A DNA stretch of 62,068 nt, the filler included, from Candidatus Woesearchaeota archaeon (lineage in GTDB: Archaea; Nanobdellota; Nanobdellia; Woesearchaeales; BM511): NCBI GenBank assembly GCA_023266675.1. It is 5 parts of 5 records of this genome, joined end to end, with 100 filler letters (N's around TTAATTAATTAA, not from the genome) between each part and the next. Parts side by side here need not be neighbours in the genome. Positions count along the whole stretch, not along the records: positions 1 to 21,924 come from JAHFPP010000015.1; 4 more parts are not named here. The stretch is one strand, 5' to 3'. The position numbers and the translations under genes were made by a program. This document shows positions 1 through 62,068 of the stretch, in pieces. Position 1 is the stretch's first letter, and each line of letters opens with the position of its first letter. The notes below the pieces were generated by a model. That model was not told where the DNA came from. It did not search any database and saw only the letters and a program-made list of their open reading frames with translations.

Positions 1-229
1 TGAAATTCGTCAATATCAACTAATTTTACTTCAACAAGCTGCTTTAAATTGTAATGAACTGTTGGTAAAGGAATGTTTAATTCTTCAGCTATCTTTGTCT
101 CTGTAGAATGCTTGGTTTTGATAAATGGTCAAGTATTTTTCTGCAAGTGTCACTGTTTACTACCTGCGCTATCTTCTTCGCCTTTGAATCTGAAAGCGAT
201 AATAATAGGAATGATTCGTCTTTTGCCAT
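1..229 (-). CDS. ArsR-type winged-HTH regulator, N-terminal part (continues at 55765-55402 through contig overlap)
   Basis: Manual translation from ATG 229: MAKDESFLLLSLSDSKAKKIAQVVNSDTCRKILDHLS; with one extra T (present in the duplicate at 55881-55885) it continues TETKIAEELNIPLPTVHYNLKQLVEVKLV, a typical ArsR HTH. Confidence 0.8.
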
Positions 230-323
230 TATAACAATAAAATTGAGAGTATATATAAATATAAAGGATGGGTTTAATTGAGATTAAAGCTAAAATAATT
301 TTAAAGATATTATTTTTTGCAGA

Positions 324-668
324 TTAGTGTTTTTCATATCTTAGTGTTCCATGCCTTGGAAAATATGAATGGTCCGTTTGTTTTACAGTCAAAAGCAGCG
401 CAGAAGTATCTTTATACATTGAGTCAACTGGAAGCTCGACAATCATGCAATACTCATGATTAAATCTTTCTCTAACATCTGAAACCGCTTTGATAACGTT
501 AACATTTATATCTTCAATAATTTGGAAATCTCGTCTATGAATCCCTATTATTTCTGATATCTCTGCGATTATTCTTTCAGCGTGGTCGGTTTTATGAATA
601 ATTGATGGGTTATGATGATTATTTCTGTACCCTAATATAACTGAGTCCACAGATTTGGTGTTTGACAT
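324..668 (-). CDS. hypothetical protein
   Basis: 114-aa ORF with upstream TATA-like AT tract; no recognisable motif. Confidence 0.55.
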   Translation of the reverse strand: MSNTKSVDSVILGYRNNHHNPSIIHKTDHAERIIAEISEIIGIHRRDFQIIEDINVNVIKAVSDVRERFNHEYCMIVELPVDSMYKDTSALLLTVKQTDHSYFPRHGTLRYEKH

Positions 669-732
669 AAAAAAAGGATTTTGTGAATATATATAATATT
701 TATTTTAATATTTATCAAAAAAACAGGTAAGT

Positions 733-740
733 TTTATAAA
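733..740 (+). promoter_or_regulatory. TATA box of RNase P RNA gene
   Basis: TTTATAAA about 23 nt upstream of the RNA 5' end. Confidence 0.6.
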
Positions 741-762
741 GAAAAACACGTTTCTATCGTCT

Positions 763-1083
763 TGTAGGGAGGAGTTGGCTAACGGGTGAAAACACCTGAG
801 GAAAGTCCGCCCACAACAAAAGGCTACTGTTGCAAAGCAGGAGGAGAGATCCTCGGCAACCGCAAAAGAAACGAGACCACTTTTTACATGGGATGATAGA
901 TGCGACGCATTAGGCGACTAATGCAAGATAACCTCTTGACGTCGTAAAAAGAACGGATGAAACGGCGAGTCCTTGCTTGTGCAAGTCAATTTTTGACGCT
1001 TAGTTGAATGCCAAAAAAGCCATCGGCTAAATTGCTATATTTTAGCTTTGGGCTTATACAAAAGGCGGCTTACACCCCCTACA
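763..1083 (+). ncRNA. rnpB: archaeal RNase P RNA
   Basis: GC-rich island with conserved regions GAGGAAAGTCC (CR-I), AAAGAAAC, GGATGAAACGG, GTGCAAG, GCTTAG..GAATG and ACAAAAGGCGGCTTAC (CR-V); P1 TGTAGGG/CCCTACA; T-tract downstream. Confidence 0.93.
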
Positions 1084-1175
1084 CCTTTTTTAAAGAAAAA
1101 CAAAAACGTTTTTCTAAATTTAATTGCTATTAAATTACCGACAATTTTAAATATAAGACAAAAAATCTTCAAAAC

Positions 1176-1352
1176 ATGAGCAAAGACAATAAGATATCAA
1201 TGCCGAGTTCAACAGCTGGACTTACAAGGTATTTTGATGATTATAAATCAAAACTTTCATTTAAGCCTCAAGTTGTCATAGTATTTGTTATAATAATAAT
1301 ATTAATTGAAATGCTGCTTCATAGTCAAGGACTTAAAATTCTAGGGATTTAA
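1176..1352 (+). CDS. secG: preprotein translocase subunit Sec61beta (archaeal SecG); not in ORF track
   Basis: MSKDNKISMPSSTAGLTRYFDDYKSKLSFKPQVVIVFVIIIILIEMLLHSQGLKILGI: AGLxRYF motif, P before a single TM helix. Confidence 0.9.
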   Translation: MSKDNKISMPSSTAGLTRYFDDYKSKLSFKPQVVIVFVIIIILIEMLLHSQGLKILGI

Positions 1353-1353
1353 A

Positions 1354-1704
1354 ATGTTTCCAGGCGTAAATAAGCGACAGATGGACCAGATGATGAAAAA
1401 GATGGGTATCCAGCAGCAAGAAATAGATGCCAAGCAAGTCATTATAAGATGTGAAGACAGGGACATCATAATTGAAAGACCGCAAGTGTCAAAAGTCAAT
1501 ATGATGGGTCAAAAAACCTATCAAATAGTTGGTGAAGAGCATGAAAAAATGCATAACACCATGCCTGAGATTAATGACGATGATATAAAAACGGTTATGG
1601 AGCAGGCTGGCGTTGACAAAATGAAAGCCAAAGAAGCTCTTCTTTCAACAAAAGGCGACATCGCAGAAGCAATAATGAACCTGACTGAAGACGAGCAGAG
1701 TTAA
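1354..1704 (+). CDS. nac: nascent polypeptide-associated complex protein
   Basis: MMKKMGI, VIIR, GQKTYQIVG NAC domain plus C-terminal UBA (DIKTVMEQAGV..GDIAEAIMNL). Confidence 0.93.
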   Translation: MFPGVNKRQMDQMMKKMGIQQQEIDAKQVIIRCEDRDIIIERPQVSKVNMMGQKTYQIVGEEHEKMHNTMPEINDDDIKTVMEQAGVDKMKAKEALLSTKGDIAEAIMNLTEDEQS

Positions 1705-1749
1705 GAATTATATCGACACCTTTTTATATTCTCAAGCCATACTTAATTT

Positions 1750-2226
1750 ATGGTTGAAATTTTAGCTGAATTTGACAACGCAAAGAAGCATTTGAAGCTT
1801 GCAGACCATATGTTAACAATGACTTATCCAGTAGTAAACGACCCGAAACTTCTTTTGTCAGTAATTGAAAACCTTAATTTAACGTTCTCTTCAGCAATAT
1901 CCGCTGTGTTAATGTATGAAAGAGATTTAAGACAGATTCCTCCATATCATGACACAATTGATGGAAGACTTGACTTTTTTAAGAATAAATCTGCTGAAAA
2001 GTTTAATATATCACCTAATTACATAAAAATGATTGAGGAAATAAAGGATCTTGTTCAGGAGCATAAAGAGTCTCCGATTGAATTTTCAAAAAAAAACGAA
2101 TATGTTATATGTTCAGATGAATTTAAAAGATTAAAGACAATAAATATTAAAGAGATGAAAGAGTATATTGCCAAAGCAAAGCTTTTTATAGCAGAAATCT
2201 CAAACATTATAGAGGCTAAGAAATAA
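1750..2226 (+). CDS. hypothetical all-helical protein (possibly HEPN-like), apparent paralogue of 2330-2791
   Basis: AKKHLKLADHMLTMTYP aligns with AREELKRVDHLIYVSLK of the next gene. Confidence 0.7.
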   Translation: MVEILAEFDNAKKHLKLADHMLTMTYPVVNDPKLLLSVIENLNLTFSSAISAVLMYERDLRQIPPYHDTIDGRLDFFKNKSAEKFNISPNYIKMIEEIKDLVQEHKESPIEFSKKNEYVICSDEFKRLKTINIKEMKEYIAKAKLFIAEISNIIEAKK

Positions 2227-2333
2227 TGAAGGAATCGTTAGATGACGCAAGGGAAGAGCTTAAACGTGCAACCTTTTACAAAAATGTTGAACAAAATATG
2301 GCGGACTTAAAAGTCCACATGGTGACAATATGA
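2226..2333 (+). pseudogene. 35-codon ORF: synonymously divergent duplicate of the first 14 codons of 2330-2791, reading through a repeat element
   Basis: MKESLDDAREELKRATFYKNVEQNMADLKVHMVTI*; starts in a TAATG overlap with the upstream stop and ends in an ATGA overlap with the real start. Confidence 0.7.
2269..2320 (+). repeat. dispersed double-hairpin element, copy E1
   Basis: CAACCTTTTACAAAAATGTTG-AACAAAATAT-GGCGGACTT-AA-AAGTCCAC. Confidence 0.75.
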
Positions 2334-2791
2334 AAGAATCATTAGATGATGCACGTGAAGAGCTAAAGCGTGTTGACCACTTAATCTATGTAAGCCTGAA
2401 ATATACAAGAACAGTAGATGTTTTGCTTAATGTCATAAAGAGACTTATTGATGCATATGATTTTGCAATTGATGCCATACTGGGCTATGCACAGGAGAAG
2501 GGTATGCTTGAAGAGGATATCCCTACAAATCCTCTTTCAAAAGCTGACCTCATACTTAAAAAATTCCATGATCCTGTAATTAAGGATAATATTGAACTTT
2601 ACCTGCTTTTTAGGAAGATTGTTAAGGCAGATTATGAAAGATTCAATGAATACCGTAGGCACGTAACTTTAAAAACAATGGTTGATAATAGGGATATTGA
2701 AATAAAAATTGATAACATCACAGAATATTATAATATAATAAAGGAATTCGTAAAATATATTGACAATCTTATAAACGAAGTAAAAGAGTAA
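2330..2791 (+). CDS. hypothetical all-helical protein (possibly HEPN-like)
   Basis: 153-aa ORF, GGTGA SD at 2321, DHLIYVSLKYTRT and EYRRHVT motifs. Confidence 0.75.
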   Translation: MKESLDDAREELKRVDHLIYVSLKYTRTVDVLLNVIKRLIDAYDFAIDAILGYAQEKGMLEEDIPTNPLSKADLILKKFHDPVIKDNIELYLLFRKIVKADYERFNEYRRHVTLKTMVDNRDIEIKIDNITEYYNIIKEFVKYIDNLINEVKE

Positions 2792-2800
2792 ACAAAAGCC

Positions 2801-3577
2801 ATGACACGTTTCGTCGTTATAGCATCTGGAAAAGGAGGTGTAGGAAAGACCACAACAGTTATCAATCTAGGAACTGCTTTGTCTAATTTTGGGCGTGATG
2901 TTATTATTCTTGACGCAAATATTTCTACGCCAAACATGGGCCTTCACCTTGGAGTGCCTAGCGTGCCTGTAACACTTAATGATGTTTTTGAAGGAAGGAA
3001 GAAAATTAAAGATGCTGCATATCTCCACCCTTCAGGACTTAAGGTAATCCTTTCAAGCATATCAATGGAAAAGTATCATGAAGAACATATTAGTAAATTA
3101 AAAGAGGTTATTGATGATCTTGAAGGAGCATCTGAAGTAGTTATAATTGACGCTGCAGCTGGTTTAGGACGCGAGGCAAAAACAGCCATCTCTGTTGCTG
3201 ATGAAGCAATAATTGTAACAACGCCTGACATACCTTCTGTAACTGATGCCTTGAAGACAATAAAAACAGCTGAGAAAGTTGGCACAAAAGTGATTGGTAT
3301 AGTTCTGACAAAAGTCAATAATGATAATTTGGAAATGACAATTAAAAATGTCGAGACTATTCTTGAAAAGCCTGTTATAGGTGTAATACCTCATGATAAT
3401 GCTGTTAGAAAATCATTATATCTAAAAAATCCTGTAAATTATACTCATCCTTCGTCAGCAGCATCAATTGCTTATAAAAAACTTGCCTCAAAATTGATAG
3501 GAGAAAAATATGTTGAATCAGTTGAAGAAGAGGAACCTTTGCATAAGTACATTCTAAGACGTCTTGGGCTGATATAA
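2801..3577 (+). CDS. minD: archaeal MinD-family ATPase
   Basis: Deviant Walker A SGKGGVGKTT, DAN, VIIDAAAG, C-terminal amphipathic tail YILRRLGLI. Confidence 0.9.
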   Translation: MTRFVVIASGKGGVGKTTTVINLGTALSNFGRDVIILDANISTPNMGLHLGVPSVPVTLNDVFEGRKKIKDAAYLHPSGLKVILSSISMEKYHEEHISKLKEVIDDLEGASEVVIIDAAAGLGREAKTAISVADEAIIVTTPDIPSVTDALKTIKTAEKVGTKVIGIVLTKVNNDNLEMTIKNVETILEKPVIGVIPHDNAVRKSLYLKNPVNYTHPSSAASIAYKKLASKLIGEKYVESVEEEEPLHKYILRRLGLI

Positions 3578-4123
3578 ATGACAAAAGATTTAAGAAAAAG
3601 GCTTGAGGATAAAGGATGGGAACCTGAATATATAGAAAAAGCAGTTAGTGTTATTGAAGAAAACAATAAAGCACGAGGTTCTATTATAACTAAACTTGAT
3701 AGGCTTGTTTATTGGATTGCAATGATTGTTGCTATTGTTGGAAATTTTATAATATCAATTATTCTTGTGCCGTTTCTTGTAAGCATAACAAATAAGATTG
3801 CTCTTGGAATAATAATATTTTGCATTGCAATGTCTTTTGGTTTTCTGTTCAACGTTCTTTTGAGGGATATTAAAGAGATAGACAGCCAACACTATATTGT
3901 GTCTGATATATTTATACCTGCTCTTGCATTGATAAATACTTTTGTGATAACAAATGTTGCCAATCATTTCATAAATTTATTGAATATTCAGACAGCGCAC
4001 AATCCTGTGTATATTGGAGTAATTTATGTGTCTGGTTTTGTTATACCTTATTTGGCTGACAAATTTTTCAATAAAGAGAAAATTATAAAAAAAGAAGAAA
4101 TTTTAAAGCAAACTACAGGGTAA
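3578..4123 (+). CDS. membrane protein (about 4 TM) with small N-terminal helical domain
   Basis: Abuts the minD stop; four hydrophobic segments. Confidence 0.75.
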   Translation: MTKDLRKRLEDKGWEPEYIEKAVSVIEENNKARGSIITKLDRLVYWIAMIVAIVGNFIISIILVPFLVSITNKIALGIIIFCIAMSFGFLFNVLLRDIKEIDSQHYIVSDIFIPALALINTFVITNVANHFINLLNIQTAHNPVYIGVIYVSGFVIPYLADKFFNKEKIIKKEEILKQTTG

Positions 4124-4129
4124 AAATAT

Positions 4130-4540
4130 ATGACAGATGACATTAACACTCTTCTTGAATGGATAATAGCGTATGCAAAGAACAAGGATATAATAAAAAA
4201 AGAGATTAAAGATTATAAAATTCTTAAAAATTACGTTGAATTTGAAATGAAAGACAAGAAATATACTTATTATGCATACCCAGAGCTTAATGATGAAATT
4301 CTTGACAAATGCTCTGAGGGATGGGTTACTGCAGTGTGCTTAAACAGCAAGAAAAACATTAATTTTGTCGTATCAAACTGGGATAAACTTACTAAAAACA
4401 ATAAGTTTTCATTAATATTTGCCCACCCATCATCAAACCAGAGATGGATAATATTTCCTTATACGCATGATAAGATTACTGAAAGAAAAACGCTAAAACT
4501 TGGTCTTGAAGCGATGGCTGCAGAAGTTTCTATGATTTGA
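4130..4540 (+). CDS. hypothetical protein
   Basis: 136-aa ORF co-oriented with the minD cluster; WIIFPYTH motif. Confidence 0.7.
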   Translation: MTDDINTLLEWIIAYAKNKDIIKKEIKDYKILKNYVEFEMKDKKYTYYAYPELNDEILDKCSEGWVTAVCLNSKKNINFVVSNWDKLTKNNKFSLIFAHPSSNQRWIIFPYTHDKITERKTLKLGLEAMAAEVSMI

Positions 4541-4562
4541 GAATTCTAAAAAAATAAAAAAA

Positions 4563-4841
4563 TTAATTGTTCTGCGCTTCGTCGTCGCCTGAGTATGATG
4601 GAACAGCTGATTTTGAGATTATCATTACGTCGCCCATAGCTTTTACAAGCTGGTGCGGCACGATAACGCCTTTAGCGTTTCCAAGCACATTTGCCAAAAA
4701 TGAGTTTTTGGTTGCTCGTACTCTCCATCCAAAGACTTTGTTTGATGTGACAATTGATTCTTCAACATCACCAAAGTAGTCTCCGCCGTCTGTAAATACC
4801 TTCATATTGTAAGTTTCACTTATTTTTTTCATCTTAAGCAT
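4563..4841 (-). CDS. PRC-barrel protein (CdpB-like archaeal cell-division family)
   Basis: MKVFTDGGDYFGDVEE...GVIVPHQLVKAMGDVMII PRC-barrel pattern; start moved to ATG 4841 after GGGAGGGG SD. Confidence 0.85.
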   Translation of the reverse strand: MLKMKKISETYNMKVFTDGGDYFGDVEESIVTSNKVFGWRVRATKNSFLANVLGNAKGVIVPHQLVKAMGDVMIISKSAVPSYSGDDEAQNN

Positions 4842-4959
4842 AGTTTCCCCTCCCAAAATATTTTTTCCTGAGTGAATATCCTCTATGATTGATTAGAGGT
4901 CCATCTTTATAAGTTTTTCTCTTTGAGTAGTACTTTATCCCAAAAGCATTATAAAGTAG

Positions 4960-5664
4960 ATGAAAGAAAAAGACAGGATGACAGGAAGAATCAGTATCAT
5001 CGGCTCGTCCCATATTGCAAAGGAAAGCGTTGAAAGCGTGCGAAAAGAGATTGAAATCCATTCCCCTGACATTGTTGCTCTTGAACTTGACAGCCATCGT
5101 GCATACGCACTTATGCATAAAAAAGAGGTTGAAGGGAAAAAAAGCAGCAGAGAAATGATAAAGGCGCTTGGGTTTAAAGGATTCATAATTGCTTCAATTG
5201 CAAGTTATACGCAAAAAAAGCTTGGGGATATGGTTGGTGTTGACCCTGGCTCTGAGATGAAAGAAGCGTTGATTGTTGCTAAAAGCAAAGGGATTAAAGT
5301 TGCTTTTATTGATCAAGATGTTAATGTTACACTAAAAAAGTTCTCAAAAGCCATAGGATGGAAGGAGAAATGGCAGTTTATCAAGGATATTTTTGAAGTA
5401 AGCATCAATCCAAAGAAAAGAAAACTGAAGTTTGATATAAGCAAAGTTCCTGAAGAGAAGATAATAGAGGAGATGATTTTGGAAGTTGAGAAAAAATATC
5501 CAAATATCCACAGAGTGCTTGTTGAGGAAAGAAATGTCATAATGGCAAAGAAGCTTTACACGCTTTCAAGAAATCACCCTGACGCAAAAATTCTTGCAGT
5601 TGTTGGCGCAGGACATAAAGCTGAAATAATTAAGATTCTAAAAAAACTTGAGAAAGAGAATTAA
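4960..5664 (+). CDS. TraB/PrgY (GumN) family protein
   Basis: IIGSSHI, PDIVALELD, PGSEM, LVEERN, AVVGAGH motifs. Confidence 0.9.
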   Translation: MKEKDRMTGRISIIGSSHIAKESVESVRKEIEIHSPDIVALELDSHRAYALMHKKEVEGKKSSREMIKALGFKGFIIASIASYTQKKLGDMVGVDPGSEMKEALIVAKSKGIKVAFIDQDVNVTLKKFSKAIGWKEKWQFIKDIFEVSINPKKRKLKFDISKVPEEKIIEEMILEVEKKYPNIHRVLVEERNVIMAKKLYTLSRNHPDAKILAVVGAGHKAEIIKILKKLEKEN

Positions 5665-5748
5665 AAGGCATCATCGTAAATATTGATTTTAATACATTTC
5701 TCGGTTCTATCAAAAGTTATTTAAACTTAACACTCAACTATTGATGTT

Positions 5749-6492
5749 ATGAAGCATTATTCACTTGGTTCAATAATATACGGATTTCGGCTGTATGGAA
5801 AATTCTCTGCAAAAGAATTCAAGCAGTTCATGATAACTATAGTCATACTTGGATTTTTAATTGGTTTCAATGATAAAAAATCAACCACATCAATTGATGC
5901 TTATTATATTTATTTCATGCTTTTTTCAATGGCTGCAGTTGCGCTTGCAATTTTACTAAAACTTTTTGTTCAAAGATATTTTTTATACAAATTTGGATAT
6001 AATCCTGAATATGAATATTCAATAAACAGCCTTCTTATAGGTGTTGTGCTTATTTTTGCAACAGAAGGATACATATGGTTTTTACCGTCAGGTGCAACTA
6101 CAGCTACGCTTTTGCAGAGTGAAAGGCTTGGAAAATGGAGGATGGGACTTAAGCATGTGGAGCACGCAAGGGCTTTGGCATTTGGAATTATTGCTCTTGT
6201 TTTTTTTACAATACTTCTAAAATTCTTTGTGACGCCTGGAAGTGTTTTTTTAAATCATATGATAAAAATAAATCTGGCAATAGCATTTTACAGCCTTCTG
6301 CCTACGCCAGAAAGTGATGGGATATACATTTTCTTTGGTGGATATAGATGGCTGTGGGTATTTACATTGGCATTTGTTCTTTGTGTAATTGTCTTAATGA
6401 AACTTCTTGCAAGCCCATGGCTTATACTTTTTACTGCTCTTGGAATTGCAGGTTTTATTGGAATTATGGCAGGGTTTAAATGGTGGAATTAG
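5749..6492 (+). CDS. M50/site-2-protease-like membrane protein lacking HExxH
   Basis: Multi-TM; INLAIAFYSLLPTPESDG resembles the NLLPxxxxDG motif; no HExxH. Confidence 0.65.
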   Translation: MKHYSLGSIIYGFRLYGKFSAKEFKQFMITIVILGFLIGFNDKKSTTSIDAYYIYFMLFSMAAVALAILLKLFVQRYFLYKFGYNPEYEYSINSLLIGVVLIFATEGYIWFLPSGATTATLLQSERLGKWRMGLKHVEHARALAFGIIALVFFTILLKFFVTPGSVFLNHMIKINLAIAFYSLLPTPESDGIYIFFGGYRWLWVFTLAFVLCVIVLMKLLASPWLILFTALGIAGFIGIMAGFKWWN

Positions 6493-6764
6493 TTAAAACT
6501 TATAAGTCCAAATACTCCTTTCTGAATTAGATAAACAGCAAATATATATGATAAAAACGAGTGAAATCCAAACATAAGAAGGATGATATATACTCCTACA
6601 AAGAAGTCTATCATGCTCGCTATGTCTCCTCTGAATAAAAACCATTTTATTGCAAGATAAAACGCTGCAGCAATCCCTATATTCCATGGAAGTATCGAAT
6701 AATGAAGCAAAAGTATTATTGCCGCAGTAATTAAATCTGCAATGCTGAATATCTTTATCATCAT
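6489..6764 (-). CDS. small membrane protein
   Basis: 91 aa, almost entirely hydrophobic. Confidence 0.7.
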   Translation of the reverse strand: MMIKIFSIADLITAAIILLLHYSILPWNIGIAAAFYLAIKWFLFRGDIASMIDFFVGVYIILLMFGFHSFLSYIFAVYLIQKGVFGLISFN

Positions 6765-6805
6765 AAAACAAGTTTTATATATAATTATAAAAACATAACC
6801 TTTAA

Positions 6806-7372
6806 ATGATAAAAAAAATTGATGTTGATGTGTGGAAGATTAAAGGCGACGCAAATGTATATTTTCTTAACTTTGACAAAAAGATTATTATTGACACTGG
6901 AAAAAGAAGTGAAAGGCATAATATAGCAATGCTTCTTAAGCACATCATTGAACTTGAAAAAATCGATGCGGTCATAATCACGCATCTTCATTATGACCAT
7001 ACTGGAAACATTGATTTATTTCCAAATGCAAAGATTTACGCGTCAAAGGAAACAATTGATGAATTTAATAATAATCCGTCTGGTTCTGTTCTTGATGAAG
7101 AAATAGTTGAAAGACTAAAGAATGTTGAATTCAATGTCTTACCTTCCAAGTTTGAAGGATTGGATTTGATTAATACTCCGGGTCATACAAGCGGAAGCGT
7201 TTGTTTATGGGACGCAAAAAGAAAAATACTTTTTTCTGGAGACACTTTGTTTGACAGGCGGCAGTTTGGACGAACTGATTTACCCACAAGCGAAGAGGAG
7301 AAACTCATGCAGAGCATAATCAAGCTCTCAAAATACCCATACGAACATCTCTGCCCAGGGCATGATTATTGA
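6806..7372 (+). CDS. MBL-fold metallo-hydrolase (glyoxalase II-like)
   Basis: IIDTG, THLHYDH, TPGHT, LFSGDTLF, PGH motifs. Confidence 0.92.
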   Translation: MIKKIDVDVWKIKGDANVYFLNFDKKIIIDTGKRSERHNIAMLLKHIIELEKIDAVIITHLHYDHTGNIDLFPNAKIYASKETIDEFNNNPSGSVLDEEIVERLKNVEFNVLPSKFEGLDLINTPGHTSGSVCLWDAKRKILFSGDTLFDRRQFGRTDLPTSEEEKLMQSIIKLSKYPYEHLCPGHDY

Positions 7373-7390
7373 GGATAAATAGTTAAGAAT

Positions 7391-7747
7391 TTATTCATTC
7401 CACAAATCTTTTAGTTCTTCAAGTGTGTAGACTTTGTCTTTATCGTACTTTGGTGCTTCTTTTTGCTTTGGTCGAAATTTCTTGTTTATGTTGTACTCGC
7501 TGTTGTCTACACCTTCCTTGGCTTTTTTTAGTGATATTGGTCCGCAGTTTTTGCATAAAAAGAAAGCCCCCCATTTGGATTCCTTGACATCCATCATCTC
7601 GCCGCATGCGCATTTTTTTTCTTCAAGAACATCTTTTAAATGGTCATGGCAAACAGTGAGTCCCTGGCTATTTTTAGCCAAAGCTGTTTTGCTACAAAAG
7701 ACGCATGTGTCTTCTTTGCTTTGCCCGTAAATCTTTTTTCTAAACAT
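7391..7747 (-). CDS. zinc-finger protein
   Basis: CVFC, CHDH, CACG, WGAFFLCKNC. Confidence 0.75.
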   Translation of the reverse strand: MFRKKIYGQSKEDTCVFCSKTALAKNSQGLTVCHDHLKDVLEEKKCACGEMMDVKESKWGAFFLCKNCGPISLKKAKEGVDNSEYNINKKFRPKQKEAPKYDKDKVYTLEELKDLWNE

Positions 7748-7816
7748 TTAAATCATCTTTTTTATAGTCGTTAATACAGTTGTTATATAAAACTTATCAA
7801 AGCATAAGCCACTAAA

Positions 7817-7876
7817 CAACCTTTTAGAAAAGCTTGAGTAAAACAGTTCGGACTATCTCATTTTTAGAGATAGTCC
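7817..7876 (+). repeat. dispersed double-hairpin element, copy E2
   Basis: CAACCTTTTAGAAAAGCTTG-AGTAAAACAGTTC-GGACTATCTC-ATTTTTA-GAGATAGTCC (10-bp perfect stem). Confidence 0.65.
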
Positions 7877-7974
7877 TTAGCCTCGAGCGTCAACGGACGA
7901 AACGGTTGGGTCACTGGACATTTGGACATGCATGCGGCAAACCTATTTAAAGCAAAACCTCCTTTCATTTAAGT

Positions 7975-10182
7975 ATGATTAAAGATTTTGAACCAAGATT
8001 GTATCAGCAGACTATTTTGGCTACGTGTGCGCTAAAAAACACGCTTGTGGTTCTGCCAACGGGTCTTGGCAAGACTAATATTTTTTTGATGCTTGCAGCG
8101 CAAAGATTAAAGCAGTATCCTGATTCAAAAATCATGCTTCTTGGGCCAACTAGACCGCTTATTGACCAATATCTTGAGGCTTTTAAGAAGAATTTTGAGA
8201 TTGATGAAAGCAAAATGGTTGTTATCACCGGATTTGTTGACCCTGATAAGCGAAAAGAGATTTACAAAAATGTCAAGATAGTGTTTTCAACGCCTCAGAC
8301 TATTGAAAATGATATCATTACACACCGTATTGATTTGAAGGATTTTTCTTTGCTTGGAATTGACGAAGCTCACCGTTCAGTTGGTGATTACTCTTATAAT
8401 TTTATCTCAAAACAGTACGAAAAAACCGCTGATTTTCCAAGGATTATTGCTATGACTGCAAGTCCTGGTTCTGATCTTGAAAAAATTAATGAAGTCATGA
8501 AAAACCTACATATTGAGGCAATTGAAGTGCGTGAGGAAGACTCGCCGGATGTCAAACCTTACATGCAGAAAGTTGACATGAAATGGATTGAAGTTCATCT
8601 TCCAAAGGATTTCTTGGATACAAAGAAGTTTTTTGATGACTCTCTTAAAACAAAATTAAAGGAGATGAAAGATCTTGAGTTAATACAGTCTTATCAGACA
8701 AGTTCTTTGTCGCGTAAAGAGCTTATTTCGCTTCAGGGAAGCCTCCATGCAAGGCTTTCAACTGGCGAGAAAGGTCCTGAGATAATGAGAGGGCTCTCCT
8801 TGATTGCAGAGTGCATGAAAATTGAGCACGCGCTTGAGCTTTTGGAGTGCCAGGGGATAGAGTCGCTTCATGAATACATCACGAATATAATGGAGGATGC
8901 AAAAACTACCAAAGTTCGCGCAACTATTAATCTTGCAAGAGATTTGTATTTTAGGTCTGCTGCAATAAAAGTTGAAAATATATTCAAATCTGGTATTGAG
9001 CATCCAAAGCTTAATCGCCTTAAGGAGTTGATTACTGATAAAATTACTGCAAACAAGAAAGTTATTGTTTTTACACAGTTTCGTGATACAGGAAAGATTA
9101 TTGTCAACTCGCTCTCAAAGATTGATGGAATAAAGCCGAAGCTTTTTGTAGGGCAAATGAAGAAGAAAGATTCAGGGTTATCGCAGAAAAAGCAAAAAGA
9201 GATGCTTGATGAATTTAGAATAGACGGTTTTAATGTTCTCGTTGCAACTAGCGTTGGTGAGGAAGGTCTTGATATTCCCAAGGTTGATTATGTTATTTTC
9301 TACGAACCTATTCCTTCAGCAATAAGACATATTCAAAGGCGCGGGCGTACAGGACGCATGGATGATGGTGAAGTTTATGTTTTGATGACAAAAAATACCA
9401 GGGATGAAGCGTATAAGTGGAGCGCGCATCATAAGGAGAAAAGGATGCATGATATCTTGTCAAAGCTACAAAAAAGCTTTGATACAACTTCTTCTTCAAG
9501 AAATAATTCGCTTACAAAGTATATAACTGAGAAGGAAGATATAACAATTTTTGCTGACCACCGTGAAAAGGCTAACGGCTGCATAAAAGAGCTTGTTTCG
9601 ATGGGTGTCAAAATAACTCTTGAAACGCTTGAAATAGGAGATTTTTTGCTTTCGTCGCGTGTCGCTGTTGAATTCAAGAAAGTTCAGGATTTTGTAGATT
9701 CAATAATTGACGGACGCCTTTTGCAGCAGCTGAAAAATCTTAAAAAATATGAGAAACCGCTTATAATAATTGAAGGAAAAGAGGATTTATACTCCCAAAG
9801 AAACATTCATCCAAACGCTATTCGCGGAATGCTTGCAACAATAACTGTTGATTATGGCATTCCAATTATAAGGACTGACTCTGCCAAGGAAACTGCATCA
9901 TTAATGGCTGTTATTGCCAAGCGTGAGCAGACTGACGAAAAGAATAAAGATTTCTCACTTCACACAAATAAACCAATTTCAGACAGGGAGCTTCAGGAAT
10001 ATATTGTTTCTTCGCTTCCTGGTGTTGGTGCAACCTTATCAAAACCGTTACTTGAGCGATTTAAAACTGTTAGAAAAATTTTTAATGCCTCTGAAGAAAG
10101 TTTGCAAAGAGTTGATTTGATTGGTGAAAAGAAAGCTAAAAGAATAAGAGATATTCTTGACAAAGATTATAATGAAGAATAA
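7975..10182 (+). CDS. hef: Hef (FANCM/XPF-type) DEAH helicase-nuclease
   Basis: LPTGLGKT, DEAH, TASPG, QRRGRTGR, ERCC4 domain (GDF..VEFK...D) and HhH pair. Confidence 0.95.
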   Translation: MIKDFEPRLYQQTILATCALKNTLVVLPTGLGKTNIFLMLAAQRLKQYPDSKIMLLGPTRPLIDQYLEAFKKNFEIDESKMVVITGFVDPDKRKEIYKNVKIVFSTPQTIENDIITHRIDLKDFSLLGIDEAHRSVGDYSYNFISKQYEKTADFPRIIAMTASPGSDLEKINEVMKNLHIEAIEVREEDSPDVKPYMQKVDMKWIEVHLPKDFLDTKKFFDDSLKTKLKEMKDLELIQSYQTSSLSRKELISLQGSLHARLSTGEKGPEIMRGLSLIAECMKIEHALELLECQGIESLHEYITNIMEDAKTTKVRATINLARDLYFRSAAIKVENIFKSGIEHPKLNRLKELITDKITANKKVIVFTQFRDTGKIIVNSLSKIDGIKPKLFVGQMKKKDSGLSQKKQKEMLDEFRIDGFNVLVATSVGEEGLDIPKVDYVIFYEPIPSAIRHIQRRGRTGRMDDGEVYVLMTKNTRDEAYKWSAHHKEKRMHDILSKLQKSFDTTSSSRNNSLTKYITEKEDITIFADHREKANGCIKELVSMGVKITLETLEIGDFLLSSRVAVEFKKVQDFVDSIIDGRLLQQLKNLKKYEKPLIIIEGKEDLYSQRNIHPNAIRGMLATITVDYGIPIIRTDSAKETASLMAVIAKREQTDEKNKDFSLHTNKPISDRELQEYIVSSLPGVGATLSKPLLERFKTVRKIFNASEESLQRVDLIGEKKAKRIRDILDKDYNEE

Positions 10183-10225
10183 TAATTTTTAAGAAAATGA
10201 TATTGCATAAAGTTTATATGATTTT

Positions 10226-10765
10226 TTAGCTGTTGCATAGAAATAGTTTCATTATTACTGTTCCTCCGCCGCCTTTTAGAGGTGATGGTTGTGAGCCTTC
10301 ATTTCCAGGTTTGTCAGGTGTACATCCACCTTCTGAGATTTCAAGATATATTTTTGATACTCCGCCGCTTACTTTTGTTATTGTAAAATAATATGGCTTT
10401 TGCCATGTGGAGAGTGTTGAACTTAAAATGTTGTATATAGTCCTATTTACTAGATAGGTAGAATTTTTGTATTCAAGCTTGTTTGATATGTCTAATGCGC
10501 ACGTAATTTTCTGTTCCAAAACCATGTCTCTTACTAAGTCATCCATACGAATTTTTTTACCTTTTGGTGGTTCACAGTCAAGTTTTATATATTTGATTGC
10601 GTCAATTGTATTTTGGGCAAGTTCCACGTTTTGTGGATTTACTGACAATAAGTCCTTGTTTTCCTTGTTTGATGTTGTTACCATGAAAAACATCCCCATA
10701 GCCATTAGGAAAACTATGAATATTAAACCAAGAACCTCCATCTGGCTTTTTTTATAAAATCTCAT
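10226..10765 (-). CDS. class III signal-peptide (type IV pilin-like) protein
   Basis: KKSQMEVLGLIFIVFLM N-terminus. Confidence 0.8.
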   Translation of the reverse strand: MRFYKKSQMEVLGLIFIVFLMAMGMFFMVTTSNKENKDLLSVNPQNVELAQNTIDAIKYIKLDCEPPKGKKIRMDDLVRDMVLEQKITCALDISNKLEYKNSTYLVNRTIYNILSSTLSTWQKPYYFTITKVSGGVSKIYLEISEGGCTPDKPGNEGSQPSPLKGGGGTVIMKLFLCNS

Positions 10766-11277
10766 CGAAGTTTTGAAAACCTCCTGTATTCCAGTACTCC
10801 AAATCTGTAATCATCATTTGTGACGTTATGTAGAGATATTGGTATGTATACAACCCTTGAGTAATTCATGTCTTCGGTATTATTGTAGAATGTCCATGAG
10901 TTTATCCATGCTCCGCTAAAAGTATCTAATTCCCTTATTGTTATTTGTGATGTGCCAAACCTGTAAACATAATACGCCCTGTCCAAATCTGATGGCGTAT
11001 TGGATATCCCATTCCAATGTTTTGTCATGATGTCAAGATTTATCAGGTCAATGCATGACTCGGTTACATCCCCGTTTTCTGTGCATAAAAGCTCCGGCAT
11101 AGAGGCTATCATAGTTTTGGAATCGACCAAAATATTTGTATCTGCCTGGTATGTTTTTGTTATTATCTTGTTTTTTTGTATCCCTGAATAGAATATTACT
11201 GCGATGACAAGCAAAAAGAAAAATATGACTAGTATGACAACGTTTTCTCCAAGCTGTATCTGCGCTTTTCTTTTCAT
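10762..11277 (-). CDS. class III signal-peptide (type IV pilin-like) protein
   Basis: KRKAQIQLGENVVILVIFFFLL N-terminus. Confidence 0.82.
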   Translation of the reverse strand: MKRKAQIQLGENVVILVIFFFLLVIAVIFYSGIQKNKIITKTYQADTNILVDSKTMIASMPELLCTENGDVTESCIDLINLDIMTKHWNGISNTPSDLDRAYYVYRFGTSQITIRELDTFSGAWINSWTFYNNTEDMNYSRVVYIPISLHNVTNDDYRFGVLEYRRFSKLR

Positions 11278-11308
11278 TTTGATTTTATTGGTTTATTATA
11301 AATTTGGT

Positions 11309-12403
11309 TTAATATATCATCGGGCATGAGCCAATCATTAAATCATTATTAGTTTCTTTTATTCCATCTTTTAATATATAAGATTCTTTATAGATATCAT
11401 CAAATTTTAAAAGAGGTGTTGCTGATTTTAAGTCTGAAAGCACGGTGTGAAATGATTTATCAATTTTTCCATAGTAAGTATAACATATAGACCATTGCCC
11501 GCCAGGATTAGAATTTGACAGATTGTAATACTTATGCAAATAGTCTGTTCTATTAATGTAGATTTCTGTGAGGGTTTTATATTTCTGCAAAGACTTGTTT
11601 ACATTGCATTCATAAAGTGATTCTTCCGAAATTATTGCACCTATAAGCATTGGAATTCCCATGTAATAAGAGGTAGAACCTATTGTTGTGGAACCTGCAT
11701 TATTCTTGTAGTAAATAACACTTCCTGACATCTGATTGGCAGTTAAACTAGGAATTATTTTTATTCCGGTAACATCTGAATTTCCTAAATTAAGTAATGA
11801 TACAGAATTGCTATTCATATTACTATTTATAAAAATAAATCTTTCTTTATAATTATTATTTTCTTTTACATCAGAAACAGTATTCCAAATTTTATAAGTT
11901 ATATTTACTGGAAGCTCTTTTAGTATATTGTTTAATAAAGATTGACACATTGCTTTATTAGGGCCGCTATAACAGTTAGAATCATTAATAAAGTTGTATC
12001 TTATATCTTTTGATGTGACATAAATAAAGTAATCGGCTTTATACGGCATCTCAAAGTATTTTGAGTAAGTCAGTATCTCTCTTCCTTTGACTACATCTGG
12101 AGAGAAAATTGTTTTGTATGGGAATATCTGGGAAAACGATGAATCTTTATTGTCGTCAAAGCATTTAAAATTTAAAGTTATTCCTGGAAGGCCTATTGTT
12201 CTTGTTGTGCCTACATCTATTTCGGATTGTGATACCACACTCTTAAAACTAACCTGTAAATCATTGTTTTTTTCAGCAGCTGAACTTTTGCCTGTCGTTT
12301 TGACTACACTTACAAAAAAAAGAAGTATAAGCACACCAACTATTAAGACAAATATCCATCCAAACTGCACTTCGATAGCTCCTTTTTTAGAAATATTTCT
12401 CAT
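11309..12403 (-). CDS. class III signal-peptide (type IV pilin-like) protein
   Basis: KKGAIEVQFGWIFVLIVGVLILLFF N-terminus. Confidence 0.82.
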   Translation of the reverse strand: MRNISKKGAIEVQFGWIFVLIVGVLILLFFVSVVKTTGKSSAAEKNNDLQVSFKSVVSQSEIDVGTTRTIGLPGITLNFKCFDDNKDSSFSQIFPYKTIFSPDVVKGREILTYSKYFEMPYKADYFIYVTSKDIRYNFINDSNCYSGPNKAMCQSLLNNILKELPVNITYKIWNTVSDVKENNNYKERFIFINSNMNSNSVSLLNLGNSDVTGIKIIPSLTANQMSGSVIYYKNNAGSTTIGSTSYYMGIPMLIGAIISEESLYECNVNKSLQKYKTLTEIYINRTDYLHKYYNLSNSNPGGQWSICYTYYGKIDKSFHTVLSDLKSATPLLKFDDIYKESYILKDGIKETNNDLMIGSCPMIY

Positions 12404-12415
12404 TTTATTTAAGAT

Positions 12416-12931
12416 TTATTCTGATACTTCAACGTATTTGCTCATGCCTTTTAATGTGAATGATACTTTTCCATTTGTATTGTTTATGCAAAGGAAATGA
12501 GTATTAACTGAATTTGGTACAACTATTTTTGTTTGAGTTTTAAACGCTTCAACGTCATTTACTGATTTGATAAGATATACATTATCCAAGACATTTGAAT
12601 ATAATGAATTTTGTATTAATGGATAAAGATTAGCATTAGCAGCAGATAAACTTGTTTTAGATGAACCAAAATCTGGGTTTACAAAACATACCTGCTTTAC
12701 ATCTTTTGGAAGGTAAAACTCGCCTTTTTGCACGCTGCCGTATTCTGATGCTGCAGAAGCGGCTTTTGCCTTTAAGTCTGTTTGAAAGTTGACAAATGAT
12801 ATTTTATCTGTGTCCTTTTTAACGCTGAATATGGCTTTTGCACCTATTATTAGAATTAAGCTCACAACTATTATTGCAAATATATAAATAAAAATTTGAG
12901 ACTGTATCTGCGCTTTTTTTTGTTTTGCCAT
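12416..12931 (-). CDS. class III signal-peptide (type IV pilin-like) protein
   Basis: KKAQIQSQIFIYIFAIIVV N-terminus. Confidence 0.82.
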   Translation of the reverse strand: MAKQKKAQIQSQIFIYIFAIIVVSLILIIGAKAIFSVKKDTDKISFVNFQTDLKAKAASAASEYGSVQKGEFYLPKDVKQVCFVNPDFGSSKTSLSAANANLYPLIQNSLYSNVLDNVYLIKSVNDVEAFKTQTKIVVPNSVNTHFLCINNTNGKVSFTLKGMSKYVEVSE

Positions 12932-12937
12932 TGTTGT

Positions 12938-15900
12938 TCACTTTTTTGATTTTTTAAAATGTTTTGTTATTTTCTGATTTTTGTCTTCCAAAAGCTCTTT
13001 GAATACTTCCCTGTGCTTTTGCTGCTTTTCTATAAGCTTGTCTATGTCTTCAGTGTTCGCATGTGATTTTAAATTTATCTTTTCAAGATTTTCTTCACCT
13101 GTGGTTTTGTGTGTTAGAATATCAAGCCTTGTTTTAACTTCTTCATCTGTTTTTGATTTTCCAAGTTTTTCAAGTGTTTCAAACACAGTTTCTTTCTGTA
13201 TTATTGATTCTAGTTTTTCGTCAGCTGATTTTATATTGTCTTGCTTTGTTTTTACCGGTAATTTATTTGCTTTTTTTTCTTTCTGTCTTTTTATTATGTC
13301 TTCCATGAGTCTCTTTGCATTCATAGAATTATTAATATCAAGTGGTATCGATTTCTCTTTTTCTGCTAATTTGGTTTCTTCTTTCTTATTATTTACATCT
13401 CCATCAAATGCAGAGAGTACTGATTTTCTTTTGCTAATTTTTTCTTCTTTTCTTTTTGAAATTATTGAATTTTGAAGCTCTATCCTTCTATTCATCATTT
13501 CTTGCATTTTCTGGTTTTGAGATTTTTGCTTTTGAATTACTGCTTCCCTTTTTTCAGGTGTCATCAATGATAGGTCAAGTGTTCCTTGAACTGAAGAATG
13601 TTGTGAAGATAATTGTCTTTGACTGAAATTGTTGACTTCTATTCTGTTTTTTATATACTTTTTATATAATATGTATCCGCCACTTCCAAACACCATGATA
13701 AGTCCGAGAGTTAAGAATATTATTCCAAAAATATGGTCTTTCAGATTAGTTGAAGTTTCTGGAGAAGTAGTTGTACTATCTGTATTATTGGATGTATTGC
13801 TTTCTTTTGGAAAATCGTTTGGATCAAGCGGGTCAGTTTCTGCATCAATCTCTACATTATCATTATAACTATCATTATCCGTATCAGATTTTGTCGGATT
13901 AGTGTGATGTGTATGAACTTCTTCTCCATCTTTTAATCCTTCACCATCAGTATCCTGCTTATTTGGGTTTGTATTGTAAATATATTCTTCAAAATCTGTT
14001 AGTCCGTCATTAACTGTATCCGACTTTCCATCATGCGATAGATCTCCAAAGTTTGTTGTTTCCCAAACATCATCCATACCATCATTGTCGCTGTCTTCAG
14101 GTCTTGTAATTTTATCAATTGGATTTGTTATTGAAGTTCTTTCACCACCGTCAACAATTCCGTCTCCGTCAGTATCTTCTTTTGTCGGGTCAGTTCCTGC
14201 CTGGTATTCTTCAAAATTTGTTAGTCCGTCATTGTCTTTGTCTAAATAAGCATCTTTTTTATCATTTGGATTAAGTCCGTATTTCGTTTCCCATGAATCA
14301 GGCATACCATCTCCATCAGAATCAGTTGTTGTATCGGTACCTAATTCGGTATTTCCGGTATTTTCAACTGTGCAGTTTCCTACTTCGCTTGTACATACAC
14401 TCCATCTTCCATTTTGGCATGTTTTAACTCCTGGTGTGCATGTAGCTGTGGTTTCTCCGCATGATTCAGTTATATTTTCAATTGTGCACTGTGTGCAGCT
14501 TTCTGTATTAAAACAGCTTGAATCTTCACAGTCTATTTTTGCATTACAGTTGTCATCAATATTATTGTCGCATATTTCATTTATATCAGGATTGATATTT
14601 GGATTTGTATCATCACAGTCAAGATAAGCCAGCACGCCGTCTCCATCTGTATCATTAAGATTTAATGTTTTATCTCTTGATAAACATGTTATATCTGTGA
14701 GTGCATCTCTGACAGTTATTGGAATGTTCTCTTCAGGGCCGATATTTCCGGCTTTGTCTATTGCTAGTATTTTAAGTGAATATGTGGATTGATCAAGTGA
14801 AAGATGGAGTCCGGTTATTTTTATATTATTAGTGGATGTTATTTCTCCTGTTTTCAATGCTTGTATGTCTTCCATTAGTGTATATTGGTATTTTGCAATA
14901 TCAGTATCGGTTGAATTTATTTTTCCTGAAATCTGATTTAATGAGCATACTGGATCAAGTGTGACAATTTGTACTACCGGAGGGGTTGTATCAATTGTAA
15001 ATTTTATGTCTGTGTTTTTAGATGCCGCATTTGGGAATTGGCATAAAACATGATATGTATGATCCCCTTGTGTTTGTGCAAAAAGAGTGAATAAATGATT
15101 AAGTTTTAGAATTTCAGGAAAGTTTCCAGAAGCATCTCCTGTGAATGAGCAGCTTGATGCCCGATTTGTTGTAATGTTTAGTGTTGGATTTAATGTTTTA
15201 ACATATCCCGTTGGCAAAGCAGACTCGATTATTCCGCCTAGACGTGAATTAATGTAAACATTATATGAGATTATTTGTGAAAAGTCTTCTGCTCCATTTT
15301 TGCATTGAACATAAAATGTGTAATTTGTTTCATCAGTTATTGCTGGGTTTGATGTTGAATTCAATAGTACGCTTTGTATTTCATTATAAGTTTCATCAGT
15401 ATTAAAGTTATAGTTCATGGAATCTGGCATAACAGGAGGGTATGAAGTTGAGTAAGAGAATTTGCAGTTTATCTTGTCTCTTTTAGTTGCAAGTAAAGCC
15501 GGATTTTTAGAATACGGAAGACTTTCTGCTGTAAGGTTAAAGGCATAATTGCTGTTAGTTATAGGCGTTATAGGTATTGTGTAAACGCTTATATTAGGTG
15601 GAGAGGTATCATACATTAGCGTAATTCTTTTTGGAAAATTATTGTTTGTAAATCCTTGTGTGTCATTGCATAAAACATAGATTGAAAGCTCTTCATCTTC
15701 CAGTACATAGAATGTTATGTCAAAAGGATTTTTATTAAATGTTTTTGCATCAGCGCCTTTTGTAAAAAACAGTTTTGTGTCTGTTATGTCTGCATAATCA
15801 TTTTGTGAATCAGTGATGTATTTGCATCCTTGCATAGCATTTGATGTATTTATTCTTAAGTCAATTGGATTATAGTTTGAGATTCCTGTTTTAGGAGTTA

Positions 15901-16282
15901 AGAGAGTTATATCAAATGAAACATTGACCTTGAATTTCTGCTGCTGTGACACATTGTTTCCTACATAATCAGAAGATGTTATTATAAAGACATAATCGCC
16001 GTTTGGAAGCGGATTTATTGGCTGATAAGAAAAAATGTAATCATATTTTAATGAAATGTCAGGAATTATATCAGGAATTGTTGGTATATCAGTAAGATTA
16101 TATGATATTGGCGTTATCAGTCCATCTGTTATCAGTGTTCGTTCAAGTACAGTAACCGGCTCTTTTTCGGTGTATTTTACTGAGATAGTAGGATACCTGG
16201 TTTTGGTTACCTCTGTTAATGTGTCACCTAAAACTGAGAAAGAGAGCAAAAATAATATGAATAAAAATATTATTTTTTTCAT
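12938..16282 (-). CDS. membrane-anchored surface protein: Ig-like repeats, Cys/Asp metal-binding motif, TSP3-like Ca-binding repeats, TM, charged cytoplasmic tail
   Basis: Signal peptide; DTTPP/DKAGN; DCDDTNPNINP..EICDNNIDDNCN; repeated DxDGDG..D..E..GTDP; TM GIIFLTLGLIMVFGSGGYILY. Confidence 0.85.
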   Translation of the reverse strand: MKKIIFLFILFLLSFSVLGDTLTEVTKTRYPTISVKYTEKEPVTVLERTLITDGLITPISYNLTDIPTIPDIIPDISLKYDYIFSYQPINPLPNGDYVFIITSSDYVGNNVSQQQKFKVNVSFDITLLTPKTGISNYNPIDLRINTSNAMQGCKYITDSQNDYADITDTKLFFTKGADAKTFNKNPFDITFYVLEDEELSIYVLCNDTQGFTNNNFPKRITLMYDTSPPNISVYTIPITPITNSNYAFNLTAESLPYSKNPALLATKRDKINCKFSYSTSYPPVMPDSMNYNFNTDETYNEIQSVLLNSTSNPAITDETNYTFYVQCKNGAEDFSQIISYNVYINSRLGGIIESALPTGYVKTLNPTLNITTNRASSCSFTGDASGNFPEILKLNHLFTLFAQTQGDHTYHVLCQFPNAASKNTDIKFTIDTTPPVVQIVTLDPVCSLNQISGKINSTDTDIAKYQYTLMEDIQALKTGEITSTNNIKITGLHLSLDQSTYSLKILAIDKAGNIGPEENIPITVRDALTDITCLSRDKTLNLNDTDGDGVLAYLDCDDTNPNINPDINEICDNNIDDNCNAKIDCEDSSCFNTESCTQCTIENITESCGETTATCTPGVKTCQNGRWSVCTSEVGNCTVENTGNTELGTDTTTDSDGDGMPDSWETKYGLNPNDKKDAYLDKDNDGLTNFEEYQAGTDPTKEDTDGDGIVDGGERTSITNPIDKITRPEDSDNDGMDDVWETTNFGDLSHDGKSDTVNDGLTDFEEYIYNTNPNKQDTDGEGLKDGEEVHTHHTNPTKSDTDNDSYNDNVEIDAETDPLDPNDFPKESNTSNNTDSTTTSPETSTNLKDHIFGIIFLTLGLIMVFGSGGYILYKKYIKNRIEVNNFSQRQLSSQHSSVQGTLDLSLMTPEKREAVIQKQKSQNQKMQEMMNRRIELQNSIISKRKEEKISKRKSVLSAFDGDVNNKKEETKLAEKEKSIPLDINNSMNAKRLMEDIIKRQKEKKANKLPVKTKQDNIKSADEKLESIIQKETVFETLEKLGKSKTDEEVKTRLDILTHKTTGEENLEKINLKSHANTEDIDKLIEKQQKHREVFKELLEDKNQKITKHFKKSKK

Positions 16283-16322
16283 AAAATTAATTCCCCTCTT
16301 CTTTTTTTAGTTATTATGTTAA

Positions 16323-19300
16323 TTATTCGGTGATAGTTATTGTACCGTTTGTTGGTGCAAGCAAATCTGAAACCAAGAGTACAGTGTAATATGCGGTGTT
16401 TTTAGCCTGGTCGGTTACATTGAACAGTAAATAATAAGGAATTTCCTGATTATTCGGTCCGTTAATTGGATAATTAAATACTGCGAAGTTGCCGTTTTCA
16501 AAGCATCCCCATGATTGTGTTGCTGTTAGGTTAGGTATATTTTTGCATGAAGATATAAGAGGCAGTGCACCGGATGCAATATTATTTGAATCTACTTTTG
16601 TTAAAAGTAGAGATTGTACATCAGAGCTTACATTTCCTCTAATATTCATTGATACCCCTCTGAATCTGACGTCTGTGTCATTTACAACTGTTGTTAAAGA
16701 ATTTAGTGATGATTCTATTTCTACTGTGCTAATCTGCCTATTTGGAGAGATATAAACTTTGAATGTTGTTATGTTTGTTACGATAAGATTTGGTAGTTCA
16801 TTGTCAATTGTTATTGAATATGGATTGCTGTTTTCATTTCCTGCCAAGTCTTTTAAGTAGAATATAAATGAATAAGTTGCTGAAGTTCTTGAGGCAACTT
16901 GCCAGTTATATTTATATGGTTCAAGCGAAAAGCTTGATGTTCCATTTTCAGGACGTAATGCTATTTTTCCGCTATTGTCGAAGTTTATTAATGCTTTAAG
17001 CTTCTTTTCCTTATTGAATATATTTACAACAAATGTTATGTTGACGTCACTTTTTATTCTTGGATTATAGGTAATATTAAAGCTTGGAGGTGTCTTGTCA
17101 ATTACAAAACGTCTCCATGCAATTCCTGTTGGCGGTGTTGTATTAAGGTTTTTTACAGCAGATATCTGTAAAGTGTAATCTTCATCGTTTAAATTTATCA
17201 AATTTGAGACAGGATTCTTAAATACGCAGTTAAATGAGTTAAGTGTACTTGCTGCTCTTGTGCAGTCAGCTGCGTCAATTGAAAGTGGAGGGGAAGTTTT
17301 TACTCCGTTTGTATAATTTTCCTTAAAAAGTGTTATGCTTGTAATATTAATGGAGACGTCAAAGTAATTTATGGTAAATGCAAGTGGAGAATTTATGAAC
17401 CATGCATTGATTCCGTCTTCTGCATAATTTTCTGATCTATTAAGTCCTGTAAAGCTAAAGTCAGGTTCGCTTGGCATATTAGGGTCAACATAAAAACTAA
17501 AGTTTGTTGATGCTTTGTTTCTTGCCAAATCCTTTAGCTTAAGGGAGACTACATGGTTTCCTTTTGAGAATTGTGTTGCCTGTGTTGGAGTATAGTTTAA
17601 TTTATATGTGTAAATATCGTTACCTGTATCTGCGTATGTCTGAGTGTATGTTGAATAAAGAGTATAGGCAGTTATCGGCTGATTGTCAACTGTAAAATTA
17701 ATGTCACTGGTTAAAATTCCTGCTCCGCTGTCATAGAAGTTAATCACAATTGACGTCATGTTGTTTCCTGTCTGTGTTCCGTCAGACGGCAAAGTTCCTG
17801 TCTGTATTACAGGTGGATTGTTGTCAAAGTAGATTGAGTAATCATTTGTTCGTGCTGTTTTTCCCATCTTATTTACAGATTCTGCATAAAAGGTACTTCG
17901 TCCTGGTAAAAGGTTTAGTCTTGCTCCAAACCAGTCATAAGGATATGGTTTGTTATAGACATTTATTGTATCGCTTAATGTTATGTCTTTTTCAATAGGA
18001 GGAGATACTGTAACGCTTGTTTTTGATGTGCCTGAATCATAACTTGATGAAGTGATACTGTAATATTCTCTGTAGTGTGTGTAGTTTTCTCTTTCTTTGC
18101 CAGCTATTGACGTATAGTTTCCTACAGGGAAGTATCTTCTTACGTCACCTTGAAAAGTTAGTATAGATTCTCCTTTTGTTATATCCCTAAAAACATGATA
18201 AGGTGCTGGGTTTGTTTCTTTTATAGCTGCATTTTGTGTTCTCGCATAATTGTTGAATGGAGTCAGGGAATTATTGTAAAAATTAATCATATTTTCTCTG
18301 CTTCTTCCTGTTATTAGCATATTTTTATCATTTGTATAATAAACAACTGACCCTCCTGTGGTTGTTAATGAATTGAATATGTCTGGATAACTTCCTTTAA
18401 GTGTTGGAAGATTTCCATTTTCAAATGTTGGGTCAAAAACAGGAATAGTTGGGGGAGTATTATCAATGCTGAATGTTTCAAATCCTGCGGATATTCCGCT
18501 TGATTTTATGCCGTGCGAGTCTGTTGATGATATGAAGAATTGTCCGATATTTGTTCCGCTTTGCACATCATGGTCAATTAATAAGTGCGCTGTTATATGC
18601 CCGTCTGGTCTGATTGTTAAAGTTAGCGGGTCAAACATTATTGTTTCTTTACTTCCGTCTACCTTTATTACCTTAAATCCTAAAACGTTGGCACCTGCAT
18701 CAAGACTTATTGTGTACCCTGGTATGCCTGAATTATATAAAGGATTTTTTATAGTGTTTATTTCAACAGTATATACCATATTGGAGCTTACTGTCCTTAC
18801 TTCTTCTCCGTCGGCTGTATAAATTCTGAATTCATATGTGAATGGGTCTTTGTCAAATTTTACAACTTTATCTTTTATGCTGTTTTCTACGTTTCCAAGC
18901 TTGTCTTTTCCGTTAAAATATATATGCGTTAAGTTGCTGTTTACAGGTATTAGACTTGTAAATGGAATCTTTGAGTTTGAATCAACTAGAGTAGGGTTTG
19001 CTGAGTTAAGATTTATGCTGTAATTTATTGTGTCGCATCCTGCTGACAGGTCAGTTGATCCAAATAATAATGGTGCATCTATGCATTTTATGTATAATCC
19101 TTGGAGCTCAGATATTGAGTTATACCATCCATTATTATCTGTTTTTAGATTAAAATCATTTCCATTGGAATCTACAAGTTTTGTTGTTGGCGCTGTATAA
19201 TCTATTGCAAAAATTGCTACGTCACCATTATTACCAAACACTTTATTTTTGTCAGTGTAATTGCATTTTATGTATATATTGTTTATTCCGATGCGTGCAG

Positions 19301-21923
19301 AAACGCTTTTGGATGAGTCCGTATTATGATAATACAGGTCAGATTGATGAACTGTAGTTCCTGTATAGTTAAATTGTGTCATGCTTGTGAAATAATTCTC
19401 TAAAGTCTGTGATGCTGATTTTGGCGCTTGCGAATATTTGCAAATGGCATTGCCTATTGTTTTTGCATCAAGAACTATGTGTATCCTTTTGTCTGCAAAA
19501 CTTGTTTGGTTGACAAGTCCGTAAGTTACAAGTTTAGGACTGACATTGGAAACACTGTCATCGGCATCAATATGAAATCTAGACATATTTACTGAATTTA
19601 TATTGCCTGCTGTGTCAATGCAAGGGTAGTGCAGTTCGTAATCGCCGTCAGGAAGTGCTATGTAATTTATGTAAAACCTATTCCTATTGTCAGGGATTTT
19701 GTCTGTTAATATCATTGATCCGACTGGAGGTGTTTGAATCACACCTGATTTTACTTCTGAAAGCCAAAATGAACACGTTGCGCTTTCTGTTTCATTTAAT
19801 GTGACTGTGAAATTAATGTCAGTTACATATTCAAAATCATTATTAACTGCGATTTCATAAGAATAGTTTTTGACTGCTAGGTTTACATTTGGGTCCTGAC
19901 TGTCAACTTTTATTGTGGTATTTTTTAATGTTTCATAGTTGTCATTATCATCTTCAGAGAAATAACAGAATGTGTACTTGCCTGTGTTGTTTTCTCCAAA
20001 ATCCGTAACCATGTTTTTGTAGATTAATGTTTCTGACATCTTGCCGCTAGTTAATAGTAGAGTATTGTTGTTTGAAATATTTTTGGAAGACAATGATATT
20101 GAAGGATAGCATGCTTCACCAGGCCTTGTTATGTTAAAGTAAAAGTATCTTGGAAGATTATTTGAAGAATCCTCATTGCTGACTGTTATTGGCAGACTTA
20201 AATCTTTTTTTAGTGGAGGACCAAGTGGATTATATGTTATTGTTGATGTTGGTGAAGTAAAGTCTCTTTCACAATCAAAAATAGCTGTGCCTGTTTTAGT
20301 TTGACAATCCGGTTTTTTATCCCAATTTCCATCTTTAAAGCAGATATTAGTGCTTGAATCTCTGCAGTATGTAAAATTCAATTTATCTTTGCTTAATACA
20401 GTATGATTATTGTTTCCACTTAATGGAGTATTGTTTACTAAATTCCAAATAGTATTGATATTTGAATCAACTCCTCCTTTACAGTCGTTTGATGACATGT
20501 AATATTCACACGTCATTTCATTCTTGTTAAGACACCCGTTTGGTACGCCAGAACCTCTGAAATAGCAGTCTTTTCCGTACAAGTCGCATAATGATGCATC
20601 GCATCCGCCGTAAAACTTATTTTCTGATGATGGAGAATTGCACTTGTTGCAGTTTTGGCTTAAAACATCTTTTGGCCTGCATACTCCTATTCCGAGTTCG
20701 CCGAACTTTGTTGAGTTTAACCACTCGCATGATTTTTGATTTGGCTGTGGACTGTTTTCATTGCACTTGTTTTCATTGCATGAATATTCTGATTTGTAAT
20801 CATAGCATGAGTCAACTGCAGAGCATTCATAGTATTTGTCAACTGATGTTGGTGTGTAGTCAACAAAGCATGTTAATAATTGGCTGCAGTGACCTTCATT
20901 TGATATTTGTGAATCAAGCGAAGAAAACATCCAGAATGGTCCATTGCAAAGCTCGCATGCACTTTGGGAAACACATCGTGTATTTCCTGGAGAATCTATA
21001 CATGTTTTATTAAATGAGGTACAATTTCCGTTAGCGCCATCTGATTGTGTTGTAGGCAACTTTTTGCCATTTTCACATTTCATCACTTGATTGTCTAAAC
21101 TGCAGAAATAATCATTTGGTGAATTTTCACAATCAGGCGTTATTTTATTAAAACACACAATGTTTGAAGTGAATTTATTTGCACCGTAAACAGCTGCAAC
21201 AGAATAACATTCAGTTAAAGTTGTTTTTAGTTGAGATATTGACGTTGTTAAAGGAGTTTGTAATGATACAGGTGTTGATGGCATGCATGGTGCACCTGTT
21301 AAACCTACACATTTGTTAAGCTCATAAGAAGTTGGATTGCAAGCATTGTCAACACCCCAGTTTAGGTATATGTTTAATGAGTCTGATTGGTTTGAAAGTA
21401 TAGGCTGTTTATGTGTATTGTCGCATGCATCAGCTGCGCATTTGCATGTTGCAAAATTGCATTTTGGAGTTGAACCTGTGCATTGTGCTTGATTAGATGC
21501 GGCTCCAACATCACACTGTTCACCTTTGTCTGTTTGTACTTTAAAGTTTCCGCAGTCAGTTACAGTTCTGCATCTGCATTCTCCTGCAAATCCTGGATGA
21601 ATGCACTGTGCAGCATCAGAGCATAATGAACCTGGAACTAGTTGAGTATTGCCGCTTCCTGCTGCAAAATCACAGTCTTCATTTGTGTCTTTATTACCGT
21701 CTCCGCATGTAGGAACAGTGTTTATGCATTTGCATGTATATGGGTCGCACGCACTACTTACGCATTGAGCTGCATGCTCCGGCGGACTTGCACCTGTATC
21801 AGGTACGTAAGAGTTAATGACTTGAGGGTCGCATTGTTCTTGTGCTGTTATTTTTGCGTCGCCGCAGCTTGTTTTTACGCATCTGCAATCAACACATGTT
21901 TCACTTGACTGGCACGTTGAAGA
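16323..21923 (-). CDS. giant Cys-rich/Ig-like surface adhesin, 5'-truncated by contig end (>1860 aa)
   Basis: Frame stays open from 21284 to 21923 (translated by hand), adding CGDAKITAQEQCD, CGDGNKDTNEDCD and CGNFKVQTDKGEQCD repeats; many DxAGN/DxTPP Ig modules downstream. Confidence 0.85.
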   Translation of the reverse strand, partial: SSTCQSSETCVDCRCVKTSCGDAKITAQEQCDPQVINSYVPDTGASPPEHAAQCVSSACDPYTCKCINTVPTCGDGNKDTNEDCDFAAGSGNTQLVPGSLCSDAAQCIHPGFAGECRCRTVTDCGNFKVQTDKGEQCDVGAASNQAQCTGSTPKCNFATCKCAADACDNTHKQPILSNQSDSLNIYLNWGVDNACNPTSYELNKCVGLTGAPCMPSTPVSLQTPLTTSISQLKTTLTECYSVAAVYGANKFTSNIVCFNKITPDCENSPNDYFCSLDNQVMKCENGKKLPTTQSDGANGNCTSFNKTCIDSPGNTRCVSQSACELCNGPFWMFSSLDSQISNEGHCSQLLTCFVDYTPTSVDKYYECSAVDSCYDYKSEYSCNENKCNENSPQPNQKSCEWLNSTKFGELGIGVCRPKDVLSQNCNKCNSPSSENKFYGGCDASLCDLYGKDCYFRGSGVPNGCLNKNEMTCEYYMSSNDCKGGVDSNINTIWNLVNNTPLSGNNNHTVLSKDKLNFTYCRDSSTNICFKDGNWDKKPDCQTKTGTAIFDCERDFTSPTSTITYNPLGPPLKKDLSLPITVSNEDSSNNLPRYFYFNITRPGEACYPSISLSSKNISNNNTLLLTSGKMSETLIYKNMVTDFGENNTGKYTFCYFSEDDNDNYETLKNTTIKVDSQDPNVNLAVKNYSYEIAVNNDFEYVTDINFTVTLNETESATCSFWLSEVKSGVIQTPPVGSMILTDKIPDNRNRFYINYIALPDGDYELHYPCIDTAGNINSVNMSRFHIDADDSVSNVSPKLVTYGLVNQTSFADKRIHIVLDAKTIGNAICKYSQAPKSASQTLENYFTSMTQFNYTGTTVHQSDLYYHNTDSSKSVSARIGINNIYIKCNYTDKNKVFGNNGDVAIFAIDYTAPTTKLVDSNGNDFNLKTDNNGWYNSISELQGLYIKCIDAPLLFGSTDLSAGCDTINYSINLNSANPTLVDSNSKIPFTSLIPVNSNLTHIYFNGKDKLGNVENSIKDKVVKFDKDPFTYEFRIYTADGEEVRTVSSNMVYTVEINTIKNPLYNSGIPGYTISLDAGANVLGFKVIKVDGSKETIMFDPLTLTIRPDGHITAHLLIDHDVQSGTNIGQFFISSTDSHGIKSSGISAGFETFSIDNTPPTIPVFDPTFENGNLPTLKGSYPDIFNSLTTTGGSVVYYTNDKNMLITGRSRENMINFYNNSLTPFNNYARTQNAAIKETNPAPYHVFRDITKGESILTFQGDVRRYFPVGNYTSIAGKERENYTHYREYYSITSSSYDSGTSKTSVTVSPPIEKDITLSDTINVYNKPYPYDWFGARLNLLPGRSTFYAESVNKMGKTARTNDYSIYFDNNPPVIQTGTLPSDGTQTGNNMTSIVINFYDSGAGILTSDINFTVDNQPITAYTLYSTYTQTYADTGNDIYTYKLNYTPTQATQFSKGNHVVSLKLKDLARNKASTNFSFYVDPNMPSEPDFSFTGLNRSENYAEDGINAWFINSPLAFTINYFDVSINITSITLFKENYTNGVKTSPPLSIDAADCTRAASTLNSFNCVFKNPVSNLINLNDEDYTLQISAVKNLNTTPPTGIAWRRFVIDKTPPSFNITYNPRIKSDVNITFVVNIFNKEKKLKALINFDNSGKIALRPENGTSSFSLEPYKYNWQVASRTSATYSFIFYLKDLAGNENSNPYSITIDNELPNLIVTNITTFKVYISPNRQISTVEIESSLNSLTTVVNDTDVRFRGVSMNIRGNVSSDVQSLLLTKVDSNNIASGALPLISSCKNIPNLTATQSWGCFENGNFAVFNYPINGPNNQEIPYYLLFNVTDQAKNTAYYTVLLVSDLLAPTNGTITITE

Positions 21924-21924
21924 A

Positions 21925-22024
21925 NNNNNNNNNNNNNNNNNNNNNNNNNNNNNNNNNNNNNNNNNNNNTTAATTAATTAANNNNNNNNNNNNNNNNNNNN
22001 NNNNNNNNNNNNNNNNNNNNNNNN
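21925..22024. other. artificial contig linker
   Basis: 100 nt of Ns around TTAATTAATTAA (stops in all six frames). Confidence 0.97.
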
Positions 22025-22025
22025 A

Positions 22026-22594
22026 ACATCTACTACTACAGGTTCTTCATCGTCAGGTTCTGCTTCTCAGTTTGAGCCTATTAGTATAATTGATGATGGT
22101 ATACTTTGCTTAGTCAGGATTCAAGTTTAAATAATGCTTTTGTTTTAAGTAAAAATAAGACATATACAGTTTTAGTATCTAAACCTTCTACAGGCATGGA
22201 TAATATTAAGGCGTTTAATTGGGTTATAAAGGATGATTATCATGTTGTTTACAATTTATATATGAACTATGAGCCTCAGACAACATTGATTAATAAGTAT
22301 AAAGTTATAGAATTAAATACGGCGTCAGGTTTTGATGATGACAAAGCTTATACTGTGCATATAGAAGTTCATACAATTGATGATAAAGTATTATCATTAT
22401 CAGATAAGACTATTTATTTCAAAAAATCCTCAGGTGTTGCTTTAGGTGGCGATTGTGGACCAGCGAGTGGAAGCACGACAAAAGGAACTTGTCAAATTCA
22501 GGATTGCTCTGATTTTACTAAAGATATTTCTAGCAAGATTACTGATTCTAATACAAAATGTTCTGGTGCTAGTCCTCATTGTTGTTTAGCTTAG
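22026..22594 (+). CDS. C-terminal fragment of a secreted protein ending in a six-Cys module; probable 1-nt frameshift near 22105
   Basis: Ser/Thr linker TSTTTGSSSSGSASQFEP in the 22026 frame joins the 22106 frame if one T is added; ends CGP..GTCQIQDC..C..HCCLA. Confidence 0.65.
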
Positions 22595-22601
22595 AATAAT
22601 T

Positions 22602-23108
22602 TTACTTTTTATAATATTCACCAACACTTTTACCATGTTTAATTGTTTCAACTTCTTTTGGTGTTGCTTCTATTTCTTTTTTTTGTATTCTAGAAAGTGC
22701 TTCTTCAGATAGTAGAATAATACTTTGATAATCATTCTTCTTGTAAGCTGCGTTGGCTTCATCAATATACTTTTGTGCTGAAGAATAATTGTATCTAGGA
22801 TGTTGTCGTATCAGTTCGTCGATGTTTTGGTTTTGTTGTGGAGGATTAGGATTTACGTTTACATATGAGTTTCCTTTGTTGTCTATTGATACTCCTCCTA
22901 TTGAGTTTGTAAGTTTTCCATCTTGAGTTATACTTAATCCGTTACCTATACTTATGGTGTAATTTGGAGAATTTTGTTGTTTTGGAGGTTCAGCGCTTGC
23001 TAGTCCTATGTATCCTGCTGTTAATAATCCTATTGTTGTGTATAATGTGTTTTTTAGAGATTTAGCTAAGTAGGATTCTTGCACTTTTTGGTCTATTGAG
23101 TCAGTCAT
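22602..23108 (-). CDS. hypothetical exported protein with TPR-like C-terminal helices
   Basis: Hydrophobic N-segment; AQKYIDEANAAYKKNDYQS. Confidence 0.6.
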   Translation of the reverse strand: MTDSIDQKVQESYLAKSLKNTLYTTIGLLTAGYIGLASAEPPKQQNSPNYTISIGNGLSITQDGKLTNSIGGVSIDNKGNSYVNVNPNPPQQNQNIDELIRQHPRYNYSSAQKYIDEANAAYKKNDYQSIILLSEEALSRIQKKEIEATPKEVETIKHGKSVGEYYKK

Positions 23109-23287
23109 ACGCTTATATGAGCTGTTTTAGTATATAAATCTTTCTATTGTTATTACTATGATGTGACTAATATGTCTTTTTTGAGGCTGGTTATCCTGAT
23201 AAGAATATTGATTGTAAAATAAACTAATACTTAATTTTTTTAGTTTAGAATTATGTTTAACTAAAATATATTAGAAAAATTAATATT

Positions 23288-23575
23288 TTATCCCTGATGC
23301 AGTTTATCATCTTTGCCGCAGTATGGGCATTTTAAAGCTGTTACACCGTATGGGTCGAATCTGAATTTGTAACCGCATCGACCACATGTATAAGGGTCTT
23401 TTTCGCTTTTCACAACTTTATGAGGGGTTATCTTATCCATCACAGTTGATTTTGAACGACATTTTGAGCATAAAGCCATACGTGTTCCGTCGCCTTTGGC
23501 AACATACTTTATGTCTGTGACTAAAGATGGTCTTCTGCATCTGTCGCAAAGCATATCTTGAACGTCTTCTATCAT
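23288..23575 (-). CDS. double zinc-ribbon protein
   Basis: CDRC, CSKC, CGRC, CPYC; GAGGT SD. Confidence 0.75.
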   Translation of the reverse strand: MIEDVQDMLCDRCRRPSLVTDIKYVAKGDGTRMALCSKCRSKSTVMDKITPHKVVKSEKDPYTCGRCGYKFRFDPYGVTALKCPYCGKDDKLHQG

Positions 23576-23817
23576 ATGAATCTACCTCTGTTACTACTTA
23601 ATAAAACTTAAGAATTCTCTTTAGTATATAAAAATATTGTTTTTTTGTACTAATCTATATATTAAGATATATTTCCCGCTATTATATCTATATTATCTAA
23701 TATATATTTCATAATACAATAATATTTATATATTGCAATAGATTATGTAACTACTAAACAATAACTATTATGTTATTTTCAATGTAAAAAATATTAAACC
23801 TCGGGGGTTAAATAAAA

Positions 23818-25197
23818 ATGAAATCAATAAAAAATATGATAAGAATTCCTTTTTATATAATTATATCTCTTTTACTAATAACCTTTGTAAATGCAGATTT
23901 TACAGTAGATTCGCAAGCTAATCTTGGAAGCACAACCCAGGAAAGGGGAAGTGCTACAAGTACAACAATCACAGTAACAAACACTGATGCAGCAAATGCA
24001 CTTACAGCAGTCAATGGTGTTTTTACAACCACACTTTCAGGTTACTCAAACTCTGACTTCAACGTAACGCTAAGCGGGTCAACAACACCAATATCAGTTC
24101 TGGCTTCAGGCTCAGCAACATTGACAGTACAGGGAAAAGTTCCTTTAAAATTTGACTCAAAAAATCAGCAAATAGGAAATTTAGTAATCTCAGGAGTATC
24201 ATCCGGAACAACATACCAAAAAACTGTTCCAGTATATATGAATGCAATATCAAAACTTAAAATAACAAAAGTCGAACTTGACATAAACGGAGACTCAAAC
24301 AGTGTTAGTGACGGCAAAACAATAAAAGTCAAAAGAGGCGACAAATTAGAAGTAAGCGTAAAAGTTGAAAGCCTTTTCCCATCATCAGGAAATATTGACA
24401 TATCAGACATAACTGTAACAGCAGACAATAATGACCTTGATGTCAACGAAGAAGATACAATAGGTACATTATCGCCACGTGATGATGATACAGCACTCAT
24501 ATCATTCGACGTCCCAGAAGACGCAGATGACAGCAAAGACACACTTGCAATAACTGTTGAAGGAACAGATGATAATAATGCGGTTCACACAGTAGATTAT
24601 GAATTTTACCTTGATGTTCAGGTTGACAGGTATGACTTAAAAGTAAATAAGATCTCACCTCCAATTTCAGGAATCTGCCCGGGGCAAACAGCAAATATAA
24701 ATGTAGAGATAGAAAATTCAGGGGTAAGAGACCTTGATTACGCGCAGTTATACATAACAGTTGATGACTTATCATTCACCAAAAAAATATCAGACATCGT
24801 AATTGACAACGGCGACACAAAAACGGTTTCAGCTTCAGTGCTTGTTCCTAGTGACGCAAAACCTGGAAATTACATAGTAAGCGTCAAACCATATTACGAC
24901 AGGTCTAGCGACTCACTAAAAAATGAAGAATCAGAAAATTTTGTTGTAAAGGATTGCAGCAAAACTTCAACACCAACAGCTACAATAGGTGCTAATCCTT
25001 CAGCATCAGGATTTCAGATAACAAGTACTCCAGACGTCCCATCAAACGCAGTATTTGCAACACCTGTTACAAAAAAAGCAACAACCACAGGTTTATTTGG
25101 AAACACTGACAACGTCGTTTTAATACTTATTTTTACAAATGTATTAATACTAATAATTTTAGTAACCGTATTATTTGTAGGAAAAAGATTTTATTAA
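23818..25197 (+). CDS. cell-surface protein with CARDB/Ig-like domains and C-terminal TM anchor (S-layer-associated type)
   Basis: Signal peptide, VKRGDKLEVSVKV, IENSG, VPSDAKPGNY, Ser/Thr linker, C-terminal TM. Confidence 0.8.
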   Translation: MKSIKNMIRIPFYIIISLLLITFVNADFTVDSQANLGSTTQERGSATSTTITVTNTDAANALTAVNGVFTTTLSGYSNSDFNVTLSGSTTPISVLASGSATLTVQGKVPLKFDSKNQQIGNLVISGVSSGTTYQKTVPVYMNAISKLKITKVELDINGDSNSVSDGKTIKVKRGDKLEVSVKVESLFPSSGNIDISDITVTADNNDLDVNEEDTIGTLSPRDDDTALISFDVPEDADDSKDTLAITVEGTDDNNAVHTVDYEFYLDVQVDRYDLKVNKISPPISGICPGQTANINVEIENSGVRDLDYAQLYITVDDLSFTKKISDIVIDNGDTKTVSASVLVPSDAKPGNYIVSVKPYYDRSSDSLKNEESENFVVKDCSKTSTPTATIGANPSASGFQITSTPDVPSNAVFATPVTKKATTTGLFGNTDNVVLILIFTNVLILIILVTVLFVGKRFY

Positions 25198-25233
25198 TTT
25201 TTTTATTTTCATTATTTCTTTTCTTACGTTGAT

Positions 25234-25746
25234 ATGATAATGACACAAATAATAACATCTACGCGTAATCCTGAACAAAACTTAGAGCGACATTTAGCTA
25301 AAACCCTCTCATATATCGCACAAAAAGCCATAGATGGTATTACGACAGATTATACAGAAAACCAGAAACATGTTCTTGCTCAAACACTTTCTTCAGAAAA
25401 CTTGTTTACTTTACTAATAAATTCTTACTCTTCATTTGTAAAAGAAGATGCACAGATTACCGGGTTTGGGTTACTTGGAAGAAACAGCGAAAAATGCTGT
25501 GAATTGTATAGTTTATATGTTTTAGGTCAGTCACGAGGAAAAGGATCCTTGATTCTTTCTGATATGATAAACAAATCAAAGAGAATGGGTGCAGAGTCAA
25601 TAAAGGTTGAGTCATTTAATACCCGCCAAGCACTTTCATTTTATGCAAAACACGGATTTAAGGCTACGGGTCGCGATGTATATAACCATAATGGTGTATT
25701 AATTAAGTGCGTCCATATGAACTTAGACTTATCAAATTTACATTAA
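25234..25746 (+). CDS. GNAT-family N-acetyltransferase
   Basis: LYSLYV..SRGKGSLIL, ALSFYAKHGF. Confidence 0.8.
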   Translation: MIMTQIITSTRNPEQNLERHLAKTLSYIAQKAIDGITTDYTENQKHVLAQTLSSENLFTLLINSYSSFVKEDAQITGFGLLGRNSEKCCELYSLYVLGQSRGKGSLILSDMINKSKRMGAESIKVESFNTRQALSFYAKHGFKATGRDVYNHNGVLIKCVHMNLDLSNLH

Positions 25747-26298
25747 CCTATAGAACTTCTTTGTTTTTATTTCGTTCTGCTTCATTTTCTTATTTGCCTC
25801 AAAAATCAGAAATTTAAGATATTCATCGCTAACAATAAGTTTTCCGTTTTTGCAGATTGGAGCTTCAAGCTTTTCAGTGCTGCAAATCTCAACAATAATT
25901 CGTTTACTTGTTGCCATTATTCCGCTTCGCTTAAAACCTACAAATTTTGCCTTATCCACAATCTTTTGCGCTGATTCAATATCCTTGCATGCAATATGCA
26001 AAATAAGCCCTTCCTGCCTAAAATAAACAGTTTCTTTAGGAAACTTAGTTAAAGGTAATTCAGAGAACTTAATCTTCTTATGTGAACTAAAAAGCCATTT
26101 TGAAAGATCTTTACGATTCTTTTTTGGAATTGTGATTAGAACGATTCTTCCTGCACAACTGGAAGTTGTGTAATATTCTAAAAGCGAGTTTATTTTGTCA
26201 ATTAGAAAAATTATCTCTTTGTCAACAGTTGTTTTTTTAGACTTATCAGGTTTGTATAACTTATCCATATAAACCTTCTTTTCATTATCAAACACCAT
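25738..26298 (-). CDS. taw3: tRNA wyosine methyltransferase Taw3/TYW3
   Basis: DKS, YYTTSSCAGRI, LILHIAC, GFKRSGI, STEKLEAP; start moved to ATG 26298. Confidence 0.92.
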   Translation of the reverse strand: MVFDNEKKVYMDKLYKPDKSKKTTVDKEIIFLIDKINSLLEYYTTSSCAGRIVLITIPKKNRKDLSKWLFSSHKKIKFSELPLTKFPKETVYFRQEGLILHIACKDIESAQKIVDKAKFVGFKRSGIMATSKRIIVEICSTEKLEAPICKNGKLIVSDEYLKFLIFEANKKMKQNEIKTKKFYRLM

Positions 26299-26395
26299 TC
26301 TTTCTGTTTTTATAAGTTTATTTAAAAAAGTATCTGACAACTCTTACCACTTACTAATGAAAAACGTTATATATAGTTATTTCATTCTTTAACAA

Positions 26396-26782
26396 ATGGA
26401 GCTTAAACAAGGAGTATTATGGGTATTAATCGCAGTTGGAATATCTGTATCAGTATTCTCAGAACATTACAGAGGAGTACTTGGCGACACTGTCTCACTT
26501 TTAACAGTTCTTCTTGTGCCAATATTTTTTATTATCCTTGCATTAATGTTTGTTACCGGCACAAAAGTCTTTAGTTTTCCTGGAATAAAAACGGCAATTA
26601 ATCTGTTAATTGTACTCATGCTTATTGGCGGGGTTTCAGCTACATTGGGTAATGACGTTGCTCAACAGATATCCGGTAACAGCGTACGCGCAACAGATTC
26701 ACTTTTTCAAACTGACTTTTTAACTGCAACATTATTTGTTGCTTTGGGACTCTCTTTTTTCTTTGTAGTATTGAAACGATAG
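26396..26782 (+). CDS. membrane protein
   Basis: 128 aa with about 4 TM segments. Confidence 0.65.
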   Translation: MELKQGVLWVLIAVGISVSVFSEHYRGVLGDTVSLLTVLLVPIFFIILALMFVTGTKVFSFPGIKTAINLLIVLMLIGGVSATLGNDVAQQISGNSVRATDSLFQTDFLTATLFVALGLSFFFVVLKR

Positions 26783-26846
26783 CTTAGAAAAATTAAAAGA
26801 TTAAAAAGAAATAACATAAAAAATTATAAAAAAATAAAACAACTGT

Positions 26847-28034
26847 TTATTTAAATCCTGCTTCTTTTCGTAAAACAGCCACTTTGTCTGTTTTTTCCCA
26901 CGTAAAGTCTGGGTCGCTTCGACCAAAATGTCCATACGCAGCAGTTTTCTGATAAATTGGCCTTTTCAGGTTTAAATGTTTAATCAAGTCAGCTGGTTTT
27001 ATTGGGAAATGCTTTCTGATAAGCGCTTCAATCTTCTCTTCAGGTATTTTATTCGTATCGTAAGTGTTTACGTTAATTGATACGGGTTCCGCGACACCAA
27101 TTGCGTATGCAAGCTGCACAAGGCACTTCTCTGCAAGGCCTGCCGCAACTATGTTTTTTGCAATGTATCGTCCAGCATAAGCTGCAGACCTATCCACTTT
27201 TGAAGGGTCTTTTCCTGAGAATGCTCCACCACCATGAGCGCCGTGCCCACCATAGGTGTCTACAATTATCTTTCGTCCTGTAAGACCCGCATCTCCAACT
27301 GGTCCTCCAATTACGAATTTCCCTGTCGGATTAATAAAATATTTTGTGTTCGCGTCAACCCATTTCCCGCAAACAGGTTTTATTATCTTCTCAATCATGT
27401 CTTTTCTAATCTGGTCATGCGTTACATCAGGGTTGTGCTGTGTAGATATGACAACGGCGTCAATCCTTTTTGGGCGTCCGTCAACATATTCAACTGTAAC
27501 CTGGCTTTTTCCGTCAGGCCTTAAATATGCTATCTCTTTCTTCTTTCTGGCTGACGCAAGTTTTTCTGTTAATCTTTGCGCCATCTGAATTGACAGCGGC
27601 ATTAGTTCTGGTGTCTCGTTTACTGCGTATCCAAACATCATACCCTGGTCGCCAGCTCCCTGTTCTTTTCCATCTTTTCCTTCAGCAGATTTGGCATCAA
27701 CACCTTGCGATATATCCGGTGATTGTCCTGAGATTGCTGATAATACCCCGCATGTTTCTCCTTCAAAACCAAAAGACGGGTCGTCATAACCTATCCCTTT
27801 TACTGTTCGTCTTACAATTTCCTGAACATCAACATACGTGTTTGTTGTGACTTCGCCGCCAACAATTACAAATCCGGTCTTTACCATTGTTTCAATTGCA
27901 ACTCTTGCATTCGGGTCGTCTTTTATTATTGCGTCAAGAAGCGCATCTGATATCTGGTCGCACATCTTATCCGGGTGACCTTCTGTAACTGATTCACTTG
28001 TAAAAAAATAATTTTTCCCTTTCATAATATTCAT
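26847..28034 (-). CDS. metK: S-adenosylmethionine synthetase, bacterial/eukaryotic type
   Basis: [28 protein letters not shown] signatures. Confidence 0.97.
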
Positions 28035-28317
28035 TCCCCCAATATTTTTTTATTAATGTTTTTAAATTGATAATTTATAAAACATGTGTTTAATATATAG
28101 AAAATTTATCTAATAATTTTCTATCTTCAATAACTTGTTTAAGTTATTGATATATAAATAATCTTGAAAGAAATATTCGTATTGGAATAATTTTGCAATA
28201 TTAATTGTTCAATAATTTGATTATTATATAATCAAAAAGAATTATAACCTGCTATTTCAACTCTCTACCGCAACGTATTTAAAGAAAATCAAAGTTTTAA
28301 AAAATATGTTTAAATAT

Positions 28318-28389
<72 letters not shown>

Positions 28390-28400
28390 TTTAATATTAT

Positions 28401-28655
28401 CTATGTCTGATAAATATCTCTAACCTCCTTAATTGGATTGTCGTGTCTCCAATGCTGATCTATGCCCATTATATGGTACAACTCATTAGAATGTGGATCA
28501 TACATCAATCTTTCTTTTCCATCTGTAAAAAAGAGGCATCCGTGAACGTTTTCAAGGTGTTGAAAACCATTGCACCTTAGATCAAGCTCTAATTTGCTAG
28601 GTATTTCATATCTTCCTATCTTTATACTTGGAACTTCTGTGCCATTAACATTCAT
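28401..28655 (-). CDS. hypothetical protein
   Basis: 84-aa ORF, no motif. Confidence 0.5.
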   Translation of the reverse strand: MNVNGTEVPSIKIGRYEIPSKLELDLRCNGFQHLENVHGCLFFTDGKERLMYDPHSNELYHIMGIDQHWRHDNPIKEVRDIYQT

Positions 28656-28737
28656 TTTAAACCACTTTATAATAGTAAATATCCCTGTTTATTTATAAAG
28701 ATTATTATGCTGAAAAATATAAGAAAAATTAAAAAAA

Positions 28738-29031
28738 TTATTTATTTAGCTGACAGACTATCACGCACTGCATCGTGCAAACTTGTGCTTTTGAGTCGTT
28801 TCTGCATGCTGACGCACACTCGTTAAACTTTCCGCCAAGTGAACTGCAGTCTTTCTCAGATATTCCTTCGCATTCTTTTGAGTTTTCAAGCCATTTTCCG
28901 CTTAAACTTTTGCATTGCTGCTGCGCATCTCCAAAATCCGCTGAAGGCCCGTCCAGGACTTTTGTTTTTGAGCAACCAGCGAAAACTGCAAGGCAAACAA
29001 TTGCCAATATCAATATCATTTTCTTATACAT
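28738..29031 (-). CDS. small Cys-rich lipoprotein
   Basis: Start moved to ATG 29031 (GGTGA SD); lipobox VFAGC; two CxSLxGK modules and CTMQC. Confidence 0.75.
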   Translation of the reverse strand: MYKKMILILAIVCLAVFAGCSKTKVLDGPSADFGDAQQQCKSLSGKWLENSKECEGISEKDCSSLGGKFNECASACRNDSKAQVCTMQCVIVCQLNK

Positions 29032-29108
29032 ATTATTATCACCAATATTCTTTAAAGAATGGATATATATAATCTTATTTATAACTTCAAACAGGCTTGA
29101 AGTCAAAC

Positions 29109-30023
29109 TCATTTCTTAAATATCCATTCAAGCGACTGTTTTAACGGTTCATACATCTTGTCGCAATATCCGTGACCGCATCCTTCAACTCTAAAGAATT
29201 TTTTTGGCTCATTTGCATTATCAAATGTTAATTTAGCATCTTCAATCTTAATCGTGCTATCATTTGTTGCATGAATCATAATAAAATCTCTTGGAGAAAT
29301 CATTTTCACATAATTGTCTGCATCAATTGAGCTCAAAAATGAGTCATAAGGCATATTTTCTTCTTTATAATGAAAACCACTTGTGCTTATCCCTACATAC
29401 CCTTTAATTCTGTCATCAAGCGCTGCAGCAATCATGGAATATCTGCCACCCATGCTTTCACCGCTCATTATGATATTAGAAGAATCAATAGACTCTATTT
29501 TTCTCATGACGTCAAACGCCTTCAATGCGTCATAGACACTTAAAAATTGAATAGGTTCATCCCCCTTTGCAAACACGCCATAATCCTCCTGAATACCTAA
29601 ATAATATCCACCTGTCTCGCCGATTCCTCTTTGGTCTATTGTTAACACAGCATACCCAAGATTTGCAATAATCTCTGCAACTCTGCCTTCAGACTCTTTT
29701 GTGACGCCACCACCCGGCAAAAGCACAACTCCTGGAACTTTTCCTTCTGTTTTAGGTAAAAAAAGTAGTCCATGAATTGTTGTTTTATATGTTAAAAAGT
29801 TTCTACTTTGGTAAATTACATTATAAATATCAAAAGTCTCGTTTTTCTGTTTTAAAAACATCTCAAACTCAGGTTTCCCTCTGTTTTTTTCATAAACAAG
29901 TTTATCATCTTTAAAGCTGTAAGATTCCTTTGTCAGATTATGATAAACTACATAGCTTAAACCAGCTAACAGAATTAATAACAAAACTACCAGGATAATA
30001 ACCTTTAATTTCTTTTTTTTCAT
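29109..30023 (-). CDS. membrane-anchored alpha/beta hydrolase (acetylxylan esterase/DLH-like)
   Basis: N-terminal TM, DQRGIGET, nucleophile GESMGG, D and GH triad residues. Confidence 0.88.
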   Translation of the reverse strand: MKKKKLKVIILVVLLLILLAGLSYVVYHNLTKESYSFKDDKLVYEKNRGKPEFEMFLKQKNETFDIYNVIYQSRNFLTYKTTIHGLLFLPKTEGKVPGVVLLPGGGVTKESEGRVAEIIANLGYAVLTIDQRGIGETGGYYLGIQEDYGVFAKGDEPIQFLSVYDALKAFDVMRKIESIDSSNIIMSGESMGGRYSMIAAALDDRIKGYVGISTSGFHYKEENMPYDSFLSSIDADNYVKMISPRDFIMIHATNDSTIKIEDAKLTFDNANEPKKFFRVEGCGHGYCDKMYEPLKQSLEWIFKK

Positions 30024-30086
30024 GATTAAGATGTACCACAACATATTGTTAACTTAATATTAAATCAGAAAAATATTAAAAAAAAA

Positions 30087-30245
30087 TTATTTCTGATTAT
30101 CTTCAACAAACTTTTTAATATCATCCAGATGCTCAAGGATAAGTTTTGCCTTATTTACCCCAAAAGAAAAAGGATAAGTATCATCTGCGGTTTTTTTTAA
30201 AACCAGTATCTTATTTCCTTTAAATTCGCTTATTTCTACTACCAT
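30087..30245 (-). CDS. small conserved-looking protein (52 aa); not in ORF track
   Basis: MVVEISEFKGNKILVLKKTADDTYPFSFGVNKAKLILEHLDDIKKFVEDNQK with GAGGTG SD. Confidence 0.8.
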   Translation of the reverse strand: MVVEISEFKGNKILVLKKTADDTYPFSFGVNKAKLILEHLDDIKKFVEDNQK

Positions 30246-30370
30246 ATTATTGCACCTCAAATGCTTTTATTCAACAAAAAACTTAAAGTACTATAAAAGT
30301 GTTTTGTATCTCACCAATCAAACAATGAATTTCAAAAAATATAAATACTACCTGTTCAATAACATATGTT

Positions 30371-30556
30371 ATGGGATATTACTGTACAAACTGCAATTAT
30401 AAATATACTAAGGATAATAAGATGCCTGCAAAATGCCCTTACTGTTCAAGTGCGGGGACAATAAAAAAGTCTCAGACAGCACAGGATTTATTAAACTCCA
30501 TCACAGACGAGATGGAAGTTGTTGAACAGTCAAGAAAAGAGCGTTCAGCAAGATAA
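30371..30556 (+). CDS. small zinc-ribbon protein
   Basis: CTNC..CPYC. Confidence 0.75.
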   Translation: MGYYCTNCNYKYTKDNKMPAKCPYCSSAGTIKKSQTAQDLLNSITDEMEVVEQSRKERSAR

Positions 30557-30632
30557 CTTTCTTTTATCTACTTTAATTATATAATTAGAAATCTTTTTAT
30601 ATATTCGTTAAACTCTTTAAATTATAATAAAA

Positions 30633-30738
30633 GGTGAGTTAATTTATTAACTCGCCATGTTTTGATTAAATCCAAGAAAACTTTTTAGTTTTCTGGACAC
30701 AAGAAACTTTTAGTTTCTTTGTGTTTTATTAAAACTTT
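30633..30738 (-). repeat. dispersed double-hairpin element, copy E6, with two nested hairpin modules
   Basis: Minus strand: AAAGTTTTAATAAAA[CACAAAGAAACT-AAA-AGTTTCTTGTG TCCAGAAAACT-AAAA-AGTTTTCTTGGA]TTTAATCAAAACAT-GGCGAGTTAAT-AA-ATTAACTCACC. Confidence 0.75.
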
Positions 30739-30756
30739 GGGCTCGTGGTCTAGTGG
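30739..30756 (+). repeat. exact 18-bp duplicate of the tRNA-Val 5' end
   Basis: GGGCTCGTGGTCTAGTGG identical to 30834-30851. Confidence 0.9.
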
Positions 30757-30757
30757 T

Positions 30758-30808
30758 GACCTTTTAAAAAAGCTCAAGCAAAACACGGCGAATTCAAAAG
30801 AATTCACC
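30758..30808 (+). repeat. dispersed double-hairpin element, copy E3
   Basis: GACCTTTTAAAAAAGCTC-AAGCAAAACAC-GGCGAATTC-AAAA-GAATTCACC. Confidence 0.75.
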
Positions 30809-30833
30809 TAAATTTAGAATCAAAATCATTGAA

Positions 30834-30965
<132 letters not shown>

Positions 30966-30969
30966 ATAT

Positions 30970-31029
30970 GGTGTCGTTTAAGCCAAGCTTAAGCGACTTT
31001 GTTTTGTTTAACCTTTTCTTAAAAGGTTA
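30970..31029 (-). repeat. dispersed double-hairpin element, copy E4
   Basis: Minus strand: TAACCTTTTAAGAAAAGGTTA-AACAAAACAAA-GTCGCTTAAGC-TTG-GCTTAAACGAC-ACC. Confidence 0.72.
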
Positions 31030-31039
31030 GGGGTGCTAG

Positions 31040-31555
31040 ATGGAACTTCCACAGTATACTATGTATCTATCTATAAAACGAATTCTTATTCCAAAAGCCA
31101 TTATGCTGATCTTTCTTGGAGGGTTTCTTTATTTTGGCGTCTGGTTAAATTTGATTATACTCAATATTTACATACCTGCAGAAGTACATTTTTACATCTT
31201 ACTCGGGATAGCCGTTCTTGTCTGCATACAGGGAATATTAAATTATATGAAATACTCCTCATACAGGTACCTTTTTTATAAAGACCGTATGATTTTTCAA
31301 GGTAAAAATAATTTGACAATACTTTACTCAGAGATAAAAACCCTTGACTTTAAAAAAAATGCACTAGACTACATTTTTAACACTGGTATAATAAACATAT
31401 ATCCAAAACACCAGATGAATTATGTGGAAAATACAAATCAGATCTATTTTTATATGCAAAAGCTTATTGATTATTCAAGACAACTGTCTGGATATGCGCA
31501 GCAACAGAATACATATCAGCAAAATCAGGTGTATTACAAAGAGCAGTTAAGATAA
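31040..31555 (+). CDS. 2-TM protein with bacterial PH-like domain
   Basis: Two TM helices, then YRYLFYKDRM..YSEIK..LDYIFNTGII. Confidence 0.75.
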   Translation: MELPQYTMYLSIKRILIPKAIMLIFLGGFLYFGVWLNLIILNIYIPAEVHFYILLGIAVLVCIQGILNYMKYSSYRYLFYKDRMIFQGKNNLTILYSEIKTLDFKKNALDYIFNTGIINIYPKHQMNYVENTNQIYFYMQKLIDYSRQLSGYAQQQNTYQQNQVYYKEQLR

Positions 31556-32095
31556 TTTTTTATTAATCTTTCTCAGTTTTAATTTTTTCTTCTCTTTATT
31601 TTCCCTATAAACAACCACTGCTCTTTTAATAACTAGATAAGAAAGACACGATAATAATATAGCAAGAATGGTGTTTCCTATAAAATATTGCTGAAGAAGT
31701 ATAATATTCTGTTTTAAAAAATTAAAAACGTTATTAAAACTAAACGGTCTGATTTTTAATACTTCAATAAGCTCATATCCACCAGCACGAATTGTTGTTT
31801 CTGTATCAGAGTTAAATAATAATCTTCCTATATTATAACTCAAATAATAAACAGGTATCATCATAATGAAGTTCCAGAATGCAAGTCCTGCAATTGCAGC
31901 TATCTTATTCAGCTTTTTGTAGAAAATCATTAAACCAAAAACGATGAATAGCCCTAAAAAAAATGTAGGAAAAACAGCGATGAATGTTCCTATAGCAAAA
32001 CTTAATGCAATTGAATGCGGAGTTGATTTCTGCTTTATAGCTTTATGCGCATGATGTGTAATATGCTTTCTAAACTTGTGATAGTATTTTTTCAT
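31547..32095 (-). CDS. DUF2062-family membrane protein
   Basis: TPHSIALSFAIGTFIAVFPT, KLNKIAA, VYYLSYNIGRLL. Confidence 0.85.
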   Translation of the reverse strand: MKKYYHKFRKHITHHAHKAIKQKSTPHSIALSFAIGTFIAVFPTFFLGLFIVFGLMIFYKKLNKIAAIAGLAFWNFIMMIPVYYLSYNIGRLLFNSDTETTIRAGGYELIEVLKIRPFSFNNVFNFLKQNIILLQQYFIGNTILAILLSCLSYLVIKRAVVVYRENKEKKKLKLRKINKKLS

Positions 32096-32143
32096 ATTAA
32101 CTTATCCCAACCAATTTCATTTTAATATTTTTTTCTCCGGATG

Positions 32144-33229
32144 TTAAAACTTTATAAAATGCAGCGTTGGAATAATTTTTCTTGCATCATCCAATTTTTT
32201 TTCAAATGTATACATAAATTCAGCAATTTTTTCGCATGTTAACTTTTTTAGCTCACCAGAAGTCATCTTTCCAGATTTATATGCATCATAAATTTTTCCA
32301 AGTTCCTCATCATCCTCAATAAGATGCTGTTTTAATAGCTCAAATGCCATATCTTTATCAACTTCAGCGCCAAGACGTTTATGTTCTTCAAGTGTGTCGC
32401 GACCTCCTGAAAGAGCCTTCATTATCTTTTTAGTTACAACTTTAACATCTTCAGGAAGTTCTATACACGATTCTGGTTTTGACTTACTCATCTTCATACT
32501 TCCATCAAGGGAAGGCGTATACTTATGGTATATTGATGAAGGGAGATAAAACTTTTTCTCTTTAGTACGCCTTACAATATCTCTTGTGAGTCTTATATGT
32601 GGATCTTGGTCTACGCCAACAGGGATAATGCCGGGCATCCTCTCTTTTAACTGCGGATAAAGTATGTCTCCTACCTGAGTCACAGCGCTCATTATCCTTC
32701 CAGGGTCAGCGTTTCCATAAATCGCTTCAAACTCGTTTAATGTAATCTTCTTTGCAAACTCATATGCTAGATGCACAACTTCCTTGTTTTCTGACTGAAA
32801 GTAAAATGTGGTCTTCTTTGGGTCAAGTCCGAGTGCAATATATGCGGGTATCTGAAATTCAAGCGCCCTTTTTTTTGCTTCTTCAAGCGATACGCCTCTT
32901 GCTGCTGCAGCTTCAAGGTCTGCAATTAGAATATATGCCTTTGCACCATGGGACTGAAAATAAGCTATCTGTTCAACAACCTGCTTTGTGCCAAAATGAA
33001 TTTTGTCATTTGTAGGCATTATCCCTGAAAGAACATAAAACGGCTTTTTATGTTTAATACAATCTGAAATAACTTTTAAGTCTCGTCCTGCAAAAACAAC
33101 GCCTCTGCGCATTAATCTATTTGGAGCAGGAAACAATGAATTATCAAAATGTTCAAGTCCAAACTCATTTATTATTTTTTCATAATCCTTGATTAATACA
33201 GAACCATAAGGGTCTATTATTTTTGTCAT
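32144..33229 (-). CDS. trpS: tryptophan--tRNA ligase (archaeal type)
   Basis: RRGVVFAGRD, SGIMP..HFGT, PVGVDQDPH, KMSKS, ALSGG. Confidence 0.95.
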   Translation of the reverse strand: MTKIIDPYGSVLIKDYEKIINEFGLEHFDNSLFPAPNRLMRRGVVFAGRDLKVISDCIKHKKPFYVLSGIMPTNDKIHFGTKQVVEQIAYFQSHGAKAYILIADLEAAAARGVSLEEAKKRALEFQIPAYIALGLDPKKTTFYFQSENKEVVHLAYEFAKKITLNEFEAIYGNADPGRIMSAVTQVGDILYPQLKERMPGIIPVGVDQDPHIRLTRDIVRRTKEKKFYLPSSIYHKYTPSLDGSMKMSKSKPESCIELPEDVKVVTKKIMKALSGGRDTLEEHKRLGAEVDKDMAFELLKQHLIEDDEELGKIYDAYKSGKMTSGELKKLTCEKIAEFMYTFEKKLDDARKIIPTLHFIKF

Positions 33230-33643
33230 AATACCTCAAAATAATTGACGTATATAAATGTAGCGAAAATTGTTATAACCTTTTATCATTTTAAAAGATC
33301 ACTATTATCATCACATAATTAATCTACAACAAAATACTAATTCTTAAATATGTCCTGTTGTTTTTTTAATTTAATATAAAAATAATAAGGGTAGTTGAAA
33401 TCAATGAGTATAGATAATGTTGTGGCGCTTGAGGTAATTGCAGCTAAAAAAAGAGCAGATTTTATGATACTTCGCAGCAGATTGAATAATCCCGATACGT
33501 GTTCTAACTATTCCAGATGTTATAGCGCTGGAAACAGATTAATGTCACAAACATGCGTTCCCAAAGGATGTACAACATACAAAATTTTGCTTAACATACC
33601 AATATATAAAGAATAAATTATAAATAAAAAATATAATTAATGT

Positions 33644-34369
33644 TTATGTAAGAACGTAAAGCACATCTTCTTCAGTGACTTTGTCTTCACCTTTTTCTTC
33701 AACAACATATCTTGAGATATCTTCCAGATATTCAAGCATTCTTCTTGGATTTTTCCCTGATTTTTCAAAGATAAGCTTTGTAACTTTTGGAGAAATAAAC
33801 CTTGATTCCTTGCCGAGCCTGTCTTTAACTATCTTTATTGCGTGGTTTTCAGTTAAAAGTTCGCCAAGCATTACTATTTGGTCTCCAATCCTTCTTTTAA
33901 GGCCTGCAGTCATATTCATTTTTCTCATATCGTCGCTTACAAGGACTACAGACTTGAAATATCCATCATCAATAAGTGTTTCGATTTTTTCGCAGTCATG
34001 AAGAGTTAATTTCTGGGCTTCATCAACCATTAACAAAAGTTCTTTTGGTTTTATTCCGAAAAGTCTTCCTATTGGACCTGCTCTCCCTTTGATTAGAGCA
34101 TCAAAGTCAACACCACCGTCTCCTCTATTTGCTGAATAATATATCAGTTTTCTCTTACCTTTAAACTCGTTTATTATCTGCTTTAGCGTGGCTGTCTTTC
34201 CAACACCATAATCTCCTTCAATAAAAACAACCTTCCCTTTTTTTAAAACAGCATTTATCTTTTTAATGTAATTTTTATATCCTTGTAAATTGTCTTCAAA
34301 AGCGTAGGGTTTTATCATGAATGGGTTTTCTTTATAACCTAATTTTTCAAACCATGTTTTTTCTTCCAT
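33644..34369 (-). CDS. ExeA/GspA-like AAA+ ATPase
   Basis: WFEKLGYKENPF, GDYGVGKT, LLMVDEAQ, SGKNPR. Confidence 0.85.
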   Translation of the reverse strand: MEEKTWFEKLGYKENPFMIKPYAFEDNLQGYKNYIKKINAVLKKGKVVFIEGDYGVGKTATLKQIINEFKGKRKLIYYSANRGDGGVDFDALIKGRAGPIGRLFGIKPKELLLMVDEAQKLTLHDCEKIETLIDDGYFKSVVLVSDDMRKMNMTAGLKRRIGDQIVMLGELLTENHAIKIVKDRLGKESRFISPKVTKLIFEKSGKNPRRMLEYLEDISRYVVEEKGEDKVTEEDVLYVLT

Positions 34370-34380
34370 TTCTTCACCTT

Positions 34381-35322
34381 CTATTCATCAAAATCAACGC
34401 CACATTCAGGGCATGATTCATCTTCTGACTCAACTATATTCCCGCATTCTGTGCAGAATGTATCGCAATTCTCGCACCTGTAATATTCGCCGAATTTCTT
34501 TAATTCACCTTGGCAATCTTCGCATGTTTTGGTTTCTATTGAAACTTCTTTTTCATGGTCAATTATTTCTGCAAAGCTCTTTACTTTTTCAGCGTCTTTT
34601 GTAAGCGCCTTTTCAATCATCTGTTTTGTTATTCTCTTATTTTTTCCTGAACCGGCTAACTCACAGACAAGATATGTGTCCATCAAAAATTTTTTCAAGT
34701 CACCATTTGAATGAGAATAGATATCCTTTATTGTAGAATCAGATAATAATCCGCTGTTCTTCTCGCCAAGCCTATCTTTTATCATTTCTGCAGCTGTATC
34801 CTCAGATAGCGGATTTAATTTAATAACTCTTTTTCCGATTCTGCTTCTAACACTGTCAGTAAATTCTGCAGATTCATAATTTTTACCTGTGAAAATAACG
34901 CTCTTAAGGTAATTCTGATCAAACAAATATTTTATTCGTTCATTATTGAGTTTTGACAGTTCTTCAACGTTGTCAAGTAAAAGTATCATATCTTTAGGGT
35001 ATCTTTCCTTTGTCGGATTCAGTTTTTTTGCACCTGATAAGACTTCCTCAATATTTAACTTTTTATTCACTGCATTCGAGTCAACATAAATGACCTTTCC
35101 CTTTCCTTTAAAATTGTCAATCGCATGTTTTAAAAGTGCAGTTTTTCCGCTGCCTTTGGCGCCTTCTATAAACAGCATATTCTGAGAAACAATCCTATAA
35201 ACAACTTCCTTTGACTCTTTGTCTCTGTCAAATAATGTTCTAGCTACATCATTTAAAGGATCTATTTCAAAAGGATTTTTTTCCAAACCTATTTTTTCAT
35301 ACCAACTTTTCACATATACCAC
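34381..35322 (-). CDS. ExeA-like AAA+ ATPase paralogue with C-terminal zinc ribbons
   Basis: WYEKIGLEKNPF, GAKGSGKT, Walker B LLLDNVE, CEDC/CENC/CTEC/CPEC. Confidence 0.85.
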   Translation of the reverse strand: MVYVKSWYEKIGLEKNPFEIDPLNDVARTLFDRDKESKEVVYRIVSQNMLFIEGAKGSGKTALLKHAIDNFKGKGKVIYVDSNAVNKKLNIEEVLSGAKKLNPTKERYPKDMILLLDNVEELSKLNNERIKYLFDQNYLKSVIFTGKNYESAEFTDSVRSRIGKRVIKLNPLSEDTAAEMIKDRLGEKNSGLLSDSTIKDIYSHSNGDLKKFLMDTYLVCELAGSGKNKRITKQMIEKALTKDAEKVKSFAEIIDHEKEVSIETKTCEDCQGELKKFGEYYRCENCDTFCTECGNIVESEDESCPECGVDFDE

Positions 35323-35824
35323 CCTTGATTTTATTTTAAGGAACGCCTCTTATATTTAAACTTTATTATTAGATTGTTATTTTATAGTAGAAACTTAATG
35401 TATCGCTTATTTAGTAAATCTTTATTATTCTCGACAAATCTAGTGGATAATAATTGTTTAAAAAAATTGCTTATAATTAAACAAACTCTTTATTCTAACT
35501 AAAACGACAAAATTTAAGTTATTTTCTTATCTAAACTGCTTATCTCAATACTCTTTCTCACGTCTTATCTATAATGTATCTGCTGGATATTACAAATCTT
35601 TATAAATAATCATAATTTTTTACAATTTTTAAGATGAGAAATTCGGGGATCTTAAAGAAAAATAAGTTATATACCAAAAATAAGTTATGTACATATACTT
35701 CTTCCATAACTAATCAATATCACTCAATTTATTATTTTTTCACCACGCTGTCTCGCACGCAACATTCATCAAATAACCTCAAATTTAATATTTTTACAAA
35801 AAATTATGCTAAAGGTGGGGTTAC

Positions 35825-36889
35825 ATGAGAAAAATAAACGAAATAGACATAAACTATGCTGAGATGTGGGAAGATTTAAACAAAAAAAATGAAGAGTTTG
35901 AAAAGATTTTAATCCAGCTTCAGGGAAATGACAGACTTTCAACAAAAAACATAATCAGCATTGATGATATGACTCTTGATGACATAAAACTGATATTTAG
36001 AATCACATGGCCATTTAAAGAACGGTTTTTAGTAAGGGAAACAAAAAAAATTCCGCTTCTCAAGGGAAAAAGCATTATAAATTTCTTTTTTGAAACAAGC
36101 ACAAGAACAAGAGTTTCTTTTGAACTTGCAGGAAAACATCTAAACGCTGACACAATAAATATCTCTGCAAGCGCGTCAAGCATGAGTAAAAAAGGAGAAA
36201 CACTAAAAGACACAGCACAGACGCTTAACGCAATGAAAGCAGACTGTGTAATACTAAGACATTCAAAGGCTGGAACACCTGAACTAATAGCAAAAGAGCT
36301 TGACTGCCCGGTAATCAACGCGGGTGACGGATGGCATGAACACCCAACACAAGCACTTCTTGATGCGTTTACAATATGTGACAAACTTGGAACATTAAGA
36401 GGCAAAACAGTATTAATTGTTGGAGACATAACCCACAGCAGAGTAGCAGGCTCATTAATTAGAATTGTAAAAAAGATGAATGGAAACATAAGAATAGCAG
36501 GCCCACCAACATTGATACCTGAAGGAATTGAAGAAGCATTTGGAGTAAAAGTCTATTATAATCTTGACGAAGCAATAAAAGACGTTGATGTTGTCTACGC
36601 ATTAAGGATACAGCTTGAAAGAGCTGCTGGTGGCGACATACCAAGCGTTAGGGAATACTCAAAAAATTTCGTAATAAACCCTGACAGACTAAAACTTGCA
36701 AAAAAAGATGCAATTGTTATGCACCCCGGACCAATTAACCGTGAAATTGACCTTCGCTCAGAAGTGATGGACGGACCACAATCCGTTGTTGAAGAACAGG
36801 TCACAAACGGATTCTGTGTAAGGCTTGCACTGCTTCATCTCTTAATAAGAGGCAATCCAAGAACAGACTTTAAGGGGGAAAGAAAATGA
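35825..36889 (+). CDS. pyrB: aspartate carbamoyltransferase catalytic subunit
   Basis: FFETSTRT, KGETLKDT, NAGDG.HEHPTQ, RIQLER, MHPGP. Confidence 0.97.
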   Translation: MRKINEIDINYAEMWEDLNKKNEEFEKILIQLQGNDRLSTKNIISIDDMTLDDIKLIFRITWPFKERFLVRETKKIPLLKGKSIINFFFETSTRTRVSFELAGKHLNADTINISASASSMSKKGETLKDTAQTLNAMKADCVILRHSKAGTPELIAKELDCPVINAGDGWHEHPTQALLDAFTICDKLGTLRGKTVLIVGDITHSRVAGSLIRIVKKMNGNIRIAGPPTLIPEGIEEAFGVKVYYNLDEAIKDVDVVYALRIQLERAAGGDIPSVREYSKNFVINPDRLKLAKKDAIVMHPGPINREIDLRSEVMDGPQSVVEEQVTNGFCVRLALLHLLIRGNPRTDFKGERK

Positions 36890-38181
36890 AACTTCTAATC
36901 AAAAATGGCACAGTAATTGATCCTAAAAATAAGATAAACTCAAAAAAAGATGTTTTAATAGTAAACGGAAAAATAGAGAAAATAGCGAACAAAATAACAA
37001 CTGAAAAAGATACAGAGGTAATTGACGCAAATGGACTAATAGTTGCACCAGGATTCATTGATATGCACGTTCATCTGCGTGAACCTGGACGAGAAGATAA
37101 AGAAACAATAGCTACAGCAACACGCTCAGCTGCAAGAGGCGGACTTACAACAATAGTAGGCATGCCAAACACAACACCTAATGCTGACGACCAGACAGTC
37201 ATAGGATACGTTGTATCGATGGCTGCAAAAGAGGGGATTGTAAACGTTTACCCGGTAGGTTCACTTACCAAAAAAAGCGAAGGAAAAGAACTAGCACAAA
37301 TAGGCGACTTAAAACGCGCAGGTGCAATCGCAGTAAGCGATGACGGACGAGGAGTTCAAAGCGCGGCACTAATGAAAAAAGCAATGGAATACCTAAAAAA
37401 GTTTGATCTGCCAATAATCAGCCATTCTGAAGATGAGCATTTCGGCGAAGACTGGGCAATGCATGAAGGAATAGTCTCAACAAAACTTGGGCTTGCAGGA
37501 AAACCTCCAGCAGCCGAAGACGTAATAATTGCAAGAGATATAGTCTTATCACAGGCAACAGGATACCCAATACACTTTACGCACATAAACTCTATTGGTT
37601 CAGTTGAAATGATAAGGGATGCAAAAAAACGAGGAATAAAAGTGACATGCGACACATGCCCTCACTATTTCACTCTGACTGATGAAGCAGTGATAGGATA
37701 TAATCCAATGGCAAAAATGAACCCGCCTTTACGACCAAAAGAACACTTAGATGAGATAAAAAAAGGTTTAAAAGACGGCACAATTGACGCCATAAGCACT
37801 GACCACGCACCTCACCTTCTGGTAGAAAAATACTATGAATTTGATGACTGCGAAAACGGCATTGTAGGATTTGAAACATCAATAGCATTGACAATGACTC
37901 ACCTAGTCCATAAAAAAATAATCTCGACGGAACAGATGGTTATGCTCATGTCAACAAATCCGGCAGATATACTCAAACTAAAAAACAAAGGACATCTTTC
38001 AGTTGGCGCAGACGCAGACATAACTATAATCGATTCGGATAAGGAAGAGGTTATCGATAAAGCTCTTTTTGAATCAAAAGGAAAAAACACACCATTTGAC
38101 GGCTGGGCGCTTAAAGGAATACCTGTTTATACAATTGTCTGTGGAAAAGTAGTTATGAAAGACAGAAAAATAGTTGTATAA
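36886..38181 (+). CDS. pyrC: dihydroorotase (multifunctional-complex type)
   Basis: DMHVHLREPG, MPNT, KMNPPLR, TDHAPH, SKGKNTPF. Confidence 0.96.
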   Translation: MKLLIKNGTVIDPKNKINSKKDVLIVNGKIEKIANKITTEKDTEVIDANGLIVAPGFIDMHVHLREPGREDKETIATATRSAARGGLTTIVGMPNTTPNADDQTVIGYVVSMAAKEGIVNVYPVGSLTKKSEGKELAQIGDLKRAGAIAVSDDGRGVQSAALMKKAMEYLKKFDLPIISHSEDEHFGEDWAMHEGIVSTKLGLAGKPPAAEDVIIARDIVLSQATGYPIHFTHINSIGSVEMIRDAKKRGIKVTCDTCPHYFTLTDEAVIGYNPMAKMNPPLRPKEHLDEIKKGLKDGTIDAISTDHAPHLLVEKYYEFDDCENGIVGFETSIALTMTHLVHKKIISTEQMVMLMSTNPADILKLKNKGHLSVGADADITIIDSDKEEVIDKALFESKGKNTPFDGWALKGIPVYTIVCGKVVMKDRKIVV

Positions 38182-38205
38182 ATAAAAGGATAATAAAACT
38201 AAAAA

Positions 38206-39123
38206 ATGCTAAAAACCAATATATGCGGCGTAAGACTTTCAAACCCCACAGTTCTTGCTTCAGGAATTGTTGGAGTAACTGCCGCTTCACTTATTAATGC
38301 AGCAGACAACGGCGCAGGCGCAGTAACTACAAAATCAATAAGCATCAATGAACGAAAAGGGCACACTGCGCCAGTGATTCTATCAACAAAAAGTTTCACA
38401 ATAAACGCTGTTGGATTATCAAATGCAGGAATAGAGGACTCACTTCCTGAGATAGAATTTGCAGTAAGACACTCAAAATCACCTGTGATTGCAAGCATAT
38501 TTGCAAATAAAATAAACGATTTTGGAATACTTGCAGAAAGAATATCAACTGTAAAACCTCAGCTTATCGAAGTTAACATCTCCTGTCCAAATGTGGATGC
38601 AGAATTTGGAAAACCATTCTCAATTGACCCAGATGCCGCAGCAGAAGTAACGGCTAAAGTCAAAGAAAACACCAAAATTCCTGTAATAATCAAACTGTCA
38701 CCAAATGTCCTTGACATAAAATTAATCGCAAAAGCGGTTGAAGAAGCAGGCGCAGACGCAATTACAGCAATAAACACGCTTGGCCCAGGGATGAGCATAG
38801 ATATTAGGACAAAGATGCCAATACTCTCAAACAAATTTGGTGGAATCTCAGGTCCTGCAATAAAACCCATAGCAGTAAAGGCAGTTTATGACATCTACCA
38901 AACAGTAAAAATCCCAATAATAGGCACCGGTGGCATCAACAATGCAGAAGATGCTTTGGAGATGATGATGGCAGGCGCATCAGCTATAGGAATTGGAAGC
39001 GGAGTCTATTACGAAGGAATTGAAGTCTTCAAAAAAGTAACTGATGACATGGAAAAATTCATGAAAAAAGAAGGATATTCAAGTTTAAAAGATATAATTG
39101 GGGCAGCTCACAATGTGCGTTGA
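38206..39123 (+). CDS. pyrD: dihydroorotate dehydrogenase class 1B catalytic subunit
   Basis: NAVGLSN, EVNISCPN, IKLSPN, AINT, GGISGPAIKP. Confidence 0.96.
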   Translation: MLKTNICGVRLSNPTVLASGIVGVTAASLINAADNGAGAVTTKSISINERKGHTAPVILSTKSFTINAVGLSNAGIEDSLPEIEFAVRHSKSPVIASIFANKINDFGILAERISTVKPQLIEVNISCPNVDAEFGKPFSIDPDAAAEVTAKVKENTKIPVIIKLSPNVLDIKLIAKAVEEAGADAITAINTLGPGMSIDIRTKMPILSNKFGGISGPAIKPIAVKAVYDIYQTVKIPIIGTGGINNAEDALEMMMAGASAIGIGSGVYYEGIEVFKKVTDDMEKFMKKEGYSSLKDIIGAAHNVR

Positions 39124-39940
39124 AAAAGAATCAAACAATAAAACCAATAACGAGGAAAAACCAATAGTTCTTGATATCTCAGAAATAGTTGACGAAGGGG
39201 AAAACCTAAAAACATTTTTCTTTGATTATGAACTAAACGCAACGCCAGGACAGTTCATCATGCTTTGGCTTCCAGGAGTCGACTTAAAGCCGTTCTCAAT
39301 AAGCTACCAGACAAAAGAAAAGTTTGGCGTAACAGTTTATGCAATAGGAGACTTCACAAAAAAATTAATGGATTTAAAAGTTGGCGACAAACTCGGCATT
39401 CAGGGACCATATGGCAAAGGATATACTTTTGACGCAGAAAATTCGGCATTGGTTGGAGGCGGGAGCGGAACAGCATCAGTAATGCTTCTTGCAGACAAGC
39501 TTTCATCAAACGGAAAAAAAGTAAACTTAATTGTTGGTGCAAGAACAAAAAATCTTCTCTTGCACCCGCAAGGAGAACTTAAAAACAGGATAAACACGCT
39601 ATTTTGCACCGATGACGGGAGTTACGGGTTTAAGGGATTTACCACACAGGCACTAAGAGAACTCCTCCAAAAAGAAAAAATTGACATGATATACACATGC
39701 GGCCCAGAAATCATGATGAAAAAAGTCATGGAGATATCTGACGAATTCAATATTCCATGCGAAGTTTCAATGGAACGATACATGAAATGCGGATTTGGAG
39801 TATGCGGGCAGTGCGTTGTTGACAACCTTGGGATAAGGACATGCAAAGACGGTCCAGTAATAACAAAAGAGATAATAAAACAGATACCTGACTTTGGAAA
39901 ATATAAGCGTGCAAGCAGCGGCAAAAAAATATTTTATTAA
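39113..39940 (+). CDS. pyrK: dihydroorotate dehydrogenase electron-transfer subunit
   Basis: PGQFIMLW, GPYG, TDDGSYG, CGPEIMM, MKCGFGVCGQC..CKDGP [2Fe-2S]. Confidence 0.95.
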   Translation: MCVEKESNNKTNNEEKPIVLDISEIVDEGENLKTFFFDYELNATPGQFIMLWLPGVDLKPFSISYQTKEKFGVTVYAIGDFTKKLMDLKVGDKLGIQGPYGKGYTFDAENSALVGGGSGTASVMLLADKLSSNGKKVNLIVGARTKNLLLHPQGELKNRINTLFCTDDGSYGFKGFTTQALRELLQKEKIDMIYTCGPEIMMKKVMEISDEFNIPCEVSMERYMKCGFGVCGQCVVDNLGIRTCKDGPVITKEIIKQIPDFGKYKRASSGKKIFY

Positions 39941-39981
39941 TTTAAGATATTAATAATTCAATAATTGGTGGTGTGATACAA

Positions 39982-40650
39982 ATGGAAAACTACAAAAAAG
40001 GATTCATAGAGTTTTTAGTTAAGTCAGGTGCTCTTAAATTTGGTGAGTTCACGCTAAAAAGCGGAAGAGTGTCTCCTTATTTCATTAATACAGGAATGTT
40101 TAAAGACGGAGACGGCATAACAAAACTCGCATCATACTATGCGCAGGCAATCAAAAAAGAATTTGGAGAAAATTTTGACGTTTTATATGGTCCAGCATAC
40201 AAAGGAATACCTCTTTGTGTTTCAACAATTATAGAACTGTCAAGATTAGGAATAAACAAAGGATATTCATTCAACAGAAAAGAAGCCAAAGACCACGGTG
40301 AAGGCGGACAGATTGTCGGCGCAGCACTAGATGAAAATAAGGAAATAGTCATAATTGATGACGTAATAACCGCAGGAACAGCTGTTAAAGAGACAATTGA
40401 CGTTCTAAAGAAAAATGGCAACCCAAAGATAAAAGGTATAATCATCTCTGTAAACCGAAAAGAAAAAGGAATTGGCGAAAAAAGCGCCATACAGGAACTT
40501 CAGGAAACGCTTGGAGTAAGAATATTATCAATAATAGACTTTGATGAAATAACAAATTATCTTCATAACAGAGAGATTGACGGTAAAATATATTTAGATG
40601 ATAACTTGCACTCACAAATGATTGAATACAAACAAAAATATGGAGTATGA
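39982..40650 (+). CDS. pyrE: orotate phosphoribosyltransferase
   Basis: FGEFTLKSGR.SPYF, GPAYKGIPL, NRKEAKDHGEGG, IIDDVITAGT. Confidence 0.96.
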   Translation: MENYKKGFIEFLVKSGALKFGEFTLKSGRVSPYFINTGMFKDGDGITKLASYYAQAIKKEFGENFDVLYGPAYKGIPLCVSTIIELSRLGINKGYSFNRKEAKDHGEGGQIVGAALDENKEIVIIDDVITAGTAVKETIDVLKKNGNPKIKGIIISVNRKEKGIGEKSAIQELQETLGVRILSIIDFDEITNYLHNREIDGKIYLDDNLHSQMIEYKQKYGV

Positions 40651-41597
40651 AAGAAATGAATTTTGCAGACAACCTTATAAAAGCAATTGAAGAAAAGCAA
40701 AACCCTTCTGTCATTGGTATTGATACTGATTTTGAAAAAATACCGGTTTTTTTAAAAGAGGAATATGTAAAAAGAGATGGGAACTCGCTTGAAGCAGCGG
40801 CAAAATGCATTCTAGAATTCAACAAAAAAATAATTGACGCAACAAAAGATGTTGTTCCTGCAGTTAAAATCCAAATGGCATTCTACGAACAGTACGGGCA
40901 TGAGGGGATATGGGCATTTGAAGAAACAGTGAAATATGCAAGAAACGCAGGACTAATGGTGATTGAAGATGGAAAAAGAAATGATATCGGAAACACTGCA
41001 AAAGCATACTCGATAGCGCACCTTGGAAAAACAGATGTCATGGGAGAAAAGATTGCGGCGCTTGACATGGACTGCCTCACGATAAACGCATATCTTGGAA
41101 GTGACGGAGTAATGCCTTTTATTGAAGAATGTATCGAATACGGAAAAGGAATATTCATCCTTGTAAAAACATCAAATAAAAGCTCAGGAGAACTTCAGGA
41201 TATTGAAACTAAAAAAGGACAAAGAGTGTACGAAGCCATGGCAGAGTATGTGAATAAGTGGGGAAAAAATCTGATTGGCAGAAAAGGATACTCATCTGTC
41301 GGAGCTGTTGTCGGAGCAACATATCCCACTGAAGCAAAAAGATTAAGGGAAATAATGCCTAATTCCATATTTCTTGTCCCTGGATACGGAGTGCAGGGAG
41401 GTTCAGCAGATGATGTTGTTCCATGCTTTAATAAAGACGGATACGGTGCAATAGTAAATAATTCAAGAGGAATAATCTTTGCATACCAAAAAACAGGAAA
41501 TGAAAAAGAATATGACAAGGAAGCAAGAAAAGCAGCAATAGCAATGAAAGAAGCGATAACTAAATCATTAAAAGATGCAAAGATATGTGCCTGGTGA
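40647..41597 (+). CDS. pyrF: orotidine-5'-phosphate decarboxylase (long, subfamily 2)
   Basis: DGKRNDIGNT, LVKTSN, GAVVGAT, LVPGYG.QGG, NSRGII. Confidence 0.95.
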   Translation: MKEMNFADNLIKAIEEKQNPSVIGIDTDFEKIPVFLKEEYVKRDGNSLEAAAKCILEFNKKIIDATKDVVPAVKIQMAFYEQYGHEGIWAFEETVKYARNAGLMVIEDGKRNDIGNTAKAYSIAHLGKTDVMGEKIAALDMDCLTINAYLGSDGVMPFIEECIEYGKGIFILVKTSNKSSGELQDIETKKGQRVYEAMAEYVNKWGKNLIGRKGYSSVGAVVGATYPTEAKRLREIMPNSIFLVPGYGVQGGSADDVVPCFNKDGYGAIVNNSRGIIFAYQKTGNEKEYDKEARKAAIAMKEAITKSLKDAKICAW

Positions 41598-41662
41598 TTT
41601 CCACTTTAATTTTTAATCGTTAAAACCACAAATTTATCAATAGGTTAATTTCTTCCTATAAT

Positions 41663-42817
41663 ATGCACAGGAATCCGTTATACGACCCACGAGAAGATTC
41701 ATATTTACTAGCAGAAGCTGTAAAAACGTATGCGTACGGGAAAACTCTTGATATGGGAACTGGAAGCGGAATACAGGCAGTAAGCGCCGCAAACAATAAA
41801 GACGTAACTTCAGTTCTTGCGGCAGACATAAACACTGAAGCATTAATTTATGCAAAAAAACAGTATCATCATCCAAACATCTCTTACATTCAATCTGATC
41901 TTTTCTCAAATATCCATGAACAATTTGATACTATCATATTTAATCCACCCTACCTTCCGGATGACCCTAACATACGGGATGTCGCGCTTGACGGAGGGGT
42001 AAAAGGATATGAACTCTCAGTTAAATTTCTAAAAGAAGCAAGAAAATATCTTAATAATGACGGGCAAATACTCTTTTTATTCTCTTCACTAACACAAAAA
42101 GAAGTAATTGAAGAAACACTGGTGCAAAACGCATATTTTTTTGAAGAGATTGCAAGGCAAAAGCTTGACTTTGAAGAATTATATGTCTATAAAATTAAAA
42201 AAATTGAGTCATTTGTTAAAGGTTTAACAAATTTTAAATTCTTCGCAAAGGGAAAGCGAGGACTTATCTACACTTCAAAGTTAAAAAACGTAAAAATCGC
42301 AATCAAGATAAAAAATCCGAAAAGCGAAGCGAAATCAAGAATATTTTTTGAAGGAAAAAACCTTGAAGAAATGAATAAACTAAGAATAGGCCCAAAATTA
42401 CTGAAAGCAGAAGAGGATTATATTATCTACAAATTTGTTGACGGTACACTTTTTCCAAAATTCCTTGAAAAATGCAGTAAAAAAGATGCGATTTCAGTTA
42501 TAAAACATGTTCTCTCACAGATGCGAACGCTTGACAAAAATCTTATCAACAAAGAGGAGATGAGTAATCCATACAAACATATAATCGTGACCAAAACCAA
42601 AAAACCTGTTTTAATTGATTTTGAACGCTCAAACAAGACATTAAAACCTCACAATATAAACCAATTCGTGCAATACCTGATATCCTCAAAAATCGAAGCA
42701 TTGTTAATAAAAAAGAATATTTTTATTGACAAGAAAGAAATAATAATCCTAGCGCAAAAATACAAGAAAGATTACAACATAAGATTATACAAAAAAATAG
42801 TTACTTTGATAAAATGA
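41663..42817 (+). CDS. HemK2/PrmC-like methyltransferase fused to RIO/Bud32-like kinase domain
   Basis: YDPREDSYLL, LDMGTGSG, FNPPYLP, DGG..G; then AKGKRG, AIK, IGPKL, LIDFERS. Confidence 0.88.
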   Translation: MHRNPLYDPREDSYLLAEAVKTYAYGKTLDMGTGSGIQAVSAANNKDVTSVLAADINTEALIYAKKQYHHPNISYIQSDLFSNIHEQFDTIIFNPPYLPDDPNIRDVALDGGVKGYELSVKFLKEARKYLNNDGQILFLFSSLTQKEVIEETLVQNAYFFEEIARQKLDFEELYVYKIKKIESFVKGLTNFKFFAKGKRGLIYTSKLKNVKIAIKIKNPKSEAKSRIFFEGKNLEEMNKLRIGPKLLKAEEDYIIYKFVDGTLFPKFLEKCSKKDAISVIKHVLSQMRTLDKNLINKEEMSNPYKHIIVTKTKKPVLIDFERSNKTLKPHNINQFVQYLISSKIEALLIKKNIFIDKKEIIILAQKYKKDYNIRLYKKIVTLIK

Positions 42818-43143
42818 ACACATTCAAAGAAAAAGTTTATTCACTTGTAAAAAAGATACCAAAAGGAAAAGTATCAACATATAAAGAAATCGCACACGCA
42901 TTAAATACTCGTGCATACAGGGCTGTCGGACAAGTTCTCAAATTAAATGATGATGGATACAAAGACGGCGGAAAAACACCATGCCACAGGATTGTATCTT
43001 CAAATGGACACATAGGCGGATTTTGCGGACAAACTAAAGGAAATGAGATACTTATAAAAAAACAACTGCTCGAAAAAGAAGGAATTAAATTTGACAAAGA
43101 TAATAATCTGATAAACTTTAAAAAAAAGTTATTCAGATTTTAA
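42814..43143 (+). CDS. MGMT/Ogt-family alkyltransferase (single domain)
   Basis: IPKGKVSTY, RAVG, PCHRIV, LLEKEG. Confidence 0.92.
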   Translation: MNTFKEKVYSLVKKIPKGKVSTYKEIAHALNTRAYRAVGQVLKLNDDGYKDGGKTPCHRIVSSNGHIGGFCGQTKGNEILIKKQLLEKEGIKFDKDNNLINFKKKLFRF

Positions 43144-43169
43144 AAAAGGAAATAAAAAATTAATTATAT

Positions 43170-43457
43170 CTATGCATAACTTAACGAACCAATATGAATT
43201 GGATTCTGTGGTGCATATTGTTTCTGCAATATTCTTTCTGGAAGCTTAAACTCTTTAGGCAGGCCATCTTGCAATAAACCCATCAAATCCTTGCATTGTG
43301 TACTTTTAATCATCTCCAAATATGCAATTCCCAAAGAATCATCACCCGTTTTTAATAAACTGCCAACTACAAGAGGACTCCAATAAACTCCTCGGCCAGA
43401 CTCACCATTTACTAAATCGGCATTTTCTCTTAATTCAATAAGCCGAGCATAAGTACT
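43170..43457 (-). CDS. hypothetical protein, C-terminal fragment truncated by contig end
   Basis: Open frame STYARLIELRENADLVNG...GSLSYA* up to the linker. Confidence 0.5.
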   Translation of the reverse strand, partial: STYARLIELRENADLVNGESGRGVYWSPLVVGSLLKTGDDSLGIAYLEMIKSTQCKDLMGLLQDGLPKEFKLPERILQKQYAPQNPIHIGSLSYA

Positions 43458-43458
43458 T

Positions 43459-43558
43459 NNNNNNNNNNNNNNNNNNNNNNNNNNNNNNNNNNNNNNNNNN
43501 NNTTAATTAATTAANNNNNNNNNNNNNNNNNNNNNNNNNNNNNNNNNNNNNNNNNNNN
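43459..43558. other. artificial contig linker
   Basis: N-run with TTAATTAATTAA. Confidence 0.97.
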
Positions 43559-43657
43559 GTAATTGAGGACCTATCACTTTTTCATATAATCCACCCTGAT
43601 AACAGGGGAATAAATGTCATAGTAAAATTTAATAATGATGAAGAAAAAAATGAGATA

Positions 43658-43861
43658 TTGGAATATTGTAAAATCTCAGAGCTTGAGCATACAATCTGCC
43701 CAAGATATATAAGAGTGAACTGTCCCGCAGTATCAATAGAAATAAAAAGACTGAAGACAGAACCAGTTGAGGAAATAAAAGTGGATTATGATAAAACAGA
43801 CGAAGATAAATTCAAAGATGATAATTTAGAACAAGATGAAACAGATGATGAGGTGCGATGA
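43658..43861 (+). CDS. hypothetical protein (start uncertain)
   Basis: Cys-containing ORF with acidic tail; stop overlaps next ATG (ATGA). Confidence 0.4.
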   Translation: MEYCKISELEHTICPRYIRVNCPAVSIEIKRLKTEPVEEIKVDYDKTDEDKFKDDNLEQDETDDEVR

Positions 43862-44292
43862 ATATGGTTAAGTATCCAAATGATATGTCAGAAGTTATAT
43901 ACTTTACAAACAGGGCAATTGAGCCAAATGGAAATGCAAAAGCATGGGCGTTTAAAGTAAAATGCGAAAAATGCAACATAGGAATGATGGGCAAACCAGT
44001 TGAGAACGGCAAAGTAAAAATTCGGGCAACAGAATACGTGTGTCCTAACTGCGGATTCACAGAAGAAAAATCGTTGCATGAATCAAAACTGACACTAACA
44101 GTTGTCTACACGTGTCCATACTGTCAAAATAGCGGAGACACAACAACTGAATACAAAAGAAAATCATTTGACGGCGTAAAAGCGTTTATTATCACATGCC
44201 AGAAATGCCAAAAGAAAATCGGCATCACAAAAAAGATGAAGAAGCCAAAGAAAGGAGCCGCGCCAGAAGAAGCTGTTGACGACGACGATTAA
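43858..44292 (+). CDS. multi-zinc-ribbon protein
   Basis: CEKC, CPNC, CPYC, CQKC; YFTNR and ITKKMK motifs; GAGGTG SD. Confidence 0.85.
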   Translation: MNMVKYPNDMSEVIYFTNRAIEPNGNAKAWAFKVKCEKCNIGMMGKPVENGKVKIRATEYVCPNCGFTEEKSLHESKLTLTVVYTCPYCQNSGDTTTEYKRKSFDGVKAFIITCQKCQKKIGITKKMKKPKKGAAPEEAVDDDD

Positions 44293-44350
44293 ATCTTATT
44301 CTAAATTTTTTTTAATATTTTTTTTCTATACTTTTGTTAAAAACCCGTTC

Positions 44351-44638
44351 TCAGCCTTTGTTTTGAAAAGATGAACCTATAATTGCTGCTGCTGAGACTA
44401 TGCTTGCTGCAAGAATAAGGGAGTTTACAGGAATGTCAGTGTAGCCTGAGATATACGCTCCAAGCTTTATCATCCAAAGAGTGCCGACAAAAAATATTAT
44501 TCCTGTTATCAAAAGAACAAACCCTGCGATTATTATCAATATCAGCCTTGAGATTGTATCTAGAAGTGTATTACTCTGTTTAGTCTTAATAACTCCTTCA
44601 GGAAGCGGTTTGTCAAATTTCATAATTATCGGAAACAT
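44351..44638 (-). CDS. small 2-TM membrane protein
   Basis: Two long hydrophobic segments. Confidence 0.65.
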   Translation of the reverse strand: MFPIIMKFDKPLPEGVIKTKQSNTLLDTISRLILIIIAGFVLLITGIIFFVGTLWMIKLGAYISGYTDIPVNSLILAASIVSAAAIIGSSFQNKG

Positions 44639-44664
44639 ATTTTGTTATTTAAGTTTTTCGTATA

Positions 44665-44857
44665 CAACCTTTTTAAACGCTCACCGCTACGCGGCAAGCT
44701 TCGGGTAACACCCTCAATTCGCTAAATGCACAAAAGCAAAGCTTTTGGCACGCAGAAAACTTTAAGTTTTCTTGCACTTGAACAAAAATATGGCGAGTAT
44801 TAAAAATAAAAAATATTTTTAAAAACAAAAAACGTTTATTAAAAACATTAACTCACC
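44665..44857 (+). repeat. dispersed double-hairpin element, copy E5, with nested hairpin cassettes
   Basis: CAACCTTTTTAAAC[CCGC-TAC-GCGG; GGGT-AAC-ACCC; CAAAAGC-AAA-GCTTTTG; GCAGAAAACTT-T-AAGTTTTCTTGC]..TTGAACAAAAATAT-GGCGAGT...ACTCACC. Confidence 0.72.
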
Positions 44858-44915
44858 CAACTCTTCTTTAATCCTTGTCGCAACTTATTTAAATGAATAG
44901 TTAATATCAATTTTT

Positions 44916-47000
44916 ATGTCAAATAAATCAATTTTTTACGTAACTACGCCGATATATTATCCTAACGATATACCTCATCTTGGGCACGCATACACATCAA
45001 TTGCAGCGGATGTCTTAGCAAGATTTCACCGCTCTCTTGGGGATGACGTGCTTTTTAGCACGGGAACTGATGAGCACGGCCAAAAGATCGAGAATGCCGC
45101 AAAAAAAGCCGGCAAGGAAACAAAGGAGTTTGTTGACAATTTAATCCCTCAGTTTAAAGAGGCATGGAAGGTACTGAATATTTCTTACGATGATTTTATT
45201 AGGACAACTGAATATAGGCATAAATCTGCAGTTATTGAAATTCTTAAAAGATGCTATGAAAACGGCGACATATACAAGGGAAATTATGAAGGTCTTTACT
45301 GCTTGGGGTGCGAAGCATTTTATCTTGAAAAAGACCTTGATGATGGTAAATGCAAAATCCATAAGACAAAAGTTGAGGTAGTAAAAGAGGAATCATACTT
45401 TTTTAGACTTTCAGGGTATCAGGAAAAACTTTTGGATTACTACGAAAAAAACATTGATTTCCTCTCGCCATATCATAAGCGCGAAGAAATAATCAACAGG
45501 GTTAAGGAAGGACTTAATGACCTCTCAATAACAAGAACCTCATTCAAGTGGGGAATACCATTTCCTTATGACGAAAAACACGTTATTTATGTCTGGTTTG
45601 ATGCGCTGACAAACTATATTACGTGCGCAGGGTTTCCAGACAATCCAAAAAAATTTGAGGAATTTTGGCCAGCAAGCGTTCACCTTGTCGGAAAGGATAT
45701 AATGTGGTTTCATCAGGTAATCTGGCCTGCAATGCTTATGTCTGCAAAACTTGCTTTGCCAAAAAAAGTATTTGCGCACGGATGGTGGACTGTTAACGGC
45801 GAAAAGATGAGTAAATCTATTGGAAACGTCATTTCACCAATTGAAACATCAAAAAAGTTTGGAGCAGATGAACTCAGATACTTTCTTCTTCGCGAAGCGT
45901 CATTTGGAGAAGATGGGGACTATTCTGAAAAATCTTTTATTCAAAGAATAAACTCGGATTTGGCAGACGACCTTGGAAACCTTTTGTCGCGCGCGCTTAC
46001 ACTAATTGAAAAAAATTTTGAAAGCGTTATACCTCAAAAACATGATTCCACCAATATGGATGAAGAGCTTATGAAGTCTCTTGACATATTTGAAGAGTAC
46101 CAAAAATATATGGACTCACTTGAATTTAATAATGCGTTGTCATCTGTGTGGCGAGCAGTACAGGGTGCAAACAAGTATATCAACGATGCGCAGCCTTGGA
46201 AGATTGAAGACAAGAAACGTCTTGGAACAGTTCTTTATAATGTTGCAGAAGCATTGAGGATAATATCAATCTACATCGAGCCGTTTATGCCGACAAAAGC
46301 GTATGAGATGAGACTTTGTCTTGGTGTGAGAGATGAATCTTTTAAAACATTAAAACATCATATCAAGCCAGGGTTAAAAACTGTGAAAGGAAATCATTTA
46401 TTCAAAAAATATGATATAAAACTTATTGAAAAAGAAGAACAAGAGAAAAAAAACAAGGAAAAAGTGGAAAAAGAAAAAGAGAAAAAAGAAATCAATAAAA
46501 AAACAGATGCGCATGAATCTAAAAAAATTATGCAGCAGGATTTTTCAATACTAAATCTTAAAGTTGGAAAGATAGTTGACATAAAAATGCATCCCAATGC
46601 TGACAAGCTTTACATTGAGCAGATTGATTTTGGCACAGAAACGCGGCAGATTCTTTCAGGCCTGCGGGGATATTATGCTGCTGACGAGCTTTTAGGCAAG
46701 AAAGTTGTTGTTGTAACCAACCTGAAGACTGCAAAGATAAGAGGTCTTGAAAGCCAAGGGATGCTTCTTGCCAGCGAGGAAGACGGAAAAGTTGGAATAC
46801 TGTTTTTGGAGCATGCAAATGTTGGTGAAAATGTATCAATTGAAGGCGTAACTCCTTCAACAAAGGAGATCGTCTATGAAGAGTTCGCCGGAGTAAAAAT
46901 GGAAGTTAAATACGGGGTTGCGTATTTTGAAAACAGTGAACTTAAAGCAGGTTCTGAAAAAGTCAAGGTTGAAAGAATAAAAAACGGACCGATAAGATAG
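44916..47000 (+). CDS. metG: methionine--tRNA ligase with C-terminal tRNA-binding OB domain
   Basis: YVTTPIYYPN.PHLGH, GTDEHGQKI, YVWFDAL, KMSKS, HPNADKLY, SQGMLLA. Confidence 0.97.
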   Translation: MSNKSIFYVTTPIYYPNDIPHLGHAYTSIAADVLARFHRSLGDDVLFSTGTDEHGQKIENAAKKAGKETKEFVDNLIPQFKEAWKVLNISYDDFIRTTEYRHKSAVIEILKRCYENGDIYKGNYEGLYCLGCEAFYLEKDLDDGKCKIHKTKVEVVKEESYFFRLSGYQEKLLDYYEKNIDFLSPYHKREEIINRVKEGLNDLSITRTSFKWGIPFPYDEKHVIYVWFDALTNYITCAGFPDNPKKFEEFWPASVHLVGKDIMWFHQVIWPAMLMSAKLALPKKVFAHGWWTVNGEKMSKSIGNVISPIETSKKFGADELRYFLLREASFGEDGDYSEKSFIQRINSDLADDLGNLLSRALTLIEKNFESVIPQKHDSTNMDEELMKSLDIFEEYQKYMDSLEFNNALSSVWRAVQGANKYINDAQPWKIEDKKRLGTVLYNVAEALRIISIYIEPFMPTKAYEMRLCLGVRDESFKTLKHHIKPGLKTVKGNHLFKKYDIKLIEKEEQEKKNKEKVEKEKEKKEINKKTDAHESKKIMQQDFSILNLKVGKIVDIKMHPNADKLYIEQIDFGTETRQILSGLRGYYAADELLGKKVVVVTNLKTAKIRGLESQGMLLASEEDGKVGILFLEHANVGENVSIEGVTPSTKEIVYEEFAGVKMEVKYGVAYFENSELKAGSEKVKVERIKNGPIR

Positions 47001-47235
47001 ATAAGATAATTTAATAATAATTTATTCTAACTTTAATAATAAATTTATTCTAACATTTCATGAATCAAAATAACTATTTTTGCAGTAGATTTTCCCTTAA
47101 TTGATTTTCTATCAAATGAAGCGTTTTTTGTTTAATATAGTTGGTTAAAAATGAATCGTGCTAATATTTTATTATTGCTAAATAAACAGCAACAAACCGC
47201 AATATATAAAAAGACCAATACTCAGTAAAATAAGG

Positions 47236-48141
47236 ATGGGTGGAAAAAAGAGGCTTTTTAGAAATAAGTCTGTTAGCTACAGCCATAAAATTTATTCAAA
47301 GCAAGACATGTTATCTGAAGTAAAATCTGATTCAGGTAAATCTATAAATGAAGCTAAACACGAATCTTTCCAGACTAAAAAAAGACATATATACAAGCGA
47401 ATTTTAAAGATACATCACGACTTTCCACCAGGAATAGCTATGCTTCTTGTTTTTTCTGCAATAATATGCGCACTATACATAGTTCTTGCATCAATGTTCT
47501 CGTTCACAATAATCCTTGGAGCAGTTATTCAGGGAGCATTCTCAAGAGTGTTAAACATAATAATGATACTTCTAATCTCCTTTATGATATATGGTGTGTC
47601 AAAGAAAAAAATGTGGGGGTATCATCTCTCTTTGTGGATATTCAGCTTTGTGATTATAAACTCTGTAGTCTCAATGTTTCTGATAAGGCAAAACGTATCA
47701 GGACTTATGAACGTGTTTGTGTCACTGTCTTTCTTTTTCATCCTGATGATGAACATGATGACACTCTGGTACATCAAGTCAAAAAAAGATTATTTCCTCC
47801 ACAACTACCACCCTGCACACATGAGCAGAGAGGACAAGACTTTTGTTTTTGGACTTACTGGACTGTGGTTTGCGTTTATTTTAACAACAGGCACGCTTGG
47901 AAATGAGTTTTATATGCAGACAACACAAAAAACAGACGTCTTAATACAGGAATTAAGCACAGTCAATCCATACAGCGCAGAGGATTACTGCCTTCAAAAA
48001 ATTGATGACCGCGACTTATGCTTGCTTACGGCAGCGCTGATGTATGAGAAAGTTATAAACTCAAACATCCTATGCAAAGACATCAGCTCGCAGTTTTATA
48101 AGTACACATGCTTTAAGGCAATGCAGGGGGATTTCATTTGA
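47236..48141 (+). CDS. multi-TM membrane protein with C-terminal Cys-helical repeats
   Basis: About 5 TM segments; YCLQKIDDRDLCL..LCKDISSQFYKYTC. Confidence 0.75.
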   Translation: MGGKKRLFRNKSVSYSHKIYSKQDMLSEVKSDSGKSINEAKHESFQTKKRHIYKRILKIHHDFPPGIAMLLVFSAIICALYIVLASMFSFTIILGAVIQGAFSRVLNIIMILLISFMIYGVSKKKMWGYHLSLWIFSFVIINSVVSMFLIRQNVSGLMNVFVSLSFFFILMMNMMTLWYIKSKKDYFLHNYHPAHMSREDKTFVFGLTGLWFAFILTTGTLGNEFYMQTTQKTDVLIQELSTVNPYSAEDYCLQKIDDRDLCLLTAALMYEKVINSNILCKDISSQFYKYTCFKAMQGDFI

Positions 48142-49711
48142 GAAAAAAAGGATTTCTTAAAAGCAGACATGCCCAGATAACAATCTTCATAATCATAGGA
48201 ATCGTGCTGCTATTTTCTTCAGCATTGATTATCTACATAAAAAACAAGATGACAAATGTTACGCCTACACCAACTGTAATCCAGAACGTGCCTGAAGATC
48301 TTATCGGCATGAAAACATACATTGAAGACTGCATATATTCTACAGGCAAAGACGCAGTTACTTTAATTGGCGCTCACGGAGGATATATTTATCCAGGAAA
48401 AGTTTTTCAAGGTTTGCATAAACCTATAATACCAAATACATTAAAACCTACAGAATCAAATGGTGTTGAGAATATAGCTTCAAATTCTAGAAGCGTTGTT
48501 GCATACTGGTACTATCTTTCATCGCCAAACAACTGTCAAGGCAACTGTCAATTTTCCACAGAGATGCCTCTTTTAGAAGGAAGTGACCCTAGAACTATTC
48601 AATCTCAAATTAGTGATTACGTTAACACAAACTTCAGAACATGTTTAAACAATTTTGAAACTTATTCTAACATGGGTTATGATATCAAACAGGGAGTTCC
48701 AACAACTAAAACAACATTTACACAATCAGATGTTGTAATAGATGTAACATGGCCAATTGAAGCTGGGCGTACAAGCGACAAAATGAAAAAACTTGAAAAA
48801 TTTGTAGTGAGACTTCCTGTTAATCTTAGGGGAGCTTATAATTTTGCAGAGCAAATAACAACCGAACTCAGTGAAAATTCATATCTTGAAACAAACACAT
48901 TAAACCTTATTGCAGAATGGAGTGATAAGAACAAAGATCAGCTTGCGCCAATGGCAGAGTTTCCAATACAAAAAGAAGCAACCAAAGTTTGGATGTTTGA
49001 TGATTTGAAAAACAGATTATCAACTGTTTTATTTCTTTATGTGCCCTTCTTAAGAATTCAAAACTCGTTAAATGGAGACAGCTTTACATATCCAGATTCA
49101 TTTGCGCGCGTAGTCATAAATAAGCCAGTAATTAAATTAAATGATAGTAATGCGGACCATCCTTACGAAGTTGATTTTAGATACTCATCAAGATGGCCTA
49201 TATATTTTGATATCACACCACGAAACGGCCAGATAATCCAGCCAAAAAGTATTCTTGACGGATTTGGAGTCTTAAGTTTAATGCCTGGAATTGGAATGAA
49301 GCAATACGAATTCCAATATGACATCTCATACCCGATAATAATTTCACTTTATGACCCTGCTGCATTTAACAATGAACTTAACAGAGACGCTGCTGGCAAT
49401 GGGTTTAGTTTTATGTTTGCAGTAGAATCAAATATACGAAATAATCAGCCTTTAAACGCAGATTTCAATCCTTTGTATATATCCAATGATATACAAACTA
49501 ATGTATGTGATGAACAGCAAAGACACAGCGGCAATATCAGTGTAAGTACATATGACTTTGTCACTAAAAAACCGCTTGAAGATGTTTTTATATCTGTCAG
49601 CTTTGGAAATGAAGGATGCAATGACATAGGTTCAACTAAAATTAACACTAAAACTAATAAATCAACATCAACAGAAAAGTATCCTACTGGTGTCGGGTCT
49701 CTTAAACTTTC
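48138..49711 (+). CDS. large class III signal-peptide protein, 3'-truncated by contig end
   Basis: RHAQITIFIIIGIVLL, YIEDC..IGAHGGY; runs into the linker. Confidence 0.82.
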
Positions 49712-49811
49712 NNNNNNNNNNNNNNNNNNNNNNNNNNNNNNNNNNNNNNNNNNNNTTAATTAATTAANNNNNNNNNNNNNNNNNNNNNNNNNNNNNNNNN
49801 NNNNNNNNNNN
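49712..49811. other. artificial contig linker
   Basis: N-run with TTAATTAATTAA. Confidence 0.97.
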
Positions 49812-50042
49812 ATATTAGTTATTATAAAATATTTATATAAAATATTAAAAAATAAATATTAATTATTAATAATAATAATTATTACTTAGTTTATAGTACT
49901 ATCAGTTATAGAAAAGTATATTAATATTATAAAATTTCTTATAACATAAATTTTGAATAACTAATATAAGAATAAAGGAGAAAAGAAATTTTATAAAACT
50001 GAAAATCTTTGATTTTCATGTATTATAAGAAAAGTTATAACA

Positions 50043-50972
50043 ATGACTAAGTCGTACCTTGTTAAAGAAAAAGATGGAAAATTAGTTTACACGTCAGTTA
50101 TAATACTTGATAACCCCTCGTCAATATCATTGATAGACCATCCGATAAGAATAAAGATTCTCGAAATACTAAACAAAGAGCCGATGTATCCTGCAGAGCT
50201 TGCAAAACTCCTTAATCTTCACGAGCAAAAAGTGTATTACCATATCAAACAACTTGTAAATGCTAATGTTTTGCAGATTGTTGAGAAAAAAGATATTAGA
50301 GGAACAACTGCCAAAAAGTTTTCTCCAAAAAACATGAGTTTTGCAGTATCTTTGGCAAAGGACTGGAAAAAACTAAATTCATTAATTGAGAAAAAAGATG
50401 ACAATATCAGTAAATTCCTTGAAGGCTTTGTTGAAAATAACACATTAAACGCTTCATTTGTTGTAGGTTCACCCGACCCTCACGGACCGCATAAAGCGCG
50501 TGCAAGAGATGGACATTATGCAATTGATTTAGCGCTTTTCTTTGGAAACCATGCAGAGATACCTAAAGATTTTTCCGCAAAGCTTGACGTTGATATTGAC
50601 ATGAAAACATCAGGCAACTTAATAATCGTTGGAGGTCCAGTAACAAACCTTTTATGCGCAAAACTGAACGATTTTATGCCTGCAAAGTTCTCAGACAAAA
50701 AACCGTGGGGAATAATCACAAAAAAAGATACTTACACTGATGATGCGATTGGTTTAATTGCAAGAATCCCAAACCCTTATAATCCTGAATACAAGATACT
50801 TGTTATCGCAGGCATAAGATTTGTTGGCACAAAAGCCGCTGTTATGGCATTAACACGCCACACAAAACAGGTTTTATCAAGATTCTCAGGGCAAAAAGAA
50901 TTCTACGCGGTAGTCCATGGATTTGATATGGACGCTGACGGAAAAATTGACTCAATAGAATTGTTGGAATAA
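50043..50972 (+). CDS. ArsR-type HTH regulator fused to an S-layer-C-like alpha/beta domain
   Basis: PIRIKILEIL..MYPAELAK..EQKVYYHIKQL; C-domain NLIIVGGPVTN, ILVIAG...GTKAA. Confidence 0.8.
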   Translation: MTKSYLVKEKDGKLVYTSVIILDNPSSISLIDHPIRIKILEILNKEPMYPAELAKLLNLHEQKVYYHIKQLVNANVLQIVEKKDIRGTTAKKFSPKNMSFAVSLAKDWKKLNSLIEKKDDNISKFLEGFVENNTLNASFVVGSPDPHGPHKARARDGHYAIDLALFFGNHAEIPKDFSAKLDVDIDMKTSGNLIIVGGPVTNLLCAKLNDFMPAKFSDKKPWGIITKKDTYTDDAIGLIARIPNPYNPEYKILVIAGIRFVGTKAAVMALTRHTKQVLSRFSGQKEFYAVVHGFDMDADGKIDSIELLE

Positions 50973-50974
50973 TT

Positions 50975-51322
50975 CTAACTTCCAATAAAAACACTTGATG
51001 CCCCTTCTACAAAAAGAAAGCTTGCCATAATTAATGGAAGAGAAGAAATTATTCCTGTTGGGAGTTTTATTAAAAATGAGAGGAAATATACCAGCGTCGG
51101 TATCATTAAAACAAAGCCAACAATCCATGTTAAAACAATATGTTCATCGCTAAAATGAGAATGAATAATATCTCCAATCTGAATTATTATTAGACCAATT
51201 GATGCTATTAAAAGAAGACTTAATCCGAATATATTGCTTATTTTTGTAACTCCAAAAGAATCAAGATAGAGCATTATGCTTATTGGCAAAAATGCTATTC
51301 CTGCTATGTGACCAAGGTACAT
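50975..51322 (-). CDS. membrane protein
   Basis: About 4 TM segments. Confidence 0.7.
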   Translation of the reverse strand: MYLGHIAGIAFLPISIMLYLDSFGVTKISNIFGLSLLLIASIGLIIIQIGDIIHSHFSDEHIVLTWIVGFVLMIPTLVYFLSFLIKLPTGIISSLPLIMASFLFVEGASSVFIGS

Positions 51323-51399
51323 AATTAAAATATTAAAAAGAAGTTTTATATATCTTTTGTTTTGTAATAAAATAATAAATAAAATTTTGGAGGAGTATA

Positions 51400-51675
51400 A
51401 TGAGCGAATTAAAAACTACCGGGAAAATAACAGAAATAAAGGAAAATGGTTGGAGTATCACTGAAATTGATATAAGTGAGCATAAAAGCATATTTGGAAT
51501 AGGCATAAATGGCAGAATGAAAATAATGATGGATAAGGAAGCAACATTTCAATTTACTCAATTGGCTGTAAAACAAATCTTAGGCAAGCAATACAAGGCG
51601 GGAAATCATGAATTTATCCTTAAAAAACTCAAAGAAACTTTAGAAGGCAAAACAATAGAAATAACGATAAAATAA
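51400..51675 (+). CDS. hypothetical protein
   Basis: 91-aa ORF with GGAGG SD. Confidence 0.65.
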   Translation: MSELKTTGKITEIKENGWSITEIDISEHKSIFGIGINGRMKIMMDKEATFQFTQLAVKQILGKQYKAGNHEFILKKLKETLEGKTIEITIK

Positions 51676-51679
51676 TATT

Positions 51680-52120
51680 TTAATTTTTCTTATCAGTCCA
51701 CACAACTTTTATTTTGTGGCCGTTTTCTTCTGCTTCGACTTTACACGTGTCAAATATCTCTGCGTCAAGGTTTTCACGTATCTTTGACTTTGAATACTTC
51801 CGTTTTTTTAACCGTTTTTCAAGCGTTTTAAGCGAACATTTTGTTACAATGCATGAATCCACATACTTCTTTGGTAAGTAATGGGAAAGGTGGGAGTCAA
51901 TCACTATATTCTTGTTTTCTTTGATTAGCTTAATTAAAGATTTGTTTAGTTTTTTTGTGTCAATTATCTTTGATTTTCTTAGTTTATCATATCCTTCAGA
52001 AAGTTTTTCTCTATCAATTATTTTATTTACATCAATGTGAGTATAACATTTCTCTTTAGCAATTTTTTTAGCCAAAGTAGTCTTTCCGGTTCCGGGCGTC
52101 CCTGTTATTATGATAACCAT
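51680..52120 (-). CDS. adenylate kinase, AK6/Fap7 type
   Basis: IIITGTPGTGKTT, IDSHLSH, RLKKRKYSKSKIRENLDAE. Confidence 0.9.
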   Translation of the reverse strand: MVIIITGTPGTGKTTLAKKIAKEKCYTHIDVNKIIDREKLSEGYDKLRKSKIIDTKKLNKSLIKLIKENKNIVIDSHLSHYLPKKYVDSCIVTKCSLKTLEKRLKKRKYSKSKIRENLDAEIFDTCKVEAEENGHKIKVVWTDKKN

Positions 52121-52150
52121 AAAAGAAAGAAAATGCTTAAGTTTAATAAC

Positions 52151-54157
52151 CTATTTTTTTATAACTGTTCTTGAAAGAAGATTATTCTTTTCTATGGTCT
52201 TTAGTATTCCCCATCGTGTTCTCATCTTTGAAAGTTTTTCTGCGAGTTCCTTGTCTTCAAGGACTTCCAATGCGAAATCTGCAACCCTGTTTGTTCTCCT
52301 GAATACCAGACTCTTGTAGTCTCTTCTTTTAAGTCCTTTTATGAATCTGTAAAGCTCTTTTTGATCTTTGATTAGGTGTCCGTCTATCCTGAATATCTCT
52401 TTTATGTTTTCAGGTCTTTCCTCTGTTCTTTTTCTGTATAACGCGAATTTGCTGAAAAACGATGCCTTTGCAATCTTTTCAACTATTATTATAATTACAA
52501 ATATTGATACTATCATCAATCCTAAAAGAGTTATCTCATGTTTTATTGAATCTAGACTTGATGAAAATAGCAGTGATTTTTTTAGAGCTTCTGCGCTTAT
52601 TACAAATGGATTGTATCTTGCAAACTCCTGAATATATACTGGCATGTTCTCTATTGGAAGTATAAGGTCTGATGTCATCAGAAATATTGAGCTTACGGAT
52701 ATTGCGCCAATCATTCCTGTTTGCTCTGTACTGAATAAGTAGCCTACTACCATTCCTATAAGTACGAATAGTGATGAGATTAAGAGAATTAAGATTGTAA
52801 GGTTTTGCAGGTTTCCTGAAAAATTTGTGTGGAATGCAAATGTTGAAAGTAAAAGTACAAGTCCGATTTGCACAACCATGATTATTACGCTTGTAAGGAA
52901 TGTTGCAAAAGTAAATATTACATCATTTGTTGGAGTTGTAAAATTCCTAAAGTATGCCTTTGAATTCTTTTCCATAATTATCAATGTTGATGACAGCATT
53001 ATGCTTATCATCATTATCAAAAGAACTATTAAGCTTGGAAACAGGTAATCCAGATGGCTTTTTTCAGGTGTGACAGTTTCAACAGTTGTTGTTATTGGTG
53101 AGATTATATTTTGCGCGCTTGTAACCTGAAGAGTATTTATATCGTCAATTACTGCGCTTAGTGATTTGTTTGCTGCCTTTATTTTTTCCTGAACAGCTGC
53201 TGCATCCAAATCAAGTCCATTTTTAAGGTCGGCAATAGCTGATTTTTCAATATCTCGTGCGTTATCAACATTCTTAACTAAAGTTACAACTGATGACGTC
53301 ATTTGTTTAGAAGTGTTTACAAGCTCTTCTCTTGCGACAACTGATTTATTTAAAGACTGGTATAATTTTCCGCCAAATCCGTCATAATCATCTAATTGAT
53401 TTTCCCAATATGTTTCTGTTCTATTAGGACCAAATCCTGTAGCGTCTCCAGTAATATTTAATGCGAGTGTCAAAACATTTTTGCCTTCATTATATATGAC
53501 TAGAGTCTTGGCTTTTAGTGCCTCTGCTTTTGTGTCGATGTTTCCTGCAGATGAAGAAATAGATTTCGTGTCAACAGTATTAGAGTCTAGCTTGGCCTGC
53601 ACATATTTTGACCTTGAAAGAACTTTGTTGTTTGCATCAGTTATTGCCTGTATATCTGATGTTTTTGTTTTTTCTATACTTGTCTTTGTCCTCGTCATTA
53701 CATTTATTATCCTTGTAGTCATATCAAGCGAAAGTTCTGATGAACGCTCAGTAAATGATGAAGTTATAGTATTTACAACGGCGTATACAAAGTTTTGTTT
53801 TGTCTGGTCAACATAAAACTTTATTTCATTTGTTTTGCCGTTTTTGATTTCAAAATCTTTTGGGAAAATGATGCAAGTATGCACTGCAGACTGCTTAATG
53901 TTGTCAATGCATTCTTTTTCTGAAGCGAATTTCGTGATTTTGTAGTTTGTATCGTTTAATTTTGAGATATATGACGTTGTTAGTATATTGTAATCAGGTG
54001 AATATACCCCTATTTTTAATGTGAATGATGATGAGTTTGAAAATGATAGTCCGACTAAAAGTATAAGTAAAAGAGGACCGAGTATCACTACTAGCGCAGA
54101 TGACTTGGACCTTACAAGGACCTTGAAATTTTTTGATATTATTTTGAAAAGTTTCAT
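52151..54157 (-). CDS. ABC-2 exporter permease with long extracellular coiled coil and C-terminal cytoplasmic domain
   Basis: KNFKVLVRSK..ILGPLLLILL, YLFPSLI, MEK..AYFR..TP, ILPIENMP..NPF. Confidence 0.88.
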   Translation of the reverse strand: MKLFKIISKNFKVLVRSKSSALVVILGPLLLILLVGLSFSNSSSFTLKIGVYSPDYNILTTSYISKLNDTNYKITKFASEKECIDNIKQSAVHTCIIFPKDFEIKNGKTNEIKFYVDQTKQNFVYAVVNTITSSFTERSSELSLDMTTRIINVMTRTKTSIEKTKTSDIQAITDANNKVLSRSKYVQAKLDSNTVDTKSISSSAGNIDTKAEALKAKTLVIYNEGKNVLTLALNITGDATGFGPNRTETYWENQLDDYDGFGGKLYQSLNKSVVAREELVNTSKQMTSSVVTLVKNVDNARDIEKSAIADLKNGLDLDAAAVQEKIKAANKSLSAVIDDINTLQVTSAQNIISPITTTVETVTPEKSHLDYLFPSLIVLLIMMISIMLSSTLIIMEKNSKAYFRNFTTPTNDVIFTFATFLTSVIIMVVQIGLVLLLSTFAFHTNFSGNLQNLTILILLISSLFVLIGMVVGYLFSTEQTGMIGAISVSSIFLMTSDLILPIENMPVYIQEFARYNPFVISAEALKKSLLFSSSLDSIKHEITLLGLMIVSIFVIIIIVEKIAKASFFSKFALYRKRTEERPENIKEIFRIDGHLIKDQKELYRFIKGLKRRDYKSLVFRRTNRVADFALEVLEDKELAEKLSKMRTRWGILKTIEKNNLLSRTVIKK

Positions 54158-55344
54158 TTTGTTTCAGCTGCTGATTCTTTTTTATCAATTATCTTTTTTG
54201 ATTCTTGAGCATGCTCAGACGCTTTGTTTCCTGATATGTCTTCTTTTTTCTGTTCTTCAGTTACTTTTTCTTCGACAGTTGATTTCTTTTCATCTTTTTC
54301 ATGCTTCTTTTCATCATGATGTGTTTCATGATGCGGTTTTTCTGTAACTTTTTCAACTTCCGCATGCATTTCTTCCCTTGATGTCTTTGCAAGCGACATG
54401 AATACTTCATCAAGCGATGGCTTTGATATTTTAACATCGATTAATGACTCTTTTGAACCTTCAATTGCGTGAAGAACTTTATGCAAAACAAGCTCAGGAG
54501 TTGTTGTTGAAATTACAAGTTCAGTTCCTCTGTTCTCAATTTCCTCTATGGATTTATCTTTTAGCTTTTTTATAAGCTCATCATAATTTCCTGGATAAGT
54601 CTCAATATGTATTTTTTCATCTTTTGAAAATCTGTCCTTAACCTGATCAGGTGTTCCTACAGCAAGAAAATTATGTTTATAGATTATTCCTATTCTTGTG
54701 CAAAGAGTTTCAAGTTCTTCAAGATTATGGCTTGAAAGTATAATTGTAGTGCCTTTCTTATTTATTTTTTTGATTAATTTTAATATATGTTTTCGCAAGA
54801 ATGGGTCGAGGTCCGCTGTTGGTTCGTCAAGAATCAGCACTTTTGGGTCGTGCATGAGCGCGCATGCTATGTCAAGTCTTCTTTGCATTCCTCCGGAAAG
54901 ATCTGATGCTAAATTATCTTGTTTGCTTTTTAATTCCATCAGATTCAAAAGTGTGTCAATATTTATTTTTCTCTCTTCGCTTGTCAGGTCGTGAAGATCG
55001 CCAAAATAGTCAAGATTCTCGTATACTGTAAGCTTTGAATAAAAAGAGGGTGACTGGCTTGCAAACCCGAACAGTTTTTTTATTGTTTTTTGCCTGGAAA
55101 ATATTGACTTAAAGCTTTCCTTAAGGGATTTGTTGACTAGTATCTTCTGATTAAAGAATATATCCCCTGAATCTATTGGTATAAATCCTATGAGTGTTGT
55201 TAAAAGCGTTGTTTTTCCTGAACCTGATGCGCCTATTACCCCAAATATTTCTCCTGAATTTATATCAAGGTTTATCTTGTCAAGAATAGGGGAATTATTA
55301 TACGTCTTGGTTAAATTCTGAAATCTTATTATCGGCTCAGGCAT
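54154..55344 (-). CDS. ABC exporter ATP-binding protein with charged His-containing tail
   Basis: GASGSGKTT, LSGGMQRR, LILDEPT, SSH, PSLDEVF. Confidence 0.93.
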   Translation of the reverse strand: MPEPIIRFQNLTKTYNNSPILDKINLDINSGEIFGVIGASGSGKTTLLTTLIGFIPIDSGDIFFNQKILVNKSLKESFKSIFSRQKTIKKLFGFASQSPSFYSKLTVYENLDYFGDLHDLTSEERKINIDTLLNLMELKSKQDNLASDLSGGMQRRLDIACALMHDPKVLILDEPTADLDPFLRKHILKLIKKINKKGTTIILSSHNLEELETLCTRIGIIYKHNFLAVGTPDQVKDRFSKDEKIHIETYPGNYDELIKKLKDKSIEEIENRGTELVISTTTPELVLHKVLHAIEGSKESLIDVKISKPSLDEVFMSLAKTSREEMHAEVEKVTEKPHHETHHDEKKHEKDEKKSTVEEKVTEEQKKEDISGNKASEHAQESKKIIDKKESAAETK

Positions 55345-55401
55345 ACTCTTTTATTGAAACACTCTCTTTTTTAAGTTTCATAGTCACTTTAAAGAGGTAA
55401 T

Positions 55402-55902
55402 CTATTTTTTGTTTCTTAACCAATCAATTATCGCATACGAAAATAGCGCTAATACCCCGCCAATAAAGAACCATAATGGCACGCTTTGTGTCCAAGGTGA
55501 CGACGCTTGTACTGCTTCTGGTGCTGCCCTAAGCATCATCGGTGCAGCCTGTTTTGCTGCCATTAAGCTTGGAGCTGCACCAATTGTGTTTTCCATGTTT
55601 AAGCTTCGAATAAAAGTTATGATAGCGCTTCCAATAACTATAACCCCGAATGCCGGAAACAATTTTTTTAATTTGTCAAAAATGCCAATTTCATCCTTAG
55701 GAGCGATGATTATATACTTATTTGCGAGGGAATAATGGTTTACTTCTTTACCTTTTTCTGAGTAATGAAATTCGTCAATATCAACTAATTTTACTTCAAC
55801 AAGCTGCTTTAAATTGTAATGAACTGTTGGTAAAGGAATGTTTAATTCTTCAGCTATCTTTGTCTCTGTAGAATGCTTGGTTTTTGATAAATGGTCAAGT
55901 AT
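55402..55902 (-). CDS. C-terminal part of the ArsR HTH regulator begun at 229-1; two TM helices
   Basis: Open frame LDHLSKTKHSTETKIAEELNIPLPTVHYNL..FHYSEKGKEVNHYSLANKYIIIAP..TM..WFFIGG. Confidence 0.8.
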   Translation of the reverse strand: MLDHLSKTKHSTETKIAEELNIPLPTVHYNLKQLVEVKLVDIDEFHYSEKGKEVNHYSLANKYIIIAPKDEIGIFDKLKKLFPAFGVIVIGSAIITFIRSLNMENTIGAAPSLMAAKQAAPMMLRAAPEAVQASSPWTQSVPLWFFIGGVLALFSYAIIDWLRNKK

Positions 55903-56002
55903 NNNNNNNNNNNNNNNNNNNNNNNNNNNNNNNNNNNNNNNNNNNNTTAATTAATTAANNNNNNNNNNNNNNNNNNNNNNNNNNNNNNNNNNNNNNNNNN
56001 NN
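55903..56002. other. artificial contig linker
   Basis: N-run with TTAATTAATTAA. Confidence 0.97.
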
Positions 56003-56214
56003 TTACATCTTACAATTTGAGTAACTCCTGCGTTTAAAAGAATATTCTGATCAACTCGAATACTATCAACTTCAGGACGGGCGTTTGTGATATTTACTCT
56101 AGTTGTTGTGTTAACATAATCATAGTTATAAGCAGAAAAAACAGTATTTAGAGCTAAAATTATGAAGAAAGATAACCCAAGCATTAATACTACTTTATGT
56201 TTTGTGTCTGCCAT
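56003..56214 (-). CDS. secreted sequon-rich protein, paralogue 3 (3'-truncated)
   Basis: Signal peptide, then AYNYDYVN..RVNITNA.P..IRVDQNILL.AG.TQIVRC as in 56381-57298. Confidence 0.8.
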
Positions 56215-56380
56215 TGTTAGTTTATTCTCGTAAATTCAGGAATTATCACATGAAATTACCTATATAAGTATACATTTTAGTATATTAGTATAATAACTTA
56301 TATATAAATATATCGAAATAGTACCCAGAAGTTAAGAAAATCACATGAAAACATAACAAGTTTTTATGTAAAAAAAGGAG

Positions 56381-57298
56381 TTATCCTGCTGATGCTGTGA
56401 ATTCAACTGTACCATTACAAAGACCAAACGGATTATTAACTGGACTAGTGTAAAGCTGCCAATAAGTAGTATTCACTAAAGCTACTCCATTTACAGTTTT
56501 AGGAATAGAAACTCCAGAAACATTCTGAGAATAGCTGCTTAAATTGGTTTTAGCATTAAAATCCGCAGAAGAATTCACTGAGAAACGCTCATTATCTATA
56601 GTAATATTACCAAACTGACAAAACATGGAATAATTAGTACCCGCCGCCTTATTACTACCTCCATACCCAAGAACACTAACATTAATCCTCAAATTACCAA
56701 TATTACTGATATTAACACTAACATTCGGCGAAAAATCCGCCAAAACCATATTACCATAATCAATCAAAGAAGTGACATTCAAAGCATAAAAACCCTGAAT
56801 GGATGTAGAATTTTGTCCACTCGAAGTAAAGTTATAATTGTCTCTAACAGTTGCATTACAAAGCCAGTTTGAGCCGTTGTTGGCATAATACCAAACATTA
56901 AATGCGCAAGTATAATTTGCATAATACCCGCTCTGAGAGAGATTAAGACAGCTATTATTTGTATAATGTGTGTTATTATTATCTGGAGAACTAAAATTTA
57001 CAGTATTATTGTCCCATAAAGTTGCGTTAACACTAACAATATCAGAATAGCCATTCCAATCGTGCAAAGAAACGTTACATCTTACAATTTGAGTTGCTCC
57101 TGCGGTCAATAGAATATTTTGATCAATTCTAATAATATCAATTGAAGGGTATGCGTTAGTGACGTTAACACGTGTAGAAACGTTAACATAATCATAATTG
57201 TATGCTGAAGAGTATGTAAATAGGATTAAAGAACTAAAAAGTACTAATACTAACAAAAATACTGTTTTTTTATATTCCACGAAACCCACTAAGTACAT
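56381..57298 (-). CDS. secreted, N-glycosylation-sequon-rich beta protein, paralogue 2
   Basis: Signal peptide, many N-x-S/T, conserved Cys, C-terminal GLCNGTVEFTA. Confidence 0.85.
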   Translation of the reverse strand: MYLVGFVEYKKTVFLLVLVLFSSLILFTYSSAYNYDYVNVSTRVNVTNAYPSIDIIRIDQNILLTAGATQIVRCNVSLHDWNGYSDIVSVNATLWDNNTVNFSSPDNNNTHYTNNSCLNLSQSGYYANYTCAFNVWYYANNGSNWLCNATVRDNYNFTSSGQNSTSIQGFYALNVTSLIDYGNMVLADFSPNVSVNISNIGNLRINVSVLGYGGSNKAAGTNYSMFCQFGNITIDNERFSVNSSADFNAKTNLSSYSQNVSGVSIPKTVNGVALVNTTYWQLYTSPVNNPFGLCNGTVEFTASAG

Positions 57299-57358
57299 TA
57301 TTAGTATAGTGGTTTTTATATTTTGTTATTTTATAAGCTTGGGATAAGATAATAGAGC

Positions 57359-58273
57359 TCATCCTGAGCTAGCTGTGAATTCAACAGTACCATTGCAAAG
57401 ACCAAATGGATTATTAACTGGACTAGTGTAAAGCTGCCAATAAGTAGTATTTCCCAAAACAATACCATCTAATGTCTTAGGAATAGAAATCCCATTAATG
57501 TTTTGAGAATAACTACTCAAATTAACTTTAGAATTGAAATTATCAGCTGGATTAGTTGAAAAACGTTCATTGTCGATAGTTATATTACCAAACTGACAAA
57601 ACATGGAATAATTAGTACCTGCCGTCTTATTACTACCTCCATACCCAAGAACACTTACATTAATCCTCAAATTACCAATATTAGTTATATTAACACTAAC
57701 ATTCGGCGAAAAATCCGCCAAAACCATATTACCATAATCAATCAAAGAAGTGACATTCAAAGCATAAAAACCCTGAACAGAGGTAGAATTTGATAAACTA
57801 TCGGTATGATTTGACAAATCCATAACAGTTGCGTTGCATAACCAGTTTGAACCATTATTGGCATAATACCAAACGTTGAAATAACATGAATAATTTACAT
57901 AAAATCCATTTTGGGAGGTATATGTGCAGTTTGTATTTGTATAATGTGTATTATTATCATCTGGAGAGCTAAGATTGACATTATTATTATCCCAAAAAGT
58001 AGCATTGACAACAGATATATCAGAATATCCATTCCAATCATGCAAAGAAACATTACAGGTGATATTATGCGTAGCTCCTGCAGTTAAAAGTATATTTGGT
58101 GTTACAATTACTGTATCTATTACTGGATAGGGGTTTGTAACATTCACCCGTGATGTTGCATTGAAGATGTTAGATGAATAAACTGATGAATAATTTAACA
58201 ATAAAGTAGCAACTATAATCAATAATAACCCAAATATCTTACTGTAATTATTTCGTCCCACACTTACCACCAC
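57359..58273 (-). CDS. secreted, N-glycosylation-sequon-rich beta protein, paralogue 1
   Basis: Highly similar to 56381-57298 over the mature region. Confidence 0.85.
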   Translation of the reverse strand: MVVSVGRNNYSKIFGLLLIIVATLLLNYSSVYSSNIFNATSRVNVTNPYPVIDTVIVTPNILLTAGATHNITCNVSLHDWNGYSDISVVNATFWDNNNVNLSSPDDNNTHYTNTNCTYTSQNGFYVNYSCYFNVWYYANNGSNWLCNATVMDLSNHTDSLSNSTSVQGFYALNVTSLIDYGNMVLADFSPNVSVNITNIGNLRINVSVLGYGGSNKTAGTNYSMFCQFGNITIDNERFSTNPADNFNSKVNLSSYSQNINGISIPKTLDGIVLGNTTYWQLYTSPVNNPFGLCNGTVEFTASSG

Positions 58274-58306
58274 ATTTATAGTTTATAATTGATAACCCAC
58301 TATTGA

Positions 58307-60994
58307 CTATCTTATCTTTTTATTTTGGTTTGACAATATACTTGAATAATAATCATAATACTCTTTCACATAATCTTTTAAAGGATGTTTTTCTGATTTT
58401 GAAAACGAGTCTTTTGTAGCTTCAAGTTCTTTCACAATTTTGCATAACAATGCCAAGTCGCCTTTTATGGCAGTATCATTTGCAAGCTCTATCTTTTTTT
58501 TAACGCTTATATTTTTATGAAGTGAACTTATTTTTTTTGCAACTTTTGATTTGAAGTCTGTATTAAATGTTGATGAGTTAAAAAATGAATAAATTAATGC
58601 ATATTCTTTTGCTGCTTGTTCAAAATTAAGGTTATTTGCATGTATTTCTGCATGATTTATCAGATTAATCATGTGTTTCTCATCTGTCTTATTATCTGAG
58701 TAATCAGTGTAGCTATCTTGCTGAAATTGAGGCTGAATAGTTTTGTACACTTGTGTCATACCTTGTTTTGGAGAGGAGTATTCATCATTATCAGATGTAT
58801 CTATTCCTGAATCATTTATAAAAAAGAAATAATATACAACTAAAGCAGAGATTATGATTATCCCTATTCCCAAAAAGATATAATCTTTAAAACTTTTAAT
58901 TGAGCTGCTTTCAAATATAGAATTTCCGATGACTTTATTTTGAGTTTGGGACTCAGGAGAGTATACCCCTTTTTTTGATATGAATTTTGAAGGATCTGGA
59001 AGGATTAATGTTTTTGCATCTTTTACATCACTTATCTGCTTCTTTTCATTTATATAATAAGAGAACTTTACGTTATCAATTTTTGGATAACTCCAATAAA
59101 CAACAGGATCATCTTTTAATATTACTGGATTTTGTGAGAAAATTATGTCTTTTGATGATTCCGCATAAGTTTTTGGAATTGACTCAAGAAGTATTGTGTT
59201 GAATGATTCCTGTGAAGTGCTTATTTCTTTTGTTATCAATGTTACATAGTTTTCTTTTCCGCTTAATGATTTTGTCTTTATGATTATTGCCGTTTCAAAT
59301 ATTATTGATGAGTCCTGAAGTGATTCTGCTGCTTTTGTATAGTTTAGTTTTGTGGTTTCGTCAAGCTCTTTTCGAAGAAATAATTCGTTTATTGCCAAAG
59401 TAAGTTCTGATTGGCTTGTACTTTGAGTAAATTCAAGGCTGTCAATAATTGTAATCTCAGAAACAGTCTCATCCTTTATTTTGTTAATTTTTTCCTGAAT
59501 ATTTTTTATTGCATCATCAAATTCTTTATCGCTTAAGTCTTGTACCCTAAGGTTGTCTAGTTCCGATAATATGCTGTCTATGTTTGAATCTTCAGATTTG
59601 ATTGTATCAATAAGATTTAATTCGTTTATAGTTATTGTTTTAAATCTGTCTGTTTGTTTTTCAAGTTGTGATAATGTGTATCTAACATCAAACTTCAGTG
59701 TTTTTACATTTGAATAGGTTATATTAAGTCTTTTTTCAAGGGTAGCTGATAACTTTGCCGTGTTAGTAGGGGTGTTATCTGAATTTATTTCGTTTACATC
59801 ATTTTTATTGAAAAGTATATGAACTTCACTTGAAAGGTCACCGATATTGCCTGCTTTATCTACCGCAGCAACTCTGTAATAATAGTCTTTTGCATTTTCT
59901 ATACCGCTATCATAATAAGGTGTGATTCTGTCAGTATCATAATAATCGACATATTCTACTCCGGGAACCGTTGAGCGGTAAATATTGAATTTATCTGTTT
60001 TCTCTCCCTCATAAAACCATGATATCGCTATTTCATCTTCATTTATATTTGCTGAAAGACTTATTGGTGCTATTGGTTTTGTTGTATCAACTATGAATAG
60101 TGCACCATCCGTAATCTTGTTACCTGAGAGTCCGTCATAATCTGTTCCCTGAAATGAAAATGTTCCTATGCGGTCTTTAGACTCCGAGGATATGACAAGA
60201 TATCCACTCCAATCACTATCCTGTCCTACAAGCGATACCTGGTAATTTTTTTGTTCATCATCAAATTTATACTGAAGACTTGGCGTTGATGAAAGTTGCT
60301 TTGATGTAAGAACACTGATTTTATAGGTATCTGCTTTTAGAGGAGATACTTTGCTTAATGTTATTTGTGCTGTAGGGCCAAGATTAACATTGAATGTGGT
60401 TGATAAATTACCAAAATTGGAACTTGTGTCTTTACATGAAAAATAATATTCTTTTATTCCTGTTGTAAGATGAGTTAGTACGGACTCATGAGTAAGCGCA
60501 CCTGTTGTTTGAAAAAAATTTGACATTAAGTCATATGCTTTATTTGCAGTATCATATTTGCATGTTGAATTCTCATCTGTTAAAATTTTAAGGTTTGCTG
60601 TTTCTGAGGTTACAGTACTGGTAGGTGAGATTAATGTTAATAACGGACTTGTCAAATCCTTTACCAAAAATGAGGATTGGTATAATGAGGTTGTATTTTG
60701 AGTGTCAAGTGCATAAATCTTAAATGTCGTTGTTCCCTGGTTTGGTGTCCATGAGTATTCAAATTGCCCATTAGTTAGAGTCATAGAATGATTTGCATTG
60801 ATTATTTCGATAATGATAGATGATAAATTTCCAGTTGATGATATGTTTGCTGTAATTGTTTGTGAATTTCCGATATTTAGCGGATTTGTGAAGGTAACAG
60901 AACTAAAAGTTGAGTCTGCGAGTGTGAATAATGATAAAGAACTAATTAGTATAACCATCACCAACATTTGTTTTCCGATTTTTTGTTTATTCAT
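58307..60994 (-). CDS. membrane-anchored surface protein with Ig-like/FN3 domains, coiled coil, TM and cytoplasmic tail
   Basis: Signal peptide, DLTSP/DTTKP, FNIYRS..YYYRVAAVDKAGN, ESIPK..DDPVVYW, TM IFLGIGIIIISALVVYYFFF. Confidence 0.85.
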   Translation of the reverse strand: MNKQKIGKQMLVMVILISSLSLFTLADSTFSSVTFTNPLNIGNSQTITANISSTGNLSSIIIEIINANHSMTLTNGQFEYSWTPNQGTTTFKIYALDTQNTTSLYQSSFLVKDLTSPLLTLISPTSTVTSETANLKILTDENSTCKYDTANKAYDLMSNFFQTTGALTHESVLTHLTTGIKEYYFSCKDTSSNFGNLSTTFNVNLGPTAQITLSKVSPLKADTYKISVLTSKQLSSTPSLQYKFDDEQKNYQVSLVGQDSDWSGYLVISSESKDRIGTFSFQGTDYDGLSGNKITDGALFIVDTTKPIAPISLSANINEDEIAISWFYEGEKTDKFNIYRSTVPGVEYVDYYDTDRITPYYDSGIENAKDYYYRVAAVDKAGNIGDLSSEVHILFNKNDVNEINSDNTPTNTAKLSATLEKRLNITYSNVKTLKFDVRYTLSQLEKQTDRFKTITINELNLIDTIKSEDSNIDSILSELDNLRVQDLSDKEFDDAIKNIQEKINKIKDETVSEITIIDSLEFTQSTSQSELTLAINELFLRKELDETTKLNYTKAAESLQDSSIIFETAIIIKTKSLSGKENYVTLITKEISTSQESFNTILLESIPKTYAESSKDIIFSQNPVILKDDPVVYWSYPKIDNVKFSYYINEKKQISDVKDAKTLILPDPSKFISKKGVYSPESQTQNKVIGNSIFESSSIKSFKDYIFLGIGIIIISALVVYYFFFINDSGIDTSDNDEYSSPKQGMTQVYKTIQPQFQQDSYTDYSDNKTDEKHMINLINHAEIHANNLNFEQAAKEYALIYSFFNSSTFNTDFKSKVAKKISSLHKNISVKKKIELANDTAIKGDLALLCKIVKELEATKDSFSKSEKHPLKDYVKEYYDYYSSILSNQNKKIR

Positions 60995-61039
60995 GTAATT
61001 ACCTAATCTGCCTTAAAAGTTTCTCTAAACGAATCTTGT

Positions 61040-61201
61040 TTAAATTTGTCTTTTCAGCTTTTCAAGAAGAGTCTTATCCTTGGATAAAGCTTCATTTATT
61101 GCACTTTCATAGTATTCGTTTAGGGTTATGCCTTTTAAGACAGAAATTACTTTGGCCTTTGTATGCGATTCTTCGCTTACGCTTATGTTTACCCTTTTCA
61201 T
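61040..61201 (-). CDS. ribbon-helix-helix DNA-binding protein (53 aa); not in ORF track
   Basis: MKRVNISVSEESHTKAKVISVLKGITLNEYYESAINEALSKDKTLLEKLKRQI: beta strand KRVNISV, helix-G-x-T-helix. Confidence 0.8.
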   Translation of the reverse strand: MKRVNISVSEESHTKAKVISVLKGITLNEYYESAINEALSKDKTLLEKLKRQI

Positions 61202-61230
61202 TTACAGATTGTGTACTCTAATATACACTT

Positions 61231-61358
61231 TTATGATGTTTATGATAAAGGTCATTTAAATACTTTTCTATCTTAAGATACATTTATGACAACTGATAAC
61301 TATATGACTATAATGATATAATAGATATTTATCATATTTATGATAAAAGTCATATGAA
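61231..61358. promoter_or_regulatory. TATGA/TCAT motif array around the RHH-gene promoter (candidate operator)
   Basis: TTATGATAAAGGTCAT (61240) and TTATGATAAAAGTCAT (61338), palindrome TTTATCAT-ATTT-ATGATAAA, further ATGA copies; minus-strand BRE/TATA GAAAAGTATTTAAAT adjacent. Confidence 0.6.
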
Positions 61359-61466
61359 GGACGCTAAAAACCAGGATTATCCAAAAAAAATAGAAAGTAT
61401 TTAAAGCAGTAAATAGAAATTAATAGAAAGCAAAGAAATAGTGTTTATTAATAAATGAGGGAATAG

Positions 61467-61970
61467 ATGATAAAAATAACAGTTAAGTTAGGCAATCTAA
61501 TTGAGGAAAAGGCTGATGCGATAGTAAACCCGACAAATTGTTATGGTATTATGGATGGAAGTGTTTCTAAGATAATAAAAAATGTCGGTGGAGAGGTTAT
61601 AGAAGTGGAATCAATGAGAAAATCTCCAATACCCATTGGAAAAGCTATATTAACTGATGCCGGAATGCTTCCTTTCAGGCACATAATCCATTCTCCAACC
61701 TTAGAAATGCCAACATTGTCAGCAAAAGAGGAAAACATAAGGAAAGCGGTTTTTGCATCACTAAAAACAGCTGATTCCAATAAAATTTCAAGAATTGCAA
61801 TGCCTGGGATGGGAACAGGTATTGGGGGATTTGAACCAATTGAAGCTGCAAGAATAATGATTGAGGAAATAAAGAAATTTAAAGAAACCTCATTAAAAGA
61901 GATTATATTGATAGATATAAATGAAAGTGTTGTAATGGCATTTAAATCTATATTGAAAGAAAGAAATTAA
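61467..61970 (+). CDS. macro domain (ADP-ribose binding/hydrolase) protein
   Basis: GNLIEEKADAIVNPTN..MDGSV, AILTDAGML, IAMPGMGTGIGG. Confidence 0.93.
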   Translation: MIKITVKLGNLIEEKADAIVNPTNCYGIMDGSVSKIIKNVGGEVIEVESMRKSPIPIGKAILTDAGMLPFRHIIHSPTLEMPTLSAKEENIRKAVFASLKTADSNKISRIAMPGMGTGIGGFEPIEAARIMIEEIKKFKETSLKEIILIDINESVVMAFKSILKERN

Positions 61971-62068
61971 AATATTAAGATTTCTAAATAATTTTTATGA
62001 AAGAAAAGGGTGCCAAAAATCGTCAGATTTTTAAATACCCTAGCGACGAAAGGAGAGGGTATGAAAAA

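What the first reader, a model, noticed from the sequence alone, without database searches (positions are those of the whole stretch)
2226..2372. Gene start duplicated with only synonymous differences around a hairpin element, translational coupling kept at both ends
Seen: ATG AAG GAA TCG TTA GAT GAC GCA AGG GAA GAG CTT AAA CGT G (2226-2268) versus ATG AAA GAA TCA TTA GAT GAT GCA CGT GAA GAG CTA AAG CGT G (2330-2372). That is 7 differences in 43 nt, all synonymous (MKESLDDAREELKR), including AGG/CGT. Element E1 begins exactly where the first copy ends. The first copy starts in a TAATG overlap, reads through E1 as a 35-aa ORF and stops in an ATGA overlap with the real start. Inference: a decayed target-site duplication would not be purely synonymous. 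The two starts look like alleles from different strains, with incoming DNA (element plus gene) joined at the element end on one side and by homology on the other, i.e. element-assisted allele replacement.
Basis: partly seen in the sequence, partly recalled or inferred. Interest (0 to 1): 0.82.

Follow-up and report, generated by a model that had tools for sequence, protein, structure and literature searches.

The report
Small hairpin element with spare gene start
A 61-base two-hairpin element of a widespread archaeal repeat family sits just inside the start of a conserved gene, flanked by two copies of the gene's first 43 bases that differ only silently, which suggests the element arrived together with a foreign copy of the gene start.

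Summary
Copy 1 (2226-2268) and copy 2 (2330-2372) match at 36 of 43 bases. All 7 differences are silent (chance 2.5e-6 to 2e-5). An independent contig of the likely source run carries the same arrangement.

The 61-nt spacer is not unique. It belongs to a family with about 39 copies in this 1.2-Mb archaeal genome. A copy has a conserved 30-nt 5' module (imperfect palindrome plus AGCAAAAC), a second hairpin of variable sequence, and a locus-specific tail. Fifteen of the 39 copies are flanked by 12-64-nt repeats, most of them copies of the neighbouring gene's end (tRNA 5' or 3' ends, protein-gene starts and stops).

The 5' module occurs in 61 of 401 genomes of the order and in many other archaeal phyla. 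There it also lies inside tRNA loops as a bulge-helix-bulge intron, and inside a 16S rRNA gene. A relative whose protein is 88% identical has the same element at the same gene start, but with an 11-nt repeat.

Best reading (about 0.5): the element entered with a surrogate gene start from another lineage, as integrative elements do at tRNA genes. The enzyme and the route are unknown. The main rival is an old in-place duplication whose upstream copy is kept because it is translated.

The parts
1750..2226 (+). Upstream gene A (158 codons), a distant paralogue of gene C. Its stop TAA 2224-2226 overlaps the ATG of copy 1.
   Evidence: ORF list. BLASTP of A against C gives 26% identity, E 5e-4. The order NAC - A - C - MinD-like is seen in most of the forward-oriented loci from relatives printed. 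No Pfam or NCBIfam family.
2226..2268 (+). Copy 1: the first 43 nt of gene C in its native place next to gene A's stop, cut off by the element. Read here as the displaced resident gene start.
   Evidence: In relatives without the element, C's ATG abuts or overlaps A's stop at this position.
2226..2333 (+). 35-codon frame MKESLDDAREELKRATFYKNVEQNMADLKVHMVTI*: copy 1 read on through the element. Its TGA overlaps the ATG of gene C.
   Evidence: In L021 the matching frame is MKESNLFRNTRKQSFLCPENNNFLGG*, so it is not conserved beyond MKES.
2269..2329 (+). Element E1 (61 nt), one copy of the family.
   Evidence: nhmmer against the genome: E 4.1e-6 with the seed profile and 6.9e-4 with the 25-copy profile. 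The 3' half is orthologous to the element at the same locus in L021. No Rfam match at E<=1.
2269..2298 (+). Conserved 5' module. Imperfect palindrome CAAC-C-TTTT / ACA / AAAA-T-GTTG (2269-2289), then AACAAAATA (2290-2298).
   Evidence: Family consensus CAACCTTTTAAGAAAAGCTTGAGCAAAACA. The stem is kept while the loop is expanded in L021 and in other genomes.
2297..2321 (+). Hairpin 2: stem GGACT (2303-2307) / AGTCC (2312-2316), loop TAAA, with an outer TATG/CATG closure.
   Evidence: RNAfold gives -7.8 kcal/mol against -3.8 for shuffles. L021 has GGGC/GCCC in place of GGAC/GTCC, a change on both sides of the stem. Across 39 copies the mean is -10.0 against -2.4.
2317..2329 (+). Locus-specific tail, with GGTGA (2321-2325) 4 nt before the ATG of gene C. 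This looks like a ribosome-binding site.
   Evidence: Sequence. L021 has TTGGTAGAAAAG at this place. The tails of two other copies in front of start codons hold AGGA and GAGGTGA. The name Shine-Dalgarno-like is my reading, not a test.
2330..2372 (+). Copy 2: the first 43 nt of the intact gene C.
2330..2791 (+). Gene C (153 codons), a conserved protein of unknown family.
   Evidence: A match in 58 of 61 related genomes. No Pfam or NCBIfam family.
7817..7908 (+). Second family copy on the same contig, of the long subtype (...TAGTCCTTAGCCTCGAGCGTCAACGGACGAAACGGTTG). It has no flanking repeat.
30739..30833 (+). Third family copy (30757-30833), preceded by an 18-nt copy of the first 18 nt of the tRNA gene that follows it (tRNA 30834-30932).
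   Evidence: (18 of 18 identical).
30958..31029 (-). Fourth family copy, downstream of the same tRNA gene and in the opposite orientation.
   Evidence: The low-coordinate end (30958) is approximate.

Best explanation
The feature is one insertion of a small, protein-less, two-hairpin element. The element belongs to a family spread patchily through this archaeal order and through many other archaeal phyla. It sits 43 nt inside the start of a conserved gene. Gene C stays whole because a second copy of those 43 nt, preceded by the element's own short leader with a GGTGA motif, follows the element.

Copy 1 is the resident gene start, left behind next to the stop of gene A. Copy 2, with the element and its leader, came in as one unit from another lineage in which the element already lay in front of the gene. 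The two starts therefore diverged as parts of two working genes, and that is why only silent sites differ.

This is the logic of integrative elements that carry a surrogate end of their target gene. Known examples are archaeal viruses and plasmids at tRNA genes. Phage 21 and e14 at icd are a further example, which I recall and did not check.

Shown:
- the element family;
- the gene-end duplications at many copies;
- the silent-only divergence here;
- the same element with a different left junction in a relative.

Inferred:
- the foreign origin of one copy;
- which copy is foreign;
- that joining on the left happens at the element's first base while the right side joins by homology or a short shared core.

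Unknown: the enzyme.
For: (1) Family. There are 39 copies at E<=1 in the 1.22-Mb genome. The exact 16-nt core occurs in 61 of 401 genomes of the order, against 1 of 401 for the reversed-pattern control. The own genome has 15 core hits, the most of any genome.

(2) Flanking repeats. In 15 of 39 copies a flanking direct repeat scores above all 100 shuffles, and its left copy ends within 6 nt of the element's first base. Ten of these are plain duplications of the adjacent gene end or flank, and 5 lie in tandem arrays. The same architecture is seen in other phyla: L092, L076, L055, L110, L172, L182.

(3) Silent changes. Here 7 of 7 changes are silent, P 2.5e-6 to 2e-5. The silent-site difference between the copies is 0.75, against 0.76 between this gene and its orthologue in L021.

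(4) Remnants. Copies beyond a stop codon still read like working alleles: RVRSKD* (3 silent changes), GKELEFEIV* (1 silent), DRNKGNNNSGF** against DNNQGNNNSGF**, and ADTFSRLQKKK* against AETFSRLQKKK*. In all four the stop codon is kept and the coding part has no frameshift (counted by hand).

(5) L021. It has an orthologous element and tail, but the left junction is 11 nt into the gene, not 43.

(6) Arrays. Tandem arrays with repeated partial gene ends occur at tRNA genes (C11, C52), as expected from repeated entry at a rebuilt target.

(7) Precedent. The Caldiarchaeum tRNA-Thr locus has a 5' tRNA fragment, a 1.8-kb element with a recombinase, and then the full tRNA with a gained intron. Mismatches between attP and attB are known to be inherited (PMC3293823; abstract and Discussion read).

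(8) Assembly. An independent contig reproduces the arrangement.
Against: - No donor-like allele and no element-free allele of this species was found. The only close relative in the collections is one 1095-nt contig, and only the likely source run holds the sequence.
- The element has no gene. The two tyrosine recombinases of the genome lie elsewhere: C57, Xer-like, beside topoisomerase VI genes by my reading; and C73, in a putative island. Neither is linked to the family by any test.
- One enzyme recognising a fixed site cannot explain at least 10 different targets.
- Recombination between sequences this diverged is expected to be rare (general knowledge).
- GC3 does not differ across the element.
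- Outside this locus the silent bias is weak, about 6 silent (one of them stop-to-stop) to 4 replacement changes, counted by hand.
- Copy 1 here, unlike those remnants, lies in an open frame placed to be translated, so selection in place is not excluded.
- L110 has the full tRNA on the palindrome side and the partial copy on the tail side, so the polarity is not absolute.
Confidence: 0.5

Rival explanations
1. Old duplication in place. The element inserted in the common ancestor of this genome and L021, together with a long duplication of the target (a staggered break or a replication template switch). Since then copy 1 has been held by selection on its peptide, because it is translated. It would be translated as the start of the 35-codon frame coupled to gene A's stop, for example as a small protein that keeps the first helix of C.
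For: L021 shares the element at the same locus, and the silent divergence between the copies equals the divergence between the two genomes. Copy 1 starts in a TAATG overlap, and its frame is open for 35 codons and ends in ATGA. GC3 shows no sign of import. No exotic recombination is needed.
Against: The small frame is not conserved in L021 beyond MKES. A precise 32-nt loss or gain right at the element's first base is needed to explain 11 nt against 43 nt. The remnants at C1 and C58 keep their peptides although they lie beyond stop codons. No family of proteins matches the 35-mer at significance: the best Pfam E-value is 0.071, below the cut-off.
Confidence: 0.2
2. An ordinary insertion with a target duplication, followed by one-sided allele replacement. 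After the insertion, homologous recombination with a diverged relative replaced the DNA on one side of the element. The tract ended at the element, because homology stops there. Copy 1 was thus overwritten by a working allele from elsewhere.
For: It explains silent-only differences in untranslated remnants without any special joining step. The conserved 30-nt module could also serve as a shared stretch of identity between lineages.
Against: It needs homologous recombination between lineages whose silent sites are saturated. It does not explain the different left junction in L021. There is no compositional break at the element.
Confidence: 0.12
3. Removal at the RNA or ribosome level. The 104 nt between equivalent points of the two copies would be spliced out by the archaeal splicing endonuclease as a bulge-helix-bulge intron, or skipped by the ribosome from CGT 2265-2267 to CGT 2369-2371. 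Copy 1 would then be the true start of C in one isoform and copy 2 in the other, and both would be under selection.
For: Family members in other genomes are bulge-helix-bulge introns whose 5' splice site is the element's first base. In L150 and L078 the pairing TTCA/TGAA forms the central helix and the T-stem forms the outer helix, and removal restores the T-arm. In L136 the element lies at 37/38 of tRNA-Trp, and in L051 it lies inside 16S rRNA. The take-off and landing codons match.
Against: No convincing bulge-helix-bulge motif is found here. With a seamless 104-nt intron the best candidate has a 4-bp centre, 3 outer pairs and 0 inner pairs, and no candidate passes the strict rule. No stop codon follows the would-be take-off codon. 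The scan gives many chance hits in AT-rich sequence. Gene C is intact and has its own GGTGA, so removal is not needed.
Confidence: 0.06
4. Assembly chimera of two co-occurring strains.
For: The genome is a metagenome bin at low depth (word depth 5.5), and the window is a string of 5 contigs joined by N runs.
Against: A second assembler (Logan contigs) gives the same 1701 nt with 0 differences. The longest identical run shared by the two copies is 8 nt, far below any assembly word, so there is nothing to cause a false join. L021, from another data set, has the same kind of structure.
Confidence: 0.03

Closest known systems
Archaeal integrative elements at tRNA genes (SSV1 type, pNOB8 type), and the Caldiarchaeum tRNA-Thr locus (PMC3293823; abstract and Discussion read)
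   Same: The layout is a partial copy of the target gene's end, then the inserted DNA, then the rebuilt full gene. Mismatches between the incoming and resident copies are kept. Tandem arrays form at one target. There is a link between such insertions and the gain of tRNA introns.
   Different: Those inserts are kilobases long and encode an integrase, and each has one fixed target. Here the insert is 50-110 nt with no gene. One family is found at 10 or more different targets in one genome, including starts and ends of protein genes.
Phage 21 and e14 at the icd gene of E. coli (recalled; no call)
   Same: The element brings a substitute end for a protein-coding gene. That end differs from the displaced original mostly at silent sites.
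   Different: That case involves a 3' end, a complete prophage and a known integrase. Here it is a 5' end and a 61-nt element.
Archaeal bulge-helix-bulge introns, including the proposed tRNA intron transposition in Thermoproteales (recalled). The question of how they arrive is open (bioRxiv 10.64898/2026.10.13.758758; abstract read)
   Same: Family members lie in tRNA T-loops, at position 37/38, and in 16S rRNA. A bulge-helix-bulge motif sits at their borders, and the 5' splice site is the element's first base.
   Different: Known archaeal introns share structure, not a 30-nt sequence kept across phyla. The copy in this finding interrupts nothing and shows no such motif.
MITEs and other small palindromic repeats such as REP and PATE (PMC2229807 and PMC3733652 seen in a search listing only)
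   Same: Short, multi-copy, hairpin-forming, patchy among genomes, and found in and between genes.
   Different: There are no terminal inverted repeats and only one defined end. The flanking repeats run from 12 to 64 nt (shorter ones of 6-8 nt seen by eye) instead of having a fixed short length. No Y1 transposase or TnpB was found in the genome.
Introners, the intron-generating transposons of algae and fungi (recalled; named in a passage of PMC11782384)
   Same: A mobile element that is removed as an intron where it lands in a gene, with target duplications at its borders.
   Different: Introners rely on spliceosomal splice sites and a eukaryotic host.
Homology-facilitated illegitimate recombination in naturally transformable bacteria (recalled)
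   Same: One end of the incoming DNA joins by homology, and the other joins at a non-homologous point. Either a deletion or a duplication can result.
   Different: It is not tied to an element end, and it is not known in these archaea.

Membership tests
Integrative element with a surrogate gene end (SSV1/pNOB8 type; phage 21-icd type) | A direct repeat of the target gene's end on both sides of the insert, with one full gene kept | tested here: met
   Copies at 2226-2268 and 2330-2372, with gene C intact.
Integrative element with a surrogate gene end (SSV1/pNOB8 type; phage 21-icd type) | An integrase gene inside or next to the insert | tested here: not met
   The insert is 61 nt and holds no gene of its own: the only frame across it is the 35-codon read-through frame. 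PF00589 matches lie on other contigs, C57 and C73.
Integrative element with a surrogate gene end (SSV1/pNOB8 type; phage 21-icd type) | One fixed attachment site per element family | tested here: not met
   The same family lies at 10 or more different gene ends in one genome.
Integrative element with a surrogate gene end (SSV1/pNOB8 type; phage 21-icd type) | A free circular form and excision | not testable with these tools
   Only contigs of one sample were on offer.
MITE or transposase-made insertion | Many copies with two defined ends (terminal inverted repeats) | tested here: not met
   There are 39 copies. The left end is sharp, but the right end varies in sequence and length. The palindrome is internal to the 5' module.
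MITE or transposase-made insertion | A target-site duplication of fixed short length | tested here: not met
   Repeats of 12 to 64 nt in the scan, 6-8 nt at two copies by eye, and none at other copies.
Archaeal bulge-helix-bulge intron | A bulge-helix-bulge motif at the two borders | tested here: not met
   For this copy no candidate has a 4-bp centre with at least 2 outer and 2 inner pairs. The motif is met in relatives L150 and L078.
Archaeal bulge-helix-bulge intron | It interrupts a gene that works only after removal | tested here: not met
   Gene C is complete downstream of the element. In the own genome, deleting the element in silico rebuilt a tRNA only where a repeat or an adjacent intact tRNA gene made that trivial: 4 of 39 copies.
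IS200/IS605-derived palindromic element (PATE) or REP | A Y1 (HUH) transposase or TnpB in the genome, and a fixed 4-5-nt target at the left flank | tested here: not met
   PF01797 and PF07282 gave no match in a genome that is 96% complete. The left flanks end in unrelated bases (by eye).
Diversity-generating retroelement (template and variable repeat) | Differences confined to adenines of one copy, and a DGR-type reverse transcriptase nearby | tested here: not met
   The differences include C/T and G/T pairs and run both ways. The only reverse transcriptase is Drt2-like and lies on contig C15.
Programmed translational bypass (T4 gene 60; mitochondrial byp elements; recalled) | Matching take-off and landing codons, a stop codon right after take-off, and a hairpin at take-off | tested here: inconclusive
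   CGT and CGT match and a palindrome follows, but the next codon is GCA, not a stop. Protein data are needed.

The most novel reading that the evidence does not exclude
The family is a vehicle of archaeal intron gain. It would be a protein-less mobile element shared by many archaeal phyla. Where it lands in tRNA or rRNA loops, the host splicing endonuclease cuts it out. It would enter genes together with a foreign copy of the gene's end. On this reading, 2226-2372 is a frozen entry intermediate in a protein-coding gene, and the silent-only repeat records two lineages meeting at the element's first base, which is also the 5' splice site.
Probability: 0.3. Interest if true: 0.88.

Novelty: new variant of a known kind. 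Interest (0 to 1): 0.72.

Why it matters
How archaeal tRNA and rRNA introns arrive is an open question. A 2026 preprint whose abstract I read says so in those words. This family offers a concrete candidate that can be traced. It has a conserved 30-nt tag and a sharp end that coincides with a 5' splice site. It leaves insertion footprints (gene-end repeats) whose two halves can be compared.

If the two halves really come from different lineages, the element also marks places where DNA from distant relatives has been stitched into tiny symbiont-type genomes, including essential genes. That bears on how such genomes exchange genes.

For annotation, the result warns of three things:
- short frames such as the 35-mer are by-products of the element;
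- partial tRNA copies next to these elements are not genes;
- many tRNA genes in such genomes may be missed (21 found here in a 96%-complete genome).

Tried and rejected
- A first BLAST of 2201-2400 against the genome found no other copy, and an exact or 3-mismatch search found only the element itself. The family appeared only after the order-wide DNA search gave short hits and a profile was built.
- Folding 2200-2400 as RNA gave z = -1.05, not notable as a whole.
- Rfam at E<=1 over 1-21924 found only RNase P RNA and one weak snoRNA-like hit, nothing at the elements.
- Bulge-helix-bulge scans of this locus and of the other repeat-bearing copies gave no convincing motif here and many chance hits in AT-rich DNA. 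I treat them as inconclusive.
- DGR, IS200/IS605 and a mobility reverse transcriptase were rejected.
- The composition test (GC3) was uninformative.
- dS between this genome and L021 is saturated, so flank histories cannot be compared.
- ARAGORN did not find the interrupted tRNAs in other genomes. Deletion scans found them only in part.
- In five further genomes of the order, 30 distinct copies gave tRNA-end repeats but no new repeats in protein-coding sequence.
- Run X3 of the same study and run X2 gave no long piece on the stretch. That says nothing about absence.
- Two look-ups of earlier findings returned nothing.
- Three literature searches (sequence strings; intron mobility terms; DPANN repeat terms) found no description of this motif family. 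Papers outside the held library were not searched.
By eye the sequence upstream of the start codons keeps only loose similarity around GG-rich motifs: 3 of 10 bases here and 6 of 10 in L021. I therefore dropped the argument that the repeats stop exactly at the gene start.
Full report
**What is there.** Positions 1-21924 of the window are one contig (C47) of a 1.22-Mb, 34% G+C, 83-contig genome. It carries archaeal RNase P RNA at 763-1083 and the gene order NAC - A - C - MinD-like. Gene A (1750-2226) and gene C (2330-2791) are distant paralogues (26% identity, E 5e-4) with no Pfam or NCBIfam family. Gene C is found in 58 of 61 related genomes.

Copies at 2226-2268 and 2330-2372 are 36 of 43 identical, and all 7 differences are silent. 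A 35-codon frame starts in a TAATG overlap and ends in an ATGA overlap. The repeat scores 51 against a maximum of 21 in 100 shuffles. Seven random changes would all be silent with probability 2.5e-6 (uniform) to 2e-5 (transition-biased). A Logan contig of the only run that holds the sequence covers 1500-3200 without a difference. That run may be the source, so this rules out a quirk of one assembler, not a property of the sample.

**The spacer is a family member.** A plain BLAST found no second copy. A DNA search of 401 genomes of the order then gave short hits to the first half of the spacer. These turned out to share a motif. Profiles built from own-genome copies found 39 copies at E<=1.

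A copy has three parts:
- A 30-nt 5' module with consensus CAACCTTTTAAGAAAAGCTTGAGCAAAACA. This is an imperfect palindrome whose stem is kept while its loop can grow to a nested stem-loop.
- A second hairpin of variable sequence and constant shape. The 40 nt after the module fold to a mean -10.0 kcal/mol against -2.4 for shuffles, and 28 of 39 copies fold to -8 or below.
- A tail that differs from locus to locus.

The window holds four copies: at 2269, at 7817, at 30757 and, on the minus strand, ending at 31029. Rfam has no match.

The exact 16-nt core is in 61 of 401 genomes of the order, against 1 of 401 for a reversed-pattern control. This genome has the most hits, 15. One of the 61 genomes is an unpublished one (G245). 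By record title these include Woesearchaeota, Iainarchaeum/Diapherotrites, Micrarchaeota, Altiarchaeota, Undinarchaeota, Nanoarchaeia, Parvarchaeota, Aenigmarchaeota, Methanosarcinales, Methanophagales and Thermococcus MAGs. The same pattern is also a high-copy repeat in a few gut Clostridia MAGs.

**Gene-end duplication is a family trait.** In 15 of 39 own-genome copies a flanking direct repeat beats all 100 shuffles, and its left copy ends within 6 nt of the element's first base. Ten of these are plain duplications and 5 lie in tandem arrays. The duplicated pieces include:
- the first 18 nt of a tRNA (18 of 18 identical; window 30739-30756 and 30834-30851);
- tRNA 3' ends that break in the T-loop (C30, C11, C52);
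- protein-gene starts (ATGAAATC at C37 and ATGCCA at C9, by eye);
- protein-gene ends (C1, C58, C66).

The same layout is seen in other phyla: L092, L076, L055, L172, L182. In L110 the full tRNA lies on the palindrome side. One more example (L029) comes from an unpublished genome (G370), and no conclusion rests on it.

**Elsewhere the element is an intron.**
- In L150 and L078 it lies in the T-loop of tRNA genes with no duplication. The 5' cut falls exactly before the element's first base, and the element ends in TGAAAG or TGAAAC. TTCA pairs with TGAA as the 4-bp central helix and the T-stem is the outer helix. Removal restores a normal T-arm (sequences; scan; L078 worked out by hand).
- In L136 it lies at the canonical 37/38 site of a tRNA-Trp(CCA).
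- In L051 it splits the conserved 16S stretch GACTGAAA | CTTAAAGGAATTGG.

For the copy in this finding no such motif was found, and gene C needs no splicing.

**The same locus in relatives.** In the other loci read at this junction, A's stop abuts or overlaps C's ATG, with neither element nor repeat. One metagenome contig (L021; protein C 88% identical) has the element at the same place. Its 3' half and tail align with ours, and its hairpin carries GGGC/GCCC where ours has GGAC/GTCC. It has extra hairpins in the palindrome loop. Its left repeat is only ATGAAAGAATC, and its small frame differs after MKES. Silent sites between the two genomes are saturated (0.67 for A, 0.76 for C, 0.54 for the MinD-like gene), and the two copies in our window differ at the same level (0.75).

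**Why only silent changes.** Neutral decay of a target duplication is excluded for this locus. Two kinds of explanation remain.

(a) The copies diverged inside two working genes in two lineages and were then brought together. In favour:
- Remnants beyond stop codons still encode the same or a near-identical tail with the stop kept: RVRSKD* with GTA/GTT and AGG/CGT, GKELEFEIV* with one silent change, DRNKGNNNSGF** against DNNQGNNNSGF**, and ADTFSRLQKKK* against AETFSRLQKKK* (by hand). That is about 6 silent changes (one of them stop-to-stop) to 4 replacement changes, against the roughly 1 in 4 silent expected by chance.
- The left junction differs between ours and L021 although the element and tail are the same.
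- Tandem arrays occur at tRNA targets.
- The tails carry their own GG-rich motifs in front of start codons.
- The known behaviour of archaeal integrative elements fits: they rebuild the target gene from their own copy, and mismatches are inherited (PMC3293823).

(b) The duplication is old, and copy 1 is kept because it is read, either as the 35-mer or through removal of 104 nt at the RNA or ribosome level. In favour: the element is shared with L021, the divergence is equal, the frame is open with both overlaps, and there is no compositional break. Against: the 35-mer is not conserved, the junction difference needs explaining, and no splice motif is found.

I put (a) at about 0.5 in the form 'the element came with a surrogate gene start', and at 0.12 in the form 'one-sided allele replacement after an ordinary insertion'. 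I put (b) at 0.2 for translation and 0.06 for removal, and an assembly chimera at 0.03.

**What moves it.** The genome has two tyrosine recombinases. One is Xer-like on C57, beside topoisomerase VI genes by my reading of the sequences. The other is a 415-residue integrase in a putative island on C73, next to a tRNA gene and another family copy. No Y1 transposase and no TnpB was found. The one reverse transcriptase scores best against the Drt2 defence model, below that model's cut-off. None of these is tied to the family by any test. Three facts need a mechanism:
- the left end is sharp and coincides with a 5' splice site;
- the right end is variable;
- the flanking repeats run from none to 64 nt.

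I cannot choose between cutting of donor DNA at the palindrome, a recombinase guided by the carried gene end, and an RNA-derived intermediate.

**Standing.** The larger result is the family itself. Three literature searches found no description of it. I read the abstracts of PMC3293823 and of the 2026 Asgard preprint, the Discussion of the first, and passages of PMC11782384. Other titles were seen only in listings.

Noticed in passing
window 21925-22024, 43459-43558, 49712-49811, 55903-56002: The window is five contigs joined by N runs around TTAATTAATTAA linkers. Only 1-21924 is the contig that holds the finding.
   Followed up: partly
window 1-119 and 55766-55884: An identical 119-nt stretch lies at the start of the first contig and at the end of another. 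This is probably a contig-end overlap left by the assembler.
   Followed up: no
window 763-1083: Archaeal RNase P RNA (Rfam RF00373, 150.8 bits).
   Followed up: no
window 56383-58097: Two direct repeats of about 300 and 275 nt, both with a 978-nt period and 77-83% identity. They look like tandem paralogous genes.
   Followed up: no
window 1750-2791, and loci L002-L020: Genes A and C are tandem distant paralogues between the NAC and MinD-like genes, and this order recurs in relatives. C carries the strongly conserved stretch ELKRVDHL(I/V)(F/Y)VSLKYTRTVDV and has no family in Pfam or NCBIfam.
   Followed up: partly
G000 C79:1440-1471, C73:4807-4837, C17:9140-9171, C8:3238-3261, C58:4275-4301: A second hairpin repeat family (GGACGCAGAAAATGC TTTTT GCATTTTC...) often lies directly to the left of copies of the first family.
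   Followed up: no
whole genome G000: ARAGORN finds only 21 tRNA genes in a genome rated 96% complete. Several tRNA genes next to the elements are missed (for example window 30834-30932 and the C52 and C11 genes), so many tRNA genes here are probably interrupted at unusual places.
   Followed up: partly
G000 C15:377-1657 and 2076-2738 (L162): A 426-residue reverse transcriptase that scores best against the Drt2 antiviral model (315 bits, below that model's cut-off of 390) lies next to a D12-class adenine methyltransferase.
   Followed up: partly
G000 C73:2900-4900: A 415-residue tyrosine integrase with small unknown genes lies next to an intron-bearing tRNA gene (4685-4781). That gene is followed by one copy of each of the two hairpin families. 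The region is a possible integrated island.
   Followed up: partly
L038-L161 (gut Clostridia MAGs, for example JAGARU01 contigs): The same 23-nt pattern (AAGCTTTTTAAAAAAAGCTTGACCAAAA) is a high-copy repeat at contig ends in a few bacterial MAGs, each time next to GC-rich hairpins. Whether this reflects common origin or coincidence was not examined.
   Followed up: no
L051 (Woesearchaeota record JAAOYE010000013.1): A family copy of about 100 nt splits the 16S rRNA gene inside the universally conserved GAAACTTAAAGGAATTGG stretch.
   Followed up: partly
G000 C33, C44, C47:7817, C58:4363, C83, C8, C34, C52:985: A long subtype of the family continues after hairpin 2 with a conserved ...TAGTCCTTAGCCTCGAGCGTCAACGGACGAAACGGTTG. 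It may be a small RNA or the full-length form of the element.
   Followed up: no
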